From contig JACQJP010000032.1 of the NCBI GenBank assembly GCA_016204975.1, forward strand, positions 1 to 61,709: 61,709 nt of DNA, read 5' to 3'. Origin of the DNA: Elusimicrobiota bacterium (lineage in GTDB: Bacteria > Elusimicrobiota > Elusimicrobia > JACQJP01). Shown in pieces: positions 1 to 61,709 of the stretch. The translations under genes were made by a program, and so were the position numbers. The notes beneath the pieces are model-generated. The model ran no database searches. It had not been told where the DNA came from and was given only the letters and a program-made list of their open reading frames with translations. Position 1 is the stretch's first letter. Each line of letters starts with the position of its first letter.

Positions 1-777
1 CTCGTCCACGAACATCCCGCAAACCCCTTTCTTCCAAAAATTCCCCGGCCAAAAGTCGCCATCGGCATTCCTTCGGGAGTTACCGAGGTCGAACGCCGGG
101 CGGTGCAGGAAGCGGCGATTGTCGCCGGCGCGCGGGCCGCATTTCTCATCGAGGAGCCGATGGCAGCAGCAATTGGCGCCGGACTCCCGATACTTGAGAG
201 CCAGGGCACGTTTATCTGCGACATCGGTGGGGGAACAAGTGAAATTGCCGTCCTTAGTTTGGGCGGTATTGTCGTAAACCGCAGTGTCCGGGTCGCGGGA
301 GACGAAATGGATGAGGCCATCTCCCAGCATTTTAAGCGAAGGTATAACTTGGTCATCGGAGAGACGACCGCAGAGGATGTTAAAATTCATATCGGCTCCG
401 TTTTTCCGATGAAGGAGGAAAAAACTCTGGAAGTTAAAGGAAGGGATCAGGCGACCGGTTTACCAAAAACAGTACAGATCACATCCGAGGAGATTCGTCA
501 GGCTTTGATGGAGCCTGTCCATTTGATTATTGATGTGGTGAAGGCTACCTTAGAGGAGACCCCTGCGGAGCTTTCCGCAGATTTGGTGGATCGCGGAATG
601 GTTTTGGCGGGGGGAGGCTCGCTGGTTCGGGGCATGCCGGAGCTTATTCGACAGGAGACGGAGCTGCCTGTCCATCGGGCTCCAGACCCTTTAAGTTGTG
701 TGGCCATTGGGACCGGAAAGTTTCTTGAGGAACTGGATAACCTGGTTCCCAAGAAGGCGGGTTTTGCCTCCATCTGA
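1..777 (+). CDS. mreB: Rod shape-determining protein MreB (5' end cut by window edge)
   Basis: Frame 1 is open from base 1 (..VAIGIPSGVTEVERRAVQEAA..). Actin-like ATPase motifs DIGGGTSEIAV and LAGGGSL. Followed by mreC-mreD-mrdA-rodA. Confidence 0.95.
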   Translation, partial: LVHEHPANPFLPKIPRPKVAIGIPSGVTEVERRAVQEAAIVAGARAAFLIEEPMAAAIGAGLPILESQGTFICDIGGGTSEIAVLSLGGIVVNRSVRVAGDEMDEAISQHFKRRYNLVIGETTAEDVKIHIGSVFPMKEEKTLEVKGRDQATGLPKTVQITSEEIRQALMEPVHLIIDVVKATLEETPAELSADLVDRGMVLAGGGSLVRGMPELIRQETELPVHRAPDPLSCVAIGTGKFLEELDNLVPKKAGFASI

Positions 778-825
778 AGTTCCTTCCTTACTAGCTTCGC
801 CGTTTGAAATTCTTGGGAATCCACC

Positions 826-1671
826 ATGATTCTTCCTTCACGCAAAACAGAAAACGTTGTTTTGTTCGGTTTGATCGCGATCTGTGCGGTATTTTTGAGC
901 CTGCCCACCGCCCGATGGGTTCAGGCCATAAAATCTTTTGGATTTTATTGCCTGTCTTACGGACCTTTTTTGGGGGCGAGGACCTTTGAACAGATGGATG
1001 GGATTCCGGAGAATGTCCGGCAGTTGCTGAGGGCTCGCGAGGAGAATGAGGAGCTGAGAGCGAAGCTTCGGGAGGGGAAGTGGCTCCAACAACAACTTCA
1101 GGCGCTCCGCCTGGAAAATGAAAGGTTGCGCGAGATTTTTCAGCTGCGGGGGTCGCTTCGCTGGAGCTGGATTTTAGCTCGGGTGCAGGGCCGGGAGGCG
1201 AGCGAGTGGTTTCGCAGTTTCCTGGTGGACCGTGGAGAAAGAGACGGGGTGTCCGTCAATGATGTGGTGTTGGGGGAGTGGGAGGGACGAGTGGGGTTGG
1301 TGGGTCGGGTGGTGGAGGTGGCTCCCCGCGTTTCTAAGGTTCTGCTGATTACCGATGCCCTCTCCGCGGCGGCCGCTCACTTGAGCCGCAATAAAGAGCA
1401 GGGGCTGGTCGAGGGAAAGGATTTGGAAAGATTGAGCTTTAATTATCTCTCGGAAACCGCCGACATCCGTCCCGCAGATGAGGTGGTGACCTCGGGCATC
1501 AGCCAGGTTTTTCCGCCTTTCATTCCCATCGGTTCGGTTAGGCGAGTTTTGCCCCCGGATCCTGATCTGCGTTATCGCTCCGCGGTGCTTACCCCTATTG
1601 TTCCTCCGTCTCGCTTAAGAGAGGTGCTGATTTTACGGCATATTGCGCCGGGAGACGATGCGGTGCGATGA
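826..1671 (+). CDS. mreC: Rod shape-determining protein MreC
   Basis: N-terminal TM helix, then coiled coil (ENEELRAKLRE..LRLENERLRE), then beta-rich C-terminal domain. Sits between mreB and mreD. Confidence 0.9.
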   Translation: MILPSRKTENVVLFGLIAICAVFLSLPTARWVQAIKSFGFYCLSYGPFLGARTFEQMDGIPENVRQLLRAREENEELRAKLREGKWLQQQLQALRLENERLREIFQLRGSLRWSWILARVQGREASEWFRSFLVDRGERDGVSVNDVVLGEWEGRVGLVGRVVEVAPRVSKVLLITDALSAAAAHLSRNKEQGLVEGKDLERLSFNYLSETADIRPADEVVTSGISQVFPPFIPIGSVRRVLPPDPDLRYRSAVLTPIVPPSRLREVLILRHIAPGDDAVR

Positions 1672-2144
1672 ACGCTCGACGCCTGGTGCTGTTTCTGGCT
1701 TTTTCGATGGCTTGGCAATGGCTCTGGTCCACCTTTCTTTCCTTCTTTGGAATTTTTCCGAATTGGTTGTTGGTCTGGACGGTGCTTTTGGCTCTCTGGC
1801 GAGGCCCTTTGGCAGGGGAATGTATGGGATTTTGTTTTGGAATGGTTTTAGATTTTCTTTCGCCTGCTTTCTTCGGCCTAAACGCTCTGGCTTTGACGGG
1901 GGTGGGTTATGGAGCGGGCCGCTTGCACCGCCAGATGGATATTGACCCCTTGGGCAACCAGGTCGCCCTGACAGGCATTGTTTCTCTTGTTTTCTATGTC
2001 TTCTGGTATTTTTTGCAGGTTCTTCTGTGGGGAAAGCCCCTGGGAGGCGGGTGGCGCCTTTTCTTGGTGCTACCGGTTTATAATGCCTCGGTGGCCCCGG
2101 TTGCCTTTTGGATCCTTACGAGGTTTCTATCGGGTAAAAGATGA
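1668..2144 (+). CDS. mreD: Rod shape-determining protein MreD
   Basis: 158-aa polytopic membrane protein. ATGA overlap with mreC stop and with mrdA start. Canonical operon position. Confidence 0.85.
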   Translation: MNARRLVLFLAFSMAWQWLWSTFLSFFGIFPNWLLVWTVLLALWRGPLAGECMGFCFGMVLDFLSPAFFGLNALALTGVGYGAGRLHRQMDIDPLGNQVALTGIVSLVFYVFWYFLQVLLWGKPLGGGWRLFLVLPVYNASVAPVAFWILTRFLSGKR

Positions 2145-3943
2145 TAGCATCCGAGGCTCTGGTTCATTCTAAATTGAGTTTTCTGTGGAAGATCTGCGTG
2201 GCTTTTACTTTAATTTTTTCGGCCCGCTTATTTTACCTGCAGGTAGTGCGGTCGCGACATTATCACTTGGCCGCGGAAGGAAATCGCACCCAACTTCTTT
2301 TTCGGAATGCGCCCAGGGGGCGGATTTGGGATCTTCAAAAAACCCTGCTGGCGGGGAATAAACCCTCCTTCAGTTTTTATTTTTTGCCTGGATCTGAAGA
2401 GGATCGGGACTATCTGGAACGGTTCAGCCGGAAGCTGGAGCCCTACCTGGGGTTTTCCAGGTCGGAGGTGCTGAAGGATTTGCAGGAATCTTATCAGAAG
2501 CGTTCTCCAATGAAACTAGCGGAGTCTTTAAGCGGTGCCAATATGTTCCGGCTGGCGGAGCTAAGACCTCTTTATCCGGGGATGGAGTTGGTCCTGGAGG
2601 CCCAGCGCGACTATCCTTATGGGGCCCACGCCAGCCATGTCTTAGGGTATATTGCGGAGATGGATCCGGCCGGCTGGAGCCGCTACCGCCACGAGGGTTA
2701 TCGGCTCCAGGAGCGTGTGGGCAAGATGGGGGTGGAAAGAATTTATGAGAAGGATCTGCGGGGCCGCGTGGGGGGGATCCGCGTCGAGGTGGACTCCCGG
2801 GGGAGGCTTCAGGGGATTTTAGAAAGTGTGTCCTGGGAGCGTGGCAACGATATACATTTATGGATCAATCATCGCCTCCAGGAGGTTGCCGAAGAGGCTC
2901 TGCGCCGTTCTCCGAGCGGGGTGGGAGCGGTGGTGGGGATCCGCCCGTCGGATGGGGCGGTTTTGATTTTGGCTTCTATTCCGGATTTTGATCCCAACGC
3001 CTATCTGCTTCCCCCGAGGCACCAGGCCCGCCAGAGGCTCCTCCAGGCTACGGAGTTCAACCGGGCCGTGCAGGGTACTTATGCCCCCGCCTCCACCTTC
3101 AAGCTCATTACTCTGGCGGCGGCTTTGGAGGAAGGTGTGGTGGACCCTGAAAATTCGACGCTCCATTGCCCGGGTTATTTTCGGTTGGGACGCCGCGTGG
3201 CCGCCTGTTGGAAAAAAGAAGGGCATGGGAAGATCGATCTGTTGCGGGCGGTGGCCCAGTCCTGCGACGTTTATTTTTATCAGTTGGGTTTGAGGGTGGG
3301 GGGTGAGCGCCTCGCGGCGTATGCCCGGAGGTTCCGTTTGGGGATGCGGACCTACGCCGGCTTTTCCGGAGAGGCTCAGGGTTTCGTCCCCAGCCCCGGA
3401 GAGCGGGCCGCTTCCGGGCAATCCTGGTATGAGGGCGATACCCTGAATATGGCCATTGGGCAAGGGGAGCTTCTAACCACGCCGCTCCAAATGGCCCTGG
3501 TGGTCAGCGCCATCGCAGCCCGGGGGCAGATGTTTCGCCCGCGCGCAGTGGATGCGGTGAGGGGCGCAGACGGACGCGTTTTGCTTCAGACACAACCGGA
3601 GTTGCTGGCTCGGGTCCGTTTCAGCGAGGCCACCTGGGATATTTTGCAGCAGGGGATGGCCTTGGCGGTCCGGGAGGGGACGGCGCAAGGAGCTCAGTGG
3701 AGGGGACTGGAGGTTTCCGGAAAGACGGGGACCGCGGAAAACCCTCTGGGGAAAGATCACGCCTGGTTTCTGGCCTTTGTCGGGCTTCCGGAAGGTCCTC
3801 CGGGACTGGCCTTGTCGGTTTTGGTCGAGCATGGGGGGATGGGGGCCGCGGCCGCGGTGCCGGTCGCCCGGCAGGTGATTGCCGCTTTTGCAGAAGGCCT
3901 GCATTCTGAACGGGAGGAGTGGAGTGAGACTTTATCCAATTGA
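2141..3943 (+). CDS. mrdA: Penicillin-binding protein 2 (elongasome transpeptidase)
   Basis: N-terminal TM helix, PBP dimerisation domain, and transpeptidase motifs STFK, SCD(V) and KTGT(AE). Confidence 0.93.
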   Translation: MIASEALVHSKLSFLWKICVAFTLIFSARLFYLQVVRSRHYHLAAEGNRTQLLFRNAPRGRIWDLQKTLLAGNKPSFSFYFLPGSEEDRDYLERFSRKLEPYLGFSRSEVLKDLQESYQKRSPMKLAESLSGANMFRLAELRPLYPGMELVLEAQRDYPYGAHASHVLGYIAEMDPAGWSRYRHEGYRLQERVGKMGVERIYEKDLRGRVGGIRVEVDSRGRLQGILESVSWERGNDIHLWINHRLQEVAEEALRRSPSGVGAVVGIRPSDGAVLILASIPDFDPNAYLLPPRHQARQRLLQATEFNRAVQGTYAPASTFKLITLAAALEEGVVDPENSTLHCPGYFRLGRRVAACWKKEGHGKIDLLRAVAQSCDVYFYQLGLRVGGERLAAYARRFRLGMRTYAGFSGEAQGFVPSPGERAASGQSWYEGDTLNMAIGQGELLTTPLQMALVVSAIAARGQMFRPRAVDAVRGADGRVLLQTQPELLARVRFSEATWDILQQGMALAVREGTAQGAQWRGLEVSGKTGTAENPLGKDHAWFLAFVGLPEGPPGLALSVLVEHGGMGAAAAVPVARQVIAAFAEGLHSEREEWSETLSN

Positions 3944-5282
3944 AAGGCACATCTGGATCGAACGATGGGGAACCCATGTGGACTGGAGGCTGGCAGCAGC
4001 CGTTTTGGGACTTTTGGCGTTGGGAACTTCGGCGGTGCTCTCCTCCGCCTCCAGTTTGCCCTTTTACAATCAGGTTATGTCCAGACATTTCTTGGCCTTG
4101 GGAATCGGATTTTTGGCCTTTCTCTTCGGGCTTTTGGTCGATTACCAGTTTTATGCGGAGATGCGCTGGCCCATTTTTATTTTGAGCGCCGGCCTTTTGT
4201 TGGCGGTTCTGTTTTTTGGACAGGCGCTCAGGGGTTCCAGGGCCTGGCTCAATCTGGGATGGATTTATTTTCAACCTGCGGAGGCCGTTCGGATCCTGAC
4301 GGTGCTCCTCTTATCCAGCTATCTTCAACAGCAGATTCGGCGAAACCGTCGGATTGCCATTTCTTTGGGTTTTTGGGGCTATCTTCTCCCCCTGGTGGGA
4401 TTGATTTTATTGCAGCCGGATTTCTCCTCCACCCTGCCGTTTTTTTTCATGGCCACAGTCCTGCTTTACTGCGCCGGAATGGAGCTTTATCCACTTTTTA
4501 TGTTGACCGGTTTCGGAGCCATGGCCTTGGCCTTCCCTTTATTCTGGACATTTTTGGAGATCCGCGTCGCTCAGCTGAGGCCTCAGCCTATTGTGGATTT
4601 CCTGCTTCAGGTTCGGGAATTGGGAGGCGCCACTTTTCTTTGCATCGGAGGAGTCTTCTTGGTGACGGCGGCCTCAGCCTGGATTCTCAGGCCCTTCCGC
4701 ACTCCCGTAACCATGGGGCGGGCGATTCTGGTGTCTACGGTTTTTGCGTTAAGTCTGCTGGCCGGGATTGGGGCGGACCATGCGATGAAAGGGTATCAGA
4801 AGAGGAGATTTTTGGCGTTTGTCAGTCCGATGGCCGATCCTTTGGGAGCGGGGTATCATCTCATTCAATCTCAAATTGCAATTGGGTCTGGGGGATTCTG
4901 GGGCAAGGGCCTTTTTTCGGGCACCCAGTCCCATTTGGGCTTTTTACCCGAGAGGCATACCGATTTTATTTTTGCGGTCATTGGTGAGGAGCTGGGATTT
5001 GTCGGGGCGATGGCGGTTTTGGGACTCTATCTTTTTTTGATCTGGCGCCTGCTCTGTATCTCCCGGATTTCCAGGGATCTATTTGGGACGCTTTTCTCGT
5101 GCGGCATGGCGGCCCTCTTTGGGTTCTATCTTTTTGCCAATACGGGGATGGCCATGGGCATGCTTCCGGTTGCGGGGCTCCCCCTGCCCCTCCTATCTTA
5201 TGGGGGATCTTCCATGGTGTGTTCCTTGTGGGGTTTGGGGGTTGTCGGTTCGGTATACTGGAGAAGAGTCACTTTAAGGTAA
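3924..5282 (+). CDS. rodA: Peptidoglycan glycosyltransferase RodA (SEDS family)
   Basis: About 10-TM SEDS protein with ..PERHTDFIFAVIGEELGF.. and ..LPLPLLSYGGSS.. motifs. The track ORF starts at ATG 3879 inside mrdA; GTG 3924 is a shorter alternative. The start is uncertain; the stop is firm. Confidence 0.9.
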   Translation: MRLYPIERHIWIERWGTHVDWRLAAAVLGLLALGTSAVLSSASSLPFYNQVMSRHFLALGIGFLAFLFGLLVDYQFYAEMRWPIFILSAGLLLAVLFFGQALRGSRAWLNLGWIYFQPAEAVRILTVLLLSSYLQQQIRRNRRIAISLGFWGYLLPLVGLILLQPDFSSTLPFFFMATVLLYCAGMELYPLFMLTGFGAMALAFPLFWTFLEIRVAQLRPQPIVDFLLQVRELGGATFLCIGGVFLVTAASAWILRPFRTPVTMGRAILVSTVFALSLLAGIGADHAMKGYQKRRFLAFVSPMADPLGAGYHLIQSQIAIGSGGFWGKGLFSGTQSHLGFLPERHTDFIFAVIGEELGFVGAMAVLGLYLFLIWRLLCISRISRDLFGTLFSCGMAALFGFYLFANTGMAMGMLPVAGLPLPLLSYGGSSMVCSLWGLGVVGSVYWRRVTLR

Positions 5283-5317
5283 GGGTCTAATGGATTTGTA
5301 TAGGGGAGGATTGAACC

Positions 5318-6751
5318 ATGAAAAAGGAAGTGTTGGGCAATTGTGAACCCGAGGAAACGCGGGTAGCAATTCTGGAGGATGGGCATCTGGCGGAGCTTCT
5401 GTGGGAGCGCCATGCCCTCAAGGGCATCGTCGGCAACGTTTATAAGGGGCGGGTGGAGAATGTCATTCCTGGCATCTCCAGCGCTTTTGTCAACATCGGA
5501 TACGAAAAGAACGCTTATCTCTATATCACAGACGTCATCAGAAACAGCCACAATTCCCCAATCGATCACCTGCTTAAAAAAGGGCAGGAGATCATGGTCC
5601 AGGTCGCCAAAGAGGCGATTGGGACAAAGGGGATGAAGATTACAATGGATCTTTCTATTCCGGGTAGGTATCTGGTTTATATGCCTTTTCAGGAGCATGT
5701 GGGGGTTTCCAAGAATATTCAGGAGGATGCCGAGAGGGATCGCCTGAGCTCCCTGGTGGAGAAGTACCTTCGGTCCGTTTTAGGCAGCGGGGGATGCATC
5801 GTCCGAACGGAGGCGGAGGGGGCGGAGGAATGGGAGCTGGAAAGGGAAATTAAGTATCTTCACCGCGTGTGGGATTCCGTGCGCAAGAAGTTTGATTCCC
5901 TGCCCTCTCCCTGTCTGTTGCATCAGGATCTGAGTCTCACCCTGCAGGTCGCCCGGGACTTGTTGTCTGAAGAGATCGGAATTTATCTTTTGGATTCCAA
6001 GGAGCGGTATGAGGAAGTGGTGGAGTTTGTGGAAAAGCTGGCTCCGGAGCTTTTGCCTCGGGTAAAGCTCTATACCGCCAAGACGGCCATCTATGAGGCC
6101 TTTCATGTGGATCCGGCCATTGTGGCCATGCGGCAGAGCAAGATTTCCTTGCCCAGCGGAGGGACCATCGTCATCCAGGAGGCGGAATCCCTGTGCGCTG
6201 TGGACGTCAATACGGGTCGCTTTACGGGATCTAAGTCTCAAGAAGAAACGGTGACGCAGACCAATCTGGAGGCGGCTCAGGAGATTGCGCGGCAGATTCG
6301 GTTGCGCAACATCGGCGGGATCATCGTCATTGATTTTATTGATATGCGCAAAGCCTCCAACCGCCACCGGGTGGTGGAGACGCTGACTAACGCGGTTCGC
6401 CGGGATCGCGCCAAGACGCGTATTTTGCCCATCACCCGCCTGGGGCTGGTGGAGATGACCCGCGAACGCAAACGGGAAAGCACGATGAGCCTGATCACCG
6501 AGGAGTGTCCGGAGTGCAATGCCTCGGGGAGGGTGCTGTCTAAGGAGTCCATGTTGATTCTGATTCAGAGGGAGATTCGCAAGCTCACCCGGGGAAAGCC
6601 CGGGGGGAGCGTGCGGGTCCTGGTCAAACCTGCGGTGGCCGAGGTTTTGCGGTCCCATCTCCAGAGTTTTGAGCGCAATGTCCACCGGGCGGTTCGCATT
6701 CAGTCCGATCCCAGTTTGAATTGGGAAGATTACAAAATCATCATTGAATAG
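5318..6751 (+). CDS. rng: Ribonuclease G / RNase E-G family endoribonuclease
   Basis: S1 domain (GNVYKGRVENVIPGISSAFVNIG) plus RNase E/G catalytic core (..AVDVNTGRF..IGGIIVIDFIDM..). Conserved position after the mre/mrd genes. Confidence 0.9.
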   Translation: MKKEVLGNCEPEETRVAILEDGHLAELLWERHALKGIVGNVYKGRVENVIPGISSAFVNIGYEKNAYLYITDVIRNSHNSPIDHLLKKGQEIMVQVAKEAIGTKGMKITMDLSIPGRYLVYMPFQEHVGVSKNIQEDAERDRLSSLVEKYLRSVLGSGGCIVRTEAEGAEEWELEREIKYLHRVWDSVRKKFDSLPSPCLLHQDLSLTLQVARDLLSEEIGIYLLDSKERYEEVVEFVEKLAPELLPRVKLYTAKTAIYEAFHVDPAIVAMRQSKISLPSGGTIVIQEAESLCAVDVNTGRFTGSKSQEETVTQTNLEAAQEIARQIRLRNIGGIIVIDFIDMRKASNRHRVVETLTNAVRRDRAKTRILPITRLGLVEMTRERKRESTMSLITEECPECNASGRVLSKESMLILIQREIRKLTRGKPGGSVRVLVKPAVAEVLRSHLQSFERNVHRAVRIQSDPSLNWEDYKIIIE

Positions 6752-6761
6752 TTTCTCTCGC

Positions 6762-8291
6762 ATGCTGCTTTGTGGGGGCGTCAGGATTTTGGTTTTTTTA
6801 TTTCTGCAAGGTGCGGGTGTTCTCTTTGCGGCGGGACTTTCCCAGCTGCCCGCTGTGGTCAATGGGGAATATCTCGAGAAGGTACAGATTTATGAGGCGG
6901 GGAGGCATAAGTATTTGAGCGCCGAGGCCGTGGGCAAGATTTACGGAGCCAGGGTGTATTGGTATCAGGTTGCCGGCCGCGTGGTCTTTAGCTGGGAGAA
7001 TCGGAGACTGGAACTGTGGGTGGGAACGCCCAGGGTTCTCATGGGGGAGAAGGAGATCCGCTTAGGACGTCCCGTCTTGCTGCGGGGAGGGCAGGCTTAC
7101 CTCCCCCTGGAATTCCTCCTCCACCGGGATTTCTCCGATTGGGCGGGATATGACAGCTCCTATGACTTCGGTCGAGAGGTTTTGACGGTGGATCGCCGCA
7201 GCAACCTGGGCTCTCCGCGTTACTTCTCCTATCCGGACCGTCTGCGCATGGCATTGGAGTTGGGCCCGGAGGTGTCTTACCATCCCCTGAGGCGTGCCCG
7301 CGGGCGTCTGGAGATTTTATTGATGGGGGGGGTGCCGTCCAAAAGTCGGCAATGGAGGTTGGAGGATCCGGCGGTCCATTCCTTTGGTTTGGTCGAGCAG
7401 AAACGCTTGTCCCGGCTCTGGATCAGTTTGGGTAAAGAGGCCATGCGCTGGGAGCTGCAGGAAAAAAGGAATCCTCGGCGCCTTATCCTGGATGTGTACC
7501 GCCGGACCGCAGCTTCTGCGGCTCCGCAAACGTCTCCCTCGGTTTTTTTCCAAAAAGGAGAGGGAAAATCGAACCAAAAAAGAAGAATCGCAATAGATGC
7601 AGGGCATGGAGGCAGGGATGGAGGGGCGGTGGGCAGGCGTGGAACCTTGGAGAAGGATATCAATCTGCGGGTGGCCAGGGACTTGGCGGAGCTTCTCCGC
7701 CAAGAGGATCAGTTCGAGGTGTTGTTGACCCGCAGAAAGGATGCCACCCTCTCCTTGCTGGAACGCACCAGAAAAGCCAACCGGTGGGATGCGGATCTCT
7801 TCATCTCCATCCACTGTAACGCCGCCACAGACTCCGCGATGTCCGGTTTCGAGGTCTATTATCTATCCGAGCAGGCCTCCGATCCTAGAGCCGCAGCGGT
7901 AGCCAGATTTGAGAATGCCTCCGGGCGCGAGGATCTCAAAGCTTTGGAGAAGGAGTTTAAGGCCTTGGAGATTTTAAGTTCCATGCATCTCACTGAAAAA
8001 ATCAATGAATCCAGCGTGTGGGGTGGGCTTTTGGTTCGGGAGCTCCAGATGCGGGTGGATCTCGCCAAGAGGGGGTTGAAACAGGCCCATTTTTATGTTT
8101 TAAGAGGGAATCGCTCCCCCTCGGTGTTGGTGGAGCTGGGTTTCTTAACCCATGCGGCGGATGAGGCAAAGCTGCAAAATCCCAGGTTCCGCAAGAAGCT
8201 GGTGGATGGAATCTATGCCGGGATCATCGCTTATTCCCAGCGGAGATGGTGGGAACAGGCGGCGCTAAGCTCCTCCGCATCCAAAAAATGA
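6762..8291 (+). CDS. N-acetylmuramoyl-L-alanine amidase (Amidase_3) with N-terminal targeting domain
   Basis: Signal peptide after ATG 6762 (track ORF starts at TTG 6744). C-terminal IAIDAGHGGRDGGAVG..DLFISIHCNA..ELGFLTH Amidase_3 motifs. Confidence 0.88.
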   Translation: MLLCGGVRILVFLFLQGAGVLFAAGLSQLPAVVNGEYLEKVQIYEAGRHKYLSAEAVGKIYGARVYWYQVAGRVVFSWENRRLELWVGTPRVLMGEKEIRLGRPVLLRGGQAYLPLEFLLHRDFSDWAGYDSSYDFGREVLTVDRRSNLGSPRYFSYPDRLRMALELGPEVSYHPLRRARGRLEILLMGGVPSKSRQWRLEDPAVHSFGLVEQKRLSRLWISLGKEAMRWELQEKRNPRRLILDVYRRTAASAAPQTSPSVFFQKGEGKSNQKRRIAIDAGHGGRDGGAVGRRGTLEKDINLRVARDLAELLRQEDQFEVLLTRRKDATLSLLERTRKANRWDADLFISIHCNAATDSAMSGFEVYYLSEQASDPRAAAVARFENASGREDLKALEKEFKALEILSSMHLTEKINESSVWGGLLVRELQMRVDLAKRGLKQAHFYVLRGNRSPSVLVELGFLTHAADEAKLQNPRFRKKLVDGIYAGIIAYSQRRWWEQAALSSSASKK

Positions 8292-9097
8292 ATCGTTCCT
8301 CAGACCGTCGGCCGATTGGGGTTTTTGACTCCGGCGTCGGAGGTCTGACGGTGGTCAGAGCCCTGTGGAGGATTCTCCCCGGCCAGGACATCATTTATTT
8401 TGGAGATATGGCCCGGCTTCCCTACGGATCCAAGTCCGGGGAGGCGGTCACCCGTTTTTCTTTGGAGATTGCAAATTTTTTGAGGCGGCGGGGAGTGAAG
8501 ATGATTTTGGTGGCCTGCAACACCGCATCGGCTTACGCTTTGGGAACCCTTCAGCGCAGGTTTCGCCTGCCTGTTTTAGGGGTGATAGGGCCCGGAGCTA
8601 AAGCCGCCGCCCAGGCTTATCCTAGGGGCAGGATCGGGGTGGTGGGGACCTCCGGTACCGTTCACAGCCGGTCTTTTCAAAAGGCGTTGAGGAGATACGC
8701 CTCAGGGAGCAAGGTCCGGGCAGTGGCCTGCCCCCTGCTGGTCCCTTTGGTGGAGGAGGGTTGGTGGCGAGGTCCGGTGACGGAGACGGTGGCCCGAGGC
8801 TATCTGCAGCCCTTCCGAGGGTGGCGGCCGGATGCCTTGATTTTGGGTTGTACACATTATCCCCTGCTGCGCGGACTTTTTGGGAAGATACTGGGCCGAA
8901 GGGTTTTTTTGATTGATCCGGGAGAGCGGATGGTTCAAAGAGCCAGAGAGATTTTAAAGGGAGCGGGATGGAAACGAGCGGGTAGGCGAAGGGGCCGGAC
9001 TCAGTTTTACGTCAGTGACAATCCAGAGCAGTTTCGGAGGCTGGGGGGCCGGTTTTTGGGAAAGAAGATAGGGAAGGTTTATTTAAAGAGGTTTTAG
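8288..9097 (+). CDS. murI: Glutamate racemase
   Basis: IGVFDSGVGGLTV..LVACNTAS..LGCTHYPLL catalytic Cys motifs. ATGA overlap with the upstream amidase stop. Confidence 0.93.
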   Translation: MNRSSDRRPIGVFDSGVGGLTVVRALWRILPGQDIIYFGDMARLPYGSKSGEAVTRFSLEIANFLRRRGVKMILVACNTASAYALGTLQRRFRLPVLGVIGPGAKAAAQAYPRGRIGVVGTSGTVHSRSFQKALRRYASGSKVRAVACPLLVPLVEEGWWRGPVTETVARGYLQPFRGWRPDALILGCTHYPLLRGLFGKILGRRVFLIDPGERMVQRAREILKGAGWKRAGRRRGRTQFYVSDNPEQFRRLGGRFLGKKIGKVYLKRF

Positions 9098-9750
9098 TGG
9101 AGAAGAAAAAAGCGGTCATTTTGGTTTCGGGAGGGATGGATTCCGCAGTCTGTTTGTATTGGGCCATGGCAAAGGGCTATGATTGCCAGGCTCTGAGCTT
9201 CGATTATGGGCAGCGCCATCGACGGGAACTGGGGTTTGCCGAGCGACTTTGCCGCAGGGCGGGAGTTCCCCGGCGCACGGTCCGTTTGAGACTGCCCTGG
9301 CTCAAGACGAATGCCCTGAACAACCGCAGGATGAAAATCCCTGCCCGCAAACTCAAGGTCATTGCTGCCGACGGAATTCCTCCCACCTACGTGCCCGGAA
9401 GAAACACCGTTTTTTTGAGCCTGGCCATGTCTCTGTCGGATGCGACGGGGGCCTCCGCCATCGTCATCGGGGCCAACGCCCTGGATTTCTCCGGATATCC
9501 GGATTGCCGGCCGGCCTTCTACCGCGCCTTTCAGCGGGTTCTCATGCGGGGCAGCCGCTCCGCGGCGCAGGGGCGAGGGATTCGGGTGTTGGCACCGCTT
9601 CTGAGGCTCTCCAAGGCCCAGATCGTGCGGCTGGGAAGACGTTTGGGGGTTCCTCTGGATACGACCTGGTCTTGTTATGCGGGGAGGGCAAGGCCTTGCG
9701 GACGCTGCGATGCTTGCTTGCTGCGGGCAAAGGGATTTCGGGAGGCCTGA
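9097..9750 (+). CDS. queC: 7-cyano-7-deazaguanine synthase
   Basis: GTG start overlapping the murI stop. SGGMDS PP-loop. C-terminal Zn cysteines CYAGRARPCGRCDAC. Confidence 0.93.
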   Translation: MEKKKAVILVSGGMDSAVCLYWAMAKGYDCQALSFDYGQRHRRELGFAERLCRRAGVPRRTVRLRLPWLKTNALNNRRMKIPARKLKVIAADGIPPTYVPGRNTVFLSLAMSLSDATGASAIVIGANALDFSGYPDCRPAFYRAFQRVLMRGSRSAAQGRGIRVLAPLLRLSKAQIVRLGRRLGVPLDTTWSCYAGRARPCGRCDACLLRAKGFREA

Positions 9751-9761
9751 GGAGGCCTAAG

Positions 9762-10445
9762 ATGCGGGTGGTGGAGATTTTTTCTTCTCTTCAGGGAGAG
9801 GGGCCCTGGGTGGGGGAGCGGCAGATTTTTATCCGTTTTGGAGGCTGCAATCTCCATTGTGACTACTGCGATGAGCCCCACACCATTCCTTTAGATGCAG
9901 GGCGCGAAATGTGTTTAGGAGAGATTCAAAATCATGTTCTGGGGCTGCAGGCTCGGCGGCTCCACAGCTGGGTGTCGCTGACTGGAGGAGAACCACTCCT
10001 GCAGGCTGCCCGCTTGGGTTCGCTTTTGCCCTGGCTGAAGGAGCAGGGATTGCGGGTCTATCTGGAGACCAACGGCACTCTTTCCCGCGCCTTGGCCTGT
10101 GTTTTGGAGTGGGTGGATGTGGTGGCGATGGACTTGAAACTCCCTTCCGCCACGGAAAGGGAGTGCTGGTTGCCGCACGAGGACTGTTTGAAGCTGGCCG
10201 GGAAAAAAGCATTTGTAAAGGTGGTCTTGACTGAAGCCAGCCAGGAGGGGGAGTGGGAGAGGGTCTTGAAATTGGTGTCTGGGGTTACGCCGGTGCCCAC
10301 GCTCATCCTCCAACCTGCCACTCCCACGGCCGGCGCAGCGGCACCTCATCCGGGCCAGGTTTTGAGATGGTTTCAGGAGGCGCGCCTGAAACTTCCGGAT
10401 GCGCGGTTGGGTTTTCAGTGGCACCCTCTCTGGGGGATGCCCTGA
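9762..10445 (+). CDS. queE: 7-carboxy-7-deazaguanine synthase (radical SAM)
   Basis: MRVVEIFSSLQGEGPWVGERQIFIRFGGCNLHCDYCDEP (CxxxCxxC). The upstream part of track ORF 9183..10445 is an alternate-frame overlap of queC and is not counted. Confidence 0.9.
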   Translation: MRVVEIFSSLQGEGPWVGERQIFIRFGGCNLHCDYCDEPHTIPLDAGREMCLGEIQNHVLGLQARRLHSWVSLTGGEPLLQAARLGSLLPWLKEQGLRVYLETNGTLSRALACVLEWVDVVAMDLKLPSATERECWLPHEDCLKLAGKKAFVKVVLTEASQEGEWERVLKLVSGVTPVPTLILQPATPTAGAAAPHPGQVLRWFQEARLKLPDARLGFQWHPLWGMP

Positions 10446-11302
10446 TGCCCGCCTGCCTGCTTGGGATTCTAGCACCCTCCGCAGCGCTTCGGGTACCAGC
10501 CGGGCTCGCAGAGCTCGCCAGCGTCCTAGCACTGTCGCTTTTCTTTTTTAGTTGCGGTTCGCAGGAGTTGGCGGAGAATGTTCCCCCGCCGGTCCGCATC
10601 CTCATCGATCCGGGACATGGGGGATATGATCCCGGCGCGATGCGCAAGATTGAAGGCCAGTGGGTTCGGGAGAAGCAGGTAGCCTTGAGCATCTCTTTGA
10701 ATCTGGCAGAGCGTTTCCAGAAAGATTCCCGTTTTCTGGTTTCCCTCACCCGCTATGGAGACAGCCACCTCTCTCTTTACAGACGCTCCTCGATGGCGCA
10801 CCGGGAAAGGCCGGATCTTTTCGTCTCCGTCCACTTAAACGCCGCCGGCAGCCGCCACAAGCAGGGGATAGAGATCTTCGTGCATTCCGATTATCCTATG
10901 AACTCCCGGGGGCGCCGGGTCCGCCGCTATTCCCCTTGCGATGAGGATCGGACCAAGAAGGTGCTGCCCCTGTCGCCTGCTGAGATGCGCCGCCAGTGGA
11001 ACCGGGAGGCCTCCTTGGCGGGGCATCAGATTCAGAAGGCTTTGCGGGAGGAGACGGGGATGCGGAATATCTGGCTCAAGAAGCGGGATTTCTTCGTATT
11101 GCGCTGTGTGCCGGCTCCGGCGGTTCTGATGGAGTTGGGTTTTTTGTCCAACCCCAAAGACGCGGAGAGAATTGTAGAGGGCCGTTTTCGGGAGCAGTTG
11201 GTGAATGGAATCTATCGGGGGATTCTTGCTTATTTGGAGCAAAGATCCTCGCAGTCGCGGGAGGCTTCCGTCTCCGGAGCCCAGGGACCAGAACCGGGGT
11301 AA
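10445..11302 (+). CDS. N-acetylmuramoyl-L-alanine amidase (Amidase_3), lipoprotein
   Basis: ATG 10445 overlaps the queE stop (ATGA-type). Lipobox-like FFFSC. ILIDPGHGGYDPGA..DLFVSVHLNA..ELGFLSN. The signal peptide carries a Family-2 repeat. Confidence 0.85.
   Translation: MPACLLGILAPSAALRVPAGLAELASVLALSLFFFSCGSQELAENVPPPVRILIDPGHGGYDPGAMRKIEGQWVREKQVALSISLNLAERFQKDSRFLVSLTRYGDSHLSLYRRSSMAHRERPDLFVSVHLNAAGSRHKQGIEIFVHSDYPMNSRGRRVRRYSPCDEDRTKKVLPLSPAEMRRQWNREASLAGHQIQKALREETGMRNIWLKKRDFFVLRCVPAPAVLMELGFLSNPKDAERIVEGRFREQLVNGIYRGILAYLEQRSSQSREASVSGAQGPEPG
10469..10532 (-). repeat. Family-2 57-nt mini-element, copy a (inside amidase signal-peptide coding region)
   Basis: ctagcaccctccgcagcgcttcgggtaccagccggg..ccagcgtcctagcac. 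ctagcac at 10469 and 10526 (57 nt apart). Confidence 0.85.
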
Positions 11303-11312
11303 GAAAAATTTT

Positions 11313-11341
11313 TTGACTCGGGGGGATTTTTTTAGTAGGCT
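11313..11341 (+). promoter_or_regulatory. Candidate promoter in the amidase-amidase spacer
   Basis: TTGACT (11313-18), 17-nt spacer, TAGGCT (11336-41). The predicted transcription start is near ATG 11349. Confidence 0.3.
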
Positions 11342-11470
11342 ATCCGCCATGGTCTTCTTCCGGAGATCTTCCTGCTTGATGGGGGATGCCTGTCAGTGCA
11401 TGGGCTTTGGCATGTGTTGCCCAACAGCCCTTCGCGGATAGGCGGGTTTTCCGGAAGTTTTGAAGTCTTT

Positions 11471-11499
11471 AAACCCACTGTCCGCGAGTGGGTTTTTTT
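11471..11499 (+). terminator. Rho-independent terminator-like hairpin
   Basis: AAACCCAC-tgtccgcga-GTGGGTTT followed by a T run (7 T in total). Ends 1 nt before ATG 11500. Confidence 0.6.
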
Positions 11500-12384
11500 A
11501 TGGTGATTTTTTCTTTCATTCTTCTTTTTGCAGCCACCTTGCAGAGCTCGGGGGCGGAGGAAGCGCCAGGGGTGCGTGCCGAGCTTTGGGCGTCAGTCGC
11601 TCAGGCCCAGGATTTTGGGCGCCTTTCCCCAGAAACCCTCTCCGGCTGGAGGGGAGCGGCTGTCCACCTGGAAGAGCGCCGGTTGCGGCGTCCGGTCCGC
11701 ATCGTCATTGACCCCGGGCACGGGGGATTTTTCCCGGGCGCCCAGGGAAAGAAGAGAGCGGGGCAGGAGCGCACCCTGGAGAAAGACGTCAATCTTCGGT
11801 ATGCGCTCACGCTGTATGCCCTTCTCAAGGAGGATGCTCGCTTCGCGCCCTATTTAACCCGCAGCGGGGATGAGACGGTGCTTTTAGTGGAGCGTGTGGA
11901 GTTTGCCGTTCAAAAACAGGCGGATATGTTTATTTCCCTGCATGCCAACGGGAGATATCCCGAAGCTCATCCTCAGGTCAACGGCGGGGTGGAGATTTAT
12001 GTCTTGTCTGCGCAGATGAAGAATTTGGAGTTGTGCGACAATGAGCGGGAGAAGCGGGCGCTCCGAAAAATCCTTCCGGATATTCCGGATCGGGGGATTC
12101 CCCTTCCCGGAGCCGAGTTGAGGCTGCTCAATGTCCAAGCGGTGGAAAGGCTTCAGGGGGTTTTTGCGGAAAGGCTTCGGCCCCTGGTGGGGGAGATTCG
12201 GGTCCTGCGCCGGGATCACTTCGTGCTGCGCTGCGCCCCGATGCCTTCGGTCTTGGTGGAGATGGGCTTTTTGACCAACCCGATGGAGGAGGGGCGGCTG
12301 CTGGAGGACCGCTTTCGAACCTCTTTTACCTACCTGCTCTATCGTTCCCTGGTCCGGTATTTCTTTGAGCCCTCATCCCCTTAG
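11500..12384 (+). CDS. N-acetylmuramoyl-L-alanine amidase (Amidase_3)
   Basis: Signal peptide MVIFSFILLFAATLQSSGA, then IVIDPGHGGFFPGA..MFISLHANG..EMGFLTN. The track start GTG 11488 lies inside a terminator stem, so ATG 11500 is preferred. Confidence 0.85.
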   Translation: MVIFSFILLFAATLQSSGAEEAPGVRAELWASVAQAQDFGRLSPETLSGWRGAAVHLEERRLRRPVRIVIDPGHGGFFPGAQGKKRAGQERTLEKDVNLRYALTLYALLKEDARFAPYLTRSGDETVLLVERVEFAVQKQADMFISLHANGRYPEAHPQVNGGVEIYVLSAQMKNLELCDNEREKRALRKILPDIPDRGIPLPGAELRLLNVQAVERLQGVFAERLRPLVGEIRVLRRDHFVLRCAPMPSVLVEMGFLTNPMEEGRLLEDRFRTSFTYLLYRSLVRYFFEPSSP

Positions 12385-14130
12385 AGGGGGCGGTCCGGGG
12401 CGTCCGAATCGGCGGGCCAACTCCGACCGGGAAAGGGTCAGGAGGCTGGGTCGGCCGTGGGGACACGAGAGGCTGTTTTGGCACCGGGCCAGGTCCTCCA
12501 GGAGTTGCAGCGCTTCTTTTTCGGCAAGCGGGTCGTGGGCTTTGACGGCTGCCCGGCAGGCCAGGCCGGCCAGGTATTCGCCCCGCTCCTCTGCCAGGGC
12601 CGGGAGGCTCCCCAGAGACTCACAGATCGCCTCTAGGAATTTTTCCAGCTCCATATCCTTGGAAAAAAAAACCGCCGGCACGCCTTCCGCGCTCCACGCT
12701 CGAGGTCCTCGGGGACGGAGCTCAAAACCCATTCGGGTGGCCCACTCCAGATGGTCCTGTAGTTTTTGAGCCTGGGAAGCACTCGTTTCCCATAAGACGG
12801 GAACGAGGAGCTTCTGGACCGGAATCTGTCCGCGGCGGGCTTGGGCGAGATACCTCTCAAAGAGTACGCGTTCCGCCGCCGCGTGCTGGTCCATCAGGCA
12901 GAGTCCGCCTTGGGATTCCCAGACCAGGTAGGTTTTCTCAATGGGTCCGAGGAACCGGAAGGGGGGGCGGTACCAGTCCGGGGAGGTTTCGGTCGCAGGA
13001 CCCAAAGGGAGGAGGGGGCCTTCTTGGACGCAAGCTCTCAGCGAAGGGGCTGCGGAGGGTACCGGATCCCAGCGTGTAGGTATCAAGGGAGCGGTCTTTC
13101 TTTCTTTTTCGAGCGTGGCGAGGACAGCCCTCAGGACGTAGTCATGGACGGCTCTTTCCTCTCTAAAGCGGACCTCCCTTTTGGCGGGGTGGACATTGAC
13201 GTCGAGTTGGAGGGGGTCTATCTCCAAAAAAAGCGCCCCCTGGGGGCGCAGATCCTGTCGGTGCAGGCGCCGGTAGGCTTCCAGCAGGGCGTGCTGCAAA
13301 AGACGCGAGAAGATGGGGCGCCGGTTCACAAACCAAAACAGATGCCCTCTTCGGGCTTGTCCCGAATGGATGGGTGCCAGCAAGCCGAAGAAGCGAAGGG
13401 GGTGACTCTGGGAAAGAAATGGGATCAGCGGCTCCAGGGCTCTGGTTCCCAGGAGCGCCTCCGCTCTTTTTCTAAAGGGGTCCATCGAAAAGGGGTCGCC
13501 CTTTTTCCCTTGCGGGGCCAGGCGGAGGATGGATCTTTGGTCGCCGTCAAAATCCAGGCGGAGCCAGGGATGGGCCAGGGCGGTTTCTTCCGCGATGCGC
13601 AGCAGATGGCTTTTTTCGGTCGCCTCGCTCTTGAGGAACTTGGCCCGAGCGGGAGTGTTGAAGAACAGGCCTTGGACCTCCACCGCCGTTCCCTTTTTGG
13701 GCGGGGCCTCCCTTTCGAAGAGGATTTTGGGTCCCTTCCGCGTGATCTGCCACCCGGTGGGGGCTTGGGCGACGCAGCTGGTGAGGGTGAAGTGGGAGAT
13801 GGAGGCGATGGCGGGAAGGGCTTCCCCGCGAAACCCGAAGGTTTGAAGCTGCTCTAAGTCACCGAGCGATCGAATTTTGCTGGTGGCGTGTCTCTGCAGG
13901 GCCAGGCGGCATTCCTCCGGGGGCATTCCGCATCCGTCGTCGCTGACCCGGATGCGCTTTTTTCCCGCTTCCTCAATGGAGATTTGGATGTGGGCGGCTC
14001 CCGCATCCAGGGAATTTTCCAGGAGCTCCTTTAGAACGGAGGCGGGCCTTTCCACCACCTCCCCGGCCGCTATCTGGGAGACTGTTTCTTCCGAAAGGGG
14101 ACGTATCCTGGTTACTGTGGATTGTTCCAT
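12373..14130 (-). CDS. mutL: DNA mismatch repair protein MutL
   Basis: GHKL ATPase N-terminus (IAAGEVVERPASVLKELLENSLDAG) and C-terminal dimerisation/endonuclease region. Start overlaps the mutS stop. Confidence 0.93.
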   Translation of the reverse strand: MEQSTVTRIRPLSEETVSQIAAGEVVERPASVLKELLENSLDAGAAHIQISIEEAGKKRIRVSDDGCGMPPEECRLALQRHATSKIRSLGDLEQLQTFGFRGEALPAIASISHFTLTSCVAQAPTGWQITRKGPKILFEREAPPKKGTAVEVQGLFFNTPARAKFLKSEATEKSHLLRIAEETALAHPWLRLDFDGDQRSILRLAPQGKKGDPFSMDPFRKRAEALLGTRALEPLIPFLSQSHPLRFFGLLAPIHSGQARRGHLFWFVNRRPIFSRLLQHALLEAYRRLHRQDLRPQGALFLEIDPLQLDVNVHPAKREVRFREERAVHDYVLRAVLATLEKERKTAPLIPTRWDPVPSAAPSLRACVQEGPLLPLGPATETSPDWYRPPFRFLGPIEKTYLVWESQGGLCLMDQHAAAERVLFERYLAQARRGQIPVQKLLVPVLWETSASQAQKLQDHLEWATRMGFELRPRGPRAWSAEGVPAVFFSKDMELEKFLEAICESLGSLPALAEERGEYLAGLACRAAVKAHDPLAEKEALQLLEDLARCQNSLSCPHGRPSLLTLSRSELARRFGRPGPPPLRG

Positions 14131-16640
14131 GGTTCTTTGAAGGGCAGGGAGCGCTCAAGATGGGAGGCGGGCTCTGCCCGCTTTTCCTCCAGTTTCTGGA
14201 GGATCTCCCAGGCGCGTCCGATGAGACTTTTGGGAAGGCCGGCCAGCTCCGCCACGTGGATTCCGTAGGAGCGGTCCGCGGGCCCCGGGGCGATTTTATA
14301 TAGAAAAAGGATTTCAGTCTTTCCGCTCTCTTTCGTCCACTCCCGAACCCCTACGTGGACGTTGCGGATTCTAGGGTAGATCTCCGCCAGTTCCGTCAGC
14401 TCAAAGTAGTGGGTGGCAAAGAGGACCTTGGGGCCTGACCGACAGCCTTCCTTTTCCCAGGTGCGGTAGAGGTGCTCCAATACCGCCCAGGCGATGGAGA
14501 TGCCGTCGTAGGTGGAGGTTCCTCGTCCCACCTCATCTAATAGGAGGAGGCTTCTGGGGGTGGCGCTCTGGAGAATCGAAGCGGTCTCGCGCATCTCCAC
14601 CATAAAGGTGGACTCCCCTCGGGCAATGGCGTCCTGGGCTCCGATGCGTGTCAGGATTTGATCCACCAAGCCGATCCGGGCAAAGCGCGCCGGCACAAAG
14701 CATCCCATCTGAGCCAGCAGGACGATCAGGGCGTTTTGCCTAAGATAAGTGCTTTTTCCGGACATGTTGGGGCCGGTCAAGACGAGAATCTGCTTTTGAG
14801 AGCCGTCTAGGAGCAGATCGTTGGGCACGAAGGGAGCTCCGGCCAGAGACTGCTCGACTGTGGGATGGCGGCCATCCTGGATATCCAAAAGGGGGCCTTC
14901 CTCCAGCTTCGGCTTGACGTAGTTGTTTTCCTGGCTCACTTGGGCCAGACTGGCCAGGACGTCCAGGGTGGCCAGGTTTTGGGCCAGGGTCTTGAGGGGT
15001 TTTAGCTTGCAGAGAACCTCTTGGGCCAGTCTCCTCCAGAGCTCCCCCTCCAGGCGATGGATTTTTTCTTCGGCCCCTAGAATTTTGGTTTCCATCTCCT
15101 TCAGTTCCGGGGTGAGGAAACGTTCCGCATTCACCAGGGTTTGTTTGCGCTCGTAGTTTTTGGGCACCTTGGAAAGGTGCGCGCGGGTCACCTCCAGGTA
15201 ATATCCGAAAACCGAATTGTACCCCACTCTCAAAGAGGGGATCTTGGTGCGGGCCCTTTCTTGAGCCTCCAGGCCGGCTATCTGGCGCTGGCCCTCTCCA
15301 GCGGCTCGGCGGGCCTCGTCTAGGGCCGGGTCCCAGCCGTCCTGGAAGATCCCACCGTCTGAGAGTTTGGCTGGAGGATTTTCCACCAGGGCGCGGCTGA
15401 GCCGTGCCTGGAGGGTCTGAAGCTCCCCCAGAAGTTCCGGATCAAGGAATTTTACGGTCGTTTCCGTGGCGAGGTTTTTGGCGGAGAGGATTTGAAGAGA
15501 GCTTTGGATCTCCGGGATAGAGTTCAGGGTCTTTCGCAAACCCACCAGGTCCCTCGGCGAGGCGCTGCCGTTTGCCAGGCGGGAGAGGATGCGCTCGATG
15601 TCGTAGGTTTGAGACAGGGTTTCTTGTACCCGCTTTCTTTCGGAGGCCTCCTCCATCAGGCACTCCACCCAGTTTTGCCTTGCTTCCAGGGCTTGGAGAT
15701 CGCAGAGAGGATGGGACATCCAGTCCTTCATCTTCCTGGAGCCTACGGCGGTTCGGGTGGTATCTAAGACGCGGAAAAGGGCCTCCAGCTCCAATGTTTG
15801 CATGGCAGACTCGTCCATCTGTAGGTGGCGCTTGAGATGGCGCCACTGCGGTTGGGGAAGGTGGGGGGCCAGGGAGGGTTGGTTTTCCAAGACGTAGCCC
15901 CGCAGGAGACGGCAGGCCTTCGCCGCCAGGGGGCGGTTTTCCAAAAATGTGGGCAGCTCCGTGGGAAAGCTCTGAGTGGGGGGGACCTTGGCTTCAGAAA
16001 TTGTACAGCGGGGCGTGAGGGACTGGAGCTGCTTTTTCAATTCTTCCGGGGCCTGGAGTCCTTCCTCCAGGAGAACCTCGGCGGGTTTGAGGCGCACGAT
16101 TTCGGAAAGGAGAAGCCGCCATTGCGGGTCCCGGTGTTCTTCGGCGGTCCAGAAGTCGTAGGTGGAGACATCCATGGTGGCCATCCCCCAGCCCAGCCCT
16201 TCTTGGAGGCAGAGGCCCACCAGAAAGTTGGCTCCTCTCTGGGGAACAATCTCCTGCTCCACCGCCGTCCCGGGGGTCAGCACCCGCAGCACTTGCCGGC
16301 GGACGATGCCTACCGCCTGCGCGGGGTCTTCGGTTTGTTCGCAGACGGCCACCTTTTCACCCGCATCCAGCAGGCGGCGGATGTAGTTGGAAGAGGCATG
16401 GAAGGGGACCCCGCACATGGGCACGCCTTGCCGGGAGGTCAAAACCAGCTGCAGGATGCGGCTGGCCCTGCGGGCGTCCTCCCCGAACATCTCGTAGAAG
16501 TCCCCCAGGCGGAAAAAGAGGATGGCGTGGGGGTATTGGGCCTTGATCTTTTGATACTGCTGCATGAGGGGGGTGTCCGGCGATCCTTGCGGTATTTTGC
16601 GTGTCAGCTGGGTTTGTTTGGCGCGAGGCATATTTTCCAT
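14112..16640 (-). CDS. mutS: DNA mismatch repair protein MutS
   Basis: TPLMQQY..FFRLGDFYEMF mismatch-binding motif, Walker A GPNMSGKST, and DEVGRGTSTYDG. Confidence 0.95.
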   Translation of the reverse strand: MENMPRAKQTQLTRKIPQGSPDTPLMQQYQKIKAQYPHAILFFRLGDFYEMFGEDARRASRILQLVLTSRQGVPMCGVPFHASSNYIRRLLDAGEKVAVCEQTEDPAQAVGIVRRQVLRVLTPGTAVEQEIVPQRGANFLVGLCLQEGLGWGMATMDVSTYDFWTAEEHRDPQWRLLLSEIVRLKPAEVLLEEGLQAPEELKKQLQSLTPRCTISEAKVPPTQSFPTELPTFLENRPLAAKACRLLRGYVLENQPSLAPHLPQPQWRHLKRHLQMDESAMQTLELEALFRVLDTTRTAVGSRKMKDWMSHPLCDLQALEARQNWVECLMEEASERKRVQETLSQTYDIERILSRLANGSASPRDLVGLRKTLNSIPEIQSSLQILSAKNLATETTVKFLDPELLGELQTLQARLSRALVENPPAKLSDGGIFQDGWDPALDEARRAAGEGQRQIAGLEAQERARTKIPSLRVGYNSVFGYYLEVTRAHLSKVPKNYERKQTLVNAERFLTPELKEMETKILGAEEKIHRLEGELWRRLAQEVLCKLKPLKTLAQNLATLDVLASLAQVSQENNYVKPKLEEGPLLDIQDGRHPTVEQSLAGAPFVPNDLLLDGSQKQILVLTGPNMSGKSTYLRQNALIVLLAQMGCFVPARFARIGLVDQILTRIGAQDAIARGESTFMVEMRETASILQSATPRSLLLLDEVGRGTSTYDGISIAWAVLEHLYRTWEKEGCRSGPKVLFATHYFELTELAEIYPRIRNVHVGVREWTKESGKTEILFLYKIAPGPADRSYGIHVAELAGLPKSLIGRAWEILQKLEEKRAEPASHLERSLPFKEPWNNPQ

Positions 16641-16665
16641 CCTGCATTATATCCGACCGACGCAA

Positions 16666-16736
16666 GGGGGTCCATAGGCCTTTTGGTCCCTTTTTCCGGG
16701 CCTTTGGACCTAGGCAAAAGGTGGGACTTTTTTTCG
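16666..16736 (+). repeat. Family-3 intergenic GGACC/GGTCC-rich terminator-like repeat, copy 1 (between ychF and mutS)
   Basis: gggggtccataggccttttggtccctttttccgggcctttggacctaggcaaaaggtgggacttttttt aligns with the 43311 copy (reverse complement). Confidence 0.7.
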
Positions 16737-16760
16737 TTCCAAAGCGGGGCTTCGGGGGGA

Positions 16761-17834
16761 TCAGGAGGGTTTTTGGAATTTGAAAAACATTACGTCGCCT
16801 TCCCGGACCGTGTAGTCCTTGCCTTCCGTCCGGATCAACCCCTTCTCCCGCAAGGCCGCCTCGGAGCCTATCCGGTCGAGGTCCTCAAAGGGGTAAACCT
16901 CTACCCGAATGAAGCCCTTCTGCATGTCGCTATGGATTTTTCCGGCGGCCTCCGGGGCTTTGGCTCCTCGGGAAACGGTCCAGGCGCGCGACTCCTTGGG
17001 GCCGGCGGTGAAAAATGTGATTAAGTCCAGAAGTTTGTAGGCTTCTCGGATCAAGAGATTTAATCCCGGTTCCTCCAGTCCCATCTCCGCAAGGAAATCT
17101 TGACGTTCCGCTTCCTGTAGCTGGGCGATCTCCGCCTCAATTTTCCCGGATAGGATGAGAAAGGGAAGGTCTTGTTGCTGTGCCCAGGCCTGAAACCGCT
17201 GCGCAATCTCGGAGCGTGGGTCGTGGGTGTTTCCAACTAAGAGAATGGGTTTGTCGGTCAAAAGGCCGAGGGGCTTTGTGGCCTGTGGGCTGAGTTGGAG
17301 TGTTCTGGCTGAGTTTCCTTGGGAAAGGGCCGCTTTGATCTTTTCAAGCAAGGCTAGTCTCTCCTGGGCGGCTTTCTCGCCGGTCTTGGCCTGCACTTGC
17401 GTTTTTTCTATCTGTCTTTCCACGGAGGCCAAGTCCGCCAAGGCCAACTCCGTCTCAATGACTCCGGCGTCTCTTTGGGGGTCCACATGGCCCAGGGTAT
17501 GCATGACGTCCGGGTTCTCGAAAAGCCGAATGAGGTGCAACACCGCATCCACTTCTCGGATGTGGGCCAAAAACTGATTTCCGAGTCCTTCCCCACGGCT
17601 GGCGCCTTGAACCAGTCCTGCGATGTCCACGAAACGGACGGCGGCGGGGGTGATTTTTTCAGAGTGGAAGATCTGCCCCAGGCGCCGAAGCCTGGAGTCG
17701 GGAACCTGGGCGACGCCCAGGTTGGGGTCGATGGTTGTGAAGGGATAGTTGGAGCTGGCGGCATTGGCGCTGGTCAAGGCGTTGAAGAGCGTGGATTTTC
17801 CGACGTTGGGAAGGCCGACGATTCCGATCTCCAT
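16761..17834 (-). CDS. ychF: Redox-regulated ATPase YchF (Obg-like)
   Basis: GIVGLPNVGKSTLFNALT G1 motif and C-terminal TGS-like domain (FIRVEV..). Confidence 0.93.
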   Translation of the reverse strand: MEIGIVGLPNVGKSTLFNALTSANAASSNYPFTTIDPNLGVAQVPDSRLRRLGQIFHSEKITPAAVRFVDIAGLVQGASRGEGLGNQFLAHIREVDAVLHLIRLFENPDVMHTLGHVDPQRDAGVIETELALADLASVERQIEKTQVQAKTGEKAAQERLALLEKIKAALSQGNSARTLQLSPQATKPLGLLTDKPILLVGNTHDPRSEIAQRFQAWAQQQDLPFLILSGKIEAEIAQLQEAERQDFLAEMGLEEPGLNLLIREAYKLLDLITFFTAGPKESRAWTVSRGAKAPEAAGKIHSDMQKGFIRVEVYPFEDLDRIGSEAALREKGLIRTEGKDYTVREGDVMFFKFQKPS

Positions 17835-17915
17835 GGGGAGGTCCAGAGGATTTCATTTTAGTAAAATCCAGCTCGTGTGTCTCATGCACGGGTACGGCTC
17901 TGTGTCCGCAGTTCA

Positions 17916-17924
17916 TGCTACAAT
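17916..17924 (+). promoter_or_regulatory. Candidate extended -10 element (TGcTACAAT) for the TPR gene
   Basis: TGnTACAAT lies 12 nt upstream of Family-2 copy b. No good -35 seen. Confidence 0.3.
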
Positions 17925-17935
17925 AGGGAGGAGGA

Positions 17936-17997
17936 CTGGCGGAGTCGTCCCGCCTCTGGCGGGCCGCCGTACCCGGAGCACTGCGGAGGGTGCTAGG
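17936..17997 (+). repeat. Family-2 mini-element, copy b (5' UTR of TPR gene, ends at the start codon)
   Basis: ctggcggagtcgtCCCGCCtctGGCGGGccgccgtacccggagcactgcggagggtgctagg, followed directly by ATG. Confidence 0.85.
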
Positions 17998-18558
17998 ATG
18001 TCATTGATTCGTTTGGGCGCAGTTGCCGGAACGGCTTTTTTACTGGCTACCTCTTGGGCTGCGCAGGGCGCCAGCACGCTGGACCCCTCTGGGGTCCCGG
18101 CGGGTACCCGGAGCTCTGCGCAGGGTGCGCGCCAAGAGGCGCTCAAGCTTCTGGAACCCTATCGGGAAAACCGGGTGATCTCCAACCTGCTGGATTGGTC
18201 CGCCCGGAAAGAGGAAAACCGACCAGCGGCGCCGCAGGAACGGGAGCTTTTGGAGGCGGTCCAAATTTTGGAGAGGCTGTCTATTGAGAACCCAACCAAC
18301 GATTGGTTCTCCGGCCTGTTGACGGTGCTCTACCAACGGCAGGGGAGGGCGGCGGATGCGGAGAAGGCCTTCGAGCGTCTGCGCACCCTGCGCCCCCGGG
18401 ACCCTCACATCTACCAGATGCTGGCGTTGGTTTACGAAAAGCAAGGCAAGAAGGAGGATGCCCTCCAGGCCTGGCGGAAGCTGCTCGAGCTCGAAGCTCC
18501 GGAGCCTTTGAGACGGCTGGCCCAGAAGCATATTGCCCATTTGCAAAATGTTCCCTAA
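17998..18558 (+). CDS. Secreted TPR-repeat protein
   Basis: Signal peptide MSLIRLGAVAGTAFLLATSWAAQGA and C-terminal TPR-like helices. A GGAGGG SD lies 7 nt upstream. A Family-2 repeat sits just after the signal peptide. Confidence 0.7.
   Translation: MSLIRLGAVAGTAFLLATSWAAQGASTLDPSGVPAGTRSSAQGARQEALKLLEPYRENRVISNLLDWSARKEENRPAAPQERELLEAVQILERLSIENPTNDWFSGLLTVLYQRQGRAADAEKAFERLRTLRPRDPHIYQMLALVYEKQGKKEDALQAWRKLLELEAPEPLRRLAQKHIAHLQNVP
18059..18133 (+). repeat. Family-2 mini-element, copy c (inside TPR CDS just after the signal peptide)
   Basis: ctgcgcaggg at 18059 and 18116 (57 nt apart). Stem GGACCCC tct GGGGTCC. Confidence 0.88.
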
Positions 18559-19183
18559 ATCTCCTATCCCCTGTCTCCTATCTCTCGTTTTAATTGGGTG
18601 TGCGGGTCCTCAGGTGGCGGTCAACCGCCATTATGATTTCAGCCGGGTTCGGCGGGTCGCGGTGGTCTCTTTTTCCGGTCCCGGGGGGGACGCCGCGGCG
18701 GATTTTTTGGCTCAGAATCTGTTGGCGGCCGGGGTGGAGGTGGTGGAGAGACGTCAACTGGAGCAGATTCTGAAGGAACACCGGCTGGCAGGCTCTGGGG
18801 CCCTGAATCCCGCGACGCTGCAGGAGGTGGGAAGGATTCTTGGGGTGGATGCCCTATTTACAGGGACAGTCACCACCTATCAGCCTCCTCAAGGCTACCT
18901 GATTTTTCCAGGCAGCGGGCTGGGAGCCGTGGCAGCGACGCCGGTGGGGACGGGTTCCGTCTACAGCCGGGGCACCTTGTTTGCCGCTTCGCAGAGCGAG
19001 GTGATCGCCTCCGCTGCGGTGGTGGGGCTTTCGGCTAGAATGGTCAGCGTGGAAAACACCGCACTTTTGTGGGCTGCCCATCAGGTGTATGAAGGGTTTG
19101 ATGTCCCCAGCGCCATGCAGTCCATCGCCTCCTCCTTTGTGCGTTCCCTCCTTCCTATTTGGCCTACCCTTTCGAAGCAATGA
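18548..19183 (+). CDS. CsgG/HfaB-family lipoprotein
   Basis: Lipobox LVLIGC. Family signature VAVVSF..LAQNLLAAGVEVVERRQLEQILKEHRLAGSG..VGRILGVDALFTGTV. Confidence 0.7.
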   Translation: MFPKSPIPCLLSLVLIGCAGPQVAVNRHYDFSRVRRVAVVSFSGPGGDAAADFLAQNLLAAGVEVVERRQLEQILKEHRLAGSGALNPATLQEVGRILGVDALFTGTVTTYQPPQGYLIFPGSGLGAVAATPVGTGSVYSRGTLFAASQSEVIASAAVVGLSARMVSVENTALLWAAHQVYEGFDVPSAMQSIASSFVRSLLPIWPTLSKQ

Positions 19184-20826
19184 TTCTCTGGCCTTTGCTG
19201 GTTTCGGGGGTCCTGGCGGCCCCCGTGCGGCAAACGGGCTCCACTCTCTGGGATGAGATCATGGCCCGGCAGGCCACCTGGCATGCCCAGGAAGGGGTCC
19301 TTCGGATGCGTGGGGGAGATTACCCCGCTGCGGTGCGTTTTCTATCCAAGGCGGTGGTCTCTAACCCTCAGGATCCGGATTTGAGGGTTCTTTTTGGGGT
19401 GGCCCAGTACTGGGCGGGGGAGGTAGATCAGGCCATGGCCTCTTATCGGGAGGCCATCCGGATGGATTTTCACAACGACAATGCCTATTCGCTTTTAGGG
19501 ATTGCCCATGCCTGGAAGGGGGAGCTTGGGAAGGCGCTGGAAATGTTTCTGAAGGCGGTGGAGTTGGCCCCCCAGCGCGCCGATATCCAGATGGATTTAG
19601 GGTCGGTATACGAGGCGTTAGGTTGGAAGAGCCGGGCCCTGGACTATTTTCGCCGGGCCGTGCAGTTGTCGCCGCAGGAGCCCTTGTACCATTACCAACT
19701 GGGGGTGCTTTACGTTCGGCTGGGTCGGGAGGGGGAGGCCATCGAATCCCTGGAAAAGGCGGCGCAGATTTTCCCGAGTTTTCAGGACGCCATCTTGGAG
19801 TTGGCCGCCGTCCGGCAAAGGAGGGGGGAACTCGCTCAGGCCCTTGCGCTCTTCCAAAAGGCGGTTCGCCTCAAGCCTCTGGATGCCGTGGCACGTTTGC
19901 GTTTGGGGTTGGCTTATCTGGAGAATGAAGAGCCACACAAGGCCCGGGCAGTTTTTCGGCCCGCCTTCCGCTTGACCCCTTTGGGGGAGGGGGGGCGGCT
20001 TGCCCTTTCGGTGGCCTATGCCGGCCAGACCCCTTCGAAAGGAAGGGGAGAGAGTCGCTCCAGCGAGGAGATGCCGGAGAAATCAGGCCCTCTGGGTCCG
20101 CTGCGGAAAAATTTGGAACAGATCCCGCCCGATCGCGAGGCCATGGTGACGGTGGAGGTGGCCTACCATCCTAAGGAACAGGCGCCTGCCTCCGCTTCCG
20201 GCGGGGAGCTGAAGAGGGCTTTGGAGAAAAGGCTGGCCTCGGCGCCGGTGATGGGGTTACGGCGTCAGGTCCATCTTCCGGCTGACCAGCCTGAGTTTCG
20301 GGCCAGGCAGGTTCGGGCGCTGCTCTCGGAGCTGGAGGCTCTTTTTGAAAAGGCACAGGAAGGCTCCGACCTCCGGTTGGGTCTGGAGGTTTCCTATCCG
20401 GAGGCGTCTCGCGCCGGCGCTCCGGCGCCTGGAGAAAAAAGCCAGAAGAAGGTTGGCTTTGAGCCACGGCGCGTCGGCAATGACCTGGGGCTGTGGGTGT
20501 TGGGCACCGGTTGGTCCGCCTTGGTGGAGGAGGCCATGGATCGGATCGGACATCTCCCGGGCCAGGGGCCGGAGAGGTGGACGGCCCTGGGGCTGGCCCA
20601 CATCGCGTTGGGGGAAACCTCTGAGGCCCTGGAGATTTTTGGGCGCGCGCTTCAGGAAAGCCCTCTTTCGGTGGACGCCCACTTAGGGATGGCGGTGGCC
20701 TGGGTGGAGTCCGGAGAGGAGCGGCGGGCGGTGCGACTGTACCAGAAGGTTCTGCAGGAGGATCCCAAAAATGAGATTGCCCAAGAGGCTCTTAAGTGGC
20801 TTGCACCGGATTTTCCAGCGGAGTGA
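19180..20826 (+). CDS. Secreted multi-TPR protein
   Basis: ATGA overlap with the upstream stop (track ORF starts at 19159). Signal peptide. At least 8 TPR units at the N- and C-termini around a low-complexity linker. Confidence 0.75.
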   Translation: MILWPLLVSGVLAAPVRQTGSTLWDEIMARQATWHAQEGVLRMRGGDYPAAVRFLSKAVVSNPQDPDLRVLFGVAQYWAGEVDQAMASYREAIRMDFHNDNAYSLLGIAHAWKGELGKALEMFLKAVELAPQRADIQMDLGSVYEALGWKSRALDYFRRAVQLSPQEPLYHYQLGVLYVRLGREGEAIESLEKAAQIFPSFQDAILELAAVRQRRGELAQALALFQKAVRLKPLDAVARLRLGLAYLENEEPHKARAVFRPAFRLTPLGEGGRLALSVAYAGQTPSKGRGESRSSEEMPEKSGPLGPLRKNLEQIPPDREAMVTVEVAYHPKEQAPASASGGELKRALEKRLASAPVMGLRRQVHLPADQPEFRARQVRALLSELEALFEKAQEGSDLRLGLEVSYPEASRAGAPAPGEKSQKKVGFEPRRVGNDLGLWVLGTGWSALVEEAMDRIGHLPGQGPERWTALGLAHIALGETSEALEIFGRALQESPLSVDAHLGMAVAWVESGEERRAVRLYQKVLQEDPKNEIAQEALKWLAPDFPAE

Positions 20827-21628
20827 GGCGCAGGAAGGCCTCTTGGGCTTTGGACTGTACCCGGGGATCCGGATCGTTGCGAAGGCCTTTTATTTTTTCT
20901 TTGGCCGGGGGATAGCTCATCAGGCCCAGGGCGGCGCAGGTATGGGCTCGCACCCGGGGGTGGGAATCCTGGAGAAGCGGGTAGAGATGAGGCGCATCCT
21001 CCCTTTTGGCGATGCGTCCCAAAAGATAGACGGCCCGAATGCGCAGTTCCGCATCCGGGTCTCGGAGGCTTCGCAGCAGCGTAGGCTGCGCCCGCTCCCC
21101 AAGAAAATAGACGATCTCCAGCACCTGGGGATCGGGGTGGCGCAAGAGCTCAGGGAGAATCTGCAACAAAGGCGTCACCGACTCCTCTTGGTCAATTTTG
21201 GCCAGGGCGAGGGCCGCCTGTGTCCGAACGGAAAAATCCCGGTCCTGGAGGAGGGGCACAAGCGCGGAGATCGCCTCCTCGACTTTCAGAGAGCCTAGAT
21301 GAAACGCCGCCTGGGCCCTTTGGGGGGAGGAGAGTTTTTTGAGCAGCTCATCTTGAAAGCCCCAGTGGAGAAATATCCGCCGGAGTCTCTCCAGCATTTC
21401 TCCCTCCAGATGGGGGGCCAGGGCCAGCAGGCTCTGCCGGACTTGGGCCTGCGCCCGCGGGTCCCTGATCCAGGGGGGCGCCACCTCGAACGCCTCAGAG
21501 GCGAGCTGCGCAAAGAGCCAGGTGCGGCAGTTTTGGGGGGAGCGGCGGAGGATTTTTTGCAGGGTCCAAAAAAACAACAGAAAGGCGAGGCTGCTCAGCA
21601 GCAGGGGTATCCAAACCTCAGGCGCCAT
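20792..21628 (-). CDS. HEAT-repeat (PBS-lyase-like) membrane-anchored protein
   Basis: N-terminal TM helix. Repeated ..D.D..VR..A..ALG.. units (DRDFSVRTQAALALA, DPDAELRIRAVYLLG, DSHPRVRAHTCAALG, DPDPRVQSKA). Confidence 0.7.
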   Translation of the reverse strand: MAPEVWIPLLLSSLAFLLFFWTLQKILRRSPQNCRTWLFAQLASEAFEVAPPWIRDPRAQAQVRQSLLALAPHLEGEMLERLRRIFLHWGFQDELLKKLSSPQRAQAAFHLGSLKVEEAISALVPLLQDRDFSVRTQAALALAKIDQEESVTPLLQILPELLRHPDPQVLEIVYFLGERAQPTLLRSLRDPDAELRIRAVYLLGRIAKREDAPHLYPLLQDSHPRVRAHTCAALGLMSYPPAKEKIKGLRNDPDPRVQSKAQEAFLRLTPLENPVQAT

Positions 21629-22355
21629 GGGTTTTCGTAGAGGTTTTTCTATCTTACTTCATTTCTTCCTCCTCTGCCAGGGCGCTCTTTTTCGTGCGGG
21701 GGATGGGGAGGCTCAGGGGTTTGATCTGAAAAACTCCGAAGTCCATCTGCAGCTTTTTTATTTTTCCTCCCACCCACGCGAGCCCGGATGGATTCAAAAG
21801 CAGATGGAGGATTCCGAGATCGAGGAAGCATTCCGAACCGCCGTCTCCGGCACGATTTTGGAGGAGCTGATGAAACAGAAAAACCGGCAGGAGTTGGAAA
21901 GGCGTTGGATTTGGACCCAGCGTTCCGGCATCGAGATGCATGAGGATCAGAAGCTGATTTTGGACGCCTACAACCTGGGTGGTCAGCCCAGGGAGCTGTT
22001 GCTGCAGCCGCAAGCTCTGGGCCGCCCGGAGGCGGAGATCCGTCTGAGGGTTCCGGAGGCCTCTATCGAGTGGAAATGGGGTTGGCTGGGTCTCCACCGC
22101 TTTGTTCGCGGCATTCGTCCCGCCCGCTACCGCTTGAGCTTGAAGGCTTTGAAAGATTTCCAGCAAGAGCCCGGCCCTTCCACCTATGTCATCCGTCCGG
22201 GAGGTTTTTTTGGAACGCCGGAGACGATCCGCGTCTGGCCGATGCCCTTAAGCTCGCAGGGCTTCCAGGATCTGGAGGAGTATCGCCGGTGGCTTTACCA
22301 GCGCTCCTCCACCGTCACCCCTAAGACTTTAGACACGCCACAGCCTGTGCCTTGA
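21627..22355 (+). CDS. Hypothetical secreted protein
   Basis: Signal-peptide-like N-terminus MGFRRGFSILLHFFLLCQGALF. No family recognised. Divergent from the HEAT gene. Confidence 0.5.
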   Translation: MGFRRGFSILLHFFLLCQGALFRAGDGEAQGFDLKNSEVHLQLFYFSSHPREPGWIQKQMEDSEIEEAFRTAVSGTILEELMKQKNRQELERRWIWTQRSGIEMHEDQKLILDAYNLGGQPRELLLQPQALGRPEAEIRLRVPEASIEWKWGWLGLHRFVRGIRPARYRLSLKALKDFQQEPGPSTYVIRPGGFFGTPETIRVWPMPLSSQGFQDLEEYRRWLYQRSSTVTPKTLDTPQPVP

Positions 22356-23688
22356 TCTGCCGGGCTGCCTTCTCCCAACGGTAGTCTTGGCTGGCCTCAA
22401 AGGCGTGGTCTCCCATCTGCTTCCTCTGAGTCTGTGTCAGCTGCAGCATCCTTTGCAGGCCCTCTGTGAGGACCTGGGGCGCTCCTCTGCGGCTGGGATA
22501 GGTGACCAGGATCGCGTAGCCGGGCTTGAGGAGCGCTTGCGCGCCGTAATGCGCGCAGCTCAGGATGGGACATCTGGCCTGCATGGCCTCCAGAATGGTC
22601 AGCCCGAAGCTTTCGTGCCAGGAAGGGGAGATGAAGAAGTCCGAGAGCTGGAGAAAGGCCGTTTTCTGGACCTCCGTGAGGTGCCCGGGGAAATCCACTC
22701 GGATCTTTTTGAGCTTTCCCGCCAACTTTCTGAGCCGGTGAGAGTAGGCCGCCCCTCTCATGAAGGCCGGTTCGCCGCAGAGAAAGACTCGCAGGGGGGT
22801 GTCCGTCCTTCTTTCCAGATTTCCCAGGGATTCCAGCAGGATGTCCAAACCCTTCTCCGGAGAAAGTCGCCCGATGCAGGTGGCGACCATTTCCCCGTCT
22901 TCTACTGAGTAATCCTTGCGGATTTTCTGAGTTTCCTGCGCAACTGTCTCGGCATCGGCGAGGTTTCGGGCGGCAATCCCCCAGGGCACGATTTCGATTT
23001 TAGCGCGCAGCTCCTTTTCTTTTAGAAGATGGCGGTAGTTTTCAACCAACACCTCTTTCATGGCCGCAGAGGGAACCAGGAGCTTTTGGCAGTACCGCAC
23101 GGCGTGCTGCTCTTTCTCAAAGACCAGCCTCAGAACCTCCGGAACCAGAGATCTTAGCCGAAGCCGCTCTAGGCGATGGAAGAGGCGGGTGTAGAGGGAA
23201 TTTGGGAGAAGGCCTTTGAGGTAGATCTTTCCGAAGTAGTCCACTACGTCCACGTGGAGGATGGTCAGGCAGGGCACTCCCCAGCGCGCCAGCTTTTTAA
23301 AGTCCGGCCCCTCCGAGATGTCGTTGGAGACGAGGACCAGGGAGGAGGTGCGGATATGGGGGAGTATTTTTTCTTCGATGGCTTTTTCAAAGGCGCGGCA
23401 AAACCGGGCGTATTGCATCTCGTTGAGCCGGACCAGAGGCCGGGCCCCTAAGGCGTGTTGAGCCGGCACTCCCCGACCGTAGTCGGGTCCCGCAGGCTGA
23501 AGGTCCGTGGGGATAGGCAGGGTCTGGTAGAAGGGTTCCCTCCAGGAGTTGCCGGGGCCTAGGACGCTGAGTTCGAGGTCCGGATCGTTTTGCCATCTCA
23601 GGCTCAACTCCCTGGCCACCCGGGCTCCTCCTCCCAATGGAAGGTCTTCCGGAAATCCGGAGTGGGCGGCGGTGTAGATTAGATGCAC
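22321..23688 (-). CDS. Glycosyltransferase family 1 (GT-B, GT4-like)
   Basis: C-terminal GT1 core (..RLSPEKGLD..FISPSWHESFGLTILEAM..). GTG start abuts the stop of the upstream GYF gene. Carries one antisense Family-1 repeat (..PAGPDYGRGVPAQHALGARP..). Confidence 0.85.
   Translation of the reverse strand: MHLIYTAAHSGFPEDLPLGGGARVARELSLRWQNDPDLELSVLGPGNSWREPFYQTLPIPTDLQPAGPDYGRGVPAQHALGARPLVRLNEMQYARFCRAFEKAIEEKILPHIRTSSLVLVSNDISEGPDFKKLARWGVPCLTILHVDVVDYFGKIYLKGLLPNSLYTRLFHRLERLRLRSLVPEVLRLVFEKEQHAVRYCQKLLVPSAAMKEVLVENYRHLLKEKELRAKIEIVPWGIAARNLADAETVAQETQKIRKDYSVEDGEMVATCIGRLSPEKGLDILLESLGNLERRTDTPLRVFLCGEPAFMRGAAYSHRLRKLAGKLKKIRVDFPGHLTEVQKTAFLQLSDFFISPSWHESFGLTILEAMQARCPILSCAHYGAQALLKPGYAILVTYPSRRGAPQVLTEGLQRMLQLTQTQRKQMGDHAFEASQDYRWEKAARQIKAQAVACLKS
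23437..23497 (+). repeat. Family-1 57-nt mini-element, copy A (antisense inside glycosyltransferase CDS)
   Basis: aggccgggcccctaaggcgtgttgagccggcactccccgaccgtagtcgggtcccgcaggc. Flanking AGGC repeats are 57 nt apart. Confidence 0.9.
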
Positions 23689-25800
23689 CTATGGTTCCGT
23701 GGGGTCCGGGGGGTAGGTCAGATCCGCTTCTTGGGATGGCCGCTCTTCGGGGACCTCTTCAGGAGGAGGGGGTTGGGAGGTAGGGGGTTCGGCAATCTCC
23801 GGAATATTTTTCGGGATTCCAGGCAGGATAAATTCCGCCTCCTTCGCCGGTGCCGGAGGGGGCGCCTGCGGAGTTTTTTTCCGAGCGACCCTTTGGGCTC
23901 TTTCCTTTTTCGGGGCAGCGGGGTAGGCGCCGGCCAACAGCTCGTTGGCCTTTTTATTGAGGCCTTTCACCGATTTTTTATTCATGTCCACCTCAAAGAG
24001 ATAGATGAACTCCTGGGCGGAGCGTTGGTTTTTAGAAACCCCAAGCCGGTACTGCACCGCAAAGGTTTGGGCCTCAATGAGCACCACGGACCAGTCCGAT
24101 TGGAAATCTTTGGAGTTTTCTGGGACATGCAGGGATTGAATCAGGGCGACCAGGCGTCTTTTGTCGTTGGGGAGTTGGTAGTTTTGCAGGAAGGAAATGA
24201 CCGCGTCGCGGCTGGGAGGTTCTGTGCCTTCCGCCGGCTCCATCTCCGGGATGGGCAGGGTGGATCGTGAGGCCTGGATCTGCAAGGTTCCGGACGTGCC
24301 GGCACCCTCCGCAGGGCTTTGGGTGCCCTCTGGCCCCGGTGCGACACCGGGGGGCGCGCCGGATTCTCCGATCGCCTTGGCGATGGAAAGGGAGTCGGGT
24401 TCGGGTTTGGGCAACTCTTTCTGGATGCGGGCCAAGTTCCGGCTGTCCTGGTACAGGGTGATGACCGCCAGGGCGGTCAACACCAGCAGGACCCCGCCAA
24501 ATCCTACGATCAGAACCTTGGAGGTTTTGCGGGAGGGTTTCTTTTGAGGTTCCAGGGCTTCAAAGGGCTCCTCGGGAAGCTCCGCAGGACCCTTTTCTTG
24601 AGACCTCTCTGCCGTCATCTCCTCCCGGGTTTCTGGAGGGGGTTCGCCGGCTTCTGGTTCCGGATAGAGCTGGGGTTCGACCATAGTGTCTTCTGGCGGA
24701 GCAGCCCCGCCTATGGCGGGCCGCCGTACCCGGAGCTCGTCAGGCCCCACTGGGGCTTCAAACGTTCCTGAGCGCTGTGAAGGGGCTGCGGAAGGTGCTG
24801 GCGGTTGGGAGCGAAGGTCCTCCGGGGTTCCCATGGGCGGTGTGGGTTCTGCGGAGGCGGGAGTCGCAGCTTCCGAAGGTGAGGCGCCGAAGAAAGCGTT
24901 GGGATCCTCCAGGGGGGAACCCATAAAGAGGCTCTCCGTACTTGCGGGAGCTGGTTGGGGAAAAGCGCTGGAAGTTTCCTGGAGAGGCGCGGAAGGTTTC
25001 AGTTTTTTTAATTCTTCGCCGGCCTGGACGACGGCCTCTTGGGCCTCCTGCAGATCCCTGTTTTTTTGATCAATCTCCCCGATTTTTTTATGCAGGTCCT
25101 CTCGGGTCGAATCCAGCTTGTTTTGCAGTTCCTGGAGCCTGTTTTGCAGAAATCCCTTTTCCTCTTGGAGGACCTTGAGCAGGCCTTCCGTCTGCCCCAG
25201 TTTATATTTTGAGACCTCATCTTCCTTGGCGGTTTCTTTCAGGCGCATCTCCAGCTCGCGGATGCGGTCTTTGCTTCTATTCAGGACGGAGGCCACCTCC
25301 ACCTCTTGTTTTTGGAGTTTTTGCTGGCTTTGCTGGAGTTGGGACTCCAACTGGCCGATGCGCGTCCAGGACTGCTCCAGTGTCTGTTCCTTTTTGAGCA
25401 GATCGGTTTTGAGGGAGTCTAAATGTTGGAGGGCCGATTGAGCTTTCTGAAGTTCTTCATTGACTTTTTCCAGGTGGAGGCGCAGGGTGCTGTTTTCCTT
25501 CTCCAGGGTCTCCAAATCTTTGATCTCCCTGGAACCCGTCGGGGTTGGAAAATCCGCTAGAGCCGGCAGGTGGCTCAAGGAGACGGAGGCCGGGTTGAGC
25601 CGTTGGCTCTTAAAGACAGACTCCAGCTCCGGCAGGGTTTCTGCCCGCACCCAGTCCCCCTCGCTTTCCCCGGTGGCTCCCTCGGGACACAGGAGCAGGT
25701 CCTGGTGGAAGCCCGCCACCTTGGCGAGCTCTTCTGGAGGGTGCGGTCCTACGACCTGCCCTTGGAGGTAGGCCCAGTATTTCATCGAAACGCGCTCCAA
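23689..25800 (-). CDS. GYF_2-domain / long coiled-coil / Pro-rich / single-TM protein
   Basis: N-terminus YWAYLQGQVVGPHPPEELAKV..WVRAETLPEL (GYF-like). About 200 aa of heptad-rich coiled coil. Pro/Ala-rich linker, one TM helix (VLIVGFGGVLLVLTALAVITL) and a C-terminal globular domain. Contains two Family-2 repeats. Confidence 0.7.
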   Translation of the reverse strand: MERVSMKYWAYLQGQVVGPHPPEELAKVAGFHQDLLLCPEGATGESEGDWVRAETLPELESVFKSQRLNPASVSLSHLPALADFPTPTGSREIKDLETLEKENSTLRLHLEKVNEELQKAQSALQHLDSLKTDLLKKEQTLEQSWTRIGQLESQLQQSQQKLQKQEVEVASVLNRSKDRIRELEMRLKETAKEDEVSKYKLGQTEGLLKVLQEEKGFLQNRLQELQNKLDSTREDLHKKIGEIDQKNRDLQEAQEAVVQAGEELKKLKPSAPLQETSSAFPQPAPASTESLFMGSPLEDPNAFFGASPSEAATPASAEPTPPMGTPEDLRSQPPAPSAAPSQRSGTFEAPVGPDELRVRRPAIGGAAPPEDTMVEPQLYPEPEAGEPPPETREEMTAERSQEKGPAELPEEPFEALEPQKKPSRKTSKVLIVGFGGVLLVLTALAVITLYQDSRNLARIQKELPKPEPDSLSIAKAIGESGAPPGVAPGPEGTQSPAEGAGTSGTLQIQASRSTLPIPEMEPAEGTEPPSRDAVISFLQNYQLPNDKRRLVALIQSLHVPENSKDFQSDWSVVLIEAQTFAVQYRLGVSKNQRSAQEFIYLFEVDMNKKSVKGLNKKANELLAGAYPAAPKKERAQRVARKKTPQAPPPAPAKEAEFILPGIPKNIPEIAEPPTSQPPPPEEVPEERPSQEADLTYPPDPTEP
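24296..24362 (-). repeat. Family-2 mini-element, copy d (inside GYF coiled-coil CDS)
   Basis: gtgccggcaccctccgcagggctttgggtgccctctggcccc... The flanking repeat spacing here appears to be 60 rather than 57 nt. Confidence 0.7.
24693..24745 (+). repeat. Family-2 mini-element, copy e (partial, inside GYF coiled-coil CDS)
   Basis: ctggcggagcagcCCCGCCtatGGCGGGccgccgtacccggagc is nearly identical to copy b over about 45 nt. The 3' part has diverged. Confidence 0.7.
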
Positions 25801-25890
25801 ATCCCCTGTCGGCGGGCAGGTGGATGGCTTTAGCCAGCCAACCGTAAGATAACAGGAAAGCCCATCTGTTGCAATGGTTTTTTGAAGGTC

Positions 25891-26451
25891 CTAAAACTCC
25901 ACCTTGGGGGGCTGGGAGGCCGCCTCCTCCATCTGGAAGTAGGCGTCGCTTTTCTCAAAACCGAACAGTCGCGCGGCCAGGTTGGAGGGGAAACGGCGCA
26001 CCAGGATGTTGTATCTGCGCACGGTATCGTTGTAGCGTCTACGTTCTACCGCGATGCGGTTTTCTGTTCCCGACAGCTCATCCTGGAGTTTTAGGAAGTT
26101 TTGGTTGGCCTTCAGGTTAGGATATCGTTCCACCACCAGCAGCAGCCTGGAAAGCGCCGCCTCCAAGGATTGGGCCGCTTGGAGCTTGGCTTGAGGGGAT
26201 CGGGCGGCTCCCCACTGGCTTCTGAGGCGGGTCACCTCGGTCAAAAGCTCCATTTCATGCTTCATATAGCCCTTGACGGTGCGCACGAGGTTGGGGATGA
26301 GGTCATAGCGCCTCTGTAGGACGTTTTCCACTTGGGCCCATTGGCCATCGATGCCTTCGCTCAAAGAAACCAGCCGGTTGTAGGAAGATCCGAAGATCAG
26401 ACTGACCAGGACGACCAGCCCTAAGACGATCCAGAGTCCCTTGTTTTTCAT
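25891..26451 (-). CDS. lemA: LemA family protein
   Basis: N-terminal TM helix plus SYNRLVSL..VENVLQRRYDLIPNLV..L.GTENRIAVERRRYN signature. Confidence 0.9.
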   Translation of the reverse strand: MKNKGLWIVLGLVVLVSLIFGSSYNRLVSLSEGIDGQWAQVENVLQRRYDLIPNLVRTVKGYMKHEMELLTEVTRLRSQWGAARSPQAKLQAAQSLEAALSRLLLVVERYPNLKANQNFLKLQDELSGTENRIAVERRRYNDTVRRYNILVRRFPSNLAARLFGFEKSDAYFQMEEAASQPPKVEF

Positions 26452-26462
26452 CGCATTCTCCT

Positions 26463-27209
26463 TTAATAACTTTTTACCTTCTCACTTGGTGAGGTCGGGT
26501 CCTTGATCCAGGCGTCCACGGCGTCCGCCGCTTTTTCCACGGTTTGAAAGTATCTGGCTATCCAGGGGTCCACCTCCTCCTTGAGAGCCCAGGGGTCCTT
26601 CCGCTTCAGACGCTCGATATAGGCAAAGACCTCTACATCCACCGAAAGATGCTGGGAGAGGATCTGGGGCACCTGGCTTTTCGGAGGCAGGGGGGATAGG
26701 TTCAGGAGCCTGAGGAAGCTCCGGAAAAGCACCAGGAAGGTGGAGCTGGAGCGGATCATCAGATTTCGGACCTCTTTGGGTTGGTCCGCAATCACCAGAT
26801 AGGATTGCCGAAGCTTGATTAGGTTGGTTTTTAGTTCCCTTTCCAATTCCAACCGAAGGTTATCCGCATGGATCTCGAGCTCCGTAAAGGGGTCGTCCCC
26901 ATAGAGGACGCGATGGTTTTCACGGATGTCCAGCAACTCAATCGGAAAGACATCCTCGGAGCGTTCCAGTCTCTCCCACGTGAGCAGGAGCGGTGAGGGG
27001 TTTCCGGCCTTTGTCCAGGCGCGGAGGGTTTGGGCGCTTTTTTTGAAGGTCGCCAGGTCAAAGCGGTTCAGGAGAATCAGGGTATTGAAGTCTGAATAAT
27101 CCTTGCTGTATCCCCCGGCGACGGCCGAGCCGTACAGGATCATTGATTTGAGATTGTCCCCGTAAAGGGTTCTGAGCTCTTCGGTCAGTTTTTCCGGCGT
27201 TTGTCTCAT
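26463..27209 (-). CDS. Nucleotidyltransferase-domain protein (Pol-beta fold) with helical C-terminal domain
   Basis: ILYGSAVAGG..SDFNTLILL (G-S and D-x-D-like NTase motifs). Start moved to ATG 27209 so it does not overlap the TPM gene. Confidence 0.65.
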   Translation of the reverse strand: MRQTPEKLTEELRTLYGDNLKSMILYGSAVAGGYSKDYSDFNTLILLNRFDLATFKKSAQTLRAWTKAGNPSPLLLTWERLERSEDVFPIELLDIRENHRVLYGDDPFTELEIHADNLRLELERELKTNLIKLRQSYLVIADQPKEVRNLMIRSSSTFLVLFRSFLRLLNLSPLPPKSQVPQILSQHLSVDVEVFAYIERLKRKDPWALKEEVDPWIARYFQTVEKAADAVDAWIKDPTSPSEKVKSY

Positions 27210-27228
27210 GGTATGACCTCCGTGGATA

Positions 27229-27969
27229 CTACCATCTTCCGCTGGCTCCTCCGCCTCCCGAAAGCCCTCCGCCGAAGCCTCCAAAGCCGCCTCCCATCCC
27301 AAATCCCCCTCCCCCCCGCACGCCTCTGGGAGCCATCAGAAACAGAAAGAGAAAGGGATTTCGGAGAAAGAATGGGAAGAGAATAAGAAGGAGTAGTAGT
27401 AGCCACCACCCTCCGCCGGAGTCCCGGTGCGGTGAGGAAGAGACTAGGGAAGAGAAGGCCTGGGGCGCAGAAAGGGAGACCCCGGCGCTTTGGGCGACGA
27501 TTTGAGCGATGGAGAAGGCCCCTTGGAGTATCCCCCCGGCATAATCTTGCTGCTGAAAGCGGGGGATCATTTTCTCACGCAGGATCCGGCCTGCCAGGCC
27601 GTCCGGCAGGATGGGTTCTAAGCCGTAGCCTACCTCGATCCTGGCGGCTCGCTCCTGAATGGATACAAGAATCAAGGCCCCGTTATCCTTTCCTTTGGCG
27701 CCGATCCCCCAGCGCTCATAGAGCAGGGTGGCGAAATCCTCCAGATTCTCCCCCTCCAGGCTGGGCAGGGTGACCACGGCGATCTCTGCGCCTGTTTTGA
27801 TCTGGACCTCCCTTAAAAATTGCCGGAGTTGATTTCTGTGGGCTGTTTCCAAGACCTCGGCCAGGTCATTCACCCATCCCTGGGGAGGGGGGAGTTGTTC
27901 GGGAGCCAGAGCCGGGGCCGGCGCAGAGAGAAAGAATGCGGCGGAAAACAATAACAGTTTTTTCCTCAC
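27229..27969 (-). CDS. TPM-domain (YgcG-like) membrane protein
   Basis: Signal peptide. WVNDLAEVL..IAVVTLPSLEG..WGIGAKGKDNGALILVSIQERAARIEVGYGLE TPM signature. C-terminal TM helix and Gly-rich tail. Confidence 0.88.
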   Translation of the reverse strand: MRKKLLLFSAAFFLSAPAPALAPEQLPPPQGWVNDLAEVLETAHRNQLRQFLREVQIKTGAEIAVVTLPSLEGENLEDFATLLYERWGIGAKGKDNGALILVSIQERAARIEVGYGLEPILPDGLAGRILREKMIPRFQQQDYAGGILQGAFSIAQIVAQSAGVSLSAPQAFSSLVSSSPHRDSGGGWWLLLLLLILFPFFLRNPFLFLFLMAPRGVRGGGGFGMGGGFGGFGGGLSGGGGASGRW

Positions 27970-28032
27970 GGGCCTCTCATTGTAGCCAATTCCTTCTTCG
28001 GTTGGAAATGATACAATGCGGCTTGTCTAACC

Positions 28033-29121
28033 ATGCCGCGCAGAGTCCGATGGGTGGTGGGGATGTTTTTGCTCCTGGGGCCGCCGGAGCTGGGCTGGAC
28101 CCAGGATGTGGGGGAGTCCCTGCGGTTTCAACAGCGGGTCCCACAGGCCGGGCCCCAAGGGCGTGTGGAGCCGGCACTCCCCGACCGTAGTCGGGTCCCA
28201 CAGGCCGGGGCCCCTCCGGGGACGGTGGTGTTCGAGACGGTGGCCAGCGACCCTCCAGTCGCTGCCTTTAACGCCCTTTTGTTTCACGGAATCCTCACCA
28301 CCGACCGGATTGAATTTCAGGCCTCGATCCAAACAGAGGATGGAACTTGGAGCCCGTGGAAAAAAGCCTATCTGAAGCGCCACCCCAACGGCCGTTTTTG
28401 GGCCCGGGTCCGCTGGAAACAGATGCACCAGGCTCCGGTCAAGCTCCGGGCGGTCAGTCTGGGCATCTCCGGCGAGTGGACCCTGCAGGTGTTGGATGTA
28501 GAGGTTTTCTTACATGAAGAAGGAGATTCTTCGGGTTCCGGGCTTTTGCCCTCATTGCAATCCCTGCCCCCTTCCTGGATCCTCCGGGATCGGTGGGGGG
28601 CGTATCCTCCCCGCGAGCCCTATGAGCCTCACGTGCCGGATCGGATCACGCTGCACCATACCGCGGGACTTCAGACCTTTGCCTTGGAAGATTCCCTGGC
28701 GGAGGTGCGCTGGATCCAGGATTTCCACCAAAACGGCAGGGGCTGGAACGACATCGGCTACCACTTTTTGGTGGATGGGGAGGGAAGGGTTTTTCAGGGA
28801 AGGCCGGTTCAGGCGGTGGGAGCCCACGTCAAGGACGGCAATGCCGGAAACGTGGGGATTGCGCTGTTGGGATATTTTCACGCTCCGGTTTCGGATCAAC
28901 CCAGCGAGCTTCAGCTTCAGGGATTTATCCAGGCTGGGCGTTGGGTGGTGCGGAGTTTTGGGGCAGGCTCGGAGACTTTGCGGGGACACAGGGACTACAA
29001 CCCCACGGCCTGCCCGGGCGATTTTCTCTACCCCCGCCTGGAATTTTTGAGGGAGCAGCTTCATTGGGATCTTATTCCCAGTTTTGACCCCACCGCTTTT
29101 TCCTTTCTCTTGCCTAAATAA
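28033..29121 (+). CDS. N-acetylmuramoyl-L-alanine amidase (Amidase_2 / PGRP fold)
   Basis: ITLHHTAG..WNDIGYHFLVDGEGRVFQGR..GAHV..GNVGIALLG..LRGHRDYNPTACPG. A sense Family-1 repeat sits after the signal peptide (RVPQAGPQGRVEPALPDRSRVPQAG). Confidence 0.88.
   Translation: MPRRVRWVVGMFLLLGPPELGWTQDVGESLRFQQRVPQAGPQGRVEPALPDRSRVPQAGAPPGTVVFETVASDPPVAAFNALLFHGILTTDRIEFQASIQTEDGTWSPWKKAYLKRHPNGRFWARVRWKQMHQAPVKLRAVSLGISGEWTLQVLDVEVFLHEEGDSSGSGLLPSLQSLPPSWILRDRWGAYPPREPYEPHVPDRITLHHTAGLQTFALEDSLAEVRWIQDFHQNGRGWNDIGYHFLVDGEGRVFQGRPVQAVGAHVKDGNAGNVGIALLGYFHAPVSDQPSELQLQGFIQAGRWVVRSFGAGSETLRGHRDYNPTACPGDFLYPRLEFLREQLHWDLIPSFDPTAFSFLLPK
28136..28208 (+). repeat. Family-1 mini-element, copy B (sense inside Amidase_2 CDS)
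   Basis: A 16-nt direct repeat gggtcccacaggccgg at 28136 and 28193 (57 nt apart) brackets the conserved core. Confidence 0.92.
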
Positions 29122-29122
29122 C

Positions 29123-29509
29123 CTACTTTTGGGTGGGTTCGGATTCCGGAAGGAGCTTGTGGATTTTTCCCATCAGACGCTGCGTCTGAATGGGTTTGGT
29201 AAGGTAGTCGGTTGCCCCCGCCGCGAAAGCCTTCTCGACGCTGCCCATTTTCTCCAGGGAGGTAAGCACCAGAATGGGGATCTTGGAGGTGAGCTGGTTT
29301 TGCTTGAGCATCTGGCAGACCTGAAAGCCGTCTAGCCTTGGCAGCAGCAGATCCAGGAGGATGAGATCGGGGGGATTTTGTTTGGCGGTTAAGACGGCGG
29401 TTTTTCCGTCCCGTGCCACCTCCGTCTGGAACCCCTTGATCTCCAGAATGGACTGCAGGGTCTCGGCGGTGTGCGGTTCGTCCTCCACGATCAGGATCTT
29501 TAGTTTCAT
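29123..29509 (-). CDS. Stand-alone response-regulator receiver (CheY-like)
   Basis: 128 aa. ILIVEDE..DLILLDLLLP..D(G)..PILVLTS..DYLTKP. No output domain. Confidence 0.9.
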   Translation of the reverse strand: MKLKILIVEDEPHTAETLQSILEIKGFQTEVARDGKTAVLTAKQNPPDLILLDLLLPRLDGFQVCQMLKQNQLTSKIPILVLTSLEKMGSVEKAFAAGATDYLTKPIQTQRLMGKIHKLLPESEPTQK

Positions 29510-29530
29510 ACGGAGTTCCTACTGAAAGAA

Positions 29531-29593
29531 GGCCTGTGGGACCCGACTACGGTCGGGGAGTGCCGGCTCAACACGCCTTTGGGGCCCGGCCTG
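29531..29593 (-). repeat. Family-1 mini-element, copy C (intergenic, 21 nt upstream of receiver gene 29123..29509, sense to it)
   Basis: The reverse complement matches the consensus. GGCCTG repeats at 29531 and 29588 are 57 nt apart. Confidence 0.92.
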
Positions 29594-29717
29594 ATGCCTC
29601 GGCTTCCAGAGTCTAGAATAGCCGATTTGAAATCCTACAATCAAGCTGGTGCCGGTTTCTTGCACCACCCGACCTTAGCGGGCCCCGTGTCTCCGAGGCG
29701 GATAAAGTCTCACGCCA

Positions 29718-30446
29718 TCACAGGGATTGAATTCCACCCCAGAGGATCTTTACAGCCATCAGAAAAAGAAACCCCAGGATGAATTGCCGGAATCGTTTCA
29801 CCGGGAGCCTTTGCAGCACTTGCTTTCCGACACGTGCTCCCAGAAAGGATGCCAGGGCGAGGCCTGCACAAAGGGGAATGTCTTGCGAGCGCGTAAAGTG
29901 CTGGCCGGTATAGGCGGCAATGCGCGTCAAGTCGATGATGAGGGCGATCAGGGCGGAGGTCGCGACGAAGCTTTCCTTTTCCAGAGGAAAGTTGAGCAGG
30001 AAAGCGGCGCGGATGGCGCCTCCCGTTCCAATCAAGCCCGTGACAAATCCCGTGAATATCCCTCCCCAGGCAATCGTTTTAGGGGTGGCCGCCAGTTGCA
30101 ACTTGAAGGAAAAAAAGGAGGAGAGAACATACAAGAGGAGAAAAGCTCCGAAAAGAATCTGGACCCAAACGGCCTGGAGAGTTCCGGTCAGCAGGGCCCC
30201 TCCCGCAGTGAAAAGGAGGGCCCAGGCGGCAAAGGGAACGGCGATCTTCCAATGCACATGCCCCCGGAGCCAAAAGATCCGGGAGGCGTTTCCGGCGGCA
30301 TGGTAGATGGCCACAAGCGCTATCGCCCGCTTGACCTCCATCCAGGGAATGGCGATGGCGGTCAAGATCGTGGCCGAGCCGAAGCCCGCCGTGGTTCCGA
30401 TGACATCTCCCAAAAAAGCCAGTAGGAGAAAAAGCGATAGATTCAT
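29718..30446 (-). CDS. TauE/SafE (TSUP) family anion exporter
   Basis: 242-aa, about 8-TM protein with duplicated G-rich TSUP motifs (GTTAGFGSA.., GLIGTGGAI..). Confidence 0.8.
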   Translation of the reverse strand: MNLSLFLLLAFLGDVIGTTAGFGSATILTAIAIPWMEVKRAIALVAIYHAAGNASRIFWLRGHVHWKIAVPFAAWALLFTAGGALLTGTLQAVWVQILFGAFLLLYVLSSFFSFKLQLAATPKTIAWGGIFTGFVTGLIGTGGAIRAAFLLNFPLEKESFVATSALIALIIDLTRIAAYTGQHFTRSQDIPLCAGLALASFLGARVGKQVLQRLPVKRFRQFILGFLFLMAVKILWGGIQSL

Positions 30447-30467
30447 TATTGCCGGACTTTTATAAAT

Positions 30468-31589
30468 CTATTGGTCCTTCAAGACCTTCCACATGATCTC
30501 GAAAAGTTCTGTGTTGTCCAGGGTGCCGTGGATCCGACGCGCTCCCTTTCCGATGGCGTAGGTGTGGATATCCACGCCGGTGTGGTCCGCGAACTCCTTT
30601 TTCACCGGGCTTTGGGGGCCGGTGGCGAAGCTGAGGTATGGCAGGAGGTCTTCGTCATGGGAAGGGTAGCCGTTAATGGCTAGCCCTCCGGTTTCGTGAT
30701 CGGCGGTGACCAAAAGAAGGGTCTCTTTAAGGCGGGCCAGGCGAATGGCCGTCCGGACGGCGTGGTCCAGCTCCAGCGTTTCCGAGATGGCGTGCCGGGC
30801 CAGGTTTTCATGCTCGGCAAGGTCAATGCGCCCTCCCTCTACCATCAGGAAATACCCTTTTTCATTCTGACTCAGCTTCTGGAGGGCAAAAGAGGTCAAA
30901 TCTGAAAGGGTGGGTTGGCTGCGGTGGGAGACATCCCGATCGGCCATATAGGTCAGATGGTCCGGTTGGAACAGGCCCAAAAGGGGGCGCTCCGTTCGCA
31001 AGCCCTTCTGGAACAGCTCCTGCCGGGTGTAGACCACAGTGAATTTTTTGTTTGCCTGAAGGGCCTCGGAGTTGAATTTCTTGAGCCCTCCTCCCAAAAA
31101 TAGATCGAATGCGGACTCCAGGAGTTGCCGGGCGATCTCGTTTTCCTGTTCCCGATGGTGGACGTGGGCGTAGAAGGCGGCGGGCGTGGCATGGGTGATG
31201 CGGGTGGTCGTCACGATCCCAACGGCCTTGCCCATCTCCCGGGCGATCTCCGCGATGGTTTTTAGATTTTTTCCGTTCTTTTTTCCGGGAATGCTCGTCA
31301 CGTCCTGGCTGAGGGCGTTGTTTTTGGTTTTTTGACCGGTGGCGATCGCGGTGGCGCCTGCGGCAGAGTCGGTGACCCTATTGTCGGCGGAATAGGTTTT
31401 GGTGATAGCCACGTAGGGAAGGGAGTCGAGGATGAGGGAGCCTGCGGCCCCCTTGTGGTAAAGGCGGGTGGCGGTGAGGACCGCCGGTCCCATGCCGTCT
31501 CCAATGAACAAAATAACGTTTTTAGCAAGTAGCGGGGGCGGACCTCCGCTCAGCAGTAGAATGGTAAGCAACATCCATCGGGTGCTCAT
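30468..31589 (-). CDS. Alkaline phosphatase (PhoA family)
   Basis: Signal peptide. NVILFIGDGMG..VTDSAAGATA (active-site Ser context)..ADHETGG..HTG metal ligands. Confidence 0.88.
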   Translation of the reverse strand: MSTRWMLLTILLLSGGPPPLLAKNVILFIGDGMGPAVLTATRLYHKGAAGSLILDSLPYVAITKTYSADNRVTDSAAGATAIATGQKTKNNALSQDVTSIPGKKNGKNLKTIAEIAREMGKAVGIVTTTRITHATPAAFYAHVHHREQENEIARQLLESAFDLFLGGGLKKFNSEALQANKKFTVVYTRQELFQKGLRTERPLLGLFQPDHLTYMADRDVSHRSQPTLSDLTSFALQKLSQNEKGYFLMVEGGRIDLAEHENLARHAISETLELDHAVRTAIRLARLKETLLLVTADHETGGLAINGYPSHDEDLLPYLSFATGPQSPVKKEFADHTGVDIHTYAIGKGARRIHGTLDNTELFEIMWKVLKDQ

Positions 31590-31590
31590 C

Positions 31591-32253
31591 TTATGGGCCT
31601 CCTGGTGCTGTGTCTATGGAATTTTGAGATTGCCGCTGCATCTGCTTGGTTTTTTGCAATTCCCTCCGGGCGCTCTCTTCTTGGCCCAGCCGGAGGTAGG
31701 TCTCGTAGAGATACTCATGGGTGAGAGCGTTTTGAGGAGCTATCTCCGCGGATTTTTCCAGAAGTCTTCTGGATTTTTTCACATCCCCTCCCAAGAGCCT
31801 GGGGAGCTTAAAATAAAGCCTTCCCAGCACTCGGTAAGCTCCCCCCTCGGAGTAAGCGGGATCCAGCTCCAGGACTTTCTGCATCTCCTCTTCCAGAATG
31901 CGGACATACCGGAATCGGCTCAGAAAAGAGCTCGCCTCAGCCAGCCGCCCGCTGGCCAGTCCCCGCCAGTAGTGTGCCGCGGCGCTTTCGGGATTTTCCC
32001 GGACCCACCGGGTCGCCAGCTCAAAGGCCGGGTGATATTGCTTCTGACGGTAGTGCTCCTGAACTCGTGCCGGCACGCTGGGGGCCTCTGGCCCCCCGGC
32101 CGGTACTTGTAGCACTGCGGAAAGTGCCGGCACGCCTGGCGCCTCGGCGGGGTCCCTGGCTAAGAAAGAGGGGCTCTGCTGTGCAACAGAATGGGAAGAG
32201 AAAATGAATAGCCAGATGAGCGAGGCAAATATCCCGGAGCCTTTCGAGTTCAA
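31591..32253 (-). CDS. Secreted TPR-like (TatT-like) protein
   Basis: Signal peptide. Helical-repeat C-terminus (..GGAYRVLGRLYFKLPRLLGGDVKKSRRLLEKS..). Stop is adjacent to the phosphatase start. A Family-2 repeat follows the signal peptide. Confidence 0.6.
   Translation of the reverse strand: MNSKGSGIFASLIWLFIFSSHSVAQQSPSFLARDPAEAPGVPALSAVLQVPAGGPEAPSVPARVQEHYRQKQYHPAFELATRWVRENPESAAAHYWRGLASGRLAEASSFLSRFRYVRILEEEMQKVLELDPAYSEGGAYRVLGRLYFKLPRLLGGDVKKSRRLLEKSAEIAPQNALTHEYLYETYLRLGQEESARRELQKTKQMQRQSQNSIDTAPGGP
32067..32141 (+). repeat. Family-2 mini-element, copy h (inside TatT-like CDS, which is on the minus strand)
   Basis: gtgccggcacgc at 32067 and 32124 (57 nt apart). Stem GGGGGCC tct GGCCCCC. 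Confidence 0.88.
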
Positions 32254-32365
32254 AGCATGGGCATTCTATAAAATTTTTAGGGCTTTCAAAAATTGGGCAA
32301 GAGACAGCTGAAGTGCCGTAAAAGAAAAATTTACAAGGGTTTTTAGAATTGGATAGAATGGGAGG

Positions 32366-32830
32366 GTGGGTGCTAGATTTCTCCTTCCTTGTCTGCTGGC
32401 GCTGTGGATCTGGGCGCCGGTCACCTCTGCCGATGAGGTCAGCGTTTTTTTTCTTCCATGGGTTTCCTCCTCCTTGGCGGCGGAGATTCAGTGGGAGAGA
32501 GTGGAGGTTTCCACCCGCGCCGCCCGGTTTCCGGGCATTCCGGTTTTTTCGGTGGAGATTTCTACGCCGGTGGAGCACCTGGAGCTTCGGATCTATGACG
32601 TCTCCCTGGCGCCGGTCTGGGCCCAGGACTTTCGGCATTCGACTCGCATTCGAGGAGGGAAGGGCCTCTATGAGTACGTCTGGAGGGAGTCCAGCGGAAC
32701 CCCGAAGGGGGTTTATTTTTATCTCCTGAGGGCTGCGAAAGAGGGGTATGAGACGGTGGAATACCTCAACCATTTCCGCTGGGAAGGAGCCGGCGCGCCG
32801 AGCTCCTCAGAGGGCAAGAAGACTCGATAG
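32366..32830 (+). CDS. Hypothetical secreted beta-rich protein
   Basis: GTG start and signal peptide ARFLLPCLLALWIWAPVTSA. C-terminal ..GKGLYEYVW..GVYFYLLRA.. resembles FlgD-Ig / T9SS-like beta-sandwich tails. Family not assigned. Confidence 0.5.
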   Translation: MGARFLLPCLLALWIWAPVTSADEVSVFFLPWVSSSLAAEIQWERVEVSTRAARFPGIPVFSVEISTPVEHLELRIYDVSLAPVWAQDFRHSTRIRGGKGLYEYVWRESSGTPKGVYFYLLRAAKEGYETVEYLNHFRWEGAGAPSSSEGKKTR

Positions 32831-32856
32831 AAAATTCCTTAAGGAGGACGGGGCTA

Positions 32857-33300
32857 ATGACTTTTCGCAGAAGAAAATACTGGATCCTGCCTGATTTTCA
32901 AGGCCGGATGATCCGGAGGTGGGTGGGATTGGTGTTTTTGGCGATTGTGTTTACCAATTTGGTGACGCTGGGTTTTGTATGGTACCAGGACCTTCAGACC
33001 CGGGGCTCTTTCTTTTATGTCTCACATGAGTTGGGAACCGATCCGATCATCGTGCCGCGTTGGGAGATCATCCTACCCTCCCTTTTGGTTGCCTTGGGAA
33101 TCGGTTTTCTCCTGACGGTCTTGGCGGGGATCTTTTACTCCCACCGCCTGGCGGGCCCCCTCTACCGGATTCACACAGCGCTTCAGGAGTTTGCGGCGGG
33201 GAAGTCTCCGGGCCCCATTCAACTCAGAAAGAACGATGAGCTCAAGGAACTGGCGGAGGATATCAACCGCCTTTTGATAGGCAAGGGAAAAATCCCTTAA
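32857..33300 (+). CDS. Two-TM membrane protein with HAMP-like linker
   Basis: Two TM helices followed by SHRLAGPLYRIHTALQEFAAGK..LRKNDELKELAEDINRLL (HAMP-like amphipathic helices). No output domain. Confidence 0.55.
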   Translation: MTFRRRKYWILPDFQGRMIRRWVGLVFLAIVFTNLVTLGFVWYQDLQTRGSFFYVSHELGTDPIIVPRWEIILPSLLVALGIGFLLTVLAGIFYSHRLAGPLYRIHTALQEFAAGKSPGPIQLRKNDELKELAEDINRLLIGKGKIP

Positions 33301-33315
33301 GCGAGGGCGCGACGG

Positions 33316-35997
33316 GTGAACAGTTTTTCCAGCCGCAGGGTTTTGAAGGTGGAGGGTGAGGGCTATGAGATCTGCAGCCTCCGGGCCTTGGAAGAAAGAA
33401 AAATCGGCCGGGTTTCATGCCTGCCCTTTTCGATCAAGATCCTCTTGGAAAATCTTCTGAGGCATGAGGACGGATTGCGGGTTCGCAAGGAGGATATTGA
33501 GTCTGTCGCCGCTTGGGACCCTCAACGGGTTTGGGACCTGGAGATCAGTTTTCAGCCGGCCCGGGTCCTGCTTCAGGATTTTACCGGTGTTCCGGTCGCG
33601 GTGGATCTGGCCGCCATGCGCGACCAGATGGCGGAGTGGGGAGGGGATCCCACCAGGGTCAATCCCGTTTGCCCGGTGGACCTGGTGATTGATCATTCGG
33701 TGCAGGTGGATGCCTATGGAAGCAGCCAGGCGTTGCGGATCAACTCCGCCAAAGAGTTTGAGCGCAACCGGGAGCGGTATCTTTTTTTGCGTTGGGGAGG
33801 AAAGGCTTTCAAAAATTTTCGGGTGGTTCCTCCCGCCACCGGCATCGTGCACCAGGTGAACCTCGAGTACCTGGCCTCGGTCGTTTTTTGCGGAGGATCT
33901 TCTTCCGGAGCAAGGTCGGCCTATCCGGATACCCTGGTGGGGACCGATTCCCACACCACGATGATCAACGGCTTGGGCGTCTTGGGATGGGGGGTCGGCG
34001 GCATTGAGGCGGAGGCGGCCTTGCTGGGGCAGCCCCTCTCCTTTTTGGTGCCGCAGGTGGTGGGGGTTCGGCTTTCCGGGGAGCTTCCGGAGGGCTCCAC
34101 CGCCACGGACCTGGTTTTGACCATCACCCAGATCTTGAGAAAGAAAGGAGTGGTGGGAAAGTTTGTGGAGTTTTTTGGTCCGGGGCTTTCCTCCTTGACG
34201 CTTCCGGATCGCGCCACCCTCTCCAATATGTGTCCGGAATACGGGGCAACGGTGGGTTTTTTCCCGGTGGATGCCGAAACCCTTTCCTATCTTCGGCTCA
34301 CGGGTCGGGAGGAAAAACATGTGAAGCTGGCAGAGGCCTATCTGAAGCACCAGGGGCTTTTCCGCACCTCTCAGACACCCGATCCGGACTACTCCGATAC
34401 CGTGGAGGTGGACTTAAGGACGGTCGGTCCCAGCCTGGCCGGTCCCAGAAGGCCCCAGGATCTGGTGCCTTTAGCTGAGGTGCGCAGTTCCTTCCAACAG
34501 GCCTTGTCTTCCTTCGCAGGGGTGGGGGGGGGGAGTTTGGCCAAAAAATACCCCGTAGAAACGGAGAAGGGGCAGTTTGAGATTGGGCACGGGACGGTGG
34601 TGATTGCGGCCATCACCAGCTGCACCAACACCTCCAACCCGGAGGTGATGCTGGAGGCCGGGCTTTTGGCTAAAAAGGCGGTGGAGCGCGGGCTCCGGGT
34701 CCCTCCCTGGGTCAAGACCAGCTTGGCTCCGGGGTCTAAGGTGGTGATGGATTATCTTGCAGACAGCGGGCTCCTGGTTTTTTTGGAGAAGCTGGGATTT
34801 TACCTGGTGGGATATGGCTGCACGACCTGCATCGGAAATTCCGGTCCTTTGGCGGAGCCCATCGAGAAGGCCATTCGGGAAAAAAATCTCGCTGTGGTGG
34901 CGGTGCTCTCCGGCAATCGTAATTTTGAGGGCCGGATCCATCCCGCGGTGAGCGCCAGCTACCTGGCCTCCCCTCCTTTGGCTGTGGCCTATGCCCTGGC
35001 CGGCCAGGTGGACCTGGATTTGACCCGGGAACCTTTGGGGAAGGACTCCTCCGGCCGGCCCGTCTATCTCAAAGAGATCTGGCCGGGCCGCCGGGAGGTT
35101 CGGGAGGCCATTCGGATGCATGTCCGGGCCCAGATGTTTCATCGACAGTATGCCACTGTTTTTGAGGGTAACGAGACCTGGAGCGCCTTGCCCACTCCGG
35201 AGGGCGGTCGCTACCGATGGGAGGCGGGGTCCACTTACGTTCGCCGCCCCTCTTTTTTGGAGAAGGTTCCTCGAACCCCTCCCCCTTCAGACAAGTTGCA
35301 AGGAGCTAGGGTCCTGGCCCTTTTGGGAGATTCGGTCACCACCGACCATATCTCCCCCGCAGGCAGCATCTCCCCGGAAAGCCCGGCGGGGCGCTACCTC
35401 ATCACCTGTGGCGTGGCTCCTCAGGAATTTAACTCCTATGGGTCCCGCCGAGGCAACCACGAGGTCATGGTGCGCGGGACATTTTCCAATCCGCGCTTGC
35501 GCAACCATTTGATTCCGGGAACCGAGGGAGGCTGGACCCGACACCTTCCGGATGGGGAAAGGATGACTCTCTATGATGCCGCGGTCCGGTACCGGAAAGA
35601 AAAGGTTCCTTTGGTGATCCTCGCTGGGAAGGAGTACGGTTCGGGATCTTCCCGGGACTGGGCGGCGAAGGGTCCCGCCCTTCTGGGGGTGCGGATCGTC
35701 TTGGCGGAGAGCTTTGAGCGCATCCATCGCTCGAACCTCATCGGCATGGGGATTCTACCCCTTGAGTTTCGATCCGGGGAAGGGGTGAAGTCCCTGGGAC
35801 TCACCGGGGAGGAGGTCTTTGATTTGGAGGAGCTCCCAAATAAGTTCGCTCCGGGGATGGTCCTCAGGGTTTTCTACCGGACGCCGAAAGATAAAAAGAC
35901 GTTCGAGGCGATCAGCCGCATTGATACCCCGCAGGAATGGGAATATTATGGGAGTGGCGGCATCCTGCCCTCTGTTTTGAGAAAGCTTCGGGGATAG
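33316..35997 (+). CDS. acnA: Aconitate hydratase A
   Basis: 893 aa. ..LLQDFTGVP..DLVIDHSVQVD..GTDSHTTM..ITSCTNTSNP..GCTTCIGNSG.. Fe-S ligand motifs and swivel domain. Confidence 0.95.
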   Translation: MNSFSSRRVLKVEGEGYEICSLRALEERKIGRVSCLPFSIKILLENLLRHEDGLRVRKEDIESVAAWDPQRVWDLEISFQPARVLLQDFTGVPVAVDLAAMRDQMAEWGGDPTRVNPVCPVDLVIDHSVQVDAYGSSQALRINSAKEFERNRERYLFLRWGGKAFKNFRVVPPATGIVHQVNLEYLASVVFCGGSSSGARSAYPDTLVGTDSHTTMINGLGVLGWGVGGIEAEAALLGQPLSFLVPQVVGVRLSGELPEGSTATDLVLTITQILRKKGVVGKFVEFFGPGLSSLTLPDRATLSNMCPEYGATVGFFPVDAETLSYLRLTGREEKHVKLAEAYLKHQGLFRTSQTPDPDYSDTVEVDLRTVGPSLAGPRRPQDLVPLAEVRSSFQQALSSFAGVGGGSLAKKYPVETEKGQFEIGHGTVVIAAITSCTNTSNPEVMLEAGLLAKKAVERGLRVPPWVKTSLAPGSKVVMDYLADSGLLVFLEKLGFYLVGYGCTTCIGNSGPLAEPIEKAIREKNLAVVAVLSGNRNFEGRIHPAVSASYLASPPLAVAYALAGQVDLDLTREPLGKDSSGRPVYLKEIWPGRREVREAIRMHVRAQMFHRQYATVFEGNETWSALPTPEGGRYRWEAGSTYVRRPSFLEKVPRTPPPSDKLQGARVLALLGDSVTTDHISPAGSISPESPAGRYLITCGVAPQEFNSYGSRRGNHEVMVRGTFSNPRLRNHLIPGTEGGWTRHLPDGERMTLYDAAVRYRKEKVPLVILAGKEYGSGSSRDWAAKGPALLGVRIVLAESFERIHRSNLIGMGILPLEFRSGEGVKSLGLTGEEVFDLEELPNKFAPGMVLRVFYRTPKDKKTFEAISRIDTPQEWEYYGSGGILPSVLRKLRG

Positions 35998-36006
35998 TGG
36001 TATAAT
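35977..36006 (+). promoter_or_regulatory. Candidate sigma70-type promoter for korAB
   Basis: TTGAGA (35977-82), 18-nt spacer, TGgTATAAT (extended -10, TATAAT at 36001-06). Lies only 10-16 nt upstream of the candidate start codons. Confidence 0.4.
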
Positions 36007-36015
36007 CCGGGATAG

Positions 36016-37986
36016 GTGGGTATGTCCGTTAAAAATCACAAAGACTTTTTTTCCTGGGTGATCGGGGGGCCCCAGGGCAGCGGCATCAACCTCTCGGCGG
36101 AGCTTTTCGCAAAGGCCCTGTCTCGGGCGGGCCTGAAGGTCTTCGCCAATATCGAGTACCACTCCAACATCAAGGGCAAGCACAGCGACTACCGCTTGAC
36201 CATCGGGCAGACCCAACCCCGCTCCCATGACGACCCCATAGATTTTCTGGTTGCCCTGGATGAGGAGACCCTCTGCGGCGATCTTTACCACCAGTATCCT
36301 ACCCATCGCGGGCTGAGCGGCTGGGTGGTGGAAGGCGGAGGCATCCTCTACGACTCCGCCATTGGAAACATGGAGGACCGGGTGGAAAAGCGCAACATCC
36401 ATCTTTTTCCCATGCCATATCTGGACGTTTTAGAGGAAGCCTTGCGGGAGTTGGGAAAAGTAAACCAGGCTCAGGCCTATAAGATCATGAAAAACGTCGT
36501 GGCCTTTGGGGCTTCGGCGGGGGCCGTGGATTTTGACTTCTCGTTTTTGGAGGAGGTGATTCGGGGGGGGTTTCCAGAAAGAAAAAAGCATCTGGCGGAT
36601 ATGAATGTGGTGGCGGCCCGGAAAGGATATGAGTACGCCCGGAGGGAATTTGCGAAGACGCTCAACCGGAAGTTCCATCCCCTCCCAAAAGAAAAGCGGC
36701 AGAGGCAGATGGTGATCTCTGGAACCCAGGCGGTCGCCATCGCCAAGCTTCGGGCGGGCTGCGCCCTTCAAACCTATTATCCGATTTCCCCGGCCACCGA
36801 TGAGAGCGCCTATTTAGAAAAGCATCAGCGAAGCTACCCCCTGGTCATTGTCCAAACGGAGGACGAGGTCTCCGCGGTGGACATGGCCTCGGCGGCGGCC
36901 CTGGGGGGGGTGCGGGCCTCGACCTCCACCTCCGGACCGGGTTTTGCCTTGATGCCGGAGGGGATTGGGTTTGCTTCCATTACCGAAGCGGGGGGGCCCG
37001 TCCTTTGCCTCTACCAAAGAAGCGGCCCCTCCACCGGCATACCCACGCGGACGGAGCAGGCGGACCTGCGTTTTGCCCTCCATGCGGGTCAAGGGGATTT
37101 CCCAAAACTTGTTTTGGCGGCGGGGGATATTCAAGAATGTTTTGAGATGACCTTTGAGGCGTTCAACTGGGCCGATCGCTACCAGATGCCGGTGCTGCTT
37201 CTTTTTGACAAACACCTGGCCAGCCAGATGGTGACCCTGCCCCCTTTTCCGGTGCATGGCCTTCGGGTGGACCGAGGCCGGTGGTTCGATCCGAGCCGGA
37301 AAAACGGCCCCTATCTTCGCTATGCCTTGACGGAAGATGGGATCAGCCCCCGTTCGCGCCCGGGTCTTGCCGGCGGCCAGTTTTGGGCTACCAGCGACGA
37401 GCACAATGAGACCGGGCATATCAGCGAGGGTGTCGCCAACCGCATCGCCATGATGGCCAAACGGATGGGCAAGGAGCCCAAGGCCCTCTCTGAGATTGCG
37501 GTGAAATACCAGTATGAACTTTGGGGGCCGGAGAGTGCCGAATGGACCTGGGTCTTTTGGGGCTCTTCCAAGGGGGTGCTTCAAGACGCCGCGGGTCTGG
37601 TCTCTAAAAAGGTCCGGCTTTTGCAGATCAAGCTGCTGCATCCTTTTCCACGGGAGGCGGTCCGGAAGATTTTGTCGCGCTCTAAGAAAACGATCTGCTT
37701 TGACCAAAACTATTCCTCTCAGTTGGCCGGCCTGGTCCGCGAGAAGACGGGCCTATCCATGGATTCTCATGTCGTAAAATACGATGGCCGTCCGATCTCG
37801 CGCTCGGAGGTATTGGCGGCGCAGGCCGCCGCGCAGAGGGGCACCGAGCGGATCGTGGTTTCCGAAGGCAGGGTGCGTCGGGAGGAGGAGGGAATTCGGG
37901 AGGTTCGGGATCTGGTCCGTCTTCGGGAAAACTCCCGCCGGATGCAGCCCACGCCGGTTCCCATTCCGCCGGGATATAATCAATAA
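36016..37986 (+). CDS. korA: 2-oxoacid:ferredoxin oxidoreductase, fused gamma-alpha subunit
   Basis: N-terminal POR-gamma-like segment (GGPQGSGINLSAELFAKAL), then alpha domain (ISGTQAVA..YYPISPAT..). ATG 36022 is an alternative start. Confidence 0.88.
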   Translation: MGMSVKNHKDFFSWVIGGPQGSGINLSAELFAKALSRAGLKVFANIEYHSNIKGKHSDYRLTIGQTQPRSHDDPIDFLVALDEETLCGDLYHQYPTHRGLSGWVVEGGGILYDSAIGNMEDRVEKRNIHLFPMPYLDVLEEALRELGKVNQAQAYKIMKNVVAFGASAGAVDFDFSFLEEVIRGGFPERKKHLADMNVVAARKGYEYARREFAKTLNRKFHPLPKEKRQRQMVISGTQAVAIAKLRAGCALQTYYPISPATDESAYLEKHQRSYPLVIVQTEDEVSAVDMASAAALGGVRASTSTSGPGFALMPEGIGFASITEAGGPVLCLYQRSGPSTGIPTRTEQADLRFALHAGQGDFPKLVLAAGDIQECFEMTFEAFNWADRYQMPVLLLFDKHLASQMVTLPPFPVHGLRVDRGRWFDPSRKNGPYLRYALTEDGISPRSRPGLAGGQFWATSDEHNETGHISEGVANRIAMMAKRMGKEPKALSEIAVKYQYELWGPESAEWTWVFWGSSKGVLQDAAGLVSKKVRLLQIKLLHPFPREAVRKILSRSKKTICFDQNYSSQLAGLVREKTGLSMDSHVVKYDGRPISRSEVLAAQAAAQRGTERIVVSEGRVRREEEGIREVRDLVRLRENSRRMQPTPVPIPPGYNQ

Positions 37987-38014
37987 ACGGATAAACGGTC
38001 GTCAGGTTTTCGCA

Positions 38015-38968
38015 ATGGAAGAGCAGGCTGTGCAGGAAAAAAAGTATGCGGTTCAGGATTATAAATCAGATCTCCACAACGATTGGTGTCCGGGTTGCGG
38101 TGATTTTGGGATCTTGACCGCTCTTCAGAACGCCTTGGCGAATCTGGGGCTGGCCCCGCATCAGGTGGCGGTCGTTTCCGGGGTCGGCTGTTCCGGGAAG
38201 ACCCCGCATTATCTGAACACCTATGGCTTTCACACCCTGCACGGAAGGGTCCTGCCTATGGCCACCGGCATTAAGCTGGCCAATCGGGAGATTACACTGG
38301 TGGCGGTGGGAGGTGATGGTGACGGCTATGGCATCGGAGGGGGGCAGTTTGTGGCCGGGGGGCGCCGGAATCTGGATTTTACCTATATCATTTACAACAA
38401 CGATGTCTACGCCTTGACCAAAGGGCAGGCTTCTCCCACGGTGGCCAGGGGCAAAAAGACGAAATCCATGCCGGAGCCCTCGATACTGGAGCCCATCCAT
38501 CCGGTTGCCCTGGCGCTCTCCTCCGGTTACACCTTTGTCGCCCGGGGCTACGCCTTGGATGTCAAACACTTGACGGGTCTTATCCAACGGGGGATTGAGC
38601 ATCGGGGCAGCGCCCTCATTGATGTTTACCAAACCTGCCCGACCTACAACGATTTGCACAGCCGGGCGTGGTATGCGGGCAAGGATCGCGGCGGGAAATC
38701 CAGAATTCGATATTTGGACCAGATGCAGTATGATCCGGTGGTAAAAAATCCGGAGGATGCCCGTGAGGTGGCGCAAAAAAAGCTTCAGGCTCTGGAGAAG
38801 GCCTGGAGCGCTGACGAGGAAGTGACCCTCGGCGTCTACTACCAAATCCGTCTTCCGACCCTTGAGGAAAACCTAGCCCAAAAGATGCCTGCCCTTCAGG
38901 ATGCGCCCTTGGCGGAGCAAAGGCTTTGGGAGAGGGACATCGCTCCTCTTTTTGAGGAGCTCACTTAA
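38015..38968 (+). CDS. korB: 2-oxoacid:ferredoxin oxidoreductase beta subunit (TPP-binding)
   Basis: WCPGCGDFGIL..GGDGDGYGIGG..NNDVYALTKGQ TPP motif. The upstream part of track ORF 37784 overlaps korA and is not counted. Confidence 0.9.
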   Translation: MEEQAVQEKKYAVQDYKSDLHNDWCPGCGDFGILTALQNALANLGLAPHQVAVVSGVGCSGKTPHYLNTYGFHTLHGRVLPMATGIKLANREITLVAVGGDGDGYGIGGGQFVAGGRRNLDFTYIIYNNDVYALTKGQASPTVARGKKTKSMPEPSILEPIHPVALALSSGYTFVARGYALDVKHLTGLIQRGIEHRGSALIDVYQTCPTYNDLHSRAWYAGKDRGGKSRIRYLDQMQYDPVVKNPEDAREVAQKKLQALEKAWSADEEVTLGVYYQIRLPTLEENLAQKMPALQDAPLAEQRLWERDIAPLFEELT

Positions 38969-38991
38969 AATTTCTTCGGCCTCTCAGTCTT

Positions 38992-39162
38992 TTAAGACTG
39001 TTGCTGCCCGTACTTGGCCACAAACTTTTTAATATCCTCTATGTGTTCCAGGATCAGGCGGGCTTTGGAGAGTCCAAACTGGAACGGGAAGCGATCTTCC
39101 GGACTACGGGTTAGGACCAGCACGGGGTTTCCCTTGAATTCCGACTCTTTGGCGATGCCCAT
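38992..39162 (-). CDS. Unannotated 56-aa ORF (below the ORF-track length cut-off)
   Basis: Read by hand on the minus strand: AAGGAGG-N6-ATG, MGIAKESEFKGNPVLVLTRSPEDRFPFQFGLSKARLILEHIEDIKKFVAKYGQQQS, then TAA. It fills an otherwise empty 247-nt gap. Confidence 0.55.
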   Translation of the reverse strand: MGIAKESEFKGNPVLVLTRSPEDRFPFQFGLSKARLILEHIEDIKKFVAKYGQQQS

Positions 39163-39215
39163 AAGGATGCCTCCTTGGGAAGCTTCTTTCGCATTGTACT
39201 AAAAAACAAGGTTCG

Positions 39216-40736
39216 ATGAGGCTTCAAGATCACCGAGGATTTTTTCTTTGGTTTTTTCCTGCGGCGCTTTTCTTCGGCTGTTTCCCTCTGTCCTATGCGG
39301 CGGGGGGAGAAAAATTTTTCCGGGGGGAGAGCTGCGCGGTTTGCCATGCCAGGATCCGGGATCGGCAGGCCCCCTCTGTTGCGGGCAGGACGCTGGAGGA
39401 CCCGATCTCAGTCAAGGAGCCCTACGATGTGGTCGTGGTGGGGGGAGGTTTTTCGGGGCTTTCCGCCGCTTATTTTTTGAAGGATCGGAAGGTCCTGGTT
39501 TTGGAGAAGGAGGACCGCCCGGGGGGGCACGGGCGGGCGGAGTCCTGGCGGGGGATCCCCTATCCGACGGGGACCGTGTATTTTAATTCCGAACCCTATG
39601 AAGCTTGGAAGACATTGTTCGAGGATCTGCATCTCAAACCCCACAAGGTTCCCTCGCCCGTCAACCTCTTAATGGTCAACGGGCAGCTGGTGGAGGATTT
39701 TTTAGGGGAGGGCGCCTCCCGACTTCCCTACGACCCGCAGACCCGGGCCGGCTTTCTTCGCCTATGGAAATTTCTCCGTCAGGCCTATGAGGAGGACCGT
39801 TTTTCCTTTTCGTTCCGCGCGGGGGATCTCGAGTCGCAGAGGTTGGAAGAGGAAACATTTTGGGATCACCTGGTCCGGGAGTATGGGGGGATGGTCGCCT
39901 CCCATTATGACCGCTTCCTCCAAGACATGCTGGGGGCCGGCATCCGCGAGATCTCAGCCTTCGCCGGATTTTTGATGCTCAACAGCGAAGAGGATTTTTA
40001 CACCTGGGAGGACGGAACCTATACTGCCGTGCGGGCGTTGGCTAAGAGCCTCTCGGAGCGTTTGAAGACCGGTGCCTGGGTTACCCGGGTCTGGCAGGAT
40101 GGCTCCGGAGTGAACATCCTCTATGAACAAGATGGAAAAAACCTCCAGGTGCGCTCTCGGACGGCTGTTTTGGCTATTCCCGCCCATGTGATCTTGAGTA
40201 TCCTGCAGGGAATGCCCCGGGAAAAAGAAAAGGCCTTGGCCCAGGTGCGCTACTCGGCCTATGTGGTAACCATGCTGGGTTTTCGGGAGCCGGTCTGGAC
40301 GAAGTCCTACATGCTGTGGGCCAATGACGCCATCTTCACCTCCCTTGTGTTCACGGATTTTCCAAAGTATGGAACCAGCAAGAGGAGGGGACCCCAGGTG
40401 GCCTTGGCCTATATGCCCATGGGGTCGGAGGCGGCTCGGAGAAGGCTCCTCCAAACCGGTGATGCTGAGCTCAAGACCGCTCTTCTGCGGGATCTGGAGA
40501 AGGTGATTCCAGGTTCTTCTCAAAAAGTGGAGGAGGTGCGCATCATGCGATGGGGCCATGCCGAGCCCATCCCCTATCCCGGCTACTTAAGTCGCGTGCG
40601 CCCGAGGGTGGCCCAGCCTTGGGGGCGTATTTTTTTTGCAGGGGAGGCCACGCAGATTCCGGCCATGGAGGGGGCGATTCTTTCCGGGCACCGCGCCAGC
40701 CAAGAGGCACGCAGGTTTTTAGAAGCGAATAGGTAG
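39216..40736 (+). CDS. FAD-dependent amine oxidase-family oxidoreductase with N-terminal signal peptide and CxxCH motif
   Basis: Dinucleotide fold YDVVVVGGGFSGLSAAYFL..LEKEDRPGGH and C-terminal ..IFFAGEAT.. amine-oxidase motif. The 60-aa N-terminal extension has a hydrophobic segment and CAVCH. The start is uncertain. Confidence 0.75.
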   Translation: MRLQDHRGFFLWFFPAALFFGCFPLSYAAGGEKFFRGESCAVCHARIRDRQAPSVAGRTLEDPISVKEPYDVVVVGGGFSGLSAAYFLKDRKVLVLEKEDRPGGHGRAESWRGIPYPTGTVYFNSEPYEAWKTLFEDLHLKPHKVPSPVNLLMVNGQLVEDFLGEGASRLPYDPQTRAGFLRLWKFLRQAYEEDRFSFSFRAGDLESQRLEEETFWDHLVREYGGMVASHYDRFLQDMLGAGIREISAFAGFLMLNSEEDFYTWEDGTYTAVRALAKSLSERLKTGAWVTRVWQDGSGVNILYEQDGKNLQVRSRTAVLAIPAHVILSILQGMPREKEKALAQVRYSAYVVTMLGFREPVWTKSYMLWANDAIFTSLVFTDFPKYGTSKRRGPQVALAYMPMGSEAARRRLLQTGDAELKTALLRDLEKVIPGSSQKVEEVRIMRWGHAEPIPYPGYLSRVRPRVAQPWGRIFFAGEATQIPAMEGAILSGHRASQEARRFLEANR

Positions 40737-40754
40737 GCAAAAGGTCCTATCGCG

Positions 40755-41630
40755 ATGAATCCTTGGGTCTGGCTGACCCCCACTTTGCTGGCGTTGTTCT
40801 TTTATGGCATCGGGGAGGGGTTGGCCAAGAAATATATCGGGGACGTCTCCCCTGCCTGGTTTTGCCTCTGCTACGTTGCAGCCAAAAGCGTAGTCAACTT
40901 GGGTTTTTTCTTCACCCGGAATCATCCCCCGCCTTTTTCCGCTGAGGGCCAGGAGTTCTTCGTGCTGGGTCTAGTGGCTTGCATCCTGGACGGCATCGGC
41001 TGGATTCTTTTTTTTGAGTCTATCGTCACTGGTCCCATCTCCATCGTCGGCACGCTATCGGCTGCCTATCCTGCTCTAACGGTGTTGTTTGCCCGGCTGT
41101 TTTTGAGCGAGGTGCTGCTTCCTTTGCAGTATCCGGGGGTTCTACTGGTCATACTTGGCTGCATCGGTCTTTCCTACGCGCCTGCTGATCCCAATGCCGC
41201 TATCTCCGACAAACGCTGGATCCCTTTGGCAATTGCCGCTCTCATCATCTGGGCCGCGGTCCATGTGATCGTCAAATACGCTTATGGGTTACCGGGTGCC
41301 AGCGAAGCCAACCTCTCGCTATTTAATGTCCTTGGGAGCCTGGTGACTTTGGGGGTCTATGGTTTTCTGCGGGGGAGGCAGGGCCCCCACCCTGGCCGTG
41401 GATGGGGTTGGAGTTTCCTCCCCACGGCCCTGTTGGCGGGAGCAGATCTCAGCGTCATCATAGCCACCCGGTGGGGTCCCGTCTCCATTGTCACTCCGCT
41501 CAGCGGAGCCTATCCGCTCGTGACAATCGCCTTTGCCTGGATGATTCTGAAGGAAAAAATAACCCGGCTTCAATGGGCCTGTATTGCGGCGGTTTTGGCG
41601 GGAATATTGCTCGCCACCCCACGAGCCTAA
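40755..41630 (+). CDS. EamA/DMT-family transporter
   Basis: 291 aa, 10 predicted TM helices in two EamA-like halves. Confidence 0.8.
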   Translation: MNPWVWLTPTLLALFFYGIGEGLAKKYIGDVSPAWFCLCYVAAKSVVNLGFFFTRNHPPPFSAEGQEFFVLGLVACILDGIGWILFFESIVTGPISIVGTLSAAYPALTVLFARLFLSEVLLPLQYPGVLLVILGCIGLSYAPADPNAAISDKRWIPLAIAALIIWAAVHVIVKYAYGLPGASEANLSLFNVLGSLVTLGVYGFLRGRQGPHPGRGWGWSFLPTALLAGADLSVIIATRWGPVSIVTPLSGAYPLVTIAFAWMILKEKITRLQWACIAAVLAGILLATPRA

Positions 41631-41660
41631 CCTTCCGTCTGGTTCGTCAATCTTCGCCCG

Positions 41661-42377
41661 CTATTTTTTATGCCCGTTGAGCAAAACCTGTCCTTTTATG
41701 CAAGGGGGCGCGCTGGCCAGGGCCTTCTCGAACAACTTATCCAGTACCTCCAGCGTGGCTCGGGAGCCCAGACCGACTCCACAGAGGATTTCCTTCAGGC
41801 AGGGCCTTTGATTCAGTAGGGACTCGGCAGACTCCCAAAGCCATCGGGAATGCTCGATGTCTGCCTCCAGGTGTTCGTCAATATAGCGCAGGTCCCCCCC
41901 GGGTGTTCTCTCGAACTGTTTGCGGGCCAACCGGAACAGATCCAGCGTCAACTCCTCCGCGGCCAGAAGCCACCCGGCAATCTGGGCCTCCGAGAGCCTC
42001 CGGGCGATGCTGATCGTCCCATTGAGGTTGGGGCCACTGTCCAAGGATGCGGGGATGCCGAGGCTTTCTAGAAACTCCAGGCAGAGGGTAACGTGGGAGT
42101 CTTTTTGGGCCCCCGTTTCATCCAGGATATTGTCCCAGATCGCTTCCCTGAGTTTGGTGTTTTGGACACGGCCCCGCATGGCAGTCAGCATGGGAGGCCA
42201 CTGCCAGCTGTCCGCAAATAGGTACAGTGCAAACTCCTGGGCGATCTCTCGGGGCAGTCGCCCTTGCTCGATGAAGGAACCTAAGGGGTGTTCCTGTAGC
42301 TCTTTTCGGTAGAATTCAATACACTGATGAATCCCTGCAAGTTTTGTATTCTTCTTCGCATAGGCGTCTGATTTCAT
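41661..42377 (-). CDS. Heme-oxygenase-like fold protein (iron-containing redox enzyme / PqqC-TenA-CADD superfamily)
   Basis: All-helical 238-aa protein with E/D..H pairs spaced as in Haem_oxygenase_2 proteins (..NILDETGAQKDSHVT.., ..IDEHLEADIEHSRW..). Confidence 0.55.
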   Translation of the reverse strand: MKSDAYAKKNTKLAGIHQCIEFYRKELQEHPLGSFIEQGRLPREIAQEFALYLFADSWQWPPMLTAMRGRVQNTKLREAIWDNILDETGAQKDSHVTLCLEFLESLGIPASLDSGPNLNGTISIARRLSEAQIAGWLLAAEELTLDLFRLARKQFERTPGGDLRYIDEHLEADIEHSRWLWESAESLLNQRPCLKEILCGVGLGSRATLEVLDKLFEKALASAPPCIKGQVLLNGHKK

Positions 42378-42433
42378 GGTTGGCCCTCCCAGGGACAGAT
42401 TTTCTGCCTCTAAAACTAAGTCTAATGACAGGT

Positions 42434-43204
42434 TTATTTTGGCCTGGCTACAACGGGCGTGCCGCCCGGCCTCTCTAAGACCGCAAGGATGGGCCCACCA
42501 GTTTGAGTGGCATATATATTCAGCTGTTGGATGATCTCATTCTCCGCTTTTTCTGCGGCTGCTCTGATTTCGGAAACCGTATCTTGCTGCTTGGTCCCAT
42601 CCAAAGCCTGCATAATCCTGTTCATGTCCCGAACGTAGTGGGGTGCATCTTCTGGGTCCGACTGCAGCTTTATCAGGAGGCCCGTGTAAATCTCCTGGAG
42701 CTGTATGGCCGCCAGGATGGCTGGGTCGGCAAAACTGACGTACCCGGTCCGCGTGTGGTAACTGCCATTCCCTCCTCGGGTGAGTCGAAGGGCTCCGATG
42801 AGTGTAGAGACTGCTTCTCCAAAGATGGCCGGGTTGTCGGTTTTTTGGGCGATTCTGCCCAAAGAGCTCACGACGTAAGATTGCCTCCGGGTGCTGCCCC
42901 CGAAAAAGCTCATACATAGCTCGAAGCGCTTTGTGTTGGGATTTGTACAGTATCCAGCATATTTTTGCACAGCCCGGAGGGCAACGTTGGGATAATCAGA
43001 GCTTAGCGCAACTTGTTCCAAGAAGCTGGAGAAGTCATGGAAACTGGAATCACTTTCCGTTACGCCCATTTGGTCCCATACGCTATCCACCAAATTCCTC
43101 AATTCGCCCTCTGTATAGTTTAACACCAGGGCTGCTCCCTCGCTCTGGGCAAGAGCGGGTTGGAACAAACCCAGCAGAGCCGCTAGACCTAGAATTTTTC
43201 TCAT
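42434..43204 (-). CDS. Hypothetical secreted protein
   Basis: Signal peptide MRKILGLAALLGLFQPALA. No recognisable family. G+C looks lower than the neighbours. Confidence 0.5.
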   Translation of the reverse strand: MRKILGLAALLGLFQPALAQSEGAALVLNYTEGELRNLVDSVWDQMGVTESDSSFHDFSSFLEQVALSSDYPNVALRAVQKYAGYCTNPNTKRFELCMSFFGGSTRRQSYVVSSLGRIAQKTDNPAIFGEAVSTLIGALRLTRGGNGSYHTRTGYVSFADPAILAAIQLQEIYTGLLIKLQSDPEDAPHYVRDMNRIMQALDGTKQQDTVSEIRAAAEKAENEIIQQLNIYATQTGGPILAVLERPGGTPVVARPK

Positions 43205-43310
43205 CGCTTCTTTACCTCCTATGGGCGAGCCGTATATATCCAGCTCCCCGATCGCTCATCACTTTACAAGGAAACCTAAAGTTTTGCATGGGCCCAAGGG
43301 GTAAAAAATT

Positions 43311-43376
43311 AAGAAAAAAAGACCTACCTTTTGGGTGGGTCCAAGGTCCTACGGGGTTGGACCAAAGGTCCTAGGG
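43311..43376 (-). repeat. Family-3 repeat, copy 2 (downstream of the aldehyde dehydrogenase gene)
   Basis: Reverse complement: cctaggacctttggtccaaccccgtaggaccttggacccacccaaaaggtaggtcttttttt. Confidence 0.7.
43314..43341 (-). terminator. Rho-independent terminator after the gabT / aldehyde dehydrogenase operon
   Basis: Minus-strand RNA: GACCCACC-caaaa-GGUAGGUC (one mismatch) followed by U7. Begins 46 nt past the stop codon. Confidence 0.65.
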
Positions 43377-43386
43377 AGGGTGGATG

Positions 43387-44868
43387 TTAGCGGCTCAGGG
43401 CGAGGGTGTGCCAGGGCTTGCGGGCCTGGCCGGTCGTATCGGCCATCACGTGCTTGATCTGGGTGTATTCCTCCAAGGCGTGCTTGGAGAGGTCTTTTCC
43501 GAAGCCGCTTTGCTTGAAGCCTCCGTGAGGCATCTCCGACGCCAGGGGCAGGTGGTCGTTGATCCAGACTGTGCCGAAGCGCAGGGCGGAAGAGACTCGA
43601 AGGGCGCGGGGCACGTTTTGCGTCCAGACGCTGGCCGCCAGGCCGTAGCGCACGTCGTTTCCGAGAGAAACCGCCTCCTCCTCTTTCTGGAAGGATAGTA
43701 CGCAGGCGACCGGCCCGAAGACCTCGTTTTGCACGATCTCGGATTTTTGCGTGGCGCCGGTCAAGAGGGTGGGCAGGTAGAAGAAGCCGTTTTGGAGAGC
43801 CCCGTTTTTTGGCCTTTTGGCCCCGCAAAGCGCCTTGGCCCCCTGCTTGAGGGCCCTTTCCACAAAGCGCTCCACCCGGGCCCGTTGCTCTGAGGAGATG
43901 AGGGGTCCCATGTTTGTTTGGGGATCAGTGGGCAGGCCGACCCGGACCGATTCCAGCAGTTGCGTGAGGCGGTCCAGGAATTTTTTGAAGATCGGTTGCG
44001 CCACATAAAGCCGGGTGGCTGCGGTGCAGTCTTGGCCGGCGTTGAGGGTGGAAGCCACGGCCGCGCCGCGGGCGGCGGCTTCGAGATCCGCATCCTCAAA
44101 GACGAGGAAGGGGGCTTTGCCCCCCAGCTCGAGATGGCATTTCTTCAGGGTAGGGGCCGCCTGCAGCATGATTTTCTTTCCGGTTTCGGTATCTCCGGTG
44201 AAAGAGACCATGTCCACCTGCGGATGGGAGGTCAGAACGGCTCCGGTGGCCTCCGCTCCCGTCACCACCTGAAAAACGCCTTCCGGAATTCCGGCCTCCC
44301 GGGCCAGTCTTTCCAACTCCAGGGCCGTCAGGGGCGTCCATTCGGCAGGTTTGAGGACCACGCAGTTTCCGGCCGCCAGGGCGGGGGCCATCTTCCAGAC
44401 GGCCATCAGGATGGGGTAGTTCCAAGGGGCGACCGAACCCACCACCCCGATGGGCTCTCTTCGCAGGAAGCTGACGGTACCGCTCACGTACTCCTGGCCG
44501 GCCGCTCCTTCCAGGACGCGCAGGGCCCCCGCAAAAAATCGGAGGTTATCTATGGCGAAAGGGATATCCCCTTCCTGAACCAGCTTCCGTGGCTTTCCGG
44601 TGTTTTGGACCTCCAGCGAAATCAGCTTTTCTTGATTTTGTTCCATCAGATTCGCCAGTTTGAAAAGGATGGCGGAGCGCTCGGCGGGGTTTTTTCCGGA
44701 CCAGCATTTGTCCTCGAATGCTCGGCGGGCTTTTTGAATGGTTTTCTCTACCTCGCCGGCCGTCCAGTCCGGAATTTCCGTGATGGGTTTTCCTGTGGCC
44801 GGGTTAAAAATTTGGCGTTTGGCACGTTGGGGGCCTGCGGATTTCCGATCTAATGTCGTAGCTCTCAT
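43387..44868 (-). CDS. NAD-dependent aldehyde dehydrogenase, gamma-aminobutyraldehyde dehydrogenase-like
   Basis: ALDH motifs ..VAPWNYP..LELGGKAP..(E268-like) and ..NAGQDCTAA.. (catalytic Cys). IDNLRFFAGA segment as in PatD-type enzymes. Adjacent to gabT. Confidence 0.85.
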   Translation of the reverse strand: MRATTLDRKSAGPQRAKRQIFNPATGKPITEIPDWTAGEVEKTIQKARRAFEDKCWSGKNPAERSAILFKLANLMEQNQEKLISLEVQNTGKPRKLVQEGDIPFAIDNLRFFAGALRVLEGAAGQEYVSGTVSFLRREPIGVVGSVAPWNYPILMAVWKMAPALAAGNCVVLKPAEWTPLTALELERLAREAGIPEGVFQVVTGAEATGAVLTSHPQVDMVSFTGDTETGKKIMLQAAPTLKKCHLELGGKAPFLVFEDADLEAAARGAAVASTLNAGQDCTAATRLYVAQPIFKKFLDRLTQLLESVRVGLPTDPQTNMGPLISSEQRARVERFVERALKQGAKALCGAKRPKNGALQNGFFYLPTLLTGATQKSEIVQNEVFGPVACVLSFQKEEEAVSLGNDVRYGLAASVWTQNVPRALRVSSALRFGTVWINDHLPLASEMPHGGFKQSGFGKDLSKHALEEYTQIKHVMADTTGQARKPWHTLALSR

Positions 44869-44894
44869 GGCTCAGTAAACGGTCGGCGTTGTTT

Positions 44895-46226
44895 TTAGAT
44901 CTTCTGGATCTCTTGCAGAGCGGACTCTATGATCTCCAGCCCTTGGGCCACCTCGGATTCTTTCGCCACCAGGGGAACCAGAGTGCGCAGGACATTGTTA
45001 TGAAGCCCTGCCTTGAGGAGCAGGAGCCCCTTGCCCTCGCAGAGAAACAGTATCCGCTTCATCTTTTCCTCGGGATAGGGTTTTTTGCTCTCTCGGTCCT
45101 GCACCAGCTCCAGGGCCTGCATGGCCCCCAGTCCCCTGGCCTCGCCCACGAAGGGAAATTTTTGAGCTAAGCGTTGAAAGGCTTCCCCGATGATTTTTCC
45201 AAGTTTTTGGGAGCGCTCCAGGAGGTTTTCCTCCTTGAAGATTTCGAAGACGGCCAGGGCCGCCGCGCAGGCCACGGGATTTCCGCCGTAGGTAGATCCC
45301 AGGCCTCCGGGCTCCGGGGCATCCAAAACTTCGGCGCGCCCCACGATCCCGCTTAAGGGGAATCCGGCGGCCAGGGATTTGGCCACGGTCATCAGGTCCG
45401 GAATAGTTGCGGTTCTTTCACAGGCAAACATCCATCCGGTCCTGCCGAATCCGCTTTGAATCTCATCGAGGATCAGGAGGATGCCGTGCTGGTCGCAGAG
45501 CTTGCGGAGCCTCGGCAGAAAATCTTCCGGAGGAACCACGAACCCTCCCTCCCCCAGGATGGGCTCAACCAAAATGGCGGCCACCTTCTGGGGCTCAATT
45601 TGTGTCTCGAAGATCCTTTCCAGGCTATCCATGGCGTTTTGGGTCACCTGGGAGGGGTTCACCCCTTCCGGAGGACGGTAGGGGTAGGGATACACTGCGT
45701 GGTAGACCTCGGTGGCTAGGGGGCCGAAGCCATGTTTGTAGGGTTTTTCCTTTCCGGTCAAGGTCAGAGCCAGGAGGGTCCTTCCGTGGAAGGAGTAGTC
45801 GAAGGCGAGTACCCCTGGCCGTCGGGTGAAGTAGCGGGCCAGCTTGACCGCGTTTTCGACCGCTTCGGCGCCGCTGTTGAAGAACACCGCTTTCTTGGGA
45901 AATTTTCCCGGCATGGCCTCGCAGAGCTTTTGGCAAAGGCGCAGGTAAGGCTCATAGCTGGCCACATGGAAACAGGTGTGGATCAGCTTTTCCATCTGGG
46001 CGCGGGCCGCCTGCAGGACCTTGGGATGGCAGTGGCCGACGTTCAAGGCGCCGATCCCCCCCGCAAAGTCAATGTATTCCCGGCCGCTCCGGTCCCAGAC
46101 CCGCGCTCCCTGTCCTTTTTCTAGCTCCAGAGGGCTGTAGCGGTAGATGGCCCGGGTGGTGAAGCGCTCCAGTTCCTTGAGGGATTCGGTCGCGGAGAAG
46201 TTTTTTTCGGAGGTTTTTATCGTCAT
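44895..46226 (-). CDS. gabT: 4-aminobutyrate aminotransferase (class III PLP)
   Basis: ..DFAGGIGALNVGH..NSGAEAVE..LDEIQSGFGRTG..DLMTVAKSLA (PLP Lys). Confidence 0.88.
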   Translation of the reverse strand: MTIKTSEKNFSATESLKELERFTTRAIYRYSPLELEKGQGARVWDRSGREYIDFAGGIGALNVGHCHPKVLQAARAQMEKLIHTCFHVASYEPYLRLCQKLCEAMPGKFPKKAVFFNSGAEAVENAVKLARYFTRRPGVLAFDYSFHGRTLLALTLTGKEKPYKHGFGPLATEVYHAVYPYPYRPPEGVNPSQVTQNAMDSLERIFETQIEPQKVAAILVEPILGEGGFVVPPEDFLPRLRKLCDQHGILLILDEIQSGFGRTGWMFACERTATIPDLMTVAKSLAAGFPLSGIVGRAEVLDAPEPGGLGSTYGGNPVACAAALAVFEIFKEENLLERSQKLGKIIGEAFQRLAQKFPFVGEARGLGAMQALELVQDRESKKPYPEEKMKRILFLCEGKGLLLLKAGLHNNVLRTLVPLVAKESEVAQGLEIIESALQEIQKI

Positions 46227-46270
46227 GGAGGAACTTATTGTAGCATTTCCCCAGGCGTCGGGAAACTGGT

Positions 46271-49200
46271 ATGCTGTGGGGCAGACAGATGCTCAGCGTC
46301 CAGTACGGCCCCTTTCACCCCATCTTGGAGGAAGCCCTTGTGGAGAAGCTGCAGAGCCTCAAGGCGGCAGATCCTTTTTGCCGGGTGGTGGTCGTGGCGC
46401 CTTCCCGAAGGCTCTGTGACCGGCTCCAGAGGCTTTTGGCCGTAGAGAAGGGGCTGGCCGTTTTCAACGTCCATTTCCATACCTTCTACAGCCTCGCTTT
46501 CCAGATTATCCGGGAGGGGGACCCTCGTCCGGTTACCTTGCTCTCGGACCGCCTGTTCCATGACTTTTTGGTGGATCACTTGTTGGAGGAAGATTTCCGG
46601 CCTCCGGGGTCCCACAGGCCGGGCCCCAAAGGCGTGTGGAGCCGGCACTCCCCGACCGTAGTCGGGTCCCGCAGGCCGAAGGGCTTTTTGCCCGCTTTGC
46701 GCGCCAGCCTCAAGGACTTGGTAGATTCCGGAGTGGAGCCGGAGAGGGTCCGGGAGCTTTTGGCCGAGACCGAGGAGTCCGGCAGGCCTCTGGTTCGGCT
46801 GGACCCGGAGGAGGCGAGGCGGCTTTTGGAGCTTCTGGATCTGCAGGAGCGCTACCAAAAGCATTTGGAGGAGCTGGGCGTGACTGTTCCCAGCGGCATG
46901 ATCCGGCTGGCGACGGAGCTGGCGCCGGGCTCTGCGTACCTGAAAGAATTTCAGGAGATTCTCTATTACGGTTTTTATGATCTGACCGGCATCCAGACCG
47001 ATTTTTTTGAGGCGGTCTCCAGACACCATCCGGCGACCTTGTTTTTTCCCTACCGCCATGGACACCCGGCCTTCGCTTTTGCCCGGAGGTTTTTCGAGGA
47101 GAAGCTTCATGCTGCGGGCCGAGTCCCCATCGCCCTGCAACCAGATGAGGGACGGCCTCCCGCGCCGGCACCCTCCGCAGGGCTGCGAGTACCGGCCGGG
47201 AGGCCAAAGGCCTCCAGCGTGCCGGTTCGGGTGTGGAATGCGGCGGGTCCCCGGGAGGAGTCCTGGACGGTGGCCAAGGAAATCTTAAAACTGGTTCGAG
47301 GAGGCTGCGCCTTTCACCAAATCGGTATTGTGGCGCGTACCCTGGAGCCCTACCGGATGGTTTTGCGCCAGGTCTTGGAGGAAAACCGGATACCGGCCTG
47401 CTTTTCCTCCGGAAGGCCTCTGCTGAGCCATCCGCTGCCCCGTTTTTGTTTCTCCCTGCTTTCTTTTAAGCAGAGGGCCTTTCCGGCCATCCTTTTTGAG
47501 GACCTGCTTTCCTCCCCTTATCTTTGCACACAGAGTTGGGGAGATCCGGAAAGACAGAAGCTCCTCCGGCGTGGCTTCAAGAGGCTGGCACAGAGGCTTC
47601 GGATTCAGCGCGGGTGGCTTCAATGGGAAGGCAAGGTGAGGAGCTTTCTGGAAGGCGGACTCTCTTTAGAAGGGGAGGAGCCGGAGCGGGAGGGCCGCCT
47701 GCTTTGGGAGTGGATCCGGGAGGTCCGCCGGAATCTGATCTGGGCTTTGCAGGAGCCAGCCCCTTGGAAGGTCCGAATTCAGCGTGCTCAACAGGTTTTG
47801 GAAAGGTACTTCCGGCTTCCTGCAGATGCGACCGATTTGGAGAAGCGTCTTTGGGACGGGACCTGTGCGACGCTTCAGGAGCTGGAGCCATTGGAGCTTC
47901 TGGGCATCGGTGCGGAGGAAGAGGTTTTTTTGGAAGCCTGGGAGGATAAGCTAAAGGCCGCAGAGTTTCAGGAGTTTCCAGGGGAGAATTTGGGAGTTCG
48001 GGTTTTGGATGCCATGTCCGCTCGGGGGGAGAGCTTTGCCTATCTTTTTTTGATTGGACTTCAGGAGGGGCTTTTCCCGCGCAAGGTGCGGGAGGACCCC
48101 TTGCTGCGCGATTCGGTGCGCCGGGTGCTGAGCTCCCCTGGAGGGTACGGGATTCGCCCCAAGCTGGAGGGATATGAGGAGGAGCGGCTCTTGTTTCATC
48201 TGCTGACTTCTTCAGCCCGGAAGGGGCTCTTCTGCATCTATTCCCGTTCTGACGAGGAAGGGAGGGCAAAGATTGCCTCCGTCTACCTGCAGGAACTGGC
48301 GCGCACCAGAGACATCTGTTTGGAGGATTCCAAGAAAAATAGAAGCATCTTGAAGCAGCCCCTGGCTAAGATTCGAGGAGAGCCTTGGGAGGTCTTGAGT
48401 CCCAAGGAGGTTTCCTTGCGGCTGGCCTTTTCCGGGCAATCCCCGGGCGGTTTTTTGGAAAGCCTGGGGAAGGAGGCGGAGCTCTTTCGCGGCCCGGCTG
48501 AGGCCTTGGAGGCCATGAATACCTACGGAAATCCCGGCGAATTTGATGGCCGGATCGGTCCCCCCCGACCGTTTCTAAAGGCGCTTCGCCGCTCCGGGCT
48601 CTCTCCCAGCGCCCTGGCCAGTTTGGCGCGTTGCCCCTTTCAGTTTTTTGCCTCCCGGGTGTTGAAGTTGGGGGAGGTGGAGGAGCCCCAGGAGCCGGGG
48701 ACCCTGTCTTCAAAGGATACCGGAAAAATCTACCATCGGGTTCTGGAACTTTTTTATCGGAAGCTTTTGGAGCAGGGATACTGGAAGGGGAAACGCTCCG
48801 GGTTTCCCCGGCAGGTTTTTGAAGAGTGCGAACAGCAGGTATTTCGTCAATACCACTGGAAGAGTCTGGGATTGTATCCCGTTTTGTGGGAGGTTTTGCG
48901 CGAACGGATGCTTGCGCATTTGAGAGAATTTCTCCTTGGGGACATTCAGAGGGTTCGGGAGAGTGGGCATCTTCCTGTATATTTTGAGCAGGAGTTTTCG
49001 GCGTCTTCTTCCCAAACCCTCTTGGGAAAGGGCCGGGAGCTTCTTTTGCACGGTTTTCCGGACCGGGTGGACTTAGATGAGGTCCGGAGGCGTTTTTGGG
49101 TCTTTGATTACAAGACGAGGGGTAAGAAGGGAAATCTCTTGGCGGAGGTTTTACGGGGCAACCAGCTCCAGCCTTTACTTTACCTGGAAATTCTTCTGGC

Positions 49201-49555
49201 TGCCTTGAAGCGGGAGAAGGGTCCGGGCTGGGAGCCTCAGGGGACTGCCTTTTTAATTTTGGAGCAGGACCCCAACGGCTCGGAGGCAAAAACCATCCAA
49301 GAGATCCCTTGGCCCGAGTTTCGGGCCTGGCGGACCCGGGCGGCCAGGCATCTGGAAATTTTTCTAGGGCTTTTGTTTCGGGGGGAGTTTTGGATCTACC
49401 CCAAGGAGGGGGCGGGGGGGCACTGCCAGTGGTGCGCTTTCTCGCGGAGTTGCCGGAAGGGCCATTGGGCCACCCGGCTGCGCGCGAGATGCGGAGCCGG
49501 CTTTCAGGGGTTTCATGCGGTGAAGAATTTTTCTTTCAAAAAAGTTCTATCGTGA
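46271..49555 (+). CDS. addB: AddB-like helicase-nuclease subunit B (PD-(D/E)XK nuclease with Fe-S cysteines)
   Basis: 1094 aa. C-terminal nuclease motif ..RVDLDEV..WVFDYKT..LQPLLY.. and cysteines CPFQFF..CQWCAFSRSC. Overlaps addA (GTGA). Carries one Family-1 and one Family-2 repeat in frame. Confidence 0.85.
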   Translation: MLWGRQMLSVQYGPFHPILEEALVEKLQSLKAADPFCRVVVVAPSRRLCDRLQRLLAVEKGLAVFNVHFHTFYSLAFQIIREGDPRPVTLLSDRLFHDFLVDHLLEEDFRPPGSHRPGPKGVWSRHSPTVVGSRRPKGFLPALRASLKDLVDSGVEPERVRELLAETEESGRPLVRLDPEEARRLLELLDLQERYQKHLEELGVTVPSGMIRLATELAPGSAYLKEFQEILYYGFYDLTGIQTDFFEAVSRHHPATLFFPYRHGHPAFAFARRFFEEKLHAAGRVPIALQPDEGRPPAPAPSAGLRVPAGRPKASSVPVRVWNAAGPREESWTVAKEILKLVRGGCAFHQIGIVARTLEPYRMVLRQVLEENRIPACFSSGRPLLSHPLPRFCFSLLSFKQRAFPAILFEDLLSSPYLCTQSWGDPERQKLLRRGFKRLAQRLRIQRGWLQWEGKVRSFLEGGLSLEGEEPEREGRLLWEWIREVRRNLIWALQEPAPWKVRIQRAQQVLERYFRLPADATDLEKRLWDGTCATLQELEPLELLGIGAEEEVFLEAWEDKLKAAEFQEFPGENLGVRVLDAMSARGESFAYLFLIGLQEGLFPRKVREDPLLRDSVRRVLSSPGGYGIRPKLEGYEEERLLFHLLTSSARKGLFCIYSRSDEEGRAKIASVYLQELARTRDICLEDSKKNRSILKQPLAKIRGEPWEVLSPKEVSLRLAFSGQSPGGFLESLGKEAELFRGPAEALEAMNTYGNPGEFDGRIGPPRPFLKALRRSGLSPSALASLARCPFQFFASRVLKLGEVEEPQEPGTLSSKDTGKIYHRVLELFYRKLLEQGYWKGKRSGFPRQVFEECEQQVFRQYHWKSLGLYPVLWEVLRERMLAHLREFLLGDIQRVRESGHLPVYFEQEFSASSSQTLLGKGRELLLHGFPDRVDLDEVRRRFWVFDYKTRGKKGNLLAEVLRGNQLQPLLYLEILLAALKREKGPGWEPQGTAFLILEQDPNGSEAKTIQEIPWPEFRAWRTRAARHLEIFLGLLFRGEFWIYPKEGAGGHCQWCAFSRSCRKGHWATRLRARCGAGFQGFHAVKNFSFKKVLS
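46607..46678 (+). repeat. Family-1 mini-element, copy D (sense inside addB)
   Basis: gggtcccRcaggccg at 46607 and 46664 (57 nt apart). Translated as GPKGVWSRHSPTVVGS. Confidence 0.92.
47164..47229 (-). repeat. Family-2 mini-element, copy f (inside addB)
   Basis: gccgg at 47164 and 47221 (57 nt apart). Stem GGAGGCC aaa GGCCTCC. Translated as ..APSAGLRVPAGRPKASSVP... Confidence 0.88.
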
Positions 49556-52500
49556 GCACCCGTCGCAGCCCCCGGGTTTTGACGGACGAGGAGAGCCGTT
49601 GGGCGGCCCGCACGCACTTGGATGGGAACGCCGTGGTGGAGGCCGGCGCGGGGACGGGCAAGACGACGCTGCTGGTGGATCGTCTCATCTTTCTTCTGCT
49701 GGGCCGGCGCTGTCAGATTTCCCGGGCGGTGGCCCTGACCTTCACCGAGAAGGCCGCCGGAGAACTGAAGCGCAGGCTCGCGCAGACCTTGGAGGCGATA
49801 GTCCGTTGGGCGGGGCAGACCAATGGGGTATGCGATCCTCATCTGCTGCAGATCGTGCAGAGACTGCAATCGCAGTGGCGGCGCTCCAAACAGGAGATTG
49901 AGGTGTCGGCCCAGAGGGCGTTGCTAGAGATGGATCGGGCCTCCATCGGAACCCTCCATAGTTTCGCCGCAGATTTGCTGCGCCTGTACCCCTTGGAGTC
50001 GGGGATCTCCCCGGAGTTTCAGGTGGATGAGGGAAGGTCCTTTGAGGAGTTTTTCAGGTCGCAGTGGAGTCTTTGGCTGGACCGCGAGTTGGGGGAGGAG
50101 GCCCCGCGTAAGGGGTTGTGGAAAAAGCTTTTGCCGGAGGTGGGTCTGGAGGATTTGGCCTGCTTGGCCAGAGATTTGTGTCAGCTCAGAAGCTTGGAGG
50201 GGGTTGCCTCGTTGGAAAAAATTCGAGAAGCATTTGAGGTGGTGGGACCTTTTGTGGAAAGGTTTCGGCGAGAGCTTCTCCATAAGGACTGGCTCTCTTT
50301 CGATGGGCTCCTGGTCCGGGCCCGGGAGCTTTTGGTCGGCCATCGGACGGTGCGGGAGGATTTGAAGCGGACTTTTGAGGCCATTCTGATAGATGAGTTT
50401 CAGGACACCGATCCCCTCCAGGGAGAGATTCTGTTTTTCCTGTGCGAGAAAAGAGGGCAATCGGCGCGCTGTTGGGAGGAGGTGAATCTGGAGCCCGGAA
50501 AACTTTTTGTGGTGGGAGACCCCAAGCAGTCCATCTACCATTTTCGGGGGGCCGACATCGTCGCCTACCGCCGGTTCACCAGGCAGATGATTCGGCAAGG
50601 CTCGGAGCTTTTGCACCTGCAGGTCAATTTCAGAAGTCCGGCCGGCATTTTGGATCCGGTGCATGAGATATTTTCCAAAATCATGGACGGCCGCTCCCCC
50701 TATCAGGCGGATTATATCCCCATCTATCCCCATAAGAACTCCGAGCCTGTGGGACCCGACTACGGTCGGGGAGTGCCGGCTCCACACGCCTTTGGGACCC
50801 GGCCTGTGGAAGGTTCTGGGGTGGAGTGGGTTCAGGTGAGCTCCTCAAACCAGGCGGCGCCGGTCTCTGCGGAGGCGACCCGTCAGGCAGAGGCGGCCTG
50901 GATTGCGGAGTGGATTTCCTCCCACTGCTCCAAAAAAATTCTCTTCCGGGATGTGGCCATCCTTTTTAGAACCTCCACGCCTCACCCGCCTTATCTGGAG
51001 GCCTTGAGAGGCGCCGGCATCCCCTATGTAGTGACGGGGGAAAAGTATTTTTATTCGGCTCAGGAGGTGGTGGATTTTCAGAATCTTTTGTGTGCCTTGG
51101 AGGATCCCTATGATCCTGTCTCCCTGGTGGGTCTTTTGCGCTCGCCTTTGGTGGGCTTGACCGACTTGCAACTTTATGAACTCAGCCAAAAGGGCGCTTT
51201 ATGCTATCTTTCCGATCCGCCGAAAAACCTCTCTTGCAGCGCGCGCACAGCGGCTTTCTACCGCATGCTTCGGAGCTTCCACGCCCTCGTGGGCAGGATG
51301 CCCCTGAGCGAGTTGGTCCATCGCCTCTTAAATGATACCCATCTTGTGGAGCTTTGTTCCCTGGCCTACCATCGGGAGCAGACCGCCTCTAACCTCACCA
51401 AGCTTTTGCGCCTGGCTTCTGAGGCCGGGGAGTTTGCCGGCCGAACCCTTCGGGAGTTTGCCGGGGCTTTAGAGGAGGCGGTGGCCGGGCTGGAGGAGGA
51501 GGGGGAAAGCCCTCTGGCGGATGAGAACTTCAATGCGGTCCGAGTTTTAACGGTCCATAAAGCCAAGGGGTTGGAGTTTCCCGTCATTTTCCTTCCCAAT
51601 CTTTCGGCTGCGGTTTCCGGCTCCCGGCAGAGCCCATCCTGCCTTTGGGAGGAGGCCTCCCGGAGGGTGGGTTTTCGGTTGAGGCAGGCGGGGGTGGCCA
51701 CTCCTCAGATGCTCCTTTTAGAACAGGAAAAGAAGCTACGGGAGAAGGAAGAGGAGGTCCGGATTTTGTATGTGGCCATGACCCGCGCCCGGCACAAGCT
51801 CTTTCTCTTATCCAATGAGCATAAGGCCCCCCAGGGCTCTTTGAGCGGCCTGATCCAGAAGGCGGGGACTTTTCGGGCGGCTCGCGTCCATCGGATTTCC
51901 GTGCAGGAGCTAGGCAAGCCGAAGAGTGGAAGACAAGCAAAGGAAAAAACCGATTCTTCACAGGCCGGACCCCAAAGGCGTGTTGAGCCGGCACTCCCCG
52001 ACCGTAGTCGGGTCCCACAGGCTGGGTGGAGGCGTCTGGCTTTGGATTGGAAAGCGCGAGAGAAGAGATGGGCGGCGGTACAGGAGGCCCCGTGCTTTCT
52101 AAGTCCTACGGCGCTTTCCGAAAAGTCTCTCCGGGTCCCACAGGCCGGGCGGACTGGAACGGGATCCGGGCTTTTGGTGGGCCAGCTGTGCCATGCGGTG
52201 CTGGAGGGGTGGGATTTTGGATCCTCCCCTGCAAAACTCAAGGACCCGATCTTGCTAAAGGAGAAAATTCACAAGGCTCTGACGCAGATAGAGCGGGGGC
52301 GTTTTGGAGAGCCGGGGCTGGAGAAGGCTCTTGGAGAGGAGGCGGAGGAGATTCTGCACCGCTTTTTTGAATCCGAGGTTTACCGGCGGATCGCAGGCTC
52401 TCGTATTTTGGGGCGCGAGGTGCCCTTTCTATATCCCTATGGAAACCAGGTGGTCCGGGGCAGTATGGATCTGCTTTATGAGTGGCGGGGCCGCTACAGG

Positions 52501-52728
52501 GTGGCTGATTATAAGACGGACCGCGTGCCGGACCCCAAAGGCGTGTTGAGCCGGCACTCCCCGACCGTAGTCGGGTCCCACAGGCCGGCATTCGAGATGC
52601 GCGCTTGGGCGGGGGAGTACCGGCAGCAGCGCCGGATGTATCTGGAGGCGGTCCGGAGGGGGACCGGGTGGAAGGATTGGAAGTTTGAGGTCATTTTTTT
52701 AAGGTTGGGCAAGAGCGTGATTTTATAG
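49552..52728 (+). CDS. addA: AddA / UvrD-family helicase-nuclease subunit A
   Basis: GTG start overlapping the addB stop. Walker A AGAGTGKTT, DEFQDT, VGDPKQSIY, ..TVHKAKGLEFP.., and C-terminal RecB nuclease ..GSMDLLYE..VADYKTD... Three Family-1 repeats plus one solo repeat end, all in frame. Confidence 0.9.
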   Translation: MSTRRSPRVLTDEESRWAARTHLDGNAVVEAGAGTGKTTLLVDRLIFLLLGRRCQISRAVALTFTEKAAGELKRRLAQTLEAIVRWAGQTNGVCDPHLLQIVQRLQSQWRRSKQEIEVSAQRALLEMDRASIGTLHSFAADLLRLYPLESGISPEFQVDEGRSFEEFFRSQWSLWLDRELGEEAPRKGLWKKLLPEVGLEDLACLARDLCQLRSLEGVASLEKIREAFEVVGPFVERFRRELLHKDWLSFDGLLVRARELLVGHRTVREDLKRTFEAILIDEFQDTDPLQGEILFFLCEKRGQSARCWEEVNLEPGKLFVVGDPKQSIYHFRGADIVAYRRFTRQMIRQGSELLHLQVNFRSPAGILDPVHEIFSKIMDGRSPYQADYIPIYPHKNSEPVGPDYGRGVPAPHAFGTRPVEGSGVEWVQVSSSNQAAPVSAEATRQAEAAWIAEWISSHCSKKILFRDVAILFRTSTPHPPYLEALRGAGIPYVVTGEKYFYSAQEVVDFQNLLCALEDPYDPVSLVGLLRSPLVGLTDLQLYELSQKGALCYLSDPPKNLSCSARTAAFYRMLRSFHALVGRMPLSELVHRLLNDTHLVELCSLAYHREQTASNLTKLLRLASEAGEFAGRTLREFAGALEEAVAGLEEEGESPLADENFNAVRVLTVHKAKGLEFPVIFLPNLSAAVSGSRQSPSCLWEEASRRVGFRLRQAGVATPQMLLLEQEKKLREKEEEVRILYVAMTRARHKLFLLSNEHKAPQGSLSGLIQKAGTFRAARVHRISVQELGKPKSGRQAKEKTDSSQAGPQRRVEPALPDRSRVPQAGWRRLALDWKAREKRWAAVQEAPCFLSPTALSEKSLRVPQAGRTGTGSGLLVGQLCHAVLEGWDFGSSPAKLKDPILLKEKIHKALTQIERGRFGEPGLEKALGEEAEEILHRFFESEVYRRIAGSRILGREVPFLYPYGNQVVRGSMDLLYEWRGRYRVADYKTDRVPDPKGVLSRHSPTVVGSHRPAFEMRAWAGEYRQQRRMYLEAVRRGTGWKDWKFEVIFLRLGKSVIL
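50746..50809 (-). repeat. Family-1 mini-element, copy E (antisense inside addA)
   Basis: cctgtgg at 50746 and 50803 (57 nt apart). Translated as VGPDYGRGVPAPHAFGTRPV. Confidence 0.92.
51959..52025 (+). repeat. Family-1 mini-element, copy F (sense inside addA)
   Basis: cacagg at 51959 and 52016 (57 nt apart). Translated as GPQRRVEPALPDRSRVPQAG. Confidence 0.92.
52133..52149 (+). repeat. Solo Family-1 terminal segment inside addA
   Basis: gggtcccacaggccggg alone, with no core. Translated as RVPQAG, in frame. Confidence 0.6.
52527..52588 (+). repeat. Family-1 mini-element, copy G (sense inside the addA nuclease domain)
   Basis: gccgg at 52527 and 52584 (57 nt apart). Translated as DPKGVLSRHSPTVVGSHRP, immediately after the DYKTD nuclease motif. 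Confidence 0.92.
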
Positions 52729-52758
52729 AGCCGCGCTAATTTCATAGAATAGTTTTAC

Positions 52759-52818
52759 CAGTCCGGGCCCCAAAGGCGAGTTGATCCGGCACTCCCCGAC
52801 CGTAGTCGGGTCCCACAG
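52759..52818 (+). repeat. Family-1 mini-element, copy H (intergenic, 12 nt upstream of receiver gene 52831..53217, sense to it)
   Basis: cagtccgggccccaaaggcgagttgatccggcactccccgaccgtagtcgggtcccacag. The most diverged copy, but the hairpin is intact. Confidence 0.88.
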
Positions 52819-52830
52819 ACAGAGGCGCCA

Positions 52831-53217
52831 ATGAAGAAACGTAGAATTTTTGTGGTGGACGATGATCCGGAGATCCTAAAACTCATCCACTCGGTTTTGG
52901 AAGAGCATGGGTATGAGGTGGAGAGTTTTGATCGGGCTGCCTCCGCCTATGAGGAGCTAAAGAGGAAATCCGCGGATTTGGTCTTTCTGGATGTGGATAT
53001 GCCGGGAACGGACGGCTTGGAGCTTTGCCGCATCTTGAAGAATGACGCCGCATTCCAGAGCACACACATCATTATGCTGACGGCCCATGAAGATATGAAG
53101 ATTGTGGAGCGCGCCTTTAATTTCGGGGCCGAGGATTATCTGGTCAAGCGGATCTTCAACGAGGATTTACTGCTACAGAAGGTCCAGCGGGCCTTCCAGC
53201 CACACCTGCCGCAATAG
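52831..53217 (+). CDS. Stand-alone response-regulator receiver (CheY-like)
   Basis: 128 aa. IFVVDDD..DLVFLDVDMPGTDG..IIMLTA..DYLVK. Confidence 0.9.
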   Translation: MKKRRIFVVDDDPEILKLIHSVLEEHGYEVESFDRAASAYEELKRKSADLVFLDVDMPGTDGLELCRILKNDAAFQSTHIIMLTAHEDMKIVERAFNFGAEDYLVKRIFNEDLLLQKVQRAFQPHLPQ

Positions 53218-53224
53218 TCGCCAG

Positions 53225-53608
53225 CTAGCTAAAGAATAGGGCGACCATGGCGAAGAGAACCTCCAGGTAGGCGACGGGAACGGAGAAAGAAATTCGTTTG
53301 GTCACCCGGCCCATGTAGATCGTGGCCATGATGAGGATGGCGGCGTAGCGCAGTAGAATCCACGGGGTGGGTTGCTCCCATGCCCATAGCTTCACCAGGG
53401 AAGTAAAAAAAAGAATCCCCAGGCAGGTCCACTTCGTTTTGGCAAAGCGCTCCATGAAGGCGTCGGCAATCTCGGAGGGGTGAACCTGATCGGGAAGAGA
53501 TTTGAATATCCGCGGCAGGATGAGAAGGGCCATCAGGATCTCCCCCACGATCCAGATGTTGAGCGCGAGGAGATACAAGGTGTTGACCGCAGCGTAGTGG
53601 AAGTTCAT
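53225..53608 (-). CDS. Small 4-TM membrane protein (hypothetical)
   Basis: 127 aa with four hydrophobic helices. No family assigned. Confidence 0.5.
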   Translation of the reverse strand: MNFHYAAVNTLYLLALNIWIVGEILMALLILPRIFKSLPDQVHPSEIADAFMERFAKTKWTCLGILFFTSLVKLWAWEQPTPWILLRYAAILIMATIYMGRVTKRISFSVPVAYLEVLFAMVALFFS

Positions 53609-53704
53609 GGGGCGGTTGTCTTGGAAAGCTATTTTACCATACCCCGCAGCCTCTTTCGCCCGTGCATTTTATTTTTTATATAATGTTTCCAGCCGGAGAA
53701 ATAT

Positions 53705-54217
53705 ATGGGCATCATCTTAGAGAAACTGCCGGGCATCACCAAGGGGCTTCCAGGGGGAGAACTCCTGCTGACCACGGCGGATGCCTTTATCAATTGGTCC
53801 CGGAAGTCTTCCTTGTGGCCCTTGACATTCGGGCTGGCTTGCTGCGCGATCGAGATGATGGGCTCTTATGCCTCCCGCTTTGATCTGGACCGCTTCGGGA
53901 TCATCCCCCGGCCCTCCGCCCGGCAGGCGGATGTGATGATCATCGCCGGGACGGTGGTCAAGAAAATGGCGGAGCCCATCCGCACCTTGTACCACCAGAT
54001 GCCGGAACCTCGATTTGTGATCTCCATGGGAAGCTGCGCTAACTGCGGGGGGCCTTACTACGACTCCTATTCCGTCGTCAAAGGGGTGGACCGCATCATT
54101 CCGGTGGACGTCTACATCGCGGGATGCCCTCCTAGGCCGGAGGCCCTGCAATACGCCATTGTGAAGCTTCAAGAAAAAATCCAGAAGATGAGGCTCGCCG
54201 ATGCAGCGAGGAGTTAG
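53705..54217 (+). CDS. nuoB: NADH-quinone oxidoreductase subunit B homologue (orphan copy)
   Basis: ..[42 protein letters not shown]: all four N2 [4Fe-4S] cysteine positions are present. No other nuo genes flank it. Confidence 0.85.
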
Positions 54218-55088
54218 TTCCTCCCTCCCCTCTTGGCTCAGGGTCCGCCCTCCCTCCGGGAAAAACTATCACCGCATCCGGGAGCTTTTGGGTCGCTACG
54301 GCCTGCACACGGTTTGTGAGGAGGCGCGCTGCCCCAATGTGGCGGAATGCTGGGGAGGGGGAACGGCCACCTTCATGGTTTTGGGGGACCTCTGCACGCG
54401 GGGATGTCATTTTTGTTCGGTTCAGACTCGCCGGAGGGGGCGCCCCTTGGATCAGGACGAGCCCGCCCATTTGGCGCAGGTCTTGGGGAAGCTGGCCTTA
54501 AGCTATGTGGTTTTGACCTCCGTTTGCCGGGACGATCTCCCCGATCAGGGGGCGGGGCATTTTGCGGAATGCATCCGGCAGGTCAAGCGGGCAAATCCCG
54601 GGATCCTGGTAGAGGTTTTAATTTCGGATTTTGAGGAGGAGGGCTTAGACCGCGTGCTGGGGGCCGGTCCGGACGTGGTGGCGCACAACCTGGAAACGGT
54701 GGAGCGCCTGACCCCTGCGGTGAGGGATCCTCGGGCCGGTTATGTCAAATCCCTGCAGGTTTTAAGGAAACTGAAGCAGAAAAAGCCCGCAGGCTACACG
54801 AAATCCTCCTTGATGGTAGGGTTGGGTGAGAAGGAGGAAGAGTTGGTGGAGGGGATGCGGGATTTGAAGGGGGCGGGAGTGGATATTTTGACCTTAGGCC
54901 AGTATTTGAGGCCTAGCGGCAAGGTCCGGCATCTTCCCGTGACGGAGTTTGTAGCTCCGGAGCGGTTTGTAAGACTTAGGGAAATCGCCCTCTCGCTGGG
55001 TTTTCTCTATGTGGCCAGCGGGCCTTTTGTGCGCAGCTCCTACCGGGCGGGCGAGTTTTTTATGGAGGCTACTTCCCTTGCCGCTTAA
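54201..55088 (+). CDS. lipA: Lipoyl synthase
   Basis: ..[17 protein letters not shown].. (auxiliary cluster) and ..[10 protein letters not shown].. (radical-SAM CxxxCxxC). Overlaps nuoB by 17 nt. Confidence 0.93.
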
Positions 55089-56217
55089 AAGGCTTGCGGA
55101 ATATCGAGTGGAGCGGCTGGAGGTGTTGGATTGCGAAGGCCGCTGCGATCCCGCTTTGAAGCCGCAGTTGCGTCCCGATCAGATCCGCGAGATCTATCGG
55201 CTGATGGTGACTTCTCGCCGCTTCGATGAGAAGGCCTTTAGGCTTCAGCGGCAGGGGCGGCTGGGGACCTATGCTCCGATCTCCGGACAAGAGGCCTCTC
55301 AGGTGGCGCCTCCTTATTGTCTGCAGAAGTCGGACTGGATGGTTCCCACCTATCGGAGCGCCGGAGCCTATTATACCCGGGGTGTGCCCTTCAAGAACAT
55401 TTTGATCTACTGGGGGGGGGATGCCCGGGGAGCCAGGGTCGCGCCGGATCAGAGGGACCTGTTCCCAACCATCTGCATCGCCACCCAGATTCCCTTTGCG
55501 GTGGGGTTGGCTTGGGGAGCCAAGCTCAAGGCGCAGAAGGAAAAAAAGACAAGCGAGGTGGTGCTTTGCTATTTTGGGGATGGGGCCACCTCCAAGGCCG
55601 ATTTTCACGAGGGGCTGAACTTTGCCGGGGTTTTTCGGCTGCCGATCATCTTTGTCTGCGAGAACAACCAATGGGCCATCTCGCTTCCCAGAAGCCGCCA
55701 GACCGCCGCTCCCACCTTTTCTCAAAGAGCCTTTTCCTATGGGATGGAGGGGATTCAGGTGGACGGCAATGACGTCTTTGCCGTGCATCGCGCAACCCAA
55801 GCGGCGGTGGAGCGGGCGCGCGCAGGGAAAGGGCCCACCTTGGTGGAGTGCGAGACCTACCGCCTGGGGGATCACACCACCGCTGATGACGCCTCCCGCT
55901 ACCGCAGTGCGGAGGAGGTCGCCAGGTGGCAAAAGCTGGATCCCATTGTGCGCCTGAAGAAGTATATGCTTCAGGAAAGGCTCTGGAGCGAAGCGGAGGA
56001 GACGAAACTCTCCAGCGAGGCGGATCTGGTTGTAGAGGCGGCGGTGGAGGAGGCGGAGGCTTTTGCGGCTCCAAACCCGGTAAGCTTTTTTGACCATACC
56101 TTTGCGGAGCTTCCCTGGAATGTTTTAGAGCAGAGGAAGGCGCTGGAGGAATATCTAAAGGAAAAGGACTCTAGAAAAGACACTGTGATTTTGGACAAGG
56201 AAGGCCGCTTTCCATGA
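55078..56217 (+). CDS. 2-oxoacid dehydrogenase E1 alpha subunit (PdhA/BkdA/AcoA type, TPP-binding)
   Basis: ..YFGDGATSKADFHEGLNFA..IIFVCENNQWAIS.. TPP motif. Start is uncertain: TTG 55078 is proposed, the track ORF starts at 55009 inside lipA. Confidence 0.85.
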   Translation: MPLKRLAEYRVERLEVLDCEGRCDPALKPQLRPDQIREIYRLMVTSRRFDEKAFRLQRQGRLGTYAPISGQEASQVAPPYCLQKSDWMVPTYRSAGAYYTRGVPFKNILIYWGGDARGARVAPDQRDLFPTICIATQIPFAVGLAWGAKLKAQKEKKTSEVVLCYFGDGATSKADFHEGLNFAGVFRLPIIFVCENNQWAISLPRSRQTAAPTFSQRAFSYGMEGIQVDGNDVFAVHRATQAAVERARAGKGPTLVECETYRLGDHTTADDASRYRSAEEVARWQKLDPIVRLKKYMLQERLWSEAEETKLSSEADLVVEAAVEEAEAFAAPNPVSFFDHTFAELPWNVLEQRKALEEYLKEKDSRKDTVILDKEGRFP

Positions 56218-57263
56218 AGGACCCGGTCTTAGTAAAGGAGAGCGCGGTGCATCCAAAAAAAACCTCCCCGGTCGAGTCTTCTTCTACGAAAGACCTCAAT
56301 CTTGTCCAGGCGGTCAATCTGGGTTTGCGTCAGGAAATGCAAAGGGATGACCGGGTGATCGTTTTGGGGGAGGATGTGGGGGTCAACGGAGGGGTCTTTC
56401 GCGTGACGGAGGGCCTGCAAAAGGAGTTCGGGGAAAGTCGCGTGGTGGATACCCCCTTGGCGGAGTTGGGCATTGTGGGGGCTTCCATCGGGTTGGCGAT
56501 GTATGGCTTGCGGCCGGTGGCCGAGATTCAGTTCGACGGATTTTTGCCGCCCATCTTCGACCAGATCATCTCCCACGCTGGGCGCATGCGCAGTCGCTCT
56601 CTCGGCCGCTTTACGGTTCCCATGGTCGTGCGTTCTCCGCACGGAGGGCTGGTGCATGCCCCAGAGCACCACTCCGAAAGTCCGGAGGCCTATTTCGCCC
56701 ATACCCCGGGCATCAAGGTGGTGATCCCCTCCAATCCCTATGACGCCAAGGGCTTGATCGTCTCGGCGATCCGGGACCCGGATCCGGTCATTTTCTTCGA
56801 GCCCAAGCGGATATACCGCTCGGTGAAAGCTCCCGTGCCGCAAAGGGAATATACGGTTCCCATAGGTCAAGCCCAGGTGGTACGCCCGGGCAAGGAGGTG
56901 ACGCTGATCGCTTGGGGAGCGATGGTGCACACCTGCCTCCAGGCGGCCGCTTACTTGAGTGAGGAGCACGTGGAGGTGGAGGTGGTGGATTTGAGAACCC
57001 TGGCGCCTTTGGATCTGGAGACCATCTTGGAATCCGTCTCTCGAACCGGACGGGCGGTCATCGCTCAGGAGGCTCCGCGCACCTGCAGCCTGGGCTCGGA
57101 GATCAGCGCTTTAATCCATGAGAGGGCGCTGCTCAAACTCCAGGCTCCGGTAGTGCGCGTGACGGGCTATGATGTTCCCACCCCGCTTTATAAGCTGGAA
57201 AAATATTACTTCCCGGATGTGGATCGCGTGGTTCGGGGAATTCGGGAGACCCTCAAGTTTTAG
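56214..57263 (+). CDS. 2-oxoacid dehydrogenase E1 beta subunit
   Basis: Transketolase-like pyrimidine-binding and C-terminal domains (..VVDTPLAELGIVG..IFFEPKRIY..VVDLRTLAPLD..). ATGA overlap with E1 alpha. Confidence 0.9.
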   Translation: MKDPVLVKESAVHPKKTSPVESSSTKDLNLVQAVNLGLRQEMQRDDRVIVLGEDVGVNGGVFRVTEGLQKEFGESRVVDTPLAELGIVGASIGLAMYGLRPVAEIQFDGFLPPIFDQIISHAGRMRSRSLGRFTVPMVVRSPHGGLVHAPEHHSESPEAYFAHTPGIKVVIPSNPYDAKGLIVSAIRDPDPVIFFEPKRIYRSVKAPVPQREYTVPIGQAQVVRPGKEVTLIAWGAMVHTCLQAAAYLSEEHVEVEVVDLRTLAPLDLETILESVSRTGRAVIAQEAPRTCSLGSEISALIHERALLKLQAPVVRVTGYDVPTPLYKLEKYYFPDVDRVVRGIRETLKF

Positions 57264-57271
57264 GAAAAACC

Positions 57272-58453
57272 ATGGCTTTTGAATTTAAACTGCCGGATGT
57301 GGGGGAGGGCTTAAGCGAAGGCGAGATCATCCAATGGCATATCCGCGAGGGGGAAGCGGTCCATGCGGATCAAAAGATGGTGGATGTGTTGACCGATAAG
57401 GCCACGGTGGAGATCTCCAGCCCCAAGGCAGGTACGATACTGAAGATTTTGGCGGACCCCGGCCAGGTGGTCCGGGTGGGGGAGCCCATCGTGGTCATAG
57501 GACAGAAGGGGGAGAGTTTTTCTGCCCAAGGAAACAACCCCATCCCTTCTTCGGCCTCTGCCGGCCGAGGCACTGCATCCGTCGCCCGGATGGTCCCTGC
57601 TTCCGAGGTTCAGGGCGGAGTTTTGGCCACCCCCGCGGTCCGGAACCTGGCGAAGGAGCTCAAGGTGGATTTAAGCCGAATTTCCGGCAAGGGCCCACAA
57701 GGGCGCATTACCGAGGAGGATGTGCGTCGGGTGGCTGCTCCAGCGGAGGCGTCCGCACGCAGACCGGAGGAAAGAATTCCTGTGCGCGGCATCCGCAGGC
57801 GCACCGCGGAGAAGATGGCGGAGTCTTGGGCTAAAATCCCCCACGTCACCCATTTTGAGCAAGCCGATGTCACGGAGCTGGTGGCCTTGCGGGAAGAGCA
57901 AAAAGGCAAGGCGGCCTCCGAGGGAGTCAAACTCACCTACCTGCCCTACATTCTTGTGGCAACCGTGAAGGCGCTCAAGCAGTTTCCCCATCTCAATAGC
58001 TCTTGGGATGAATCAGAGAATGAAATTGTGCTCAAAAGGTACTACTGCCTGGCGGTGGCCACCGCCACCGAGCATGGCCTGTTTACGCCGGTCATCAAGG
58101 ATTGCGACCGCTTGGGAATTTTTGATTTGGCGAAGGAGCTGGACCGTTTGACCCAAAAAGCCAAGAAGAATCAGTTGGAGCTTTCGGAGATTTCAGGGGG
58201 AACCTTTACCGTCACCAACGTAGGCCCCATCGGCGGGGTCTACGCCACCCCCATCATCAACTACCCGGAGGCGGCCATCCTGGGGGTTTTGAAGATCGCT
58301 CAGAAGCCTGTCGTTCGAGAGGGCCAGGTGATCATCCGGGATATTTTAAATCTTGTGCTTTCTTTTGACCACCGGATTTTGGATGGGGCCGAGGCAGCGG
58401 AGTTCATGAAGACCCTGGTCCAGTCCCTAGAAAACCCCCGGACCCTCGTTTAG
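57272..58453 (+). CDS. Dihydrolipoamide acyltransferase E2
   Basis: Lipoyl domain (..VDVLTDKATVEISSP..), E3-binding domain (..ATPAVRNLAKELKVDLS..) and catalytic ..SFDHRILDGA... Confidence 0.92.
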   Translation: MAFEFKLPDVGEGLSEGEIIQWHIREGEAVHADQKMVDVLTDKATVEISSPKAGTILKILADPGQVVRVGEPIVVIGQKGESFSAQGNNPIPSSASAGRGTASVARMVPASEVQGGVLATPAVRNLAKELKVDLSRISGKGPQGRITEEDVRRVAAPAEASARRPEERIPVRGIRRRTAEKMAESWAKIPHVTHFEQADVTELVALREEQKGKAASEGVKLTYLPYILVATVKALKQFPHLNSSWDESENEIVLKRYYCLAVATATEHGLFTPVIKDCDRLGIFDLAKELDRLTQKAKKNQLELSEISGGTFTVTNVGPIGGVYATPIINYPEAAILGVLKIAQKPVVREGQVIIRDILNLVLSFDHRILDGAEAAEFMKTLVQSLENPRTLV

Positions 58454-58480
58454 CCCCCCTTTCCTTCAAAGCACTTGACT

Positions 58481-59902
58481 ATGGCGAGACAGACGCAGAC
58501 TTTGATCATCGGGGCCGGTCCCGGCGGCTACGTCGCGGCCTTAAAGCTGGGTCAGCTGGGGCGCAAGGCGCTTCTGGTGGATAGGGATGCCTTGGGAGGC
58601 GAATGTTTGAATTACGGTTGCATCCCTTCCAAGGCCTTGATCTCGGCGGCCCGTTTGGTTCACAGGGCTAAAAACTCCAAAGAGGCTGGCATTGAGCTGG
58701 AGGGACTTCGCGTCAATCTGGAGAAGCTTCAAGCATGGAAGGAGGGTCTCATCCGAAGCCTCCAGGGCGGCATCCAGACACTTTGCCGGGGAAACCAGGT
58801 GGAGGTTTTGAAGGGAACCGCTCGGTTTCTTTCCCCGAAGGAGGCGGAGGTAGCTTCCGACGGGCAGGGTCCGGAGAAGGTTGCTTTCGAGAATGCCGTC
58901 GTAGCCACCGGTTCCTCTCCTATGGAGCTGCCGAAATTTAAGCTGGATGGCAGTCGGGTCTTGAGCTCCAAGGAGGCCTTGGAGCTTCGACGGCTTCCGC
59001 AGAGGCTCACGGTGATCGGAGGGGGGGTCATTGGATTGGAGATCGGAACGCTTTATGCCCAGCTGGGCAGCCAGGTCACCGTGGTGGAGTACATGGACCA
59101 GCTTCTTGCGGGCATCTCCCCGGATTTGGTTCAGGTGGTGGTCAAGTCTTTGAAAAAAATGGGGGTGGAAGTTTACACCGGGTCTAAGGCCTTGGAATAC
59201 CGGCAAAAGGAGGGAGCGCTGGAAGTCGTCATCCAGACGCCTCAGGGATCGGTTCAAGTCGTCGCCGATCGAATCCTCTTGAGTGTGGGACGAAGGCCCC
59301 ATACGGAGAACTTGGGTCTGGAGGCCCTTGGAGTCCGGTTGGATGAGCAGGGTTTTATCCGGGCGGGAGAGAATTTTGAGACCACGGTTTCTGGAATTTA
59401 TGCCATTGGGGATGTGGCCGGCCCACCCTTCTTGGCCCATAAGGCCTCCCGGGAGGGAGTTCTCTTGGCGGAGTTTTTGTGCGGGAAAGTCCGCTCCCCT
59501 GCCTGGAATGGAATCAAAGGTTTGGTGCCCTGGGCCATTTTTACCGACCCGGAGATCGCTGCGGTGGGATTGAGTGAGAAGGAGGCGAAGGCCGGCGGGC
59601 GGGAGGTTTTGGCGGGAAGGTTCCCTTTCGCCGCCAGCGGTCGGGCCTTGACCTCTCGGGAGCCGGAAGGGTTTGTGAAGGTGATTGCGGATAAGGAGAG
59701 CCAGAAGATTTTGGGGGCGGAGATGGTCGGGCCGGAGGCCTCCGATCTGATCAGCGAGGCGTGTCTGGCGATTCGGCTGGGAGCCACCTTATCCGACGTC
59801 GCCTCCACCATCCACCCCCATCCGACCCTCCCGGAAGCTTTCCATGAGGCTGCCGAGGCGGCCCTAGGTCAGGCCATTCATCTCTTGGCCAAAAAGGCAT
59901 AA
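58481..59902 (+). CDS. lpdA: Dihydrolipoyl dehydrogenase E3
   Basis: GAGPGGY, redox-active GGECLNYGCIPSK and C-terminal ..HPHPTLPE... The track starts at TTG 58475; ATG 58481 is preferred. Confidence 0.93.
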   Translation: MARQTQTLIIGAGPGGYVAALKLGQLGRKALLVDRDALGGECLNYGCIPSKALISAARLVHRAKNSKEAGIELEGLRVNLEKLQAWKEGLIRSLQGGIQTLCRGNQVEVLKGTARFLSPKEAEVASDGQGPEKVAFENAVVATGSSPMELPKFKLDGSRVLSSKEALELRRLPQRLTVIGGGVIGLEIGTLYAQLGSQVTVVEYMDQLLAGISPDLVQVVVKSLKKMGVEVYTGSKALEYRQKEGALEVVIQTPQGSVQVVADRILLSVGRRPHTENLGLEALGVRLDEQGFIRAGENFETTVSGIYAIGDVAGPPFLAHKASREGVLLAEFLCGKVRSPAWNGIKGLVPWAIFTDPEIAAVGLSEKEAKAGGREVLAGRFPFAASGRALTSREPEGFVKVIADKESQKILGAEMVGPEASDLISEACLAIRLGATLSDVASTIHPHPTLPEAFHEAAEAALGQAIHLLAKKA

Positions 59903-59905
59903 CCA

Positions 59906-60565
59906 GTGCTGCTTACCTGTGTTTCCTCAGCGACCTCTGCCGGCTCATTGAAGGGATCAGCCTTTCGAGTTGTCGACTTGGGTTTGCGGGATTACCGGAA
60001 GGTCTGGACCCTGCAAAAGGAACTGGTGCGCAGGAGATCTGCGGGGAAGATTCCGGATACCCTTCTTTTGGTTGAGCACTCCCCTGTCTATACGGTTGGG
60101 AGGGGTTTGCGCAAGGATTCCCAGGATATCCCTTCTTCCATTCCCGTCTATGAGGTGGAGCGTGGAGGGGGCGTCACCTATCATGGCCCCGGCCAGTTGG
60201 CGGGGTACCCCATTCTCCATCTGCAGGAAAAGAACCTTAAAATTTCGGATTATTTTCGGTTGCTGGAGGAGGTGATTCTGCAGACCTTGGCAGCTTTCGA
60301 TATCTCCGGCAATAGGATTCGGGGATTTCGCGGGGTGTGGGTGGAAAAAAAGAAAATCGCCTCCATCGGCATCGCCGTCTCCCAGGGGATCGCCTACCAC
60401 GGTTTTGCGTTGAACGTCAATCCTGACTTGGATTTTTTTGAAAAAATTTGTCCCTGCGGCCTCCAGCCTTCCTCCATGACCTCGATGGAAAAAATTCTAA
60501 ACGGCTCTCCTTCCATGGCGGCGGTCCGGCAGGAACTCTCCTCCACCTTCCGGTCTACTTTCTAG
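59906..60565 (+). CDS. lipB: Octanoyltransferase LipB
   Basis: ..LLLVEHSPVYTVGR..RGGGVTYHGPGQL..KIASIGI..HGFALNV.. motifs. Closes the lipoate/ODH cluster. Confidence 0.88.
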   Translation: MLLTCVSSATSAGSLKGSAFRVVDLGLRDYRKVWTLQKELVRRRSAGKIPDTLLLVEHSPVYTVGRGLRKDSQDIPSSIPVYEVERGGGVTYHGPGQLAGYPILHLQEKNLKISDYFRLLEEVILQTLAAFDISGNRIRGFRGVWVEKKKIASIGIAVSQGIAYHGFALNVNPDLDFFEKICPCGLQPSSMTSMEKILNGSPSMAAVRQELSSTFRSTF

Positions 60566-60628
60566 CACGCTGGCGCCCCCTGGGGGGCGCTTGGCGGGCG
60601 CCCGAAGCACTGCGAAGGGTGCTAAAGG
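60562..60628 (+). repeat. Family-2 mini-element, copy g (intergenic, starts at the lipB stop codon)
   Basis: ctagcacgctgGCGCCCCctgGGGGCGCttggcgggcgcccgaagcactgcgaagggtgcta. Confidence 0.8.
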
Positions 60629-60716
60629 GACCTTTGGTCCCGGAGGTTTTTGGCAAAGGTCCTAGGAACTCCTAGGACCTTTTTCTTTTGTTTTCTAGGA
60701 CTTTGGACCCATAGAG
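60625..60716 (+). repeat. Family-3 repeat, copy 3 (downstream of lipB)
   Basis: gggacctttggtcccggaggtttttggcAAAGGTCCTAGGaactCCTAGGACCTTTttc..ctaggactttggaccc. Contains a perfect 12-bp inverted repeat. Confidence 0.7.
60654..60694 (+). terminator. Rho-independent terminator after lipB
   Basis: 12-bp perfect stem AAAGGTCCTAGG-aact-CCTAGGACCTTT followed by ttttcttttgtttt. Confidence 0.7.
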
Positions 60717-60746
60717 GTTTTATGGGGATGTGGTAGCATTGATTCA

Positions 60747-61079
60747 ATGCCGATTAAGAAAGGGAAACCAGCAGCTACTAAGGAGGATGTAACCAGCGCT
60801 GTAGGTTCCGCTACGAAGGCGCTTCGCACGGAAATCCATAGAGCTGTAGATTCGGCGAAATCAGAGCTTCGCACGGAAATCCGCAGTGTTGACCAAAAGA
60901 CTGACCGGATTGCCAAAGAGTTGGTGAATACACAGTGTGAGATGAGGCAGATGAAGCAAGATCTCTCAAACCTCATCACGGAAGGCAACTCGAGGATTTT
61001 TAAGCTGCTGGAAGATTGTGCCTCGGATATCCGAAAGATTGACCATCGCCAGGTAATCACCACGGGAGGTAAATCATGA
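60747..61079 (+). CDS. Small coiled-coil protein (hypothetical)
   Basis: 110 aa, heptad-rich. An internal 17-nt exact direct repeat (gcttcgcacggaaatcc at 60821 and 60866, 45 nt apart) gives ..LRTEIHRAVDSAKSELRTEIRSV... G+C looks lower than the flanks. Confidence 0.5.
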   Translation: MPIKKGKPAATKEDVTSAVGSATKALRTEIHRAVDSAKSELRTEIRSVDQKTDRIAKELVNTQCEMRQMKQDLSNLITEGNSRIFKLLEDCASDIRKIDHRQVITTGGKS

Positions 61080-61709
61080 TTGCCAAGTTCTTATCCGCCT
61101 TGATTTGTGGGAGTCTCATTTTGACCTCCCCGGGTTTGGGGAGTTATCAATCTTTGGCCGGTGGGTTGCGGAAGGCTCCGGCCGGGAAGGCCGCAGCGGT
61201 AGGGGTGTCTCCTGTTTTGCCCCCTCTCCTTGTTTTTGGGCGAGTCCAATTCCCCCGGTTGATTCAGGTGGATGGGGGATTTGTCCGGCCCTACAATATC
61301 GTTGACGATCAGATCCGCTATGAGCGGATCGGTTTGGAGGAGGCGCAGGGTTTGCTGGAGCAGGGGGTGGAGGCGGTTTCTTTTGCAAGCCCGGAGCTTC
61401 TAGTGAAGGAGAAGGAAGCCTTGAGGGTTTGGGTGGCTCAGGGGCAGAAGACCGCCCGGCAAGAACTGGAGGGTGTGGAAGCGCATTTGCGGCAAGAGGG
61501 CTACGGCGGCATCCTGGATATGGTGGCTTCTCAAGGAGGGACTCCGCAAAACTCAGACAGGTTTGCACAACTTTCTGCGGTTGCCTTTGACTTGAATCAG
61601 CGTGAAGAAAGGCCTGTCTATCCTCAGGAGGTTGCTCCTATCCAGGCCGGGCCCCAAAGGCGTGTTGAGCCGTCACTCCCCGACCGTAGTCGGGTCCCAC
61701 AGGCCGGTC
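61076..61709 (+). CDS. Hypothetical secreted protein (3' end cut by window edge)
   Basis: Read by hand; absent from the track because there is no stop in the window. ATGA overlap with the previous stop. MIAKFLSALICGSLILTSPGLG signal-like N-terminus. The frame stays open to base 61709 and runs through a sense Family-1 repeat (QAGPQRRVEPSLPDRSRVPQAG). Confidence 0.55.
   Translation, partial: MIAKFLSALICGSLILTSPGLGSYQSLAGGLRKAPAGKAAAVGVSPVLPPLLVFGRVQFPRLIQVDGGFVRPYNIVDDQIRYERIGLEEAQGLLEQGVEAVSFASPELLVKEKEALRVWVAQGQKTARQELEGVEAHLRQEGYGGILDMVASQGGTPQNSDRFAQLSAVAFDLNQREERPVYPQEVAPIQAGPQRRVEPSLPDRSRVPQAG
61643..61707 (+). repeat. Family-1 mini-element, copy I (sense inside partial CDS at window end)
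   Basis: caggccgg at 61643 and 61700 (57 nt apart). Confidence 0.9.

Follow-up and report, generated by a model that had tools for sequence, protein, structure and literature searches.

Short in-frame repeat elements lie in variable, predicted loop regions of AddA and AddB in an Elusimicrobiota bacterium

REP elements are extragenic by definition, and REP and REPIN sequences are mobilised by RAYT transposases. The Rickettsia palindromic elements (RPEs; Ogata et al. 2000, 2002) are characterised in a published summary (PMC10969869) as dispersed, hairpin-forming, non-autonomous sequences of about 100–150 bp that occur in frame in many unrelated genes and also between genes. According to the same summary, RPEs add a conserved peptide that is judged compatible with the fold of the host protein (PMC10969869). 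Prokaryotic MITEs with intragenic in-frame copies include ERIC, BOX, QMITE1 of Coxiella, and the MITEs of Anabaena (PMC10969869).

The stretch of DNA analysed here (the window) is the 61,709-nt forward strand of contig JACQJP010000032.1 of assembly GCA_016204975.1, from an Elusimicrobiota bacterium (JACQJP01). The organism is an uncultured, free-living member of the Elusimicrobiota from groundwater. The window contains nine matches to the 27-nt core of a repeat named Family-1, GGCACTCCCCGACCGTAGTCGGGTCCC, whereas none is expected from shuffled sequences, and seven of the nine copies are genic. The Family-1 unit of 57 nt corresponds to 19 codons, lacks stops in five of its six frames, and is read in at least four registers. 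It can form a hairpin with a perfect 6-bp stem (CCCGAC/GTCGGG) and a CGTA loop, and the folding energy of the 64-nt consensus as RNA is −25.6 kcal/mol. Copies are flanked by 7–15-nt direct repeats of the element's own end. The end repeat CAGGCCG (15 nt in two copies) is the same in most copies, and host duplication, target specificity, and element sequence are inseparable in it. A second repeat, Family-2, also has a 57-nt unit, and its copy f shares a conserved frame with seven other Family-2 copies. The features of the addB–addA region are as follows.

46271–49555, forward strand: addB, 1094 aa, PD-(D/E)XK nuclease subunit (Pfam PDDEXK_1, E = 1.5e-31)
46622–46678, forward strand: Family-1 copy D, core at 46644, encoding GPKGVWSRHSPTVVGSRRP (AddB residues 118–136)
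about 47161–47225, reverse strand: Family-2 copy f, 57-nt unit plus 8-nt terminal direct repeat, encoding about PAPSAGLRVPAGRPKASSV (AddB residues 299–317)
49552–52728, forward strand: addA, 1058 aa from GTG 49552, UvrD-type helicase and RecB-type nuclease (Pfam UvrD-helicase, UvrD_C, PDDEXK_1)
50743–50807, reverse strand: Family-1 copy E, core at 50751, encoding GPDYGRGVPAPHAFGTRPV (AddA residues 401–419)
51960–52024, forward strand: Family-1 copy F, core at 51990, encoding GPQRRVEPALPDRSRVPQA (AddA residues 806–824, helicase–nuclease linker)
52132–52150, forward strand: solo end CGGGTCCCACAGGCCGGGC, 19 nt identical to the right-end/left-start junction of the element, encoding RVPQAG (AddA residues 861–866)
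52531–52587, forward strand: Family-1 copy G, core at 52553, encoding DPKGVLSRHSPTVVGSHRP (AddA residues 994–1012), directly after ADYKTDRVP
52758–52822, forward strand: intergenic Family-1 copy, core at 52788, 30 nt past the addA stop and 9 nt before the ATG of a CheY-like receiver gene
52831–53217: CheY-like receiver gene, downstream of addA

The initial annotation assigned copies D and f to addB and copies E, F, and G with the solo end to addA, so that four of the nine Family-1 copies of the window lie within the two genes; the sequence bears out each assignment. The copies are also all in frame as it had claimed, although this is automatic because 57 nt equals 19 × 3 and five of the six frames are free of stops. 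The helicase and nuclease motifs that had been described as intact are present. In AddA these are EAGAGTGKTT, DEFQDTD, VGDPKQSIY, TVHKAKGLEF, ADYKTD, and QQRRMY, all of them invariant across 20 homologues. The nuclease residues of AddB (D931/D946-Y-K948) and its four Fe–S cysteines (C788, C1052, C1055, and C1061) are invariant among Elusimicrobiota AddB proteins, to which it is 36–44% identical. The real start of addA is probably GTG 49552, which overlaps the TGA stop of addB, rather than TTG 49309, and the resulting GTGA overlap suggests translational coupling of the two genes.

Copies D, E, and G are clean additions of 57 nt: they are absent from all 20–24 Elusimicrobiota homologues, and subtracting 57 nt for each gives back the homologue spacing. 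The insert columns of copy D are mostly gaps (gap fraction 0.66 among 24 homologues), and the gap fraction is 0.9 for both E and G. A 15-nt direct repeat of the right end of copy D lies immediately before the copy (46607–46621). The homologue comparison is less decisive for the other two copies. The surroundings of copy F are too variable to call it a clean addition, and copy f has zero net length relative to the homologues and replaces a semi-conserved ALGxxLDxLFxP segment; judged from the alignment, it is not a clean loop insertion. In both genes, all Family-1 sites fall in stretches of variable length and low conservation. The percentile of local conservation is the 7th for copy D in AddB and the 4th–15th for the AddA sites (6th–15th for E and 4th–8th for F), with a Fisher-combined P of about 0.03–0.05, and the 9th–21st for the solo end.

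AlphaFold2 (AF2) models of the insert-bearing proteins have a mean pLDDT of 79 for AddA and 82 for AddB. Every element-derived stretch is modelled as coil with pLDDT below 50, located between confident helices or strands, none of which is interrupted; gaps in the alignment at the insert columns make this low pLDDT partly circular as evidence. In AddB, copy D is in coil 110–135, with helices 94–109 and 139–153 on either side, and copy f is in coil 293–313. The corresponding coils of AddA comprise residues 397–420 (copy E), 788–822 (copy F), and 858–870 (solo end). Copy G lies three residues from a catalytic lysine of the RecB-type nuclease, and its reported position between the catalytic lysine motif and the Q/Y-containing helix agrees with the model: coil 997–1011 lies between the DYK strand (981–988) and the QxxxY helix (1012–1021). 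Without copy G, the 14-residue D-to-Y spacing of the homologues returns. The insertion sites thus appear compatible with the host fold and are predicted to be surface loops.

It is very improbable that addB and addA are a decaying pair, under relaxed selection or recently inactivated, in which insertions pile up freely and the open frame persists only because the element cannot bring in stops in five of its six frames. Such decay would fit the absence from AddA of about 100 residues (A1 columns 267–367) that are present in 20 of 20 Elusimicrobiota homologues, as well as the overwriting of a semi-conserved AddB segment by copy f, and an intact frame is here no proof of function. However, the 6.4 kb of coding sequence contain no frameshift or stop outside the elements, the helicase, nuclease, and Fe–S residues are all invariant, and the models are confident. 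Furthermore, the insertion sites are biased towards stretches of low conservation, which implies that selection is still acting. AddA and AddB are most likely still functional.

For each copy, the two junctions are also present in independent Logan contigs from two groundwater samples. An assembly chimera is ruled out, since the same homologue alignment continues across the flanks of every copy and independent runs show both junctions. No empty-site alleles were found in Logan contigs of four groundwater runs, in which contigs break at every copy and rare variants are dropped. The depth of the core word is about 1000 times the single-copy depth in two metagenome runs. Scans with a 23-nt core gave no match in a viral contig collection or in a metagenome contig collection, and one match in a genome contig collection, in a different Elusimicrobia MAG (L001).

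The pair of genes had been described as a hot spot of insertion. A scan statistic for the window gives P = 0.26 for at least four copies in any 6.46 kb. When copies are placed at random on the genome scale, the probability of some such window ranges from 0.09 to about 1, depending on the total copy number; if the MAG has about 55 copies over about 1.5 Mb, chance yields a window with at least four of them in about 9% of simulations. By contrast, the group at the 3′ end of addA, with four copies in 2.1 kb, has a P of about 0.015 for a window size chosen post hoc. The hot spot is weakly supported for addAB as a unit, whereas the copies at the 3′ end of addA are truly, though modestly, clustered. 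Within the window, four Family-1 copies are located in addAB and none in the five other genes of at least 600 aa (about 11 kb), which encode PBP2, MutS, aconitase, a 2-oxoacid oxidoreductase subunit, and a 703-aa protein; therefore, length alone does not explain the contrast inside the window. The density of target motifs was rejected as a cause, because GCCGG and CCGG are enriched only 1.3–1.6-fold in addAB, too little for the load.

New copies might prefer the vicinity of an existing one, such as the intergenic copy past addA, in which case proximity rather than any property of addA would account for the cluster at its 3′ end. As the whole explanation this is unlikely, and it is consistent with several observations. 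Besides the four copies, the 2.1 kb hold the solo end, and half of the inter-copy gaps in the window are shorter than 1.4 kb (P = 0.03). The neighbouring copies F and G, 563 nt apart, are the only ones of the nine to carry a GGACCCC variant. In a second tight Family-1 pair, at 28173 and 29538, one copy is likewise intergenic and lies 5′ of a CheY-like gene. Mfd, DprA, and a metallophosphoesterase, all encoded elsewhere in the source MAG, contain tandem pairs. However, the window sizes were picked post hoc, one common base is thin phylogenetic evidence, and copies D, E, and 28173 have a second variant in common over a span of 18–22 kb.

A profile of the element peptide, searched against 1.84 billion proteins, matched 16, of which 15 belong to the source MAG; this survey of hosts across the MAG covered one reading register, that of the frame-b peptide. 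A search of 5.8 billion proteins with the frame-a peptide in AddB region 106–147 returned the query alone, and short peptides fall below significance there. In Mfd of the source MAG, a long multi-domain protein, three sites hold four copies in total, a load at least equal to that of AddA, yet the protein still matches Escherichia coli Mfd at E = 6e-166. DprA carries a tandem pair. Functionally unrelated hosts (locus tag HY402_) include KdtA, MltA, a PduO-type adenosyltransferase, a SAM-HAT/metallophosphoesterase, an MFS transporter, an amidase, and a glycosyltransferase. Host length averages about 520 aa per frame-b site, which by rough proteome figures is near the length-proportional expectation.

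The initial annotation had raised the possibility that the enrichment is tied to the role of AddAB in recombination. As stated, this is not supported: the scan P is 0.26, Mfd is at least as loaded, and the mismatch-repair genes mutS and mutL of the window contain no copies. A broader version, in which the genes of DNA-translocating repair proteins (AddAB, Mfd, and DprA) are preferred sites of entry or survival of the element, is rather improbable. Its reasons could be attenuation that favours the element, a mutator or hyper-recombination background, or a property of transcription or repair at these loci. All of the multiply hit genes found (AddA, Mfd, DprA, and, with Family-2 copy f counted, AddB) function in DNA repair or recombination, and AddA and Mfd alone among the proteins found have copies at several separate sites. 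Of the frame-b sites within genes of the MAG, about 14 in number, four are in repair genes, with a P of about 0.02 including AddA and about 0.08 without it, assuming that about 8% of the coding length is devoted to repair. However, MutS and MutL are free of copies and most hosts are unrelated to repair, both of which speak against such a preference, and the insertions all avoid catalytic motifs and sit in variable loops, which is the opposite of attenuation. The repair category is also confounded with great length and multi-domain build, and the comparison covers the frame-b register only. It is a long shot that the elements accumulate specifically in AddA, AddB, Mfd, and DprA because subtle weakening of these enzymes favours their spread or persistence; weakening could help by reducing the degradation or processing of the element's DNA intermediates, or through a hyper-recombination background.

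With somewhat better than even confidence, we regard the element as an RPE-like selfish repeat that is retained in long, weakly constrained proteins of several domains, whose loops tolerate insertions, with local re-insertion possibly helping. Tolerance of large multi-domain proteins, which the initial annotation had offered as the simpler reading, is supported by the variable sites, the predicted coils, and the homologue spacing regained for D, E, and G. Because the element has 57 nt and no stops in five of six frames, insertion into a gene would lengthen the protein rather than truncate it. Copies would survive only where 19 added residues do no harm, which in addB and addA would be length-variable, predicted surface loops and inter-domain linkers. 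The load of addB–addA may reflect the many loops of this sort that two long multi-domain genes offer over 6.5 kb; expression of the two genes is probably weak, and neither is likely to be strictly essential. Re-insertion near an existing copy may add to the density of copies at the 3′ end of addA. We infer that selection filters copies according to tolerance, that copies may re-insert locally, and that the enzymes have kept their activity; a functional tie of the element to AddAB is unproven, and no evidence indicates that it targets AddAB for what the enzyme does.

If the tolerance reading holds, the locus is a well-documented case of selfish DNA inside essential-looking genes outside Rickettsia, in which a single large repair enzyme tolerates up to four 19-residue peptides. 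The copies would reveal, from a natural case, which loops of AddAB and Mfd tolerate insertions, and they would show micro-elements fragmenting metagenome assemblies and inflating protein novelty. A true bias towards repair genes would mean that a mobile element interacts with the host recombination machinery, and true weakening that a selfish element remodels the repair machinery of its host without destroying it.

The host pair shares with AddAB of Bacillus subtilis (PDB 3U44/4CEH) an AddA with a UvrD-type motor and RecB nuclease and an AddB with a nuclease and an Fe–S cluster: SF1 helicase and RecB nuclease motifs are present in AddA, and a RecB nuclease motif and four Fe–S cysteines in AddB. 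It differs in being only distantly related (E = 9e-51 for AddA against 3U44) and in its six element-derived stretches. REP/REPIN sequences and Family-1 are both short, GC-rich hairpin repeats of many copies, but Family-1 is mostly genic. A REP/REPIN–RAYT identity was rejected on this ground and because no RAYT or IS200/IS605 transposase domain was found among the subset of window ORFs scanned against Pfam. MITEs resemble Family-1 in being small and non-autonomous, with occasional translational fusions within genes; however, MITEs are mostly intergenic, and no clear TIRs or variable TSDs were established for Family-1. A known RNA family was rejected as the identity of the element, since an Rfam search of the window gave no match. 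Membership in the Rickettsia families RPE-1 to RPE-10 was rejected on that result together with the 57-nt unit and the Elusimicrobiota host, and Family-1 has no sequence relationship to RPEs. Unlike RPEs as described in the summary cited above, Family-1 is 57 nt long and GC-rich, is read in at least four registers, forms tandem pairs, is flanked by 7–15-nt direct repeats of its own end, and reaches up to four copies per gene. What it shares with them is a dispersed hairpin repeat that adds a conserved peptide in frame to unrelated genes and also has intergenic copies. The near-identical dispersed copies, the 15 MAG proteins with the frame-b peptide, the in-frame hosts AddA, AddB, Mfd, DprA, KdtA, MltA, amidase, and glycosyltransferase, and the palindromic potential of Family-1 agree with this kind of element. 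Both families are most likely very short, GC-rich, hairpin-bearing selfish elements of an RPE-like kind.

The genes addB (46271–49555) and addA form an overlapping pair on a 61.7-kb contig with a G+C content of 58% from an uncultured groundwater Elusimicrobiota MAG. addA probably starts with the GTG at 49552, in overlap with the TGA stop of addB. The window is this whole contig; NCBI includes its proteins, and other proteins from the same assembly have the locus tag HY402_. AddB contains a Pfam PDDEXK_1 domain and AddA contains UvrD-helicase, UvrD_C, and PDDEXK_1 domains; AddA matches that of B. subtilis (PDB 3U44) with E = 9e-51. The closest homologues are only 36–47% identical, and every one with a named source is from Elusimicrobiota. 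Alignments with 20 AddA and 24 AddB homologues show no variation in any helicase motif, in the nuclease motifs D...D-Y-K and QxxxY, or in the four Fe-S cysteines of AddB; the initial annotation likewise described the helicase and nuclease motifs as intact. This AddA lacks a segment of ~100 residues with a conserved WPKxW motif (residues ~213–221, window ~50190–50200; alignment columns 267–367), which is present in 20 of 20 aligned Elusimicrobiota AddA proteins; the model at the junction has a short low-confidence stretch, 215–220.

Core counts and sequence reading recovered all of the repeats that had been assigned to the two genes, and a further copy 30 nucleotides 3′ of the addA stop.

Repeat copies in and next to addB–addA, with AlphaFold2 segments of pLDDT < 50
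46622–46678, plus strand: Family-1 copy D, addB residues 118–136, GPKGV.SRHSPTVVGS.RP; segment 110–135
~47161–47225, minus strand: Family-2 copy f, addB residues 299–317; segment 293–313
50743–50807, minus strand: Family-1 copy E, addA residues 401–419, GPDYGRGVPAPHAFGTRP (reverse orientation); segment 397–420
51960–52024, plus strand: Family-1 copy F, addA residues 806–824, GPQRRVEPALPDRSRVPQA; segment 788–822
52132–52150: solo fragment, 19 nucleotides, exact match to the right-end/left-start junction of the element, addA residues 861–866; segment 858–870
52531–52587, plus strand: Family-1 copy G, addA residues 994–1012, peptide as for D; segment 997–1011
52758–52822: Family-1 copy, intergenic

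The 27-nucleotide core of Family-1 occurs nine times in the window, four of them in the gene pair, and never in 100 shuffles. The 57-nucleotide unit can form a perfect stem of 6 bp around a CGTA loop, and five of its six frames are free of stops; the addAB copies are read in three registers. The copies are in frame, as had been claimed, but this is near-automatic for such a unit. Copies D and B (the copy at 28173) each follow 15 nucleotides that directly repeat the right end of the element itself (GGGTCCCACAGGCCG; 46607–46621 for D and 28128–28142 for B), the sequence found as the solo end in addA. If two such repeats recombined, exactly 57 nucleotides would be lost and a solo-end scar would remain. 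Copy f and seven other Family-2 copies (10469, 17936, 18059, 24296, 24693, 32067, and 60562) have a conserved framework in common, and the internal hairpin stem of f is unlike those of the others. Across Family-2 the flanks are conserved and the stem sequence varies per copy yet mostly remains paired, a pattern suggestive of selection on the hairpin or of a templated mechanism that acts on it.

Copies D, E, and G are insertions absent from every aligned homologue, and deleting exactly 19 residues restores the homologue spacing; without copy G, the D-to-Y distance of DYKTDRVP...RY is again 14 residues. Copy F lies in the hypervariable helicase–nuclease linker, and copy f overwrites the ALGxxLDxLFxP segment of homologues with zero net length gain. 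The sites are locally poorly conserved (AddA sites 4th–15th percentile, D 7th; combined P ~0.03–0.05), an indication that the places in which copies can persist are still under selective filtering. In AlphaFold2 models built from the homologue alignments (mean pLDDT 79.3 for AddA and 82.0 for AddB), all six low-pLDDT segments are predicted coil flanked by confident helices or strands, none of which is interrupted; the low pLDDT over the inserts is partly circular, because they are alignment gaps. Copy G is predicted between the strand ending in ADYKTD (981–988) and the QxxxY-motif helix (1012–1021), the position proposed for it from the sequence. The low-conservation sites and predicted coils support the suggestion that large multi-domain proteins tolerate loop insertions.

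The initial annotation regarded addAB as a hot spot, possibly tied to the role of the enzyme in recombination. Under random placement of the nine copies, 26% of cases have a 6.46-kb stretch that holds at least four of them. At least five copies in 6.55 kb, with the copy downstream of addA counted, have P = 0.043, four copies in 2.1 kb at the addA 3′ end have P = 0.015 with a window size picked post hoc, and gaps shorter than 1.4 kb, half of all gaps within the window, have P = 0.03. Therefore, the clustering is modest and has its centre at the 3′ end of addA and the adjoining intergenic copy rather than on the gene pair as a whole. For simulated genomes, the probability of some window with at least four copies is 0.09 with ~55 copies in 1.5 Mb and ~1 at the copy density of this window. 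Re-insertion close to existing copies may contribute to the cluster.

Family-1 is absent from the five other window genes of at least 600 residues, and the adjacent mutL and mutS (12373–16640, minus strand) contain no element copies, an internal contrast to addAB. A survey of 1.84 billion representative proteins with a peptide profile of one register, frame-b, matched 16 proteins, of which 15 belong to this MAG. Mfd, the transcription-repair coupling factor (1121 residues, partial), has four copies distributed over three sites; one site, a tandem pair, lies within the RNA-polymerase-interacting domain (RID), and the protein still matches E. coli Mfd with E = 6e-166. Mfd is as densely loaded as AddA, which is thus not unique; the initial annotation took similar density in many other long genes to speak against enrichment, and Mfd provides one such case. 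The linker between the DprA domains holds a tandem pair, and the remaining hosts comprise KdtA, MltA, a PduO-type adenosyltransferase, a SAM-HAT/metallophosphoesterase, an MFS protein, an amidase, and hypothetical proteins. Head-to-tail pairs occur in the Mfd RID (P0190, MBI4054759.1), the DprA linker (P0196, MBI4054544.1), and the metallophosphoesterase gene (P0191/P0198), whose apparent break between two contigs falls exactly on its tandem copies; the repeats thereby fragment the assembly. Averaged over frame-b sites, host length is roughly 520 residues, which appears near the expectation for length-proportional insertion. The multiply hit genes found, AddA, Mfd, and DprA (and AddB, counting copy f), all belong to DNA repair or recombination; however, MutS and MutL are repair proteins too, and great length and a multi-domain build confound the category. 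A functional tie between the copies and the activity of AddAB seems unlikely and is not supported by these data.

Each of the three intergenic Family-1 copies observed is sense-oriented and lies shortly 5′ of a gene for a response regulator (receiver domain); in a relative (L002), response regulators lie directly 3′ of addA.

Intergenic Family-1 copies
52758–52822: upstream of a stand-alone CheY-like gene, 52831–53217, plus strand
29530–29594: upstream of a stand-alone CheY-like gene, 29509–29123, minus strand
L001 4243–4295 (JACQJM010000172, a different Elusimicrobia MAG): ~110 nucleotides upstream of an OmpR-type regulator

Logan contigs of four groundwater sequencing runs include the locus, broken at every copy with both junctions confirmed, and no empty-site form was seen in them. 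Core words are ~1000-fold deeper than flanking single-copy sequence, which is not a copy number; Family-1 is therefore very abundant in the groundwater community, in this genome and perhaps in co-occurring ones.

The best explanation is a selfish micro-element kept wherever 19 extra residues are tolerated, like the Rickettsia palindromic element. In-frame palindromic repeats are already known from Rickettsia (reviewed in PMC10969869), and the Elusimicrobiota element is a new variant of the same kind.
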